NCBI GenBank assembly: GCA_951406725.2
Contig: OX597826.1
Span: 20,398,001-20,462,000 of the forward strand
Direction: 5' to 3'
DNA: 64,000 bases
Source: Octopus vulgaris
Lineage: Eukaryota
Shown: piece after piece, positions 1-64,000 of the stretch
How positions within the stretch are numbered: position 1 is the stretch's first letter
Layout: each line of letters begins with the position of its first letter
Notes under the pieces: model-generated
The model's input: the letters and a program-made list of their open reading frames with translations, nothing else
Told to the model about the DNA's origin: nothing
Database searches by the model: none
Position numbers and translations under genes: made by a program

Positions 1-138
1 ATATTAGGACATATATATGCCCCCGACGGAAAAAAATGGGCATTAGTACGCGCAGATAACGATCTCACACCTTTTATTTTTGCAATAAATGTGCTGATTG
101 GTTACACCAACAAACCCAACTATATTTTCCAGTTAACT

Positions 139-357
139 TTAGTAACTGTGAGCGTTTGTGTTCGTGTTTGTCTTCCACCACCATTTGGGAATCAATGTAC
201 GTTTGCTTACATCCCCGTAATTTAGCGAATCGGCAAAAGAGACCCATAGAATAAGTACCAGAGTTTTAAAGATAAGTGCTGGGGTTAATTTGCTCAACTT
301 CAACCCCTCAAGACGATGCTCTAGCATGGCCGCAGTCCAATGACTGAAACAAAAGAC
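139..357 (+). mobile_element. 3' part of a SINE (same family as 14568 and 15400 copies)
   Basis: Shares the body and tail (TCCCCGTAA..TAGCG..TCGGCAAAAGAGAC..ATAGAATAAGTAC..AGCATGGCCGCAGTC..ATGACTGAAACAA) with the full copies at 14568-14970 and 15400-15815. Confidence 0.8.
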
Positions 358-394
358 ACACACATACACACACACACGTACGCACACAGACATA

Positions 395-431
<37 letters not shown>

Positions 432-753
432 CAACACAGTAATACAGATGATGGCATTACAGTAATCAATCAGTTACGATCGTTTCAATAATTAGTGGAA
501 ATGTCACTTCAATCAGCATGTTAGGTAATTCTGTTAAAAAAGATTTATATAAAACCATAACAGATGAAATTTTCCATCAATATTCTCATCAAACGTGACA
601 TAAATGCAATAATATCAAAGGACTATCTGAAAGACTCACCCGGATTTTTAAAATCCTTATCCTGGTATGTATGTATGTATGTATGTATGTATGTATGTAT
701 GTATGTATGTATGTATGTATGTATGTATGTATGCATGCATGCATGTATGTATG

Positions 754-823
<70 letters not shown>

Positions 824-824
<1 letters not shown>

Positions 825-1572
825 CGTGCTTGTATTTTTTGTTGTACACTTTCGTGTCGTCCTGTGCCCACATATGCATATATATATATATATATATATA
901 TGCATATATATTATTTATATTATTATATGATTGGATGCCACGCATTCTCTCCCAAGTAAGTTTTATAATAATTCTGATGCGCACTCTATACGATCTTTTT
1001 ACTCTTTCGTTTTTCTCTCTTTCTCTCTCTTATACTTTTAGCTCTTGTTCCACTGTTCTATCCTATTATTCTGTCACTCTCTCTCCCTCACTCCTCCTCC
1101 CTTGCTCACGTGGCTCCCACGTGACCATCGGCCATCTTTCTCCTCCTAACTTGTGTTTCTTTCTCTCTGTTGTAGCTGGAACCAGGAAGACGTGTTCTTG
1201 TTTGTCTCCTGTCCAAGCTTGATTTACGCGTTCGCCACTATAACCTCGTTTAGGCCTAACAGCTCTTCGTCTTTGTTTTCACTATTCTGTTTGTGTTACC
1301 AATTTTGACCTTCCACAAAATCCCAAATTTTATTTAATTTGCTTTGCGGGAGCAACTGTTTTATCGAAAGCGTATATTGTTGTTAAATTCTCGAAATACG
1401 AGACTAGAGAAACAGCCAACAACTGATGAAGGGTCGTTCTTTATCTTGTTTGGTTTGTCTTCCATTTGTGTCTTTCGTTGTTCGAAAGAATAGTTCATGT
1501 TCTATGTACTCGTGCTTCGTATTTTTTGTTGTACGCGTTTCGTGACGTCCTGTACTCACATATGCGTATAAA
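824..1572 (+). mobile_element. Non-autonomous PLE-like element with partial tandem (pseudo-LTR-like) terminal repeat
   Basis: An imperfect ~60-bp direct repeat at 824-882 and 1510-1572 (period ~686), flanked by (TA)n-type repeats. Contains CTGATGAAGGG (1423) and the 3' motif TCCTGTACTCAC, both shared with the minus-strand element at 53212-53388. Confidence 0.55.
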
Positions 1573-1604
1573 TATACGTACAGATGTATGTACATATACG
1601 TATG

Positions 1605-1639
<35 letters not shown>

Positions 1640-3894
1640 GGATAGATAGAAGTAGATATTCTTCATCAATGCGCCTCAGGAACTGATTTTTGCTGACGTC
1701 TCGGAAACTAGGTGTTTGTTCTTCCGAAGATCCAGTCTCAAATGAAGGACGCACAAGGATTGAGTGGCTCTTAAAGTCTTGTGTGCCAAATCGCTAATGT
1801 TAAATGAATGAGTAATAAGTATCTTCTCTGGTAGGCCAACAGTCCACTGCGAGTGACATTCCCTCGCAATATAGTATCAGTTGTATGAGATCTTAGTGAA
1901 TTCACTTCACATTGAATTACGAACCGATTATAGATCAACAAAGATTTATGTATATGACTTAAGAGTCGCTAGTTCAATACTTTTACTCTAGTGACCTCTA
2001 AGATCGTCCCGGGTCGTTTGGAATATATTCCTAGTTAGAGAAAGATCAATAAATTAAAGACGGCCATGATAAATTGAGGATATAACATTGTAAATGATTA
2101 CAAGTTCAATGAAGAGATTTCTATATTGTAGATTAAAAATAACAATTAGATGTGGAGACGAAATGTTTATTAATCAGTCATAATGATACTGCCATTGAAA
2201 TTGTGGATAATTCTATTGAAATAATGAATGTGAATTGATTATTAAATTGTTAAGTAAACTGATTTTATTGAACGCTTCAGTTGATTTCTCTTGAATAAAG
2301 ATTTCGTTGCTATTGAGATCGTCTGCCACGTTGATGACAGCAGCCATGTTGGTAGAGAGTAAGTAAAGTAGTACAACAGTTTGGGATTGATAGAAGGAGC
2401 AGGAATCTATCTGCTGACTCAAACGACCAGAATTCATCGTCTCCCATCAAATTAGCCATCGGGTTAGTTAAAGAAATCAATATTCTGATTACTAATTGCA
2501 GCGTGTGTGTGTGTGTGTGTGTGTGTTTAAAGAGTTACTTTTTCTAAATCTTTCTCCGGCAAAGGCGTCCACATTTTGTTACGAGGAAAGAGATGCTGCC
2601 TTCACAAGGGGGTGGGGTGGCAAGTGGATGCTTGTATGCGTATGTGAGAGGGTGTGTGGATGCGTGTGTGTATGTGTGTGTGTGTCTGCACGTGTTTGTA
2701 TGAGTGTGTATGTGTGCGCGTGTATGTGTGTATGAGGGGATGTGTGTGTGTATATGTACATGTGCGTATGCGCGCGCGTATGTATGTGCATGTGCACATG
2801 TGTGTATGTGTGTATATGTATGTGTGTATATGTGTGCATGTCTGTGTATCTGTGTATGTATGTGTATGCGAGTGTGCATATGTGTGTATGCGTATATGTA
2901 TGCGCGTGATGTATGTGTGCGTGAATGTGTGTATATGCGCGTGTGTATGTGTGTGTATGAGAGTGTCTATGTGTGTGTATCTATATATGCATGTGTATAT
3001 GTAATATGTGTCCGTTGGTGTATGTCTGTGTGATTATGATCCGTTCTGTGCGGACTCAGAACCGGTGACACCCGAAGTGTGGTCCCTTATTTTAATATAA
3101 AAGTTGATAAATAAAACGTAAACCAAATGCATTTTCATATTTCGTGTCACAGCAAAGTTAAACGTTAAAATCAAGAAGAAACTAATGCGAATTTCTCTAA
3201 TTTTTACTTTGGATTCTCCTGATTTTTCACAACAAAATCGTCGCCATTGCAAATGCATCTAAGCTATGTGTGTACGTGCATGCGTATGACGTGTGAGTGT
3301 GTGAGTGTGTGTGTTATTGTACTTTCAATCTGTAATTTTAATTTTACTCCATCTTTGTGCCACTACATTCAGTGATTTTCGGATGGTCAGAGCCGGAATG
3401 CTTCGATCGGGGCTGACCTGAAGTTAAACAACAACAACATCGGCGACTGCGATGACAGTGGCTGCTTAATTTAGTAACCTCAAAAGAAAACACTTTTGAT
3501 CACTTAAATCTACAACTGTAGTAATGAGATTAATAATTAATCTGAACGGTTAATTCAGGTAAAGATAGGATGGGGAGACAACCTTGATACTTTAATTAAT
3601 TAAAATTAAATCAATATGGGATACAGCGTGTGTGAGTGATGAATAGTCGTACTATAACGTCTCTTATTTTTCCTTAGTAATTTATTTATGATTATTCCCC
3701 TAATTAATGTCGTAAATTTAATTAGCTAAACTTTCTTGGCATATTACATGAAGCACCCTCCATGTAATGAAATAAAGATATCGGCACATACTGGATTCGA
3801 ACTTAGAATCTAAACATTGTTGCATGGGCCCTGGATGAACAACAGGGTAAAATCTGCACTTAGCATATTTTGATCTCATAATCCAAACAGGTAA

Positions 3895-4095
3895 TATTGA
3901 CACAAGGCCAGCAATTTTAAGGGTTAAATCGATTACATTGACCCCCAGTGCTCGGTTGGTACTCATTTTATCGACCCCAAAAGAATGAAAGGCAAAATCG
4001 ACATCAGTGTATTTTGAACTCAGAACGTGGAGAGGAATGAAGTGCCGCTAAGCTTTTTGCCTGACGTGCTAACGGCTCTGCCACATCGCCACCTT
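3895..4095 (-). mobile_element. tRNA-derived SINE (family with GAGTTCAAAT B-box), minus copy
   Basis: Reverse complement of the 4124-4360 copy (GGCAGA..CGTTAGCAC..TTAGCGGCA..TTCTGAGTTCAAA..GTCGA.TTTGCCTTTCA). Confidence 0.75.
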
Positions 4096-4123
4096 TAGTT
4101 TGGTTAACATCAGTGTTGAAGTT

Positions 4124-4360
4124 AAGGCAGCGAGCTGGCAGAATCGTTTGCAGGTCGGACAAAATGCCTAGCGGCATTTCGTCCGTCGCTCTGTTCTGAG
4201 TTCAAATTCCGCCGAGGTCGACTTTGCCTTTCTTCCTTTTGGAGTTGATGAAATGAGTACCAGTTATATACTGGAGTCGATGTATACTGGACTCCAGTAT
4301 ATAACTGGTACACCCCCTCGTCCACCTCGAAATTGCTGGCCTTGTGTCAAAATTCGAAAT
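4124..4360 (+). mobile_element. tRNA-derived SINE (GAGTTCAAAT B-box family)
   Basis: AAGGCAGCGAGCTGGCAGAATCG head, B-box GAGTTCAAATTCC, then GCCGAGGTCGACTTTGCCTTTC; the same motifs recur several times in the window. Confidence 0.8.
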
Positions 4361-4384
4361 CAAAATAATTTTTATTACAAGGAC

Positions 4385-4553
4385 ATTTTAGCAAGGTGGA
4401 GGGTGTTATCGATACTTTATTGGTACTTATTTTATCGACCTTAAAAGGATGAAAGACAAAATTGAACTCGGCGACATTTGAACTCAGTGCCGGAGGAAAT
4501 GCGGTACAGCTTTTTGTCCGGCATAGTAACTATTCTTCCAGCTTGCCGCCTTT
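4385..4553 (-). mobile_element. SINE, same family, minus copy
   Basis: TTTTATCGACC..AAGGATGAAAG.CAAA..ATTTGAACTCAG..CCAGCT.GCCGCCTT is the reverse complement of the 4124 family. Confidence 0.7.
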
Positions 4554-4924
4554 AATGTCATGTAAGGTTATTAATGTGACATTAATACTGGTTGTTAATG
4601 TTGATGTTAAATTATTATAAACGTTAATGTTATGTTAATGGTATGTGTATATGGTTGTTAATGATATGTTTATGTTATGTTAGTATAAGGTTATTAATGC
4701 TTTGTTAATGTTTAATATAAATCTGTTAATGATGTTAATGCTGTTAATGTTCGTTAGTGTTTAATTAACATAACGTTGTTAATATTATGCAATAGCGTTG
4801 TCTTCAAGACTACTCTTCTCTGATCGCGTGTGTGGGTGCTGGCGGGGAACTGAGGGTAGGGAACGGGTAAAGAGGGGGAAACAGAAAAAAAGGTAAGAAC
4901 CATTGAATCTAAACAGTGTGCAAT

Positions 4925-5100
4925 GTCTGGCAAACTGACAGAATCGTCAACGCGTCGGACAAAATGCTTAGCGGCATTTCTTTCGGGTTTGTGTTCCGAG
5001 TCGATTTCGCTTTTCATTCTTTCGGGATCGATAAAATAAAGACCAGTCAAGTACTGGGGTCAATGTAGTCCCCTTTCTCACCAAAATTCCAGGCCTTGTG
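4925..5100 (+). mobile_element. SINE, same family, internally deleted
   Basis: CAGAATCGTCAACGCGTCGGACAAAATGCTTAGCGGCATTTC...GATAAAATAAAGACCAGTCAAGTACTGGGGTC. Confidence 0.7.
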
Positions 5101-5257
5101 TAACAAAAATAATAAAAGAACAATGGAAAAAAAAACGTCTACCTTTTTTGACACACGAGTATAACCTGGGGTTAATAAAGGATATCGTCCTGGTTAGATA
5201 AAGGGGGAGTGTCTATATTCACTACAGCTTGTCACGTGACACGAGCTGGCAGAAACG

Positions 5258-5420
5258 TTAGCACGCCAGGACAAACGCTTCGCGGCATTCGTCCTTCAGT
5301 ATGTTCTGAGTTCAAATTACACCGAGGTCGACTTTGCCTTTCATCCCTTTCGGAGTTTATAAAATGAGTACCAGTTGAACACTGGGGTCGATGTAATCGA
5401 CTTAAGCCTTCCTCCGAAAT
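5258..5420 (+). mobile_element. SINE, same family
   Basis: CGAGCTGGCAGAAACGTTAGCAC...TTCTGAGTTCAAATTACACCGAGGTCGACTTTGCCTTTCATCC. Confidence 0.75.
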
Positions 5421-5828
5421 TTGAAGCTGATATTAGTTTATGATAGTTGGCCACACTGTGTGGTTTTGTGTGGTGTGTATGCATGTGTATGTGTGGGCTG
5501 CCTAAGTGTGTATATATATTTGCGTTTGGCTGTCACAATGTGTGGATTGATATGTGTGTTTGTACCTGTTTATGTGTCTGTGATTGTGTGAGCTGTGTAT
5601 GTGAGTATGTGTTTGTGTCTGTATGTGTAAATGTATTTGCATGTGTACGATTGTGTATTTGTGTCTATATGTATGTGTGGGTTGTGTAAGTGATTGATCT
5701 GTTGATCGTTATGGTGAGTTGTTCTACATATCTTAAACACGTCGGTGTGTGCGTGCGCGCGCGCGCGAGATCTGGGATTTATACAATGTTTGCATAAACA
5801 ATCAGCGTTAGATGTTCAATGTTTGGAA

Positions 5829-5886
<58 letters not shown>

Positions 5887-6273
5887 CTAAACTTGTCAAA
5901 GATGGTCGAAACTCAACAGAGACCCCTGTCAACCCCAAATATTCTCTATGTAGCAGGCAAATGAAACGAAACGAAAGAAAAAACCTCCCAAAAAACCCCA
6001 ACAATAAACAAGATTAAACAAAAAACAGAAATGAAACGAAACGAAACAGAACCTCCCCCCCACCCCCGCGCAAAATAAAAGATTATCTTAATAGTTTCTC
6101 TGAATTAAATCTGATGTCAGCAGTAATAGTAGTAGTGGCGGTGGTAGTGGTGTATTTGGGTGGGTTGGCAGAGGTAGTTGTTGATATATGCTTTTATTGC
6201 CCAGATCACTGCACCTCTCTTCTATTTACTTTAGTCACCCCGTCCCCCACTTTATTTTCCCTTCTTTTTATCA

Positions 6274-6366
<93 letters not shown>

Positions 6367-7277
6367 ACTACTACTACTACTACTACTACTCATGCTGCTG
6401 CTGCTACTACTGCTGCTGCTGCTTCTTCCTGAGATATCGCTGTGCTTCAAATTTGTTTATTAATATCATATGTTTGTTTGTTTGTTTGTTTGTTTACATG
6501 TTTGTTTGTATTGTATTATTTATTTTATTTTAATTTTAAAAAGCTTCAAAGAATTTCCACAAAATTTTAAGTAAATAAATAAATAAATAAATAGATAGAA
6601 ACAAAAAGAACGAAAGAAAGAAAGAAAGAAGGAAAATCAGAAATTCCATCCATAAAGAAGGCTCTCGGTTTTGGTGATGAGTTTTCGTAAAATAAAAGAA
6701 TGCAACATAAAAATGGTAAACATTGTCATTCTTTGAGTGAGAAAATGGAAGATAGAACCGAAATAACGATAAAAATCGAAAATAAAATTTAATAGAAAAA
6801 TTGATTTTCTTTGAGCCAAATGAAAATATAAATAATTATAAAATGACATCGGTGAAAGAATATATAAAAATGAAAATCATTTAAAGAAGAAGAAGAAGAA
6901 GAAGAAGAAGAAGAAGAAGAAGAAGAAGAAGAAGAAGAAGAAGAAGAAGAAGAAGAAGAAGAAGAAGAATAATAATAAGAAGAAGAAGAAGAAGAAGAAG
7001 AAGAGGACAATGAAAAAGAAGATGAAATAAAAAGAGACGAAGAAGTGAAATGAAGTATCGTCGTTTGAAAATATTGAATAATAAAAGTTAAAGTGGTTTT
7101 GATATAAATGGATTTCTTGTTAACGTCTGAACGACTCAAGAACACAAGAAGGAATGGGCAAGAATTATGAAACATCCTTCATGTAATGGCGGCAGATATG
7201 TGGATGTGTGTGCGTGTGTGCGTGTGTGTGCGTGTGTGTGTGTTTGTACTTTTGTGACAGGCATATACATACATACA

Positions 7278-7353
<76 letters not shown>

Positions 7354-7847
7354 TATACATATATGTGTATGTGTATGTATGTATATATATGTATGTATTA
7401 TACGAATAGAATAAGAGAGAAAGAGAGAGAGGGGGGAAGAGAGGAGAGAGAGAGAGAGAGAAAGAAAGGTGGCGTGGTGGTGCTGATGCTGGATGTATTA
7501 ATGAAACAGGAAATGCAGAAAGGAAAGGAAAAAAGAAAGTGAAACTGAAATTGAAGGACAACAACAACACCAACAACAATGACGACGACGACGACGACGA
7601 CAGTAGCAACACCTATGGTATGTGTGTGCGTATATGTGTGCGTGTGTATGTGCGTGTGTATGCGTTTATGTGTGTGTATATGTGAAACAATGAATTTTAG
7701 AAATATTTTATTATTGAGCAATTAATTTTGGTTTGTCCACAGAGAACAACGAAGGCTGGACGCTATATATGAGTGTGTATATGTATGTGTCTGTATACAC
7801 ACACACACACACACACATATATATGTGTATATATGTATATATAAATG

Positions 7848-7896
<49 letters not shown>

Positions 7897-7999
7897 ATAC
7901 ATACACATATATATGTGTACAGAGAGAGAGAAAGAGAGAGAGAGACAGTAGGAGGGACAGTATTATATATATGTATATGTGAGTGCATACATACACGTA

Positions 8000-8103
<104 letters not shown>

Positions 8104-8244
8104 GAGAGTACGGTTGGGTGGGGATCGGCAGAAAGGTGTTATTCCAAAATGTAATGACAATATTGAGGAATACAGAAGAATCTGATTGGTTAGGGTTTGA
8201 AATGGAGAAACGAAGAATTGAAACAGGAAAATAATATAGCATCG

Positions 8245-8790
8245 AAGGCAGTGGCGGTGGCGGTGGCGGCGGTGGTGGTGGTTTGTTATTTCGAGGCGTG
8301 TCTGTGGTGGAGGAATGCAGTGGCGGTGGTAGTAAGTGAGAGGCAGTTGGCAGGGACGGAGTATAATGGTGGTGGAGGTGGTTGTGGTGGTGGTCTTGGA
8401 GGTTGTGCTGCTGTTGGTAGTAGTGGTGATGAGGATGGTTTTGGTAGTGGTGGTGGTGGTGGTGATGATGGTTGTGGTGGTGGTGGTGGTGGTGATAGTG
8501 TTGATGGTGGTGGTAATAGTTGTACTGATGTTGATAGCAGTGATGATGGTAGTGATGGAGGTAGTGGTAGTGGTGGTGGTAGTGGAGGTAGTGACGGCGG
8601 CGGTGGTGGTGATGGAGGTAGTGGTAGTGGTAGTGGTGGTAGTGGCGGTGGTGGTGGTGGTGGTGGTGGTGGAGGTAGTGGTAGTGGTAGTGTTGGTAGT
8701 GGCGGTGGTGGTGGTGGTGGTGGTGGAGATGGCAGTGGTGGTGGTGGTGGTGGTGGTGGTGGAGATGGTAGTGGCGGCGGCGGTGGTTTC
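8245..8790. repeat. (GGT/GGC/AGT)n low-complexity G-rich tract
   Basis: Visible trinucleotide mosaic; it explains the Gly-, Val- and His-rich pseudo-ORFs in the track. Confidence 0.9.
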
Positions 8791-9218
8791 GAAGCGATAT
8801 ATGGGAAGAAAGAAGTATGATGATGAAAGTAATCACAGCAAAGAATCGATCTGTGAGGAGTGAAGGGGGTGGAGTGTGTGTGTGTGTGTGTGGAGAAGAC
8901 AGGTAGAGAGAGAGAGATGAAGAAAGAGACCCATCCACCCCGTGTACCCGTGTTGGGTCTGTAGAAGGACCTTTGCTGGTGAAGTAGGCCTTATTGTGGC
9001 AATGTGATCAAAGATTGTGATTAAAGAGAATTAAAGGAAGACGTTAAATCCCTCCAACATCCGCTGAAATGACGGTGGCGGCGGCGGCGGCGGTGGTTGT
9101 GGTGGGAGGACAGCTTTGACAACGGTGGTGGGAGTGGTGGTGGTGGTGGTGGTGGTGGTGGTGGTGGGAGTGGTGTTTTTATTATTGCAGAGAGAGAATG
9201 AGAGATAGGTAGATAGGT

Positions 9219-9249
<31 letters not shown>

Positions 9250-9479
9250 GAGAAAGGGAGAGAGGGAGGAAGCAGGAGATAGAGGAATGCACTAGAGACT
9301 CAGGAAGCTAGTCAGATAGATAAATTGATAGATAGGTAGATATATAAAGAGAGGGACAGAGGGAAAGAGAGAGGGAGAGAAGAGGAATTACGTAAGTTTG
9401 TGCGTTTGCAAAATGGTGTCTAGAAACGGTGGAGTGTCATTATGTCATATTTTCTTCATTATATTAGGTGTTTGTGTGC

Positions 9480-9522
<43 letters not shown>

Positions 9523-9579
9523 CATATATTTGTCTATCTATCTAAGGGTGTATGTATTTGTATGTACATATGAATGTTG

Positions 9580-9655
9580 GTGCGCGGGTGTGCGCGGGTG
9601 TGCGCGGGTGTGCGCGGGTGTGCGCGGGTGTGCGGCGGGTGTGCGCGGGTGTGCA
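9580..9655. repeat. 10-bp CpG-rich minisatellite (GTGCGCGGGT)n
   Basis: About 7 tandem units visible. Confidence 0.9.
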
Positions 9656-10403
9656 TGTGTGTGCAGATGTGTGTGAGTGTGGGGATGCGCGCAGTAAGCT
9701 TGGTCCTTTCTCAAACTTTTGTTTCTGTTCAACGTTTGGAAAGTTTGAGAGAAAACCAGAATTCTTTTACTACTTTCACTCACCGGACAGCGGCCAAGCT
9801 GTAGCACCACCTTCACGGGATTGAATCGATCATATTAACTATATCCGTCTTTATAAACTTACGTAGTTGCTCCAAATAATTAATAAAGGAATATTTGTTG
9901 AGTATTTTTGATGAAAAATACACCACTACGTATAATTATGACGTACCTTATGAGGTGTCCACACAGCAGAATGCTGAGGTGTTTTCTTACCGAATATGTG
10001 AGTGTGAAGATGTGGGGAGGAACAGGTTTGGGGATTGCCGTCCGTTAGGTAGTGAGTTCGATTAGCAGGCAGGTGGGTACATTGAGTCCTTGAGCAAGGT
10101 TACACATACATGTATGTATGTATGTATGTATGTATGTATGTATGTATGTATGTATGTATGTATGTATGCATGCATGTATGTATGTACGTACGTATGTATG
10201 TATGTATGTATGTATGTATGTATGTATGTATGTATGTATGTATGTATGCATGCATGTATGTATGTACCTATGTATGTGTGTGTATGTATATATGTGTGTA
10301 TTTATGTATGTATGAATGCATGTATGTATGTATGTACGTATGTATGGGTGTGTGTGTATGTATGTATCAATCTATCCACATATATATTCAGATATATATC
10401 ATA

Positions 10404-10772
10404 CTAGCAGTATCGCCCGGCGTTGCTCGGGTTTGTAAGGGAAATAACTATAAAGCATTTTTAGAGAGTTATAGCCAAAAAATGGAAAAAAAATGATGGT
10501 AATTTTTTTTAGTTAAAAAGGTCGAGTTGCGTCATCTAGACAGTCTGTGGTTTGTGTTTCTGATTGTTGACCCCATGTCGAATTTATCGATTTTTTTCAG
10601 AACTGGGGGAACTTTTCAAAATTTTCGCTGCGTTAGTTTTGAATTATGACATTGGGCTATGTGTGTGTCAAGTTTCATCAGAATCAGTTGAAAGCCGTGG
10701 TCAGGGTGAGGGTACAACCTAACAGACGCACAGAAACACACACAGACAAACTGCCGTTTATATATAGAGAGA
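10404..10772 (-). mobile_element. Non-autonomous Helitron
   Basis: On the minus strand it starts TC (TCTCTCTATATATAAACGGCAG), has a subterminal hairpin CCCGAGCAACGCCGGG and ends CTAG. It lies between host A and T with no TSD. Confidence 0.85.
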
Positions 10773-10826
10773 TATATTATACATGTATATATATATGTTT
10801 ATACATATACATACACATATACATAC

Positions 10827-10878
<52 letters not shown>

Positions 10879-10937
10879 ATATATATATGTATATATATGT
10901 ATGTATATACATATACAAATAAATATGTGTGTGTGTG

Positions 10938-11024
<87 letters not shown>

Positions 11025-11040
11025 ATATATATGTATATGT

Positions 11041-11390
11041 GGCGGAGCAATGGCCTTGTGGTTAGGACTCGTGGTCGTAGGGATCGCGGTTTCGATTCCC
11101 AGACCGGGCGTTGTGAGTGTTTATTGAGCGAAAACACCTAAAGCTCCACGAGGCTCCGGCAGGAGGTGGTGGCGTTCCCTGCTGTACTCTTTCGCCACAA
11201 CTTTCTCTCATTCATTCTTCTGTTGGCCTGCTCGCTTAGCCAGCAGGGTGGCGTCACTTAAAGGCTAAAACAATGCGAAGTGCATTGTGACCAGCGGTGT
11301 GTAGCAACATCTGAGAACCTGGTCGGCCTCTGAGAACATCTGAGAACCTGGTCAAGTGACTGAAACAAATAAAAGAATAAAAGAATACAT
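11041..11390 (+). mobile_element. tRNA-derived SINE (second family)
   Basis: A-box-like TGGCCTTGTGG and B-box-like GTTTCGATTCCC in a tRNA-like head; A-rich tail (AATAAAAG)n. Confidence 0.75.
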
Positions 11391-11649
11391 GTACATAAGT
11401 ATGAATAAATGAATAAAAGCAGACGATGGACAATTTTCAGCTCATAACAGCTGTTTCTTGAGCATTTCTTTAATAGAAGAATGAGAACATTACTTCATTG
11501 CAAAGAACCGTAGTCATATATATGTATATACGTATATATGTATATATATGTGCATGTAAACATACGTGTATATATATATGTCCTGTCCGTGTTTATTGTA
11601 TCGTCTTCTAAGAGTTATACGTTCTTGTCCATGTATTTTTCTACATACC

Positions 11650-11713
<64 letters not shown>

Positions 11714-11722
11714 CATACATAC

Positions 11723-11763
<41 letters not shown>

Positions 11764-12145
11764 TATATGTATGCATGTATGTATATATCTATGTATTGAT
11801 GCTTGCATGCATGTATGTATATGTAACCTTGCTCAAGGACACAATGTACTAACCTGCCTGTTAATCGAACTCTCAACCTAGCGAACAGCAATCTCAAAAC
11901 CTGAACTTCCTCAAATCTTTACAGTCATATTTTCGGTAAAAGACACTTCAATATTGTTCTGAGTAACTCATAATCGAATACCTCATAATTGAGAGAAAAG
12001 GGTTTGCAAAAAAGAGGAAAACTTGGGTACAAAGTAAAATACTTTCCATGACGCCAAGAAAGAAATAGGAAGGCACTTTGTGAACGGTTGCCCTGCCAGG
12101 AATCGTTGCCAAATCTTCTTCAAACCAATACTTGTGGACTCAGAA

Positions 12146-12376
12146 CAGCGCTTCTCAACTATTTTGAAGTCAAAATACTTCTATGCCACTTCTAAGCCAC
12201 TGAAGATTCTTCAGTGGCTTAGAAGTATTTTGACTTCTATTTGTATGTAGTACCGTAGTATATATACATATATATTTATATATCTTATATATAATTATTA
12301 ACTTGTCTATAACGCTTGTGGTTGCTAACGTTATTATTATATGTGTATATATATATGTGTGTATGTATGTATGTAT

Positions 12377-12414
<38 letters not shown>

Positions 12415-12583
12415 GAAATCTTTACTGAATTTCTATAATTAGATAATATCAGGAATTATATAAAAATAATTAAAATATTTTGTGTATTGTACAAGTATAA
12501 CCAATTTATTGCAGTTAATTTTTAATGAACGGAATCTTAAGTGAACCCTCAAGGGCCGTGTGGACCCTGGTTGAAAACCACTG
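12146..12583. mobile_element. hAT-like MITE interrupted by a hairpin insertion
   Basis: Ends CAGCGCTTCTCAACT / GGTTGAAAACCACTG resemble CAGTGGTTCTCAACC hAT TIRs; no clear 8-bp TSD. Confidence 0.5.
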
Positions 12584-14473
12584 ATCGAGATGAAGGTAGG
12601 CAGTGGTTAATATACTTACAATTACATAAGAAGAGATGCTCATACCTTGATTGTTATTGATGATGTGTCTGTTGAATCAGGGCTACATTAGGGCAACGTA
12701 ACACCAACAACAACAACAACGACGACACAGAATAGGGTTTTTCAGATTGCCAAGGGAGATAAGAAAGGTACAAGTAATAGTGAAAAATCTTCATGTTTAA
12801 CACTGCAGGATATATCACAAGTATTTAAACTCGTAGTAGACTCTTATCAAGGAGAGAAAGAGGAAGAGAAGGAGTGAAAGAAGGAGAAAGAGAAAGAGAG
12901 AGCGAGAGAAGGAGAGAGCGCGAGTAAAAAAGAAAGAGGGAGGGAAAGAGAGAGAGAAAGGAGAGAGATAGAGGGGAAAGAGAGAAGGAGAGAAAGAGAG
13001 GGGAGAAAGAGAAGGAGGAAGAGGAGAGAGAAAGATGGAAGGAAAGAGAGAAAGAAAGTGAGAGAAATATACGTTCAGAGAGAGTGAGAAGGAGAGCGGG
13101 AGAGAAAGAAGGAGAGAGACGGAGAGAGAGGGAGAGATAAAAATGAGAGAGGGGAGAGAGAAAGAGAGAGCGGAAGAGGTTTTTACAATATATCCATCTC
13201 ATCGTGAATATTCGAAATTAAAAGCTGATTCTGTACTGGATGAACTCCACAACAGCACATAGCAACACCCACAGTTATGCATGGCGATCTTTACAAGATA
13301 AATATATTGACTGGATATGAAAAGCATGTTGAAGGGATCCGGGATACAACCGGAAACTTCACAACGTGCCAACGGCGCAGCTTCGACGAGGTTGCTTGAC
13401 TTAGTCGAAAGAGCCGCCAAATCTTCCTGAAATTATTCTCCATAGTTTTAAAATAAAGGATTCATAGTCTTTGACATACGAAAAAGACCTGGCAGTCAAG
13501 GCTAGAACGCATTGGATCATACACTTATTAGATCACAGCTGACCTGGGGTTAAACGACAGAAGCAGCAGTAGCAGCAACAGCAACAACAACTTCACGCTG
13601 TCAAAATTCTACAACCGGAAGTGATCTTGAAGATGTTCAAACAAGGGAGACGGCTGTAGCGGTATTGTAACAATAGGGGCGGAGGGAAGTGATAAGAACG
13701 AATACCTCAACTAAACACAGCATGAATAGTGTGGAGTTGTTTGTTTCAGACCATTTCAAGAATTCTACAAGCTGGAATGGACAGTCAATGATTACAGACT
13801 CATTCCGAAAATCAATGGGAATATCCCGCAAACCTGGATTTCATGAAATCTATATGACTAACCCGGTGGAGGAATGATCAAATTACTGATTGAGGAAACG
13901 GGACAATATTTATTGTAAAGTTTGTGTCCTATGTTTGGTAAAAGTCCGGGAATTTGGTGGGGTGGGGAAGAAGAATAGTTGCATATTATATTAAGGTAAA
14001 TCTTTGAAGGACCTGGGACATCCAAGACAAGGATTGGTCTGTTTAAATCCAGTTGAAATTTTATTTAGCGCCGTCATAACATGTCAAATAAATTTGAGAT
14101 TTTACAATTTTACAATTTAACTGAGGACTTTATAAAAATGAGTTATGATTTTGTAACATTGTGATATTCTACTCTTATGACACTCTGGGCACCCAATAAG
14201 GACATCATTATTAAATAGATTAATAATAAACTTTTTGTAATACGTACCTACCTACTTTCTATCTAGCTACCCGCCTTTTCACCTACATACCTACAAACTC
14301 ACCTGCCTACCTCACCTGACGTGATATATCTACACCAGGGGATGCAACACGACCGGTTGTATAGTCCCGCAAGATGGGTCGAAACGATCATTGTGATTAA
14401 TAAAGAATTTCATGAATTCCATTTTCCGTTTCCCTCATTTCTTTATACATACATACATACATACGTACATACA

Positions 14474-14567
<94 letters not shown>

Positions 14568-14569
<2 letters not shown>

Positions 14570-14969
14570 CGCAGGAGTGGCTGTGTGGTAAGTAGCTTGC
14601 TAACCAACCACATGGTTCCGGGTTCAGTACCACTGCGTGGCATCTTGGGCAAGTGTCTTCTTCTATAGCCCCGGGCCGACCAATGCCTTGTGAGTGGATT
14701 TGGTAGACGGAAACTGAAAGAAGCCTGTCGTATATATGTATATATATATGTGTGTGTGTGTTTGTGTTTGTCCCTCTAGCATTGCTTGACAACCGATGCT
14801 GGTGTGTTTACGTCCCCGTCACTTAGAGGTTCGTCAAAAGAGACCGATAGAATAAGTACTGGGCTTACAAAGAATAAGTCCCGGGGTCGATTTGCTCGAC
14901 TAAAGGCGGTGCTCCAGCATGGCCGCTGTCAAATGACTGAAACAAGTAAAAGAGTAAAAGAGAGAGTAA

Positions 14970-14970
<1 letters not shown>
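14568..14970 (+). mobile_element. Full-length tRNA-derived SINE
   Basis: GGCGCAGGAGTGGCTGTGTGGTAA (A-box) ... GGTTCAGTACC (B-box), internal (TA/TG) tract and (AGAGTAAA)n tail; closely similar to 15400-15815. Confidence 0.88.
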
Positions 14971-15009
<39 letters not shown>

Positions 15010-15034
15010 ATATATATACACACACATATATATC

Positions 15035-15400
15035 TCGCTCAGAGATTTATTATTGTTTTTTTCCACTTTTTCGAGATCAGTGACTTTTCGTCACTGGAAA
15101 AAGTATATATATTTGCATTGAGAATCATTTCCCATCGCCAACTGGTGGTTGTCATACGCTGATGACGGGTCAATACCCAGAAACTCGGGGTCGTGTGCAT
15201 CACGTCAGGTTGGAGATGGGAACGATAACTTCCTTTTGCAAATACTGATAGGGCACAGAAAGTGTGTCAATAGCCAGCTGGAGGAGATGTCTTCCTGGGG
15301 CTACAAGCTACAGTAGCATAAACCCTTAAGGGTTAGCCACATTTAGGTGGCAAATATATTTCACGATGTCGTGCGGCTACTGTTTGTACTTCGCTCAGAG
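15035..15400 (+). mobile_element. ~356-bp hammerhead-containing unit (retrozyme/PLE pseudo-LTR-like)
   Basis: TCGCTCAGAG at 15035-15044 and again at 15391-15400; hammerhead core at 15153-15197; no ORF. Confidence 0.6.
15153..15197 (+). ncRNA. Minimal type I hammerhead ribozyme, slightly degenerate
   Basis: CATACG-CTGATGA-CGGGT(CAAT)ACCCA-GAAAC-TCGGG-GTC-GTGTG. The core boxes and stem II are present; stem I is one nucleotide out of register at the cleavage site. Confidence 0.6.
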
Positions 15401-15814
15401 GCGCAGGAGTGGCTGTGTGGTAAGTAGCTTGCTTACCAACCACATGATTCCGGGTTCAGTCTCACTGCGTGGCATCTTGGGCAAGTGTCTTCTGCTATAG
15501 CCTCGGGCCGACTAATGCCTTGTGAGTGGATTTGGTAGACGGAAACTGAAAGAAGCCTGTCGTATATATGTATATATATATATGCATGTGTGTGTATATT
15601 TGTGTGTCTGTATTTGTCCCCCTAGCATTGCTTGACAACCGATGCTGGTGTGTTTACGTCCCCGTCACTTAGCGGTTCGGCAAAGAGACCGATAGAATAA
15701 GTACTGGGCTTACAAAGAACAAGTCCCAGGGTCGAGTTGCTCGATTAAAGGCGGTGCTCCAGCATGGCCGCAGTCAAGTGACTGAAACAAGTAAAAGAAT
15801 AAAAGAATAAAAGA

Positions 15815-15815
<1 letters not shown>
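15400..15815 (+). mobile_element. Full-length tRNA-derived SINE (second copy)
   Basis: Closely similar to 14568-14970; tail (AATAAAAG)n. Confidence 0.88.
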
Positions 15816-15856
<41 letters not shown>

Positions 15857-15863
15857 ATATATG

Positions 15864-15960
<97 letters not shown>

Positions 15961-16453
15961 ACACGCCCTCAAAACAAAATGTTTTCTATAATTGTCCTGC
16001 AAAGTCGATATTCCAGACAGGTAGTTACAGTTCAAACTTAGTATTTGAAATGTAATAAATAGATTGATAGATAAAACACTTAAAAGTCTACCGAAAGAAA
16101 AATAATTTCTATTTATCAGAATGTGAGCCTTTAGATTTTGATAGAAGAGAAATGATTAGGAAGAGGAGAGGCAAAAAAAGATCTATGTACGAGAAAGGGA
16201 TGAAGACTAACAGAGGTGATAAAAGAACATACACCGAAAATAATGATGCCATAGTCAGTGGATGTCTTGGATATGAGGCCACAGGCTGCTCACATTAAAC
16301 TTGTTCAGTTTTGTCTTGTTTTTAATAACTTTTTTCTTCATTATTGGACGGTTCGAGTGGAATATCATTTTTTCTTACGAGGAGTTCTTACAATCTACCT
16401 CTACTCACGCCCCTTCTTACAACGTAGTATGATCTCTCTGTCCCTATATCAAT

Positions 16454-16629
<176 letters not shown>

Positions 16630-18106
16630 CTATCTATAGTTAGACAGATAGATGAGAAAAAGGGAGAAAATCGACCTCAGTACTTTTATCGATCCTTGGA
16701 AAAAAAAAAAAAAAAGGGAAGGCGACCTGAGTGGAATTTGAACTGAGAGGAAATAGAGTAAAGAATCCTACCCGACGCTCTAACGACTTTGCCAGTCCAG
16801 CACTTTGCAGAATCTATAAACAGAATGAAATGAAATACAATTTAATTCTTCCGAAATTAATATCCACCTCAAAGAAATAAAATTTAATTTACTTTCGCAT
16901 GTTTTCTAGTCGATGTGTGTGTCATATAGGGAAGGTGTGTGAAGTTTATTCCGGATAAAAACATATTTATTTAGCATCTTATGAAGGGAGTTGTAATTGT
17001 TTAGCTTCAGGGTAAACCTGATAGAACAAATCTAAGATCAAAGACATTCCAACCATAACCATCCCATCTTTTTAGGTGTAAATAGGACTACATTATCCAA
17101 TGTGTCCTTCCCTTTTCCTACTTTATAAAGTACGATTCGAAAGAGTTTTGGTTGTTATTTCTAGCGACCAGCATAAATGTTCTCTATTTGGCGCCTTGAT
17201 GGAAGCAAAGGTGTAGCTGTTAGCTTAATAATGGAAATACAATTAGTGTGATGTGTTGCTGTTTATTAATTTGGGGATGCAGGAGAATTTTATTAAACAA
17301 ATGTAAACATTATATTGTGAAAGTTTTATCTTTACAGTTCAACTTGTTTCATATATAGCTGGCAGTAAATGTAAAATGACTAACTTCCCTCTAAAATTTA
17401 CATTATATTAAGCAAATTGAGACCGAAAAATATGAATTCTTCCATGTTTACCAGAACTGAACTAGAAGCATACAATAAACGGCCAATCTTTATGTTTATT
17501 CTATAGTCAATATTTTTAGAAATTGTATCTATACCTAAGGAAGAATTTAAACTGAAGTTTCCAGAAACACCTCAACCGTAACCGAATATTGAGCAATATT
17601 CACCAGTTTATCACTTCAGTTTTAATATTTCCAACTATTTGAATGCAATTTCTTGACAGAAGAACGGCACAATATTTCAATATTTCTGTCCGTCCGCGCA
17701 CTGAACTCTGTTTATGTACGGTCGCAGCCAGCACATAATTTCGTTTGCGGAAGTATAGGCATTAGAGGCGTAGTCAGTCGACCGAATGAAATATTAATGC
17801 GCTACAATTTCGCTGTTCTTATTTAGCCTGGAGCCAAGCCTCCCGGGACCGCTTTCGGAAGACGATGATGCTGTTTCACTGTAAACAATTGATTTAATGT
17901 GATCAAGCAAACGCAAGCCGACGATGGCTTGCAATTTTTAACCACTGTCAAAATCCAATATCAGATGTCCTGAAGGCCGAAAAACAAGAGAGGAACGAAA
18001 GAGAAATGGGAGAGATAAAGAGAAAGAAAGAGAGAGAGAAATCATACAGTGAGAGAAAATAAAAGAGTTAAGAAAGTTACAGAGAGAGAGCGAGAGAAAG
18101 AGAGAT

Positions 18107-18145
<39 letters not shown>

Positions 18146-18726
18146 GTGTTGGAAGAATCATATAGTGAGATAGAGAAAATAGGGAAGTCACAAAGTGGAG
18201 AGAGAAAGAGAGAGACGGAGAGAGAGAGAAAACGAAAAGTATCGGAGAAAGAGAGGGAGACAGAGTGAGAGAAAGAGAGTAAAACGAACCGAGACTCAGA
18301 AAAGGAGAAATTAGAAGAATCATAGAGACGTGAAAGAGAAGATATATTAGAAAGGGGGGGGGGAGAGATGGAGAGGTAGAGAAAGAGAGAGAAAGAGAGG
18401 GAGAGAGAAAGAACAAAACTACCGAAGGTTTGGGAAAGGAAAGGAGAAGAGAGGAGGAAGGGAGGGTGAAAGAAAAAATGGCGGAGAAGCTAATCTGTGG
18501 AGTAAAGTAATTTGGTGTTTGAGACGGTTGTTATATTGAGGACGGTGATAAGCAATTGCGATGATTTAGCAAATATCTAACTACAGAGTTATTTCTGTTG
18601 AAAAGTTGGGAAGGGAACCAGCACGAGGCAAGATCGAATTAGAGTCAGTTCTTTGCGTCAGACTGATATCATTACACACACACACGCACGCACACATGCA
18701 CACATGTATGTATATGTATGTATATA

Positions 18727-18791
<65 letters not shown>

Positions 18792-18841
18792 ATGTATACA
18801 CACACACATACACATACACAGACGCATGCATGCATATATAG

Positions 18842-18888
<47 letters not shown>

Positions 18889-18961
18889 ATATGTATAGCG
18901 TTCCAAGAACCTTCAGTTTCGAATTAATATACACGCTCTACTACATTGAGTAATCTATCTA

Positions 18962-19108
<147 letters not shown>

Positions 19109-19778
19109 GCCTATCCATTAATAAAAGCAGATTTAAGAAGTCTCTACTTCACTGATAAGGTTAAATAAAACCGAAATGTACGTGTAGCAACCCCACCCTC
19201 TCCTAATAGAGATATATCAGTATATAGTTTGAATAAACTCAGCCATTGGGCCATGCTGAGTATCACTTTGAAAATTTTTTGCTTCAATTTTTCGACGGTG
19301 GATTGGTATAATCGTTGGAACATCGGACAAAATGGCCTGCGGTGTTTATATGTGTATCGCTACTTTCTGAGTTCAAATTACACCTTCGATGTCAACTTTA
19401 CCTTTTAGTCTTTTGGTGTTGATAATATAAAGAACCAGTGAAGTAGTGAGATCGATTAATACTCCTAAAATTAATTCAGGACATGAATGAAATTATAAAA
19501 ATATACCAAATGTGGGAAAATACCAAAATCAGTCTGGGTGCAAAAAGACTTGTATTAATTGCGCGTGCGCGCATGTATGGATGAAAGGACGGATGCTTCT
19601 ATGCATATATATGTATATATATGTGTGTGTGTGCGTCTGTGCGCGCACACACACACACATATATATATATACACATGTGCGCATACATGGACAAACGAAA
19701 AGAAGTGGCTCTCAATACATATGGTAGCAGTTACATATATTTAATAACAGTTTGTTTCTGATGCCGCTTGAAGCTTCG

Positions 19779-19833
19779 TTGGCTCGTCAAACCAACCTAA
19801 CTCGTCAGGCATGTAGAACCGAATATATATATA

Positions 19834-19886
<53 letters not shown>

Positions 19887-19962
19887 ATTCATATATTCAT
19901 ATATAAACATGTACGTATACATTGGCTCGTCAAACCAACCTACTCGTCAGGCCTGTGGAACC

Positions 19963-20032
<70 letters not shown>

Positions 20033-20070
20033 ATTCATATATTCATATATAAACATGTACGTATACATAT
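19779..20070. repeat. Local tandem duplication, ~143-bp unit
   Basis: TTGGCTCGTCAAACCAACCTA..GAACCGAA(TA)n..ATTCATATATAAACATGTACGTATACA occurs at 19779 and at 19922. Confidence 0.85.
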
Positions 20071-20199
20071 ATATGCATGAATATATATATATATTCACAC
20101 ACACACACACACACATACACATATATATATATATATATGCATACCTACATATATGTATGTCTGTGTGTGTGCATATGTATATGCCCAGCTATCAAACAG

Positions 20200-21790
20200 A
20201 CAGTACTCTGGAGAATATTTTATCAAACATATGCTTGAAAATCCTCATTATCCAGTTATAAACAGAGAGAATAAAGTGAATAAATCCTATTTCCTCATCT
20301 TACAATTGTTTCATCTGAATTCGATCTCATGGGTACTGCTTTATTATGCAATAATATATGCAACTATTGTTTCATGAGGTGTCACTATTTTGTGTCGAAA
20401 TTCGCCCCTTCAGAATTATACATAAAAATCATTTGCTGTTATTACTTGAATTATCAATAATATATATTCATATCGAGTTGGACGTGTTTAAGTGGTTACA
20501 TTTGCATATTACAAAGCAAATCCCTAGTGGATTTTCTAATAGATATTTTATTTGCTTTTGTTGAAAGAAGGATGGATTGAAAAAGAATAGAAAAAACCCC
20601 AGAACAACGAATGTTTTCGCTTTTAGACAATATTATAAGTTATAGGCTTGTTTACAGTTTCTATTTCAAAAAGTATCTTTATAATAATGTTCATCAAGAG
20701 GTATATTTATTTTACCGGAATCGCAGACATATCTTTGTAATTTTATTGCAGAGGAATCTTTTTGTCTGTTACATTATAGACGTCAGCCAAATATTGGCAT
20801 TATAGAAAGGTTAAATGTTATTTACCACAGAATTCAGCGGTCACACGCACGAGCAAGGCAAATTAAGAAGACATAGATGCCATTATGATATGTCTTACCA
20901 AAATGAAAAAAAAAAAAACACAAACAGGTAAATAAATGTTTATACATACAGACTTAAACGAAAATACGTTATTCAGAAAGATGAACAAATAAAAAGAATT
21001 CTCGCTTCTTACATCCATTCTAATTGACTCGGTCAAATTTTCAAACACAGGATGGTCTGTTATAAATGAATAATGTAAAGATAATAGTACCCCAGCGGAC
21101 ACTTTCATAAAGCTATTAAAATTTAAAAGTTCCTATTGTTTCAAGAAAATTCCTTCTTATCACATGATATGTATACTCCTGATATATTTGTATAGAGGCC
21201 CGTTTAGAAACCTCCCCCAAAATTGTTTTCGGATGGCAACCGAAATAATTAGTAATTTTCTAATAGATATTTTATTTGCATTTGTTGAAAGTTTTTCCTA
21301 ACTTATAGTGGCATCTTATAATAAGTTCAGAGTGTCTATTAATCAGTTTTTTTTCCATTAGATAATAAAATACACAATACCTCTGCTAAACAAAGACTAC
21401 ACGACTTAGAATTCCCGTTCCACGGGTATGCAGTCCTTACTGCAAACAAGGAAATGTTGCATGGAATCTTCCTTTCTATCAAATGCCAGATGAGGTTAGT
21501 CAAAGAAGTATTATGTTTCTTGTTTATATCTCAAAATGATGCAAAGGGGTTACGCCATCTAAAAATCTCAATTCGTTCCTTTCAGGCCCGACAGGAGCAT
21601 TTATATACAATATTCTTACGAAAACAGTTGTTATCCAAAAGACAAGCATTTCTATTTCTAAAATTACATCTTTTAACATTATCAGTTATATTACCATTAC
21701 TAGCGTTACTGAATCTTTTTTCCATTCGATTTCTCATATTACCACCACTCCTATTATCATCATCATCATCATCATTATTATTATTATTAT
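20200..21790 (-). mobile_element. Decayed Penelope-like element (GIY-YIG end plus pseudo-LTR region)
   Basis: GIY-YIG coding relic at 21285-21790. A 37-bp direct repeat at 21255-21291 and 20531-20567 fits tandem pseudo-LTR organisation. Decayed hammerhead-like motifs at ~20362-20413 and ~20655-20702. The left boundary is approximate. Confidence 0.7.
21285..21790 (-). pseudogene. Penelope GIY-YIG endonuclease relic with N/D-rich linker
   Basis: Manual minus-strand translation: NNDDDDDDNRSGG...RCNFRNRNACLLDNNCFRKNIVYKC, then after disruptions KHNTSLTNLIWHLIERK...TAYPWNGNSKSCSLCLAEVLCIL...LINRHSELIIRCH. This matches the PLE pattern CNCR..CPL..C..VYK / LS..IW.LK / CNLCL.EK / LN.R.EL...CRH. Confidence 0.8.
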
Positions 21791-22020
21791 TCCTTCCGAC
21801 GCCGATGGACGTGTCTGAAAAGGCTCCGTGAATTTGGTACCAATTTCATTGGAAATCTACTGATAAGTTTTGATATTTTTTAATATCTTTGTAGCCAAAC
21901 CGACCGGCTTCTTGCGGAGCTCGTCGGTTGGGCGAAATTTTGCCCCATTCGGGGTGAAATTACGTTTTGAAATTTTGAACATTTGACATTTTTCAACATT
22001 TTGAATATTACAAAAAAAAC

Positions 22021-23868
22021 ATGGCTATGAAGCGAACAGTTGGCTGTTCCTTCCTTCAAGATACATTCCCTCCGCAAACACACACAACTCGTCCAAAACA
22101 CCCACTTCACGCCTTAAAAGGCAACAAAGATTCTCCTTCCGAACCGGAGAGCACGCGCTCCGTTCGAAAGGAGAATGCAAGCCAGGACGTCGCGTTCGAC
22201 GTAATCCCCGATTTTCCCCCTCTGCCTTCACCCAATGCTTTGGTACGGAAGGAGGAGGAAGGAAAAACAAATACAAAAATCATTACAAACATTGACACGG
22301 AGAAAAATGAAAAAACTTCCAACAATTTTGCTTCTGCTGCGAAGCAAATTTCGGAGGAAGTTAAGATAACTCTAGAAGATGTGAAAAGAGCGAAGGAGTT
22401 GTTGAGGAAGGATGGCAATGGCATCTTCCTCAATACTCCACAAGAGGTGATTGAAAGCACAAACAAGAAAACAATCATATACAAAGTTTTCGACAGAAAA
22501 CTAAAAAGAATGACAAATGCCACACCCCAACAGTTAGAGATAGCTCTAAAGCCCATTTGGGCCCAAAAGAGCTACGTAACCAAGGGGAAGCGTTTTGGAA
22601 CCGTGGAGGTTCGCTTCCCAACAGAGGAGCTTGCAAGGGCGAACGCCATTTCGCCCTTGCAAACTGAGAATTTGTTACTAGTTCCGACCCACCTCGGGCG
22701 AAGAGTAACAAAAATAAAAATCGACCTCGCTCCCCCTGAGCTAGATATGTCATGGCTGGTGGCAGCTGTCCTCTATGATATAGAGGACACTACCACCATT
22801 CTAGATGTCAGGAGAGTGAGGGCGAAAAACTGGTTGGGGATGGGAGTGCTGCTTCTTGCGCAAATTCAGCAAGAGAATATAAGTAAAGTCCCTGATTTCG
22901 TAAGTTTGCCGGACGGCACCAGGCTAAACGTTGCTGTGGAGGGGCGAAAGCCAAAATGTTTCCTCTGCAGCAGCGAAAGCCACTTAAAGAGGGACTGCCC
23001 CATTCACAAAAAGAGGATGGAGGCTTTCAGCAAGAGGCAGCAGCAACAACAACAACAACAACAACAACACAAGCAACAACAACAGAAACAACAAAAACAG
23101 CACGAAACACCAAAAGCTGCCACACCACCAACACCATCACCAGAACCAAGACGAACAACACCACCTCCAACAACAACAACCACCACCAAACCAACACCGA
23201 CAACCACCACCAAACCAACACCGACACCAGTACCTCGAAGGTCGACAGCAGCGACATCAACAGCAACAGGAGCAGCGGCACCACCGATACCGGCGGAACC
23301 AAAAACCTTTCGTCCTGCTACTGAAGCAGACCCCTCAACCATTCCTTTGCCGGATGAAGAGTCGGATTGTGCGAGCTCTGATTCCAACAAAGGAGAATGG
23401 AGTATAGTGCCTCCAAAGAAGAAAAGGAGGAAAAAACAAAAAGATTTACAGGGGAAGCACGAACAAATAGTGCTTCCCAACATCAACAACAACAACAACA
23501 ACAACACACACTCACAACAACAAACAACAACAACACTTTCGACACCACTACTGCCACTGCCACACACACAAACACACACAGACACAATTACATCAATAAA
23601 CACAAAGAACCAAAAACTAGTGGAGTACTTAAAAAACAAAACTAGTACAAATATAACCGATTTCATCATACCAACACGAAACACACCACCAGCACACATT
23701 CTCACAATAAAAATAAATACAAAAACATATGATGAAATCAAACAAATATTCCCTAACGATGTGGGATCGCTAGGGAAAAGTTTCTCGAAGAAACTTTATA
23801 AAAACATTGTGGAAGCACCCGTGCAAAAGCACAAGGGAGCCACCCCCACCACCAACAACAGTAAGTAG
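22021..23868 (+). CDS. Tx1-type ORF1 (gag-like nucleic-acid-binding protein with CCHC zinc knuckle)
   Basis: 615-aa open ORF with CFLCSSESHLKRDC (CX2CX4HX4C), a Q/T/P-rich low-complexity region and a basic KKKRRKK patch; directly upstream of APE-RT. Confidence 0.88.
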   Translation: MAMKRTVGCSFLQDTFPPQTHTTRPKHPLHALKGNKDSPSEPESTRSVRKENASQDVAFDVIPDFPPLPSPNALVRKEEEGKTNTKIITNIDTEKNEKTSNNFASAAKQISEEVKITLEDVKRAKELLRKDGNGIFLNTPQEVIESTNKKTIIYKVFDRKLKRMTNATPQQLEIALKPIWAQKSYVTKGKRFGTVEVRFPTEELARANAISPLQTENLLLVPTHLGRRVTKIKIDLAPPELDMSWLVAAVLYDIEDTTTILDVRRVRAKNWLGMGVLLLAQIQQENISKVPDFVSLPDGTRLNVAVEGRKPKCFLCSSESHLKRDCPIHKKRMEAFSKRQQQQQQQQQQHKQQQQKQQKQHETPKAATPPTPSPEPRRTTPPPTTTTTTKPTPTTTTKPTPTPVPRRSTAATSTATGAAAPPIPAEPKTFRPATEADPSTIPLPDEESDCASSDSNKGEWSIVPPKKKRRKKQKDLQGKHEQIVLPNINNNNNNNTHSQQQTTTTLSTPLLPLPHTQTHTDTITSINTKNQKLVEYLKNKTSTNITDFIIPTRNTPPAHILTIKINTKTYDEIKQIFPNDVGSLGKSFSKKLYKNIVEAPVQKHKGATPTTNNSK

Positions 23869-23906
23869 AGCCTTTTTTCTCCTTTTTTTCCCCCTACTTT
23901 TGAGAC

Positions 23907-26900
23907 ATGGCAAATCTTAGAATCGGTTGCTTGAATGTGAGAGGCCTCGGGTCACCTTGGAAACAGGGTCACCTGTTAAACGACCTGAGGTTTCATGATG
24001 TGGATGTAGCAGCCATCAGTGAAACCAGGCTCTCCGACCCGCAGGAACTCGCAGCCCTTTTCGGCGGATACGAGATATTTCTATCTCCGTGTCGGCCGGG
24101 AGCGGGCGGTGGTGGTACTGCGGTGTTGTTTCGGAAGGGCCTGGACCTGAAAATAAGGACAGTCTTCTTGGATCCGGAAGGTAAGTTGGTGGTCCTCGAC
24201 GTCGACGGTAGTGACGGCGGTGCTTTCAGACTGCTGGCTGCCTACGCTCCGACAGGAGCAGGGCAGTCGGATTATTTCAAACGTCTGGAAGTTTTCCAGG
24301 GAACGTCACGCACTCTAGTGCTAGTTGGGGATTGGAACGCTGTCTTAGACGAACGTTTCGATCGGGTGGGCAGGCGAGCGTCTGATAGGAGAGGGGAGGG
24401 TGCAAGAGCCTCGCCAACCTACTCGGCCGCTTTCAGCTGTCTGACAGGTTTCGACTAGACAACCCGAATGTGCCAATGTGGACTTGGACAAACCGCATCG
24501 GGTCGTCTAGATCGTACTTAGATAGAGTGTTTTGTAGGCCAGCGGATAAGGACAGCGTAGGGTGTCCACAATTCCACCTAGTCGAATATACAGACCACAA
24601 ATTAGTGATCTGTACGGTCGACTTAGATAGGTTACATAGACAGGGACCCGGCTACTGGAAGCTGAACGCGTCGTTAACGGCGTGCAAAGCTTACAGAGAC
24701 CGGATTAGTTTACTAGTTAAGCGGGCGCTCACGGGGGCAATCATCAACAACAACTGGTGGTTTGCCCTCAAGAGAGCAATTAGAGTAGAGTCGATTAGGT
24801 ATAGTAAGACTCTAGCTATTGAACGTAGGAAGAGAGAGAGCGGGATTTAGTTAAGAAACTAGACGAGGCTCTTGACACTGGCATCGCGACCGACGTGTTG
24901 GCGGCAAGGTTGGCCCTCGACCAACACTTCGACGCCAAACACGAAGGCTGCGTTGTCAGAGCTAAGGCACGTTCGCTAAGCGGGGAGGGGACTAGAGCCG
25001 CTCGATGGGCCCGCGTGGCGGAGGCGAAGCGAGGCAACAGAGCAACCATTCGGTCTTTGGTGGACCAGAACGGGCGCGAGGTTACCGAACCGAAGCAGAT
25101 GTGTACGGTGCTTCAGCGGCACGTTGCTCAACTGTTTGGGACGAGCGGTGGAACGGACAACGGTGCAGACTTCGGTGTGTACCTGGACGGCCTACCGCAA
25201 CTCTCGGACAGCGAGGCAGAGTGCAGCGAAGGACCGATATCTGCCTGGGAAGTACAGGAAGCGATGAAGAGTTGCACGAGAGGTAGATCGCCGGGTTTGG
25301 ATGGTCTGCCCTACGAGCTTTACTTTTCAATGCCAGACTTGTTTGCGGACCTGTTGGCAAACGTCTACTGCAACTGGCAGCAAAACGGGAGAATTCCTGC
25401 TTTTGTCTGTCAAGGGGTGGTGGCTTTGCTAAAGAAGGACCCAAACAAGGGGGACGTTATAGGCAATTTCCGGCCCATCACTCTGCTCAATGCAGAGTTG
25501 AAGATTTTGGCCAAGGTGCTAGCCAAGAGATTGGCGCTTGTCGTGGACAAGCTGGTCGGCAAGACGCAGACATGCGCCGTGCCGACCAGGTCGATACACG
25601 ACAACCTCCATCTCATGCGCTACATCATAGAGAGGGTGGGTAACTACGCTGGCGCGGGTGGGGCTTTGATCAATTTGGATCAGAGTAAAGCCTTCGATAG
25701 GGTCGACCATCGGTACCTGGCAGCTGTCCTCAAGGCAGCCGGCTTCGGTCCAGTCTTCCGCGGGTGGATCGCTGCTTTATACAGCAACATCTGCTCGGTG
25801 ATACGGGTGAACGGTCACCTTTCGGAACCGTTCGACATCTCGCGTTCGGTCCGCCAAGGATGCCCTCTCTCCTCCCTCTTGTACATTTTGACTCTCGAGC
25901 CATTACTGCGCAAGTTGGAGGCTTTGAGGGGTATCCCGCGCGATCTAGGAGGCGGAAACAGCGTGTCTGCTTATGCCGACGACGTCACCGTGGTGGTGTC
26001 GAGCCACAGGCACATTGGCCTGATTGGCGAGACGCTAAACCAGTACGAAGCGGTGACAGGAGCAAAGATTAACGCGGAAAAGTCTGTGGGCTTGCAACTG
26101 GGCACCTGGAGAGGCAAGCCCATGCCGTCCAACAGCGTCGTAGGGCGCTGGACAGACAAATCCGTTAAACTGCTCGGGGTCTGGTTCGGTCCGGACCTCC
26201 AGGTGGATAAGAACTGGGAAGAGGTGACAAGCAGGGTGGCACGTCTCACCCAGAAATGGGCCGAGAGGAAGCTGTCCCTGAAAGGTCGAGCGGAGGTGGC
26301 GAATGCGTACATCGCATCCGTCATCTATTACCGCTTGACCGTCGTCCCTTGTCCCGACCGCTGGTTGGCCAAGCTGGTACGCCTGCTCTTCGACTTTTTG
26401 TGGAAGGGTCAGGTGCCACTGGTCAGGCGATCCATCTGCTGTCAACGACCGCTGAACGGAGGCCTTGGAATGCCGTGGTTGCTGTTGCGCAGACATGCGC
26501 TCAGGCTGCGGCATCTCAAGCGCTTCCTAGACGGTGAACAGGTGTGGTCGTCTTTTGTCAGACGCGATTTTCTGCAGCTCGTCTCTTTGACGGAGCTGCA
26601 GACCTGGATCAAACGTAGACCGAGAAAGGGCGCTTGGCACCTCGAGTGCCGTCAAGCTCTCTCCGCCCTCCGCCAGGCGGGCAATGCGATCGGTTACAGC
26701 TCCACTCTAGCGTTCTATAGAGGGTTAGTGGAGGAAAAATGCGACGACGTTCTCGGGGAAACTCTAGGCGTTGAAGATGACGAACTGAGCGGTCTGTTCG
26801 GGAGGACTTTCGGGCCGGGGCCGATGGATAATTTCCAGAGGTCTCTCGCTTGGCAGTGCTACCGAGGGGCTCTGCCTGTTCGAGATAAACTCTACCGGCA

Positions 26901-27339
26901 CGGAAGTGCCGTCAGCCGGGCCTGCCCGAGGTGTTGCCAGGACGACGAAACAGTCCTGCACGCACTCGTCCAGTGCCCGAGTATTGCTGAAATATGGGTT
27001 TATGTCGAACAGCTACTGTCACGTATAGGACGGATCCGACTATCGGCCGAGTCCATTGTGAAGATTGCCCCGCCGACCTCCTTTAACAAGGAGGGCGAGG
27101 CCGTTTTCTTGTGCCTAGTGGCTGTGGCGAAAGAGGTCGTGTGGTGGACTCGTTTGAAAGGGCTAAAGACAGACACTTTCCTCTTTGGTCAAGGCCTCAT
27201 CAACTTTTTCAAGTTTCACTTGAAAAGGAAGATGAGGTTAGAGAGGAAAGTGCTGTCCGATAGCAAGTTTTATGAAAGGTGGGTGAATTGTGCGAGACTG
27301 GCCTGTATAAATGGACCAGTTCTCAGGTTTCGCCTGTGA
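23907..27339 (+). pseudogene. Tx1-type ORF2 (APE endonuclease, reverse transcriptase, C-terminal zinc finger) with two frameshifts
   Basis: APE motifs GCLNVRGL, ISETR, YAP, GDWNA, YLDRVF, TDH; RT motifs FRPITLLN, LDQSKAFDRVDH, RQGCPLS, YADD; CPRC..ETVLHALVQC. Split across 23907-24458, 24470-24850 and 24895-27339 by shifts near ~24390 and the (AG)n run at ~24835. Confidence 0.92.
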
Positions 27340-27617
27340 TTTCAAAAAGGTAATACAAAAGGAGAAGAAAGGGGACTCTCTACACCCCCTTTTTTGACCA
27401 GGCTCCCGTTGGCTTTTGTAGGGTTTTTTCCACCAGGAACCTTTCGAAACGTCTCCCCCTTTTGGGAGTTTTTCATTGTTTTAATAATCATTGTTATAAA
27501 GTTTTTTTACACGGATTTTTTTAACAAACGGACAAAACCCTTTGTAACCTTTCGTCCTGTCTTGTCCCTTTATGTAATCATGCGTGTCAGCCCTTGTGGC
27601 CAATAAAAAAGAATTGA

Positions 27618-27670
<53 letters not shown>

Positions 27671-27672
<2 letters not shown>

Positions 27673-28812
27673 TCACAGCGACAATGCTCTTCTCAGTACG
27701 TGTGACGTACCAGTTAAGACAATCTTTTGCACTTGCTGCATGGATGATAAACCAGGGATCTTTCTTTCATAATTTTCAGTTCCTTTTTTGATCATTCCAA
27801 GTGCTCCTACAACCACTGGTATTGTAACCGTCTTGAGATGTCACATCTTTTCGATTTCGATTAGCAGATCTTTATATTTTCTGAGCTTATCGAATTCTTT
27901 TGGCGAGATATTATTGTGACAGGATATGCTCATGTCAATCAATAAATAGACTTTATTGCTTTTGTCTTTCAGAACAATATCTGGTTTATTTGCCTTGGTG
28001 GTCCGATCTGTATATACTGGGAAGTCCCAAAGAATAGTTATATTTTCTCCCTCAGTTACAGCCTAAGAGTGGTGCTTGTACCATTTGTCAGCAGTTTTGA
28101 TTTAATAATGCCGACACATTATCCAATGTAGATATTGACCAATTCTGTCATGACTTGATTTGTACTCTACAGATGCTAAAACCTTTCATCCAGAGATTAG
28201 GTGGTCGACTGTTTCTCTCCCATCGTTGCAGTATCGGCACTTTGGGTCTACACCATTTTTCATCATATTGGCTCCGTTTCAATAAGCTCTCATCTAAGAT
28301 AAAGCCGTCACTCCCTGCATTTAGCCCTGATTTCCGTAGCCACTGATGGGTGTGCTTCTGGTCTACATCAGCTTGTTTGCTATGGGCCACATATTTGCCA
28401 TGCAGAGGTTTTTGTTCGTACCTATCAGTCAATTGTTCAAGCGCATTTCACTTTGCTTTCATCTTCTTAACAACTACAGTTGCTGCACTTCTCTCATGCT
28501 GTTCAACCTGGGTATTATGCATAAACACACTTTTTGCTCTCTTTCATAAAAGAATGAAGCTTCTCACGTCTTTCATGGTTTTCAACAAGCTTTAGCATCA
28601 GATCGTTTAATGTTTCAAGATATTTTGCCAATCCAAAATTGGATCAAGCCTCGACTTTCTTGAGCTCTGGGTAGGTAAAGACGATCTGCATCTGCCTTTT
28701 GCTGGTGCATCTTATTGCAAGTCAGCAGCTTACAGATTTTCCTGTCAATCTTCCTTATTTCGCTCATATTCCAGTTCAACACATTGAAACTATAAATAAC
28801 AACTGTATATCA
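27671..28812 (-). mobile_element. R4/Dong-like LINE fragment A (5'-truncated, frameshifted)
   Basis: Minus translation gives post-RT (KADADRLYLPR, KPLHGKY, WLRKSGL), CCHC and REL remnants ending VQKIVLTGTSHVLRRALSL*, followed by (AAT)n. Confidence 0.85.
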
Positions 28813-28950
28813 AAAAGGGGAATGAAGACAGAGAATAAGGAAAAAATAAAAGATAAAAAAGTAAACAAAGAAAATAAAAGGGAAAAAGGGAATGAAAATT
28901 CAATGTGACAGTGCTCTTCTCAGTACGTATGACGTACCAATTAAAACTAT
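28813..28950 (-). mobile_element. Very short 3' fragment of an R4/Dong-like LINE
   Basis: IVLIGTSYVLRRALSH* plus a pyrimidine-rich 3'UTR; its 5' end abuts (AAT)n. Confidence 0.75.
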
Positions 28951-28964
28951 TATTATTGTTTTTG

Positions 28965-29067
<103 letters not shown>

Positions 29068-29072
29068 CATTA

Positions 29073-29103
<31 letters not shown>

Positions 29104-29126
29104 TATTATTATTGTTGTTGTTGTTG

Positions 29127-29196
<70 letters not shown>

Positions 29197-29197
29197 T

Positions 29198-29759
29198 GAG
29201 TGAGAGAGCAGAGCATGCCATCAAAGTGACATTGGGATAAAATATACGAAGCCCAGTATACCCATCATGACTACCTCGTCTGATAAAGGCACACTAGGCA
29301 CATGCATCACTTCCATATATGCGCGACATGGTGATCTCATATCAAGATAAACAGCACATGACCTTGCAAGTGGGCCCCCAGAATTTTCTTCTGGTCGAGT
29401 AGCCCATCCCCTCTCAAAAGGTCCCTGAATAAGGGTTGTTTAAAGATGTTGAACGAAACACCCATGTTTCCAGAGGTGAATAATTCAAACCACAAAGAAT
29501 CCTTCTCAACACATGGCTATGATGCTCCCCCACTACGTCTGCTCGTGATCAGAGATGCACATATCGTCAGCCACTAAGGGACATGCTCAACTGGTTAAGG
29601 TCAAACAACTGACAAGCAAATCTGTGGTATTGAGCAGAATATTTGCTGTAGCCCATCTTTTATACCAAGACAAAACAATGTACATGATAACACTTCCAAT
29701 CAGTTAAGATCAGAAGCCATGAGAGCCACTGCCTGGTACTGAGAGCCACTGCCTGGTAC

Positions 29760-29760
<1 letters not shown>
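29198..29760 (-). mobile_element. Non-coding retroposed element embedded in (TAA)n (candidate Dong-mobilised SINE or long 3'UTR)
   Basis: About 560 bp with no ORF and (TAA)n on both sides. It has a 20-bp tandem duplication at its 5' end and the same 3' end as the truncated copy at 29831-29912. Confidence 0.65.
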
Positions 29761-29830
<70 letters not shown>

Positions 29831-29912
29831 GAGTGAGAGAGTAGATCATGCCATCAAAGTGATATTGGGATAAAATATACGGAATCCAGTATACCCATCA
29901 TGACTACTCGTA
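29831..29912 (-). mobile_element. 5'-truncated copy of the 29198-29760 element
   Basis: GAGTGAGAGAG..CATGCCATCAAAGTGA..TTGGGATAAAATATACG..CCAGTATACCCATCATGACTAC matches 29198-29280. Confidence 0.85.
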
Positions 29913-29914
29913 TT

Positions 29915-30043
<129 letters not shown>

Positions 30044-30052
30044 ATTATTATT

Positions 30053-32878
30053 TTAAGTTTGACTTTTGCTTTACATTTGTACAAGCTGGCTCCAAGTCTC
30101 ACACAGAGACCTCAAGAGACAACAGACTGGAAGTTCGTGTTGGTGTTATGCCTAGGGTGCCATATATTTGGTTTTGTATTTAGTGTTGTACTAGTGAATG
30201 CCTAAAAAACCATACGAAAATTATGTTTGCCTTAAAACTTGAGATTACATAGAAAGTATTTTGCGTAGGATATGAGCAGTTCCCATGAGCACTATCTTTT
30301 GAATTTCTGCCATTTTTGGGTTTCCTGGTATCTGAGTTAGGTAGCAACCAGCCCCTTGTGCTATCATTCCCAGGGCACCTATGACAACAGGTAATATTTT
30401 AGTCTTCAGGTTCCACATTTTGCTGATTTCTATTTTCAGATCTTTATATTTGCTCAGCTTTTGGTAGGTTTTGACAGATAAGTTTATATCGATTGGGACA
30501 ATCATATCAATGAGGAGGCATGATTTTTGTCTGAAGTCTTTCAATATGATGTCTGGCCTATTTGCATCTATCTTTCTGTCAGTTTGAATGGTGAAGTTCC
30601 CAGAGGAGTGAGATGTGGTCCTTTTCAAGCACTGGAGGTGGTTTGTGTTCCCACCAGTTTTTATCATGGGGCAAGTCCAAGCTTTTGCAAATTACCCAGT
30701 GAATATATTGTGCAGCTCTATCATGCCTGTTGAGATACTCTGTAGGCGCTAGAAGACTGCACTTGGAGATAATATGATCAATGGTTTCATTTTGTTGTTG
30801 ACATACACGGCATGTTGGGCTACTGCCGTTCTTTAATATGTTGGCCTGGTAGTTCCTTGTAGGTAGGCATTGATCTTGAGCTGCTAAGATAAACCCTTCT
30901 GTTTCAGATTTTAAGCCAAAAGCCATTAGCCATTGATGGGTAAGGGCATTGTCAACATCTGCATTATTCGCTCTCTTTGAGTATTTGCCATTGAGAGGTT
31001 TTTCTTGCCATTTATCAATCAGAGTATCTAAGGCCGCAGATTTAGCACGGGTTTTCATGCGCTTAGCTTTTTCTGTGCCTGTTTCTTGTATGTCTATCTC
31101 TAATTCCGAAATTTGTTGTTTTCGGAATTCATTTAGATATTCCTTTGCCTGTTTTGTTACTGAGTATGATGCTTTCTTGTTTTCATATTTTGAGACAAGT
31201 TTTAACATCCAGTCCTCAGAGTTTTTCAGGTAGGTGTCTAGACCAATTGTAGCAATCTTCATTGTTATTGCCAGTTATAAAAGTCCACGGCCACCCTCTT
31301 TTCTTGGCAAATAAAATCGTTCTATATCTGCCTTAGGGTGGTGCATTCTATGCATTGTCAACAGTTTTCGTATTTTTCTGTCAAGATTATTTCAGTAATT
31401 GAAACTGTAAATCACGACTGGTATGGCTAAAGCATTGATCGCTTCGATCCTGTTTCTCGCATTCAGCTCTGTCTTGAGTATTGCTCTTACTCTGCGATAA
31501 CATTCTCTCCTCATCCTTTCCTTCATCACTGAATGCCTGATTCCGTCCCCTTCAATTACCCCTAGGTACTTGTAGCTCTCCACTGGGTCTAACTCTTTTA
31601 TGAAATTCTGCTGGTCGAGGTAAACGTTAGAAGTTTCTATCATTTTTCCTTTGATAAAGGTAGCTTTTGCACATTTATCGAGGCCAAATTGCATTCTGAT
31701 GTCATCACTGAATTGTTTAACAATTGCTAGTAAGCCCTTGAGTTGTTGGTCATTTTTTGCAAAGAACTTTAAATCATCCATGTAAATGAGATGATTTATA
31801 TTTTTATCAAACATTTTATATCCGTACTCTGTGTCATTGAGCAATTTTGAGAGAGGTATTAAGGCTAAACAAAAGAGGAGTGGTGATAGTGAGTCGTCTT
31901 GGAAAATGCCACATGAAATTTTTACATTACCAGCATTTAAACATTCATAGTCACTGTTCAAAATTAGTGTGGTTCTCCATGATCTCATAAAAAACATCAT
32001 TGTAAAGTTGTGTTAACAGTTCATGGCTCTCTGGGAAGGCATTCAACCAGAAGTTAGGAATTTTATCCTTTCCTGGAGACTTCCATTTGCTTGACCTCCT
32101 GAGAGCAGATCTTACATCGTCTACCTTGACACTCTCCCACTTTTGCTCCTCTAAGGAGTACAAGTCCATAGCTATTCAATCAATCCAAGGGGCCTTTTCG
32201 TTGTGTGTTTTTTCTTCTGCCCAAATTTTATTCCAAAAACCCTACACTTCTTTTGATGGTACAGACTTTACAGTAACTGGTGTTTTCTCCATCTTCCTCT
32301 AAAAATTTTTGGGGCTATTTTTGAACATGTTGTTGTCTTTGAAGAATCTAACACGCTTTTCATACCTCGCTATGCGGGCAGTTTTAGCACATACCTTTTG
32401 CTTGATGGTTTCTATGGTGGCATCAATATCAAGTATAGTTTTCATATTATATTTTGTCTTCAATTTTTGGGTTTTTGTAGATTTGGTAGTCTTGTCAACC
32501 TTAAAGTTTTTCAAGCATTCAATATCAGACTTAAGTAGTTTAATTTGATGTTGGATACGCTCTTGCCAAGAAGGCTTTTTTGTGGGAATGTTGCCGTTTT
32601 CTAATCTTTTCACCACATAGAATCGTTGAGATTTTCGCGGATGCATAGTTTGGGTGGTTGAGATCTGTGATATCAACATCATTAGCTGAAATTATATCCT
32701 TAAGTGCAAGGCGGATTTTACCAATTATTTTCAGGTTTTCGTTTGAATTGCGAATTTTTGGGAGAGTATCGTGTTCATCCACACTGGTTTCTTTAATTTT
32801 CAGCCATTCAATCATGATTTGATTTTTTAGATCATGGGTCAATATTTGTGTGACTTTCTTCATCTATTTGATTTTCAT
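30053..32878 (-). mobile_element. R4/Dong-like LINE fragment B (RT, CCHC, REL endonuclease), frameshifted and internally deleted
   Basis: KWKSPGKDKI, GIFQDDSLSPLLFCL, HLIYMDDLK, CRVC..ETIDHIISKC, YLNRHD, ANRPDII..LIDM..P, K..KYKDL, VVIGALG; flanked by (AAT)n. Confidence 0.92.
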
Positions 32879-32879
32879 C

Positions 32880-33077
<198 letters not shown>

Positions 33078-33079
33078 CA

Positions 33080-34602
<1,523 letters not shown>

Positions 34603-34622
34603 ACCTATTATCTTGTTTTTAG

Positions 34623-34665
<43 letters not shown>

Positions 34666-36051
34666 GTTATTAATATTATTACGAGACGTTTGCGATAAAC
34701 GAGCGATAAAAGTTTCCTCACAGAAACTGTAGCCGATTAATCTCTTTTAACCGTGTCTCTATAATAGTGCGTCTAACAATGTCTATATAATAGTGTCTTC
34801 AACAGTGTGTATATTGCAAAATATTCAGCATGGCCTCTATGATAGTGTTTTTAAATGTGTGCATACAGTAGGTTATATATATACGACGGTAGACTACACA
34901 TGCTAAACTATATAATGTATTAAACACTTTGTCAAAATACAGACAATTTGATTAATAATAGTTTGGATGATAACCCCCCTCCACCCCATCCCCAATCAGT
35001 TTGTGTTTGAATAACGACTGAAAATTACTTGCCTTCGCTTTGTCGACTAGAAATAAGAGCCAGACAAACCTCAAATTACACCCTCCGTCCTTGAATAAAA
35101 GGAAGGCCACAGTGACCAATATTCTCTGAGATTTATAGAATAACATGATGGTCATGGTTGGAAGACCGTTGATTATAGCTTTGCACGATCAGAGCGAAGC
35201 TGGATCTAAACAACAGCAGTAACAACAACAACAATTAGTATTTGCCACTAATGCTAACTACTATATTATACATCAGATAATGTAGACTTAGATACACTAT
35301 GTCTTAGTAAAATACTGTATGATTGGAACGCCTTTGATAATAGGTCTGCTGGATCAGGGCTGACCTGGGGCTAAATACCTGAAATAACTTATCAATTGCA
35401 GAATCTCTCATGAATTCAAAGCCTCACTCACCCCCGCGGCTTGTCTTCCCTCCATGAAATATTTTTTATTGTTTAGCTGAATCAATTATCTCTGTTTAAA
35501 TGATACCAAACTCCATTCTCTATGCAGCATTCCACTCGTCTATATCCTTTCAATTCAATATTCATCCAGCGCTGAAGTCATCAGCTGCAGTTTGGCACCG
35601 TTTTCTTTCAATATTGAGTTCCCCAAAGTAATTTTCATATTCTTCAAGAAGAATTTTTAACTTTCAAACTGATCCAAATTTATCCTACTAAGGAGTACAG
35701 TCCTCATATCAGACCACTGTCATTCTTGACTCTATTCACAAGGAAGTCATTCTCCAGACATCAGTGTCTGTAAATGAAGAGGGTGTGGGGTTAGCCAATA
35801 TCTTGGTCTGAAGTTCGAAAGCCAAGGAAGAACCCGTGGATATTTGATAAAACAACACAACAATCACTGATTCTTTGAATGAGGAGAGAAACTTTGCCCC
35901 TTTATCTGGACCTTATAAACAGTCTTGTTCAGTTTTTCTCTCTGAAATCCCATCTGAATGTCTGAAAATACCTTCTAAAAACCCTTCTCCTGGCCAATAA
36001 TCCGTTTTTTGTTTCTTTGAAAACCCTTCTGTTTAATTTCACCCATATCTT

Positions 36052-36130
<79 letters not shown>

Positions 36131-36347
36131 GCACACAAACACACACACACAGAGTTATTAGTGAGGGATTATCAACCCCGGCAAAGTACTTTATAAGCTC
36201 TCTGTTAGTCCACCAAGCTAACAAGATTGTTTAGATTATTAAAGAATTCCGCGAGTTTTTGTGGCAGGGTCCGAGTTCACTACCGTTCTATATTGTAAGT
36301 CCGTGGTTGTGCTTCTGTTAGACTGGTCTTTACACAGAGCGACACAC

Positions 36348-36696
36348 AAGACAAGACATAAATAATGGTCATTACACATTTTTTTTTATTTATTGCAGTA
36401 AATTTTGACTTACAGCTGTTTCCAGTAATCATTATAGGTTCGGTATTGATAAGTTTGCTCCATTGTTCCATTGATCGGTCAAGAAAAATTGAATACTGAC
36501 CACTTCTTTAATGTTTTACTTTGTTATAATCAAAAATGACCCTCACGAAAGTAGTATTAACTTTTTAGGTCGTTCAATTTTTCTCGACCGATCACTGGAC
36601 CTATCAATAATGAACCTATAATGATTACTGGAAATAGCTTTAAGTCAAATTTACTGCAGAGAGAAAAATATCTAATGACCATTGTCTATACCTTGT

Positions 36697-36699
<3 letters not shown>
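36348..36699. repeat. Imperfect long inverted repeat (fold-back, PLE-type)
   Basis: Arms at ~36348-36495 and ~36573-36699 (for example TTTCCAGTAATCATTATAGGTTC versus GAACCTATAATGATTACTGGAAA). Carries GAAACAGCTGTA on the minus strand of the left arm. Confidence 0.8.
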
Positions 36700-36775
<76 letters not shown>

Positions 36776-37076
36776 GTATATGTATGTATGTATATGTATG
36801 TATGTATATGTATGTATGTATATGTATGTATGTATATGTATGTATGTATATGTATGTATGTATATGTATGTATGTATGTATGCGCACGCATTATCCGCAA
36901 TGAAACATATTGAATGGAAATAGTACAAACAAACGAAGCATAATGTTTGTTGAACGAATTGCGAAGACAAACGGTTCCAGTTCAGTGGAGACTTAATGAA
37001 AGGAATTATGACACAATCATGCTTCATTACGTAACAAAATAACCGATATACATACATACATTCACACACACACACG

Positions 37077-37142
<66 letters not shown>

Positions 37143-37207
37143 ACTGTATGTGTGTGTGTGTGAGGGAGAGAGAGAGAATAACACAAAGTCCTGATATATG
37201 TATGTGC

Positions 37208-37257
<50 letters not shown>

Positions 37258-37699
37258 GTGTATGTGTGTGTATAAATGTAATGTAAGTGTATATGACTGT
37301 TTAATATGTCTCATAACGGTTTGTCTAAGGTGACTGTAACGGCCACCTTATCCGCTTCGAAAGCAATCACACGAAACGCACACTTAACATGAAGTTCACA
37401 TTAATGTTTTTTTATCGACCCACCTCTATACAAGATCGGGTTATTCGGTTCATTAACACGACACAGTCCGCCTATTACTTTCATTTTACCTAATGGATAA
37501 ACATTATCACTTGCGAACAATAAATTTACGTTCTGAAGGTGATTGCAACACCGTTTTATTATTAATGAGATCAATTTAGGATGTAACCAACCAATGATTC
37601 CAGGTGCAGATACCAACAAAACACTGTTTAAATCTATATGTTGTGTACATAAACACATATATATATATGTAAAGAAACATACATATTGGTGGTTCAACT

Positions 37700-37755
<56 letters not shown>

Positions 37756-37837
37756 AGCGTGTATGTATTGTACATCAAAACCCACATGCTTCACAAATAG
37801 ACAATGATTGAAAATGGCAGCGGTAAACACACACACG

Positions 37838-37885
<48 letters not shown>

Positions 37886-37988
37886 ATGAGTGTGTGTGTG
37901 TGTATATATTGAACATCAGAACTGCATGCTTCACGAAAAGTCAATGATTGAAATAGGCGGCGCTAAATATATATATATAATTCTGAGA

Positions 37989-38069
<81 letters not shown>

Positions 38070-38459
38070 TATGAAAGAGGCTAAGCGGTTGGCTACCAAT
38101 TTGTATCTTTTCCTCTTCGACTCTGAAAATAACAAAAAAAAAAAAACGAAAAATAAAAATAAAAAACAACTGGATTATTTCCTGGTGTATCTCTAATGTT
38201 TCTTTCTTTTGTTATTATGTTTCCTCTTTAAAAGCTTATCTTCTCTTCCCCTCAGTGGTTGCTACCTGTGGTTAATAGGAAAACAGCCACCAGTTAAGGC
38301 CGACCACTACAGGCAACATGGCTGACATTATATTCCGTATGGCCAGTGTAATAACTTGATTTATAATCTGATCGCCGGTGGAAATTAATTTCATTTTAGC
38401 CGTCGTCTGTGGCATGGTTTATTTTCCTTATTCACATAATGACGACCGCAATGATGACG

Positions 38460-38540
<81 letters not shown>

Positions 38541-39082
38541 GATGAAGGTGATGATGATGATGATGATGATGATGGCAATAATATGGTAAAAGAAAAGAAA
38601 ATGAATCGGTTTGGAAATGACAGGAAATTAGAAATAAGTGATTCATACCTGCTGACATATCTGCTAAGTAAAAATACAGAGTAAATACAAGAAAATAGGG
38701 TATGATAACAGGATAGAATGTGTGTGTGTGTGTGTGTGTGGTATGAGACTGCGAAAAGGAGAATGTGTGTGTATGCATCAGATTGTTTGTACGTATGTGT
38801 GAGTATATGTGTGCGTGTTTTTATGTGGTTGTGTGTGGGAGTATTCGAATATGATTGCGCGGGCGCGCGCATGGGGAGCGTGCAGTGTGTGGAGAGTGTA
38901 GGACTGTGTGTGCATAATTGTGCAGGAGTGTCTACGAAGATGTGTGTGTGTGTGTGTGTGTGTCTAACAAAGAAGGAGAATAATGGAAAAAAATGGCGGA
39001 GACAAAAAAAGCTGAAATTAGTTAAAGAAATTCATTGGTAGATAGGTAGATAGGTAGTTAGATAGATATATGGATAGACAGA

Positions 39083-39181
<99 letters not shown>

Positions 39182-39219
39182 TTATATGTATATATATATG
39201 TATATATATATATATATAA

Positions 39220-39314
<95 letters not shown>

Positions 39315-39445
39315 ACATGTACCTATGTATATATACATATATACATGTCTGTGTATATATGCATGTAAGTATATATATGAGTGTGTATACACACATACAT
39401 GCATACATATATATATATTCCTCTATCTAAATCTGAATATACATA

Positions 39446-39562
<117 letters not shown>

Positions 39563-39696
39563 TGGACAGATATGTATATTCAGGCTTAGATAGCGGAATA
39601 AATAGATACATTGAATGAAAAATAGTGTGTGTGTGTGTGTGAGTGTGTACGCATGTGAGTGTGAGTGAGAGAGAGTGTGAGAGAGAGCGATAGAGT

Positions 39697-39728
<32 letters not shown>

Positions 39729-40735
39729 AGTATCAACTGAGAAAGTTATTCTGTTAAGATGGTGGAAAAGGAAAATAGATATATTTAAAGGGATTGTTTG
39801 TATGACAGCCGTTGTGATTGTAAAATGAAAGTTGATAGTAATGGGTCAAAAGAATCGGAATAAATGGCATGAGACAGGAATGGTTGAATTCTGTAAGCCG
39901 AACATATCAACTTTTAACAAATATGAGTAATTCTTAACGTCAGAAACACACACAGACGATAGGCGATAATAGAAAATACAAATCACCGTAATGTCGAGAG
40001 TGTAGAACTAATCTGTAAGATTTATCGGTAGGTCATTTCTTGACTCTTCTTCTGCCGTAATTTTAATGTACGAGCTATTTAAGATATGCTCGACTTGCTT
40101 CCCATCGTATGCTTCATATTTACCAGAACTGTAAGTGGTTGGGAGAGACACCACATAATGATTGTTTGAGGTGGCGGTGAACTGGTTGGTGCAGACGATA
40201 CTGGCTTTAGGTGTAGGCGATGGAGCAGACGACACTCGATTCTTCCATCATCTGAAACTGTAATTAACTGAATATCGAAAAGTAAAATAAGGAGGAGGCA
40301 AACTTGCAAATAATACTAGTCGTTGTTATATTCCTCCTGGTGCATGTGTGTATTAAAGACACATATTTAAAGTCTAGCATGGATTCTTGTGATGAAAAAT
40401 GAGGATGCCAATAATATTGGAATGGTATTCAGTATAGTTTAATGTCAGAGCGAAATCACAATTTGCAAAGATCAAATACTACTACAACCTTTTGTTAGGT
40501 CAATCTTACATCAAATCAAGCAAGGAGCGTAAATAGAGGCCTTAAATGCTGTTATGTCACAACATCATTACGACTCCTTTGCATCAAATACTTAAAATGG
40601 CGCCTACTGCTGAACCTCTTCACAATTTTACTAAGGCGGCTTTAGTCACATTTCTTTCGCAACACATAAAAAGATATAATTCTTTAACAATTTCTCAAAG
40701 ATTCAAGAAATACATACTCATTCTCGATGAAGATA

Positions 40736-40800
<65 letters not shown>

Positions 40801-40828
40801 GAGAAAGAAGCAACAAGAATGGATTAGT

Positions 40829-40916
40829 TTTTAGTACAATTGTTTCATACAAAGACAGGCTTTATTAAAAGTTGCAAAAATTGCAGCAGATAAAGTCCCG
40901 TACTCATCAGCTAAAA
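40829..40916 (-). ncRNA. Minimal type I hammerhead ribozyme (mirror copy in left arm)
   Basis: Reverse complement of 41051-41140 with the core intact; it differs only in the stem II 5' strand (GTACGGGACTTTATC). Confidence 0.8.
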
Positions 40917-41050
40917 TACATATGAGTTCTCCAAACATCTTAGTGGGTGAGGCTATACTCATGAAGTATTGGAGATAATTTAATGAAATTATCTCCAATA
41001 CTTCATGAGTATAGCCTCACCCACTAAGATGTTTGGAGAACTCATATGTA

Positions 41051-41140
41051 TTTTAGCTGATGAGTACGGACGCTTTTATCTGCTGCAATTTTTGCAACTT
41101 TTAATAAAGCCTGTCTTTGTATGAAACAATTGTACTAAAA
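41051..41140 (+). ncRNA. Minimal type I hammerhead ribozyme
   Basis: Stem I TTTTAG/CTAAAA, core CTGATGA (41057-41063), extended stem II, GAAAC (41123-41127), palindromic stem III ACAATTGT, GUA cleavage triplet at 41132-41134. Confidence 0.85.
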
Positions 41141-41285
41141 ACTAATCCATTCTTGTTGCTTCTTTCTCGTTTATAATCACCCCACATTACTGTATGGTTA
41201 ACACCATATAGTTTTCTGGTGCATCTAAGTTAAGTACCATATTCAAGTAAATTCATTGGAATTGACTTGAATCTTAATTGCTTTT

Positions 41286-41336
<51 letters not shown>

Positions 41337-41363
41337 ATATAATATATATATATATATATATAC

Positions 41364-41422
<59 letters not shown>

Positions 41423-41478
41423 TAGGGAGTATATCCAAACTTACAGGGAAAAATTAGACTTAGGATTAAATCAAATTT

Positions 41479-41724
41479 TACAGTATAAATATAAATTAAA
41501 TTAGAGATAAAACCACTATTAGGTAACTAAAACAGTGATAGACATAAACCAAAACATAAAAAGCATAAATTTAAAATTTAAATTATTAAAATTTTAATAA
41601 TTAAAATTTTAAATTTTATATTTTATATATATATTGTTTTATTTATTTTTGTTTTTTATGTTTTGGTTTATGTCAATCACTGTTTGAGTTGGCTTTATCT
41701 CTAATTTAATTTATATATACTATA
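41479..41724. repeat. AT-rich imperfect inverted repeat (fold-back)
   Basis: TATAAATTAAATTAGAGATAAA..AACAGTGATAGACATAAACCAAAACATAAAAA versus TTTTTATGTTTTGGTTTATGTCAATCACTGTTT..TTTATCTCTAATTTAATTTATA. Confidence 0.8.
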
Positions 41725-41771
41725 CTTTGATACTTTGATAGGTTTCGGCCATTTTATCTCAATATAATATA

Positions 41772-41828
<57 letters not shown>

Positions 41829-42471
41829 CATGTATATATGTACATATACATATGTAAGTATACATACATAGATACAAAATGTGTGTGCTGAAGAATGTTA
41901 AAGCAATATGGTTAAAAATAATCACCATATAATAGTCAGATAAATCAAAACTTAAATTGCAGCTCCATCCAGCGTAGGCAGGTCCAGTGTAGGAAGTCAG
42001 TTATAAGGATGACCTTCGTTGAGCTGGTTTGGAAGTAAAAAAAAAGGCAGATAAAAAAAGTAGACGTGAGGAGTGTATTTACACGGGACACAAATAAACA
42101 AAAGAAATGATGTTTTATCTTTAATGTCTATGCCATCATTCGTTTTGTTTATTTGTTTATACAACCTTCCTTGTAAGTATTACGCCTACTTTTGTTAATC
42201 TGCCAGTTTTTGTCACTGTATCGAGCAGATAATCGGATGCTATTACACACCGCTGGCCACAATGCACTTCTTCAAATGATGTCAATACACTGGCTTGGCG
42301 GGCAGGCTTTCAGCTTTACTCGCACATACACACACACACGCACACAATCACACACACACAATAACGAGTTGATTCATCTCCACATTACTTGCAGTTTCCC
42401 ATTATATATGTCTTCATGTATGTATGTATGTATGTATGTATGTATGTATGTATGTATGTATGTATGTATGT

Positions 42472-42537
<66 letters not shown>

Positions 42538-42581
42538 AATATGAGGATAAAATTCTTTTATATTTATATTTTTGCCCTCAA

Positions 42582-42651
<70 letters not shown>

Positions 42652-42674
42652 GCACACATACATACAAACATACA

Positions 42675-43538
42675 AACGCATGGAAGGAAAAGAAAATGTA
42701 CGATCAGTTTGCAAGAGATGTGAACTCCAAGACAGGTACAGAGGACCGGTGGCTATGGATGAGGAAGGGTGAACTGAAAATAGAGACAGAAGCAATTATA
42801 TGCGCAGCTCAGGAACAAGCGTTAAGGACTAATTATATGAAGTGCAGAATAGACAACACTACCGATGGCGACAAATGCAGAATGTGTGGTGAGAGGGGTG
42901 AAACGGTATGGCACATCGTTAGCGAATGCCCGAAATTGGCACGACGTGAATACAAAAGATGTCATGGCAATGTGGCAAGAATGATCCATTGGGAACTCTG
43001 TGGAAATCGCGGCCTACAAAGGGCAAAGACGTGGTATGAGCAAGCTCCAGAAGGAGTCAATGTAAATGAGAATTGCAAAATCCTGTCGGATGCAATGATC
43101 CAGTGCAATCTCCCGACCAGACATCGGAAACCGAACATTGTTGTGGTGAGTAAATAAACGAAAGAACTTGTATGATAAACGACATAGCATGCCTCGGTGA
43201 CAACAGGATCAATGTGGAAGAAGAAGAAAAAAATAAATGGCTATGATGATTTGAAGTGGGAAATAAGAAGGTTGTGGTCACTGAAGAGAGTAGACGTGAT
43301 ACCAATAGTAATTGGTGGACTTGGAATTATCAGCACTCAACTACCAACATGGCTGAAAGAGATTGGTGCAAGTGTGAAAGTGGAACACCTACAAAAATCA
43401 GCCATGCTTAGAACTGCAAGAATTCTTCGCAGGATTCTTGAAGCAGACATCACCAGTAAACAAGTGTCACCTTCGTCTGCTGGCTGTGGACAGCTGCCAC
43501 TTTCCATCCGACCCAGCAAAATAAGCTGTGAGTTTTCA
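42675..43538 (+). mobile_element. R4/Dong-like LINE fragment D
   Basis: [80 protein letters not shown]; 3'UTR then (AAT)n. Confidence 0.88.
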
Positions 43539-43545
43539 TATAATG

Positions 43546-44146
<601 letters not shown>

Positions 44147-44731
44147 TAATAATAATAATAATTTAGATTTCATCTGAATATGAACCGGACTGATTAATAA
44201 ACCTTCAATCAGTGACATTGTACGGCCTCAAACACCTCTATACGCGCTCTCTCTCCACCCCTCTCTTTGTCTCTCCAGATATCACTCGACAGAAGTTTAT
44301 GTTAAACATTCTCTACAACATTAACGATCTGAGAAGACCCGCGATGGCTACGGGCGGACACTGTCGCTCTCCGTTGCTACTTGTTTCTAACAGGTGGTCG
44401 TACACGATCACGAGTTGTCTTTCATCCTGTCTGTCTAACTGTCTGTCTGTCTGTCTGTCTGTTTGCAAGTGTGTATGAATGTGCGCGCTCGTCGCATGCC
44501 AGCCAAATCTCACTGTCAGCGATGTATAGGATTTCAGTGTTTTTCAAGCACTGATGTTGCAAATAGACAACAGACTTATCAAGTGTTGAATATTAGCGAC
44601 GGAAGCAGGATTAATACCGAATGACAAGTTTTATATTCTACTCAACGTGAACGTATTATTCGAACGCCGAATACTGTGAAATTCTTCCTGAGGAAAACTC
44701 CCACACAGAGGCACGGTACTAAGAACATACA

Positions 44732-44852
<121 letters not shown>

Positions 44853-45001
44853 GAAGCAAATTGTCTGATATGAGTGTTGGAACTGCTAGATCTTGTGATT
44901 TTAGCGTACTGAGTATTCACATAATAGTTTTGTTTTAAACTTACCAATAATACGTGCTCATACGCGTGTACACACCTGTACTCGAATGCTTATAAATGTG
45001 G

Positions 45002-45033
<32 letters not shown>

Positions 45034-45247
45034 ACACACATACATATTACATATATCTATACACACATACATATATACATATACGTATATATATACACAC
45101 ATACACACACATGTATATATATTCATATATACACAGACACACACACATGTATTTTTGGTCACTCTCTTGCTACTTTGAGTTTCACCTGTAATCACTCCAG
45201 GTCTTCAAGTAAGTTACTCACGTATATAATATTGTCCATAACATAAA

Positions 45248-46590
45248 CAGTGTCCCCAAAAATGCATACACACCTTAACAGCTGGTAACTTAAAATTCCC
45301 TTTTTTAAAGGTTAACCCATTAGAAATAATGAAGGGAATCAGATTAAGTTTTTAACAAGGCAAATTTATTCTGAAGCGCAACTGTTAATTTGAAAACGCA
45401 ACAGAAGCAAAAGAAGACTGTTTCGAAGGGACCTTCAAACAAATCCACCTCCGTCATTGCTCGACTTAAACATAAGTTTGAAGCAGATGGAACTGTTCAG
45501 GATGTTTACAAGAAACATTCCGGAAGACCGCAGACATCGATAAGCCTCATAAAGCAGCAAAGTGTATCAGAAGCGTATTGTCAGCGTTCCAGAAAATCTG
45601 AGCAGCCAGCGAGTCGTAAGGTAGGATTTTCAAAGTCAAGCATTCAATGCATTTTGAAGCGTTGTCATAGGGCAAGTTTCACTCTGAGAATAGTCCATAC
45701 TCTCAATGAAGATGGTCCAGACTGAAGAGTGGAGTCTGGCGAGTGGCACTTGGCAAAATGTGTTGAATATAAAGATTGATTAAAGCCACAAGGCTCCTCT
45801 TAAATTGAATGGCTCAATTAACAGCCACAATCGCACCTACTAGGGACATGAGAACTCGTATATTACGGAGAAACATCAAGTTAATTTGGAGTAAAGATTG
45901 TTTGCCAACATAACATGGCAGTCCTGGTTTAGGACGAATGTTGCTGTAATTTATCTCCAGGAGACTAAACATTCGTCCTAAACCAGAACTGCCATGTTAT
46001 GTTGGCAAACAATCTTTACTCCAAAGTACTGTTGCTGAATATCTCTCATTGTGAGATTTAAAAATAGTAATTTATCATGTTAATTTATCAGGCTTTTCAT
46101 CAGAATGATTCTTTTTGCTGGTAAAGTAACTAAACCCATTTACTTGAACTTGTTGTAACAATCTCCATGATCAACATTGAAGAGGACTTTAACGATGAGG
46201 TGTTTTATTTCTAGCAAGATGGAGGACTCCTATACTAAACCAAATAGGTGAATTGGACGAAAAGATTTTGAAGATTAGCCGCACAGCAATTTTCGTGGGG
46301 ATACGTAAAAGATAAAGTTTACAGTACAAAACCGGGAACAATCGATGACTTGAGGACACACATTGGACTAGAATGAGCACAAATACCGAACTAAAGGATT
46401 TTTGACGCCTGTGATTCCATTATTTCGCGTTATCAACAGTGGCTGGATTAGAAGGATCATCAATTTGAAAAGAGGCGTTCATAAAAAAATTAAATTCTAT
46501 CTGTAGATTCTATTGAATTTTGAAAATGGAATGTATTTCAATAATACCTTTATAATCATTCAGTATGTATATACATCTTCGGGACAGCAT
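45248..46590 (+). mobile_element. Decayed Tc1/mariner-superfamily transposon
   Basis: HTH relic (KFEADGTVQD..SGRP, SKSSIQCILK), QDG and WGY.KDKVY remnants; degenerate TIRs CAGTGTCCCCAAAAATGCATACA / TGTATATACATCTTCGGGACAG. Confidence 0.75.
45885..46086. mobile_element. ~200-bp hairpin insertion inside the mariner relic
   Basis: 58-bp arms at 45885-45942 and 45968-46025 (1 mismatch); 13-bp flanking repeat ATCAAGTTAATTT (45875-45887) / ATCATGTTAATTT (46074-46086). Confidence 0.75.
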
Positions 46591-47734
46591 GTATGTATGT
46601 ATGTATGTATGTATGTATGTATGTATGTATGTATGTATGTATGTATGTATGTATGTATGTATGCATGTATGTATGATTGTATGTATGTATGCATGATTGT
46701 ATGTATGTATGTATGCACACACATATATAAGGATATGTGTAGTTATATGTGTGCATACGTATTTATGCGTCTAAGTCTTTATGTGACTGTATATTTGTTT
46801 ATGTGTGTGTCTGTGTGTTGGTGTATGATCGTTGCTTTGTAAACAGTGAACGAGTGAATGACATCATCCAGTGCAGAAACTGGTCATAGTGGAAGTGAAG
46901 CTATTTTGCTAAAAATGTTCCAGATTATAAAGTAACAAAACAAATGTGGTATTGAGGAAGTGAAATCTTATTCATTGTTATTTATCAGAAACGAGAGGAA
47001 TAGCGCTGTAGCTAATGAAAGAAAAAATAATTGGCAAGTCATTCTAATTTTATTACCTGCCAAAACAATAATCATCTTCCGTCAACGAACGACCCTTAAA
47101 AATTGTTCATTTTGTAGAAGTGTGAAATGTTTTTAGGTTAGACGAGCGTTAGTGAAACTTGTGTGAATACAGATTGAATAGAAGAAATGATGTTACTAGT
47201 CAAGTGGTGTTTGTTTGGTTTCAAATCACTTGATGCAAAGCTGTCACTCTTATTTTGACTTGTAGACAAAACTTCTCACAGTCGTAGTCAATAAAGCCGT
47301 GTTTTTTTTAATTTTGTTTTATTATTATAAATTTAAGATAAATGTTGGTTTAGACTGTGCATTTTGTGGCAATAGGCAAGAGTCAAAGAGAGAAAAAGAG
47401 AAATGAGATAGAATGAAATAGTTTTTTTTTCAATGGATTCTTGTTTTATTTATCGGCGGCCATGTTGGTTGTACCGTTTATTGAACAGTTTCCTACGAAC
47501 AGCAAAGATTCTTAGGTAAGATATTTCATTTAAGAGAAATAGGGAGCAAAAAACTTTAAATTAGCTTTGAAATTTAAAGAAACATTGTATCTTAATATGC
47601 GGATGTTGGACGGCTACATTAGATTCTGAATAAATAATTTTAGTTCTAAACACATACGGATAACTACATGTACAGATGGGCAAAAATACAAGCACACATA
47701 CATATAGACAAATACACACACAGAAACACAAACA

Positions 47735-47784
<50 letters not shown>

Positions 47785-47787
<3 letters not shown>

Positions 47788-48345
47788 GGGTTTGACAAAA
47801 TAATGGAAAAACCTTAACATTTCAAATTCATTTTAATATGGGGTAGGACCACCTTCGGCAGTAATTACAGCTTGAATTCTACGAGGTATGGGCACGTACA
47901 AAGTTTGAATTGTTTCCAAAGGAATTTTTATCCATTCTTCAGCTAAAACAGTCTCCAGTTCTAGTAGTGATGATGGTGGAGCATATCGACTCCTTACTTG
48001 TTTTTCTAAAATGCATCATAAGTGTTCAATAATATTGAGATCTGGGGAGTGTAGTGGCCAGATAAGATGTTCAACTTACCTAGAATGTTCCTCCTGCCAT
48101 TCAGTAACAAATTTAGTTGTGTGAATTGGTGCATTATCATCCTGAAAGATTGTGTTTCACTCCGGAAATGAATTTGATCAGATAAAATGCTTAAATAGTC
48201 TTGACTATTATTTCTGCCATGAAGGGAAACCATTGAGTCGGCGGATTTCCAAGATATGCCCCCCCCCATATCATCACAGATCCTTCTCCATGTTTAAAAG
48301 CTGGAAGAAGGCAGTCAGGGTAAAATGCTTCTTTTGGCTGTCCAG
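47785..48345 (-). mobile_element. Tc1 (DD34E-type) transposase 3' relic
   Basis: Minus translation KHGEGSVMIWG, FQDDNAPIHT, WPLHSPDLNIIEHL; terminal TA-CAGGGGTTTGACAAAATAATGGAAA. Confidence 0.8.
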
Positions 48346-48349
48346 CAGG

Positions 48350-49230
48350 AAGGGGCACAGCTAACGTTGTGATTGTGTTCGCTCTCCGAGACAAGGGAGA
48401 CCCGAGCAAGGGAGTCCGAACTTTGGCGAGATGGATGAGTGTTGGAGTTGCCACCATGAAGCTGGATCTCAATGAGAACCTTCGCTACCACTCGTACAAG
48501 AGGTTCAAGTGATAAATTCTGACAGCCAAGGAGAAGCGCTTGACGAAAGCAAAGAAGCTCCTGAACAAGCTGAGGCCTCCTATCGAAACAGGGATGATCT
48601 GGTTCTTCTCAGATGAAAAGAACTTCTGCCAGGACCAGTTGCACAACACCCACAACAACAGGTCCCGTGTATCATGAAAACCAAGTTCCTCCAACCTGTG
48701 ATTGTCTTTGAGTTGACGTCAAAGGGTGACGTCATGCCAGCCCACATCTTCGAACAGAGACAGACTTAATTCAGACAGTTATGTAAAGCTGCTGCAGACG
48801 GTGGCCAGACTCTCACTTGAGAGGGTTGCTACTGGAAGGCCATTTGTGTGGCAGCAAGACTCGGCTCATTGCTATACCTCTGGAAAGAGACAGATGTGGT
48901 TGTCAGAGAATTTCTACCATTTCACAAATTTCAATTTCTGGCTTCTTAATTCTCCCGATTGTAATCCAATGGATTATCATGTGTTGGGCACAGTTGGGAA
49001 AGACATCAACCGCTCTGCCTGCCTCACCAAGGCCGAGCTAGTGGCCAAAATGAAAGAAGTGTTTGAAGATCTTCCTTGGGGCACAGTGAGAAACGCATGC
49101 GCCAGGTTCCGGAGCCGTCTTGAGGTCGTGGTGGAAGCTGAGGGCGGTCACTTTGAGTAAACTGTTGACACCTAGTCATAATGTGGTTGATATTTTTTGA
49201 TTTTTTAAAAATGCTTTTATTTTTTGGATA
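48350..49230 (+). mobile_element. maT/DD37D-type mariner-like transposase relic
   Basis: FFSDEKNF, QQDSAHCYTS, NSPDCNPMDY (37 residues between the second and third catalytic D), ACARFRSRLE.VVEAEGGHFE*. Confidence 0.82.
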
Positions 49231-49236
49231 TTGTAT

Positions 49237-49299
<63 letters not shown>

Positions 49300-49329
49300 G
49301 TGTATAAGAGTTGTAAAATATATTGATTT

Positions 49330-49480
49330 CCAATTTTAGCACAAGGCCTGGATTTCGTGGGGAGGGGCAACTCGATTAAATTGTCCCCAGTGCTCAACTG
49401 GTACTTATTCTATCGACACCATAAGGATGAAAGGCAAAGTCGACCTCAGCGGATTTTGAACTCAGAATGTAAAGAAAGAC
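49330..49480 (-). mobile_element. SINE (GAGTTCAAAT family), minus copy
   Basis: GGATGAAAGGCAAAGTCGACCTCAGCGGATTTTGAACTCAGAA is the reverse complement of the 4124-family core. Confidence 0.75.
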
Positions 49481-52400
49481 GATGTACCACTCAAGTACCG
49501 GGGTCGATATAATCGACTAACCCTCCCCCCACCTTTTATTAAAATCGCTGTCCTTTTTGCCAAAGTCCGAAAGAACTATTCTCATTATTAATTACGAGTA
49601 GAAACATCGACTTCCGGTCTATTGCAGACAGTGGGGGGTCGGGGTGAGTCTACACTTCTTCGCTCCTACATAAAAATATATGATGACACAGTCTGTCATT
49701 TTTTTCTTTGATTAGTTAAAAATGACACATTAAAAAGTCTTTTGGCAGATTTTGTGTTTAATGTTTTTTCTTTCAATGATTTAACTTTTACTGTTGAATG
49801 CTCCGAATTTTATCGTAAGATTAAATTATGGACGATTCCGTTTGTAATACGGAATGGCACAGCACCCGATTGAGTTTTTTGACACATTTAGTTTCTACAA
49901 CAAGATAAAGGTTACCCTTTACTTCCCACCCGAAGTTTAATGAAATATGCACAGAAAGCTTAATTTTTAAATGTCTTTATCTCCCCCTTTGTCTTGAAAC
50001 TTACTAACAATGAGGCTAGAATTTTGTTTTCTAAATTTCAATGAAAGCATTTTTTTAGTTTGATATTTCCATCTAAACATTCATGTCATTGGTGTAGCTG
50101 AGTTATGTTCCCTCACCTTCCTTATATTTTGAATTATGTCAATTATTTTGGCACAAAATTATACGTAGTTATTTTTCTTTGTATTCAAATCTATCAAAAG
50201 ATCTGCAAGTTTATGATGTCTAACAGATTGAAACATACCCAAAGTTGTCTCCCTTCTCTTCAGACACAAACCTGACTGGCCTTATCCTAAGTATGTAGAT
50301 TAAACATAGAATCAACATGTAGATTAAACATGTAGATTAACTACATCCTAAACATGTAGATTAACATGTAGATTAATGTTTAAGAGTTGCTTTCGATTGC
50401 CGCTAGGTTTTGTTTCCTTTCTTCAGCACAGAGATAAATTTTAATATTTTTTTTACACAACATTCAATACAACTCTTAACATAATTGTTACAGTAGAACA
50501 CATCGCTTATCTAATTAGAATGTAATTAATAATATAATTAAATATATTTCATTGCTTGCCCCTAGTAAAATAATATCAATATATTTTCTGTCCCCAAACT
50601 TTACGTAAGACCTTTCTTTAATTGAACGACTGCCTGAGTCAACAGCTGGATTCCAGTTCGATTCTTAGTTGAAAATATTTTATTTTACTTTTACTAGTAA
50701 CACCTTTGAGAGAAGCATGAGCATTGCTAATTCCTATTTTACTCACATAGTCTGGGACATTCGGAAAGGAAATAAAAAAATCGAAAATAAACCAACAATT
50801 TACTTAAAAAAAGGAAAACAAGAAAAAGAATGATAAAAACGCAATTAGCTTCCGTATATCGATGCCAATTTTTTAATGTAAATATTTCTGTGATTGGTTG
50901 CGAGGCTGGCACTCCCCCTCCACCATCGCCACCACACCGTCCACCAATGTTTGATATTTCAAGTCTTTTCTTTCTAAATTTGTTACAAAGATTTTTCTGT
51001 GGTTCCATTGTCCCATTAGTGAATGCATAAATGTTGTCTCTTTTAATAATTCTCTTTGAACGCATTTTTAATAAATATTATTTAGTCACAATCATTTCAA
51101 TTGACCAAATATGTTTTTTCCCTGATATTTGAATAGCAATTATTGGATTTAATATTCTTATTGTTATCATTTTTCCTGTTTACTTAATTGAAAATTCTAG
51201 TATAAAATCGGAATTAATTCACTGCCGCGAGTCACTAGCTCGTGTCCAGATTCTGTTGACGTATTCTCTTCTTCTATGAGCATACTAATTAGAATTGGTT
51301 CATACCATTTAATCAAGACAGATATATTATTCAGAAAATATTAAGCTATTGTAGTGAACAACTGACTTTATTCTCTCGAATATATAATGGCCTGTTTTGA
51401 ATATCTAATAAAACACAACTCACATTTACCTTGGAATCGATTCTCCGGTAATCAATCTTTCTGAAGGGAGGAAAGGAAAATAATGGAATTTGATGAACTT
51501 CATTTACACCTCATATCTATAATAGATCAACTTCATATATAACCAATATCGACTGAAAAAAAAACAAGCTAAAAATTGAAAACAAATAAAACAAAGTTTC
51601 TTGAGTCCCAGAGTGCTTCTTCAAGAATGGTGTTTAGTGATGAGCATTTTGAACGTTAATAAAAAATGGTAATTAATTTCCCCCCTGGATAGGTCATCAA
51701 AATCTATTTTAGGTCACATTCCATAAAAATCTGGCAACTATTCCCTAACAGATAAAAAGGTGAGCTGAAGTGGCTACATTTGTGCAACAGAAAACTGGTG
51801 GAAAAAATGAGATACGGCGAATTTATCTATTGTTCAGCTTAAACGTTTCTTGTTATTTGAGACTTGATAAAATGAGAAATTTTTGTTGGTTCCTGTTGCA
51901 TCGATATTTGCTGATGATTAAAGAAGCAGATGAAACAGTTTAAGTTCTCTTTATATAACCAAAATCAGCTGAGAAAATACTGGTCTGCGGTTGGTCAGAG
52001 AAAATCTGTGGTAAAACGCGAATAGCTAAAACTTTACTATGATCTTAAAGAGAAAATATTTAAAGGTCACTAGATATATCTCTTTAAGAGCGTAGTGTGT
52101 AATTTATAGGAGATTTGACAATTAGGCTGAGAGACAACGTAAATGCTCCTTCGTGGATTAAATAAAAGCACACCCATTATGGTCTTTTGTAATAATTTAC
52201 GAGTAACCACTTATTCCAGGAGACATTATTGAATGAGAATTCCAGCAAGAAGTTATAGCATCCACAGAGAGAAATATTTTAAATAATTTTGTTAGAAAGC
52301 TAGAGTTGAATGAAATTGAAAGGTAATTATGTCATATGTAAAGGAAACGCCCTCCATAGTTTACAGGTCCTTCAATAAACCAATGAGTAGCTAGAAAAAT

Positions 52401-53062
52401 ATCTGAAGTATTTTATCTTCAATCATTTTGGTGGTATTCATAATGAACATCACAACATCTCTTCTCGTTCTATACATAAACACACACACACACACATACA
52501 TACATGCATACATATAATGTGTGTGTGTATGTGAATATATATGTAATATATATATATGCACACATACATTCATACGTGATCCAGTCCCTCTATCACATTT
52601 ACACTCACGAACTCACTCTATTTCTAAGCATACATATCACAACCTCTCTGTTTCTACACACACGCACACACACAAACATACACACACACACATACGCACA
52701 CACACAGACACACACACAGACACGTGCGCGCACACACACACACATACATCCATACACACTATTCATACCTAAGTCTTGTCAAATAAGAAAAATATTCTTT
52801 CTTGATGAGATTTAATACGACCGAAATATGACCACTGCTGTTTTCAGTTGGCTTAAAAGACCAAACTCCAATTTCTATTGAAAAGATTATTTAAAGATTT
52901 TGATTAGCTGATCTTATCGGGGGTTATCTCCCATAGTGTAAATATTTAGGTTCAAAACACTTCTAGAGGGAGATTTTATCTATTAATTGCTTGGATCATC
53001 TCAGTGAATCAAAGTTTTTCAACTCAACTCAACTCCATTCCATATGTGACATCCTACCGCGA

Positions 53063-53119
<57 letters not shown>

Positions 53120-53211
53120 GTGTAATAAATAAAATATATACATACATACAAACATATATGTACGTACCTACATCTACATGTATATATACATGCATATATA
53201 AATATATATAC

Positions 53212-53388
53212 GTGAGTACAGGATACCACAACTAGACGTAGAACTCAACGAGAATCGAAAAAGTAAAAACAAGCATGGAACGGACCAATTTTTTTAACAA
53301 CGAAAAAACAGAGTACAAGACAACTACACAAGGAAAAATCCCCTTCATCAGCTGTCCCTAGTTCAACTCCAGCGTGTTTCGAAGGTGA
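53212..53388 (-). mobile_element. Fragment related to the 824-1572 PLE-like element
   Basis: Minus strand: TCGAAAC..ACAGCTGATGAAGGGG..TTCGTTGTT..TCCTGTACTCAC, in the same motif order as 1390-1560. Confidence 0.55.
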
Positions 53389-55065
53389 TATACACATATA
53401 TGTATACATATATGTGTGTGTATGTATGTATACATATATGTATGTGTATGTGTATACATTTTCCAGTTTCATCCATACTTGCTGAACTTCCAAATTGTCT
53501 CCCCTTCTATCTATTGAAATTACAACCTCTCCAATCGAATTCCATCGAATTCCATGGTTGTTTCTCTATTTACCAGCTTGCTTTCTTTCTTTTTTCATTA
53601 GAGTTATCGTTTGTTGTTGCTTTTTGAAATGACGAAGAAGGGAGAGAGAAAGAGAGAGAGAGAGAGGGGGGAGAAAGAGAGAGCCAGGAAGTGGTAGAGG
53701 AAGCAGCCGATTTATGTAGATATCCTATTCTATTTTATTCCATACCGCTACTTTTACAGTTCTCTCTCCAACACCGCCACCGGGCGTCGTCGTCGCCGCC
53801 GCTGCCACCGCCACAACCATTCTCGTTAAACAGTGCATCTCTTTGCAGGTGATGTGATGCAGAACACCATCGACACGATTATTCCATTATAAGCATGGGT
53901 CAACTTTGTCAACAACACTTACAACAGCATGCCTCACTAACTTAATGGCTCTTCGCTCTGGATAAACAGCAAAATTAAATTAAATTTCATTTTTTTTTAC
54001 TCCATTAACTCGCTTTCAAATATTTATTTGTATTTTGTTACCAAAACACAATTATGTGTATTGGAAAACAAATAGTGTGAAAATCTTGAATCTATTCAGG
54101 AAATCAAAAGGACTTTGATACAATAAAAACCACGTAGAATATCAAAAGGAAAGATACGAAGTGGCTAAAAAAATAAAGAAGTAAATCTATAAATCTCTAA
54201 TATATTCTGTTTGTTGTTGAATTTGTTGAAGGGGCTGAAATATGGCGGAATACAGCCGCAGAAGTTGGTGTGGTTTGAGGTTTTTGTGTGCTAGAGTACA
54301 ACAGTAGAGTTTGTTGTGGTTGTTGTTGCTGTTGACCCCAAGGTGAGCTATAATCAGCTTCGTCTTCGATTATAATTCCATTCATATTTTGGATGCATTT
54401 GTAGTAAGATTAACCGAGACCCAGGCCATATTTTTACGCAGTTCTCTGTGTCACACAACACGCTCGCCTGTCGCTCTGTGCCCACGTTGGCCACCATATT
54501 TATAGATTCTGTGGGCAAGTTTTGTGGCATGACGAAATTAGAAGAAATTGTTAGCTACTTGTTCAACTTACCTCCGTTTCTTGGAGGAAATGGGTCACTG
54601 TGAATGGTGTCCCATGGTCCTCTCACAAGGCAGTGTAGCTGATTGCGTGTGAGAGAGGAAGAAGAACAAGAAGACGACGGCACAGCGGTCGAGGAGTTCT
54701 ACGACGAAGAAGGACAGAGGTGGGGAAGAGGAGAGGAATCGACCGCAGGAGATCACTGGTACTTAAATTTTCGATCCTGAAAAGCTCAAAAGCGAAGTTG
54801 ATGCTGTGGAATTTGTACTCAGCACAGGCAAAAACGCTCTACATAAATGATAAGTACAGTTGTGTGAGTATGTGTATGTGAGGTGTGTGTATGTATGTGC
54901 GATGTATGTGTGTCTGCATCTATGCATATGTGTGTGTGTGTATGTGTGTGTATACATATACATCTTTAAGGAACGTACGTATAAAACATATGAAAACAGC
55001 TTTTCACATTCAGTGAGTTTTCTGATACTTCAAGGTAATGTAATATATCTATCTATATATATACA

Positions 55066-55146
<81 letters not shown>

Positions 55147-55355
55147 TATATATATAAAATTATATTATATATATACATATACATATATATGTATACGTAT
55201 ACATGAGTGTATGTGTGTGTATCATATATCATATATCATGCTTTATTATATAATACACGTATGTAACATAAAGGTATGTATTTTATATACATATAAAATG
55301 GATGTATATATATTTGTTTGAGAGAGAGAGAGAGAGAAAGACTGATATCTGTCTG

Positions 55356-55428
<73 letters not shown>

Positions 55429-55429
55429 A

Positions 55430-55515
<86 letters not shown>

Positions 55516-55999
55516 CCCATGTATATATAGTTAAGAAACTCGCTTCACAACCACGACAATCGGGTTCGATTCTTTTGCGTGGCATCTTGAATGAATCTAG
55601 TTTTCTACACCAGTTCTCCAATGCACATCTTGTGGATGCAATAAGATTCATGAAAAGCGTAACGGAGGTATTCCGCCTGAGGATTACATCTGTGGAATAC
55701 TCAACCACTTGCATTTTAGTTGGATGGCGAAAGACACTGCATCCAAGGGAACCTGCATCAATAGGATGTAACATTCATTTAGCATTGTCACCAAATTAGG
55801 ATTTTTGTTGGGGGTGGGAGAAACGCTATTACCATCACCGTCACCATCAGCATCAGCATCACCATCAGCATCGTTACTAGAAGAAGCAGTACCCCACCAT
55901 TATCATTACCACCACCACCACCGTCATTAACATTTTACTTCCTCCAATTCCTCTTCATCATTATCATAAATCATAATCGTCTTCCTTATCCTGCTCCTC

Positions 56000-56082
<83 letters not shown>

Positions 56083-59000
56083 ATCTCCTCCTCCCTCCTC
56101 TTCATTAACCTCATCACTAATGATATATTTCTTGTTCTGTGCCGCCATTATCCCAGCCTGTTGATTATTCAAACAACTATTTACTTTGTGAATTTATTTT
56201 AACTAAAACTTTTCTTTTTTATTTTTCACTTCAGTTATTAAAAAAGCAAACAAACAAACGCAAACTGTTTTTTATATAATGATTAAGTGGAGCATTTAAT
56301 GCTTATTAAACACATCAATATGAATCTATGTCTGTCTTCGCAACAGTCTGCGTTCAAATACTTATATGTGTAGATCTGAACAACAAGTCGCTCATTCTAT
56401 CAAAAATGACAACACGCTTGTGGTGAGAGAAAACTAAATAAATTGAGAGAATGGAGCTCAGCCAATCAACCTTTGGTTTTGTTTAAAAAAAAAATTTTAA
56501 AATTAAAAAACTACCCCACCAACTACCAATTAATAAAAGAAGTTTGTAAGTTATTTTTTTATCTTCGTATTTACTGTCGTAAAACTCCCCATCCGTTTAT
56601 CTAGCTTCAGACTAATTCATTAGCCTTTCTCTGGACACATTGAGAAAGGTCACCATTGTTCATGCACTTTCCCTTCTAATTGAAATGGCTGTTTAGTTTA
56701 GACAATTTACTTAATCTGGTTTATAACAACAAATGCATATTTTCGTCTTTTTCATTTTGTTTTTGTGCTTGCTTATTGTTTTCGTATAAAAATGAATAAT
56801 TATAAATAAAAAAAAACAAACAAACAGATAATTACAAATAACAAAGTATCTATGCTTTAATTAAGAAATCCTCGATGATTAAAAAAATAAAAAAAAGTTT
56901 AACATTGCAAGACATCAAAAATAGAAAACGAAATTGAAAGCCATAAAAACTGTTGTAGCTAATGCTTTGCTTTGATCAACGCAGTAAAAATATCTACGGC
57001 CATGATAGATTTTTCTCTTGATAAAACTAGTGCCGCTACTCGTATCGATCGGAAACTGCCTCCACAAGCAATTATAATCAATTTCTTTTATTATTACTTT
57101 TTTTTGATTCAAAATTAAAACCATAGCCAAGGCTTTGATGAAAACAGTAACTGGAAAATTATTTAACAAAAGATGCGGTTCTCATTTTATATAAATTTTC
57201 GCATGTTTCCCTAAATCAAGGATTATTTCCCTTAAAATGCCTTGCACATCGATAAATTTATATTTATTTCATAAAAAAAAAAATCTCCAACAAAACTCGA
57301 TAAAGAAAGCTTCTTTAAAAAGAAAAAAAAATCATTTCTTCTAATTTTGTAAATTCTTCAGTCATCTATTTGTCTTTATACTAATTTACATCTTAATTAT
57401 AAACCACTTCTTTCCAATTAGACATCTGAACAAAGCAAGTTTAATCCTATTTTCGACAAAACGGCTTAATAAAAAAAAACTTGATTTGTTTGAAAAATTT
57501 CTTTGGAGTGAAAGTGAATTCTATTAAAATGTCTTTTCTTCTTTAATTCGATTAGTTTCTTGGAGTAAATATTAAAAAGGAATCCAGATTATTTCTCTAC
57601 TGTATTAATTTATATTACCACTCAAGAGTGTTGCAATCAATTCTTAGTCATGAGATCGAACCAAGTTTAGATTAATCCATAACAAAAAATAAAAGCGGAA
57701 AAAACAAAACACAAACAAAAAAATGGTATTAGATAAATACCATGTTGCCACTCTTCGTTAAGCAGCAGTTTCAGTAATTTCAAATTAAAAAAAAGAAATT
57801 ACTAAATTGTCTTGGCACCTTCACCCCTTGCTTTTAGGAACCCTCACCCCCTCCTTTCTTGGACCCCACCTCCTCCCTTCTTGGATTCCCCCCACCTCCT
57901 TCCCCTCCTCCTTAGTTTTTCGTTTTGATTTTCTCTCATTCTCAGATTATTCAGATAATTATTTCAAACTCTTTAATCTTTTGAAATCTATATTCAATAT
58001 TAACATTAAACTGTGAAATGTAATTAAGACTATATTAGTAGTAGTAGTTGTTATAGTAGTAATTGTATGTATGTATGTATGTATGTATGTATGTATGTAT
58101 GTATGTATGTATGTATGTATGTATGTATGCATTGGCCAACTCAATAGAGGCAGGCGCCGTGGTGCCGATACCATGATTCAGTTTCAATTCCTAATTTTCT
58201 CTTTTACAAGTGGACTGTGGTCATGCTGGAGTCTCATCAGAAATTGCAGATATTTTCATATCGCTTCTGTCAGTTAATACTTATGGGAAAGGCACAAAAG
58301 CGGCTTCCATTTCCAGTGACGTCATAAGAACCAAGACACTAGTTAGAAATAAGCAAGGACAGCAGACATTTGATGGGAATTTAATTAATTGAATCTCTTG
58401 ACAAAAACTGATTCATCAAGTTCATAAGAGTAGGAATGAAAGTATCTAGTTCCTAACAAAGTACCCAGTTCCTAACAAAGTACCCCGTTGCAAATAAAGT
58501 ACCCATTCTTCGATTGTAAATGTTCAGAGGAAGCTAAAATATCCGTGGTGTATTGATCTACCTTGATTGTACACGATGATAGAGATTACCCACCCGAAGT
58601 GATTTAATGTGTTAACGTACCCTGATTACACCCTGAAATAAAACTTAGCCACCCTCCTCTATTGTAATTCATTTACAAAACCCATTTATAAAATAATGTT
58701 ATTTGCATGCAATAATCTTGAATATTTCTCATTCATGCACAGAAACTGTTTGAAACGTCTAGTTTAGACTCTTGTTATATTAAACTACAAAGCGATTGGC
58801 TTAAAGAAAGAAAATAGATTTGTTTTTGTTTAAGAAGAATAATTTTCTTTTACTTTTGGAAATTATACTTTTAAAAACATGAAAAAATAAACCGAGAAGC
58901 GAAAAACATAAAACAAAACTGTTCATATTAAGTGAATGTTTGAAAAAGTTTAATCGTTGCAGATTATAGTCAGGTGTGTTCCAGGCCAGAACGTGTATAA

Positions 59001-59399
59001 AACTAATTTAAATTTTTCGCACATAAACACATTTGTAACAGTATTAGATAGGAGAACAACATCAGTAAACAGTAAAATAATTCCAATATTTGAGAAAACA
59101 TCAAAATTACTATAGTTAAGTGAAGCATAAAGTTTAATAAAACATATCGGAAATGGTAAAATTATGAAAAAGAACGCTTTAAAGGGTTGCTTTTGTAAGA
59201 AGAACAATACCTTTTGTTTTAAATTGGAGAATTTGCTTTGGTTCATGTACACAATCATCTGTAATTAATTTTCAGTTGAGGGATTCAAAGTTATTTTTAA
59301 TATTTTTAATTTTGTTAACTTCAATTTTTTGCTGTTCGTAAACATTTCATTCTAGATATAACCACTAAATAGACAGAGTTCTCTTAATGTCGAGGGGTT

Positions 59400-60480
59400 C
59401 TTACTAGTTTGTCTAATATTCTGTTTGACAATCATTGTAGCATACTGGAAAATTGTCTGAGATTTGACTTCTATCATCATATAAACCTCAGTGCTTCTAG
59501 GACAGCAGACAATTTCGAATAAATTACGTCTCAATAGAGACGTAGGTAGGGTAAGACAGTATTCCGTTTTTTTATACGATCTTATCCAAACCAAACTTGA
59601 GGCCATTGTAACGTAAGGGACTAAGAAAAAAGTAGAAAACAGAGGGTTACAAAATGAAATGGTGTCAATTAAAAGAAAGAATGAAGAACTGAATATCATA
59701 GACCTGAGAAAAACAAGATGATAGGAGTGAATTCCAGAGAACTAGCATTTCGAGGAAATAATAGGACTTATAACTAACAGGAAACTCAACAAAGAAACGG
59801 TGCGCCTGGAAAGGGAAGCGAGTGACTCGTTTAAAGGACTTGACGGAGGGCACTGGAGCAGTGGGTGCCTAACCAAAGCCACGTTAATAATAGATTCAGA
59901 GACTTTACTAACTACAAGGGAAAAACTTATAGGACGATATTTGTGTGGGTTAGATCTAACCACACAAGAATAACAAAAGAGAATTTGCCTTTAGACGGAC
60001 AACAATACTCAGGCACTTTTCCCAATGAACATATCAGAACTTTTTATAATCTAACGTATAAATCAGTAAGCTTTCTGCTGAAGCTTTTAAGGATATTTCT
60101 TTCAAAATGCAACTTTGAAAATGTTCGTTTTTATCCTTAGGAAACATTATCAGAGCATGGGGCAAGTCCTGGGGTGAGATACCCAAGTAAAGACAAGTCA
60201 GATACAGTTGTCCTTCTTTGTATTATTTCCTTAAATTTCGAACAGGTTTAGCAGAAAATATCAGGGGAAAATCACTTTTCTGAAGGTTCAGCATCATATA
60301 GACAGATACACGGGCCGTATATAGGCAGATACAAAGGAATTAGATAACAGATAAAGAGGTTAACTTCGCACATGATCTTATAAGGTAAACACAGTTAAAG
60401 AGAAGATTGTGAGAGGTAGATTGACTTCCAAAAGTAGATCAGTGCAACTAATAGCATCACCAGCTCCTGTCTTTTAGTTA
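59400..60480 (-). pseudogene. Highly decayed CR1/L2-type LINE reverse-transcriptase relic
   Basis: RSNPHKYRPISFSLVVSKVSESIINVAL resembles the RT motif 'NYRPISLL..SK.FE.II'; many stops; boundaries approximate. Confidence 0.55.
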
Positions 60481-60760
60481 CACAGGCACCGACATCAGTC
60501 CTTATTTCAAGTTAGGCATCGACATAACCGCTGTCATACGTTGAACACATCTACATTAGTCTCTCTCTTATTTTATACACCAACATCAATCGCTGCTTTA
60601 GGTGAAACATCTACACCAGCCTTTGTCTTATGTTAGGCTGACATTAATCCTTGTCTTGTTGGAGCTCAGCATTAGACACACCTGTCTCACTTTTAGAAGT
60701 CAGTATTAAACCTTATCTTATTGTTGGTCATCTACACCTACTCTAGTATCATTGTTAGCT
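60480..60760. repeat. Degenerate ~30-bp minisatellite
   Basis: Recurring GCA.CGACAT.A..C..T.TCTTA.GTT / ACATCTACA units. Confidence 0.5.
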
Positions 60761-61087
60761 GTGTCTGAGCTGTCAAAAACAAAAACAAGGGCTACCGAAA
60801 GGCGACTCCTTGTAGCGTTGAAGAGAATCTTATGATAATTCTGCTTGTCATTGAGTTACTTAGCCCGTCGGTAACGCTTTTACGTAATAAGAGAAAACGA
60901 GGGAGAGAGAAGAAGCGGGAGGGAGAAAAGAGGGAGAGAGAAGAAGCTGGAGGGAGAAAAGAGGGAGGGAGAAGCGTCCACGGGATAGAGGGAATGTAAT
61001 TGTAACACTTTCACATGATTAGCTGAAGAGAAAGAGAGGAGAAAGAAAAAGGAGAGAGAAAAAGAGGATAAGGTGAAGAATGAGACA

Positions 61088-61126
<39 letters not shown>

Positions 61127-63847
61127 CAAGTGAAGAGGGGGACATAATATTTTAACGTGGTTTAAAAAGTTAGTTGATGGTAGTAATATAGAGGAGGAGA
61201 GTTAAAGATATAATTTTAGCAGAGAGGTGATGTTCTGATGAAGTTAAAGAAAGGCAAAGAGAGAGAGAGAGAGAGGGAGAGAGAGAGAGAGAGAGAGCGG
61301 GGAGAGAGATGATGATGACGGCGGTGGTGGTAGCGGTATTGGAGTGGCGGAGGTGGTAGTGGAAAGTGCATAGTGAAGAGTGTATTTTTAAAATTGAACT
61401 AAGACTTTTTTATATCCCCGATCACTTAACGCCTGCGCATAAGGGCAATTCCGTGAAATATTCATGCTTATTTACGTAGCAGACGTATGCAATTTAATTA
61501 AAGGATGTATCATATGTACAGGAAATTTGTTTTTGTTTATGGGGAAAATGGAAAAATAAGAGTGAATATTTACTTTATGAGTGCTGTGTATTAAGTCTAT
61601 AAAATTGTGCATAAGATATATAAAGTGCATAAAGTAATCATCGTATTCCAGTTTCTTTCACTTTTCAATGAATAGCAGATGAGCAACTATCTTTCTTTAC
61701 AAATACAACACATGCTACGCTTTCAGTTTTTTTTTGGATAAAGTTTTCAGAAATAAACCAATAGGTTTACCATTAATTCCATGGAATATTCATGGGTCCA
61801 CTAGTAACATATAAATGGTATTATAGATAATTTGCAGACAACTACAAGCGTACATCTGTTTCTCCCCGAACATGGAGTTCTTCAAGTACTTCTAGAACTG
61901 TAGAGTAATACAGAAACGATATTATATAAAATTTGCTGAATACTACAAGTATATATTTGTCTCTTCTCAAATATGGAGTTCTTCAAGGAGTTCTTGCAGA
62001 ACATCAGGCGCAGCAAGCAGTATATGTTACTTGTTATCAGTAAACAGTATATGGCATCCGGTATATTCTTCTCATAAAAACACTTGGCTTTGTGCTTTGT
62101 AAAATTCACTATTCAATTTAATTAAACAAATCAATGCATGTATATTAATCGAATGAAAATAAATATTTAAAATTTGTTTTAGAAATTATTTAACAGCAAA
62201 ATAGAAACGAAGTTTTAATTGTAGAATGCAGTTGTAAGTTTAGTGGGGGAAATAATTGTTATATTGTAGATTGCCAAAAATGTAAGAATCTGTGGAAATG
62301 AAATAAGTTGCGAAATATAGAGTTAAAGCAATACTCTCGTAAAACACTTCGATATTTCTAAGTCCACAGATAAATGCAACCGAGGTTTTATATAAAAACA
62401 GATTTGATTAAGTTTCGTTATCATTGTAATGTTTGTCGGTTCTCATCGAGTATTGAATTGGTTCGAAAGAAATCAAAATAAAAAATAAAAATAAAGGGGA
62501 AAATGTGGTAAAAATAATTAACAACTTTTAAATGGAAGCAAATAGATAAAACTTGTGACTAAAGTATATCAGAAGAGTATCAGGATGAAGATTACAATGG
62601 TTACAGGTTACATGGTTAAGATGTTCACTTTGCAACCATTTCATTCTGGGTTCGATACCAAGATGCAGCATCTGGCATTATCTGGGTCTGATTAATACTT
62701 TGGTAGTGGAATTTAGTTGATAGAATCTATGTATGTTTGTGTAAATCGCAGTAAATTCCTTGGGGTATTTTGGTCCGTAATGATAGGTTGCTGTGTCAGG
62801 ACGGAAATACCTAAATTAAAAAGCCTAATAGACATAGATCACTAAAATAAATACCCGCACAGAAACCATTTGATTAAACCCAATGAAAGCGGTGCTCCAG
62901 CATGGTCGTAGTCCAATGACCGAAAAAAAACCCCATATGAGTACAAAAAAATGTGTCGTAGCGTTTCCCTGCTTGAGTCCAGTGTCTGCCAGATGCGACC
63001 AAAATGTTACTCCAATTGCTCTGCCACCCAGTCTAACATAAGAGTTCTATTCTTGATAAACGGAAAGCCTAGGTTCCCAACGCAAGGAGGACGGTGAAAG
63101 GAGGTGTAATTTGAACTCAGACTGCAAAGAGTCGCAACACATACCAAAAGACATCCCAAATAATTGTTGGAGATGAATATTTGGTGGAATTATTTGAGCG
63201 ATCGATGCTCGCATAACCGGTGGCCATCTCTCAATACATATTGAAATGTTACTGATATTAAATTTGGAATTTCCACAAATACCACGAGCTCTATGTCATC
63301 TATTTATTAGTACCAGTGACATATTGGGGTGGTTGTTTTTAATCACAGATAATCCTGCTGAACAACATACTGCTGTGGCACAAAATATTACACATTATTA
63401 AACAAACTACTTCTCTATAAAATACATCCACACGAACAAAGCTCCATCATTGGATTTTTGGTAGATGTGTAGTCCTTCACAACCTTAACACAGTCGTCAA
63501 TAGTTGCTGCTATTGTTGTTTAGCTTTTGGTCATTCCTGGTCGAGAGAATCTTTAATAAAACATGTTCAATCCGTGACCACTTCGTGCTTTATTCGGACA
63601 TTGAATATGTAGAGCTATATTAGCAAACGTTATCTCATGTTTTTTGTAACTTGAGGGATACTTATGTGCTATTTCTAACAAAATCTAGCTACTCCATCTT
63701 CATGAGCTTCCTCATTGGTCCGTTAGGCACCAGTTAATATCCACTGATGTATATTTCACATATACAATGGAAAATAAAATATATTTGTTTTATCTGAGGT
63801 TGGTATCCAAAACTTAAAATGTAAATCATTAGATCTTAAAATGTGTC

Positions 63848-64000
63848 TTGGGCTTTACCAGAAACATGAGGTAAATTATTGGCTGTACCTGTACAGCAGG
63901 TAAATAATTATCTGTGCCTGTAATAGTAGGGAAAATAACTGGCTTTACCTGAAATGGGTAACTTATTGGTTGTACTTGAAACAAGTAACTAATTGGATGA
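63848..64000. repeat. Degenerate ~28-30-bp minisatellite
   Basis: Recurring TGGCT.TACCTG.AA...GGTAA.T.AT units running to the window end. Confidence 0.55.

Follow-up and report, generated by a model that had tools for sequence, protein, structure and literature searches.

The window, a 64-kb stretch of Octopus vulgaris DNA (64,000 nucleotides), is rich in microsatellites, and between two of its (TA)n runs lies an insertion of 490 bases (40800-41289) that consists, from left to right, of an inverted arm, a direct arm and a one-sided tail (Table 1). The arms, 182 and 184 nt long, surround the loop AATG and are identical across 84 and 95 nt, with a single spot of mismatch at 41070-41074, where five letters stand against three within stem II of a hammerhead motif. 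The near-perfect inverted repeat of about 183 bp with a 4-nt loop that was described in the original prediction is therefore real, but the boundaries proposed for it (40799..41170) are wrong, because the 120 nt to the right of the palindrome belong to the same high-copy repeat. Likewise, the palindrome abuts (TA)n on the left as had been proposed, whereas on the right the tail intervenes before the next TA run. This tail, which had been overlooked, is the most diagnostic part of the insertion, and it is predicted to fold strongly (z -4.7 relative to 300 shuffled sequences). Since the target itself is (TA)n, neither flank permits a target-site duplication to be recognised.

Table 1. Features of the insertion and its flanks (window coordinates).
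Feature	Position	Strand
Left (TA)n target run	40742..40799	
Inverted arm; element end copied with 5' truncation and no tail; outer end at a recurrent family endpoint	40800..40981	-
Left-arm type I hammerhead motif; stem II 57 nt, CUGAUGA at 40910-40904, GUA at 40837-40835	40829..40916	-
Centre; A/T quasi-palindrome, 8/10 centred pairs; loop (40982-40985) templated by a longer element	40979..40988	
Direct arm	40986..41169	+
Right-arm type I hammerhead motif; cut predicted after 41134; stem III palindrome ACAATTGT at 41126-41133	41051..41140	+
Long stem II (59 nt), with an inner hairpin at 41084-41096	41064..41122	+
One-sided structured tail, 120 nt; hairpins at 41189-41212 and about 41242-41272; same repeat as the arm	41170..41289	+
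Right (TA)n target run	41290..41331	

Other palindromes occur in the window, with no sequence in common with this family. Adjoining the insertion is a second, very A/T-rich imperfect palindrome (41479-41724; 75%), with GTTTCGGCC at 41742-41750; the palindrome is followed by a hammerhead half-core (GGCCGAAAC on the minus strand), which (TA)n truncates at 41779, and the two together are possibly an older stub from another Penelope-like element (PLE) family. An imperfect palindrome of 352 nt at 36348-36699 (70%) has (TA)n on its right and, unlike the insertion, yielded no hammerhead core. The palindrome at 45882-46028 has near-perfect arms of about 60 nt around an asymmetric centre; that at 3957-4262 is diverged (74%), overlaps a near-perfect hairpin (4257-4311) and is accompanied by a third partial copy (4421-4552); and at 12188-12226 a perfect hairpin with 18-bp arms turns at CTGAAGA, a hammerhead core word, its symmetry extending outward past a short interruption. 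The plus strand also carries a near-intact non-LTR retrotransposon (21979-27339) with a 629-aa first ORF, an endonuclease (PF03372), a reverse transcriptase (RT; PF00078) and a zf-RVT domain, which we take to be of the L1/Tx1 type. Broken non-LTR RT fragments interrupted by microsatellites lie at 30245-34746 (minus strand) and 42177-43778 (plus strand), with RVT_1 above the cut-off and zf-RVT below it. Two plus-strand frames (45375-45725 and 48717-49160) look to us like pieces of a Tc1/mariner transposase and gave no Pfam match at E 0.01.

Each arm of the insertion contains the elements of a complete type I hammerhead, as the original prediction had stated: the core CUGANGA, GAAA and UH with stems I-III, stem I being open. 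A descriptor of this motif matched twice across both strands of the 64 kb, once in each arm, and in none of 1000 shuffles of 40200-41300. On the plus strand, stem I pairs 41051-41056 with 41135-41140, CUGAUGA occupies 41057-41063, and stem II, whose first pair is G-U in place of the canonical G-C, is followed by GAAAC (41123-41127), the loop AATT and GUA (41132-41134). Both motifs point outward from the centre of the palindrome. Rfam returned no hammerhead at the gathering score and none among 34 matches down to E 10, presumably as its hammerhead models expect a short stem II. Those sub-threshold matches were mostly to miRNA hairpin models, and a miRNA reading was rejected because they lie below threshold and only mirror the hairpin.

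The core proved to be conserved across copies. None of the 31 variant sites of the family falls within the 39 positions of the core, stem I, stem III and the base of stem II (P 0.011 over arm plus tail; borderline in the arm alone, with P 0.052 and 12 sites), a pattern that selection on the motif within the family would be expected to produce. Support for the detailed stem pairings is mixed, since the 12 variants at paired positions include four that keep the pair, two that could compensate each other and six that break it. A similar inner hairpin of stem II is retained in the loose ends of diverged copies and sister subfamilies; one loose-end consensus (four contigs, sequencing run X16) carries a double change at the pair 41086/41094, and the inner loop base 41090 differs among copies. 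The stem II of 57-59 nt, which had been called unusual, is real and a trait of the whole family, but it has a precedent in the 53-nt stem II of a plant element, PLE-X1_sMoe (PMC8557442 File S2).

Folding of five constructs predicts a weak monomer, with an active core fraction of 2e-3 to 3e-10, and the palindromic stem III is predicted to form a duplex of -8.4 kcal/mol, a combination that fits action as a dimer. The hammerhead is probably the family's own 3'-end ribozyme, which would need a dimer or the help of a protein.

Parts of the stretch are contained in 20 of the 24 public sequencing runs listed, from 10 studies. Contigs from six of the 24 (X1, X2, X9, X10, X11 and X16) were aligned onto two sub-stretches of it. 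In four runs, 939, 2424, 750 and 478 contigs respectively aligned to 40950-41290, marking a high-copy family, summed contig depth not being equivalent to copy number. Contig cover runs unbroken from the arm over 41170-41290 in all four runs, and again in four of four in the second alignment, so that the apparent right flank belongs to the element. Among the loose ends listed (24 of 247 in the first alignment and 24 of 119 in the second), at least 32 contigs of X11, at least eight of X16 and at least one of X1 pass into (TA)n behind 41175; records 1-3 of X1 terminate at 41169, records 22 and 24 of X16 pass from the tail into TA, and a sister subfamily terminates a few bases beyond 41289. These ends suggest two recurrent 3' endpoints against (TA)n, namely the outer end of the arm and the end of the tail.

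At the centre of the palindrome, two contigs each in X10, X16 and X11 align from 40979-40981 and continue into one common upstream sequence. Since longer copies thus run on upstream through the centre, the centre is a truncation point and the loop is templated. The upstream piece (fewer than 20 codons, read by eye) is open in a frame that stops at TGA 41006-41008 and might, at a guess, be the end of a parent ORF. At one 5-nt spot both arms deviate from the letters most frequent in the family: the left arm's extra G occurs in other copies, and G41072 of the right arm is absent from the contigs aligned there in three of the four runs. Two templates, later repair or sequencing error could lie behind this spot. 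Sister subfamilies also occur among the six aligned runs over 41110-41290; their stem II interiors differ, their last tail hairpin is shorter, and they have loose ends at 41112-41119, 41214, 41245 and 41255. The family is accordingly old and diverse as well as young.

We consider 40800-41289 to be one insertion of this high-copy repeat, most likely a dead-on-arrival stub of an endonuclease-bearing (EN+) PLE. It has the traits of such elements: a copy inverted head to head and truncated at its 5' end, a tail on one side that lies between two recurrent 3' endpoints, a type I hammerhead with a palindromic stem III in the terminal repeat, and an AT-rich, (TA)n target. The Penelope-like reading of the original prediction, which had relied on the inverted truncated end and on a palindromic stem III suited to dimers, thus gains support from both the architecture and the family data. 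Neither the telomerase-like RT nor the GIY-YIG ORF of full EN+ PLE copies lies in the stub, pattern scans of metagenomes gave 0 and 0, and protein search found no parent, so membership of the PLEs rests on architecture. A 49-codon frame across the left hammerhead was rejected as a coding candidate, its three matches among 1.84 billion proteins all being repeat proteins matched over 4-8 stretches, and none of three short frames left of the insertion (0/3) matched Pfam.

The stub probably arose in three steps. The element's protein would cut both strands within (TA)n, and each cut end would prime reverse transcription at its own internal RNA site, at about 41169 and about 41289, the interval between the two start sites becoming the tail; this has been observed in vitro for the PLE of the anole and is proposed here by analogy. 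The two first-strand cDNAs would then meet head to head at the quasi-palindrome of the template (40979-40988), and repair would fill in to produce the inverted repeat. On this account, the hammerhead is present twice only because the element's end was copied twice. The central 10-mer is among five of 302 10-mers with 8/10 centred pairs; its energy (-3.0 kcal/mol) ranks only 140th of the 302, and this middling rank lends the annealing step weak support. Priming by fold-back of a single strand at the centre, the reading offered in the Discussion of PMC3846280, was set aside because the 3-bp hairpin would be unstable (+0.9 kcal/mol) and the stop of the left arm at a family endpoint would go unexplained; we retain it as a minor variant.

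It is tempting to speculate that the parent represents an undescribed PLE lineage, with a long-stem-II hammerhead, a 120-nt structured tail and priming sites far wider apart than in any studied PLE. Its mirror stubs would arise from two first-strand cDNAs, made by a protein dimer and pairing at the template quasi-palindrome, which possibly come from two RNAs, given that the arms differ in one 5-nt spot. This fuller proposal is tentative and, taken as a whole, rather doubtful; if true, the stubs, in their thousands, would preserve a legible trace of how PLE insertion is completed.

Less probable again is a parent in the form of a non-coding, tandem non-LTR retrozyme (about 300-400 nt as a circular RNA) working with a borrowed PLE enzyme, the present copy being a truncated inverted insertion. 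A type I hammerhead with a 6-bp stem I and a 2-bp palindromic stem III is what metazoan retrozymes carry (PMC7229834), and retrozymes have been argued to derive from PLE ends (bioRxiv 10.64898/2026.07.22.740005); the very high copy number, the lack of any ORF found and the family sequence in two presumed-RNA runs (46 and 52 contigs) would also suit such a parent. Yet the locus holds no tandem copy, no head-to-tail units of 170-400 nt being found there, and the 24 of 119 loose ends listed include neither a joint at the tail end nor any loose end behind 41289, the copies entering TA instead. Stem II, moreover, is not of the canonical form with a 4-bp stem and a small loop, and its length (57-59 nt) and variable base 41090 do not agree with canonical loop 1-loop 2 contacts. 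Insertion would proceed by the same mechanism whether the parent was a PLE or a retrozyme.

An artefact of assembly or of library fold-back is very improbable as the source of the palindrome. Its arms are nearly identical, none of the contigs listed spans the stretch, and the absence of G41072 from the contigs of three runs implies that some letters may be errors; but the point where the left arm meets (TA)n, without the tail, is exactly one of the family's endpoints, the two flanks show no relationship, the loop is both templated and asymmetric, and the layout matches a published one.

The original prediction went further in proposing that RNA read through the hairpin could either self-cleave or fold back into long double-stranded RNA (dsRNA). 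Read-through on either strand would transcribe the antisense arm before the sense arm, the sense arm is 97-100% paired at six of six plus-strand transcript lengths in folding, and forcing the hammerhead core costs 116.8 (plus strand) and 120.4 (minus strand) kcal/mol, so that fold-back is predicted to win outright and such a choice is not supported. We predict that any read-through RNA would be a 180-bp hairpin in which neither ribozyme folds, that is, passive dsRNA and not a switch. The A-to-I edits that had been suggested for checking did not appear as an excess of A>G in the contigs, where A>G accounts for 3/20 and 5/30 variant places in the two runs presumed to be RNA and for 3/21 and 4/23 in the other two; as contigs drop rare variants, editing is neither demonstrated nor excluded. 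One change, A41144G, has a greater depth share in the presumed-RNA runs (15% and 43%, against 0.2% and 0.6%). Because it is also present in 20 and 10 contigs of the other two runs, and because changes other than A>G, such as A41186T, follow the same pattern, subfamilies are indicated.

A functional RNA device, whose read-through transcript would either cleave itself or supply ADAR or Dicer with long dsRNA, is thus scarcely credible. The near-perfect hairpin (minimum free energy -340 kcal/mol) would be a good dsRNA substrate in principle, both hammerhead cores are intact, and the A41144G shares favour the presumed-RNA runs; but a young copy would be expected to have intact cores, the surroundings of the insertion yielded no recognisable host exon, the sense arm would pair while being made, and the A>G fractions are alike in both kinds of run. 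Equally remote is amplification, in palindromic form, of a DNA element of the fold-back or MITE-like type. Although a long inverted repeat does adjoin TA, the element extends 120 nt beyond it on one side only, so that inverted repeats do not form both element ends, and over 40950-40973 X10 has no contig and X9 a depth of 10-20 where the arm has tens of thousands, so that the centre is not high-copy there (in X11 and X16 its cover is ambiguous, 24 and 5 contigs fitting two places).

The layout of the insertion is already in print, and the stub is most likely an ordinary, well-explained Penelope-like remnant, of little importance as a single locus. Because the family combines a templated centre with two sharply defined 3' endpoints separated by 120 nt, it could nonetheless help with the open question of how PLEs make inverted ends and tails. 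If transcribed, hairpins of this sort would further raise the dsRNA burden of a heavily editing animal.

Neither this family, nor a PLE tail of 120 nt, nor a stem II of 57-59 nt in an animal PLE turned up in our literature search, although Repbase, subscription papers or supplements could contain such material. Published EN+ PLE insertions comprise an inverted 5'-truncated copy and a one-sided tail of 30-40 bp, often in a (TA)n target (PMC8557442; PMC3846280). The present insertion is like them in its head-to-head inverted copy and junction palindrome, in having a tail on just one side and (TA)n as its target, in the type I hammerhead located close to the 3' end and in its high copy number; it differs in the length of its tail, 120 nt, and in that no ORF remnant was seen. 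Two candidate parents from octopus were rejected on the accessible part of the PMC8557442 supplement: Hydra-1_Obim, as the octopus Hydra hammerhead differs, and the octopus Naiads, as the two Naiad 3' ends compared there differ too. Two motifs of our family had no match in the same material, where line breaks may mask one.

Hammerheads are known from PLE ends, including pairs on opposite strands 100-700 bp apart (PMC4209133), the giant squid has 235 hammerhead loci (PMC6962438), and dimer cleavage by minimal hammerheads has been reviewed (PMC6765202; PMC3088659). The motifs described here share with minimal and variant PLE hammerheads CUGAUGA, GAAA, GUA, a short palindromic stem III and a weak monomer, in our case a predicted one (PMC4209133; PMC6765202). 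They differ in having an inner hairpin within a stem II of 57-59 nt, compared with 7-8 bp in schistosome motifs (PMC4209133), in having G-U for the usual G10.1-C11.1 pair, and in scoring below every Rfam hammerhead model. Metazoan non-LTR retrozymes are similar in being abundant, A/T-rich and non-coding, as the insertion is, with a type I hammerhead (PMC7229834; bioRxiv 10.64898/2026.07.22.740005), and are set apart by the non-canonical stem II and the absence of a tandem unit at the locus.

A further comparison is with Poseidon of Anolis (PAc), whose protein both cleaves and extends the two strands, beginning at two sites within the RNA, the interval between them becoming the tail; its hammerhead depends on protein, and insertion in vitro can do without it (PMC11167929). 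Like PAc, our family has two recurrent 3' endpoints downstream of the hammerhead, an AT-rich target, and an A/C-rich stretch and stem-loop after the first endpoint; the start sites of PAc are adjacent and within its ORF (PMC11167929), whereas those proposed here from sequence would lie 120 nt apart.
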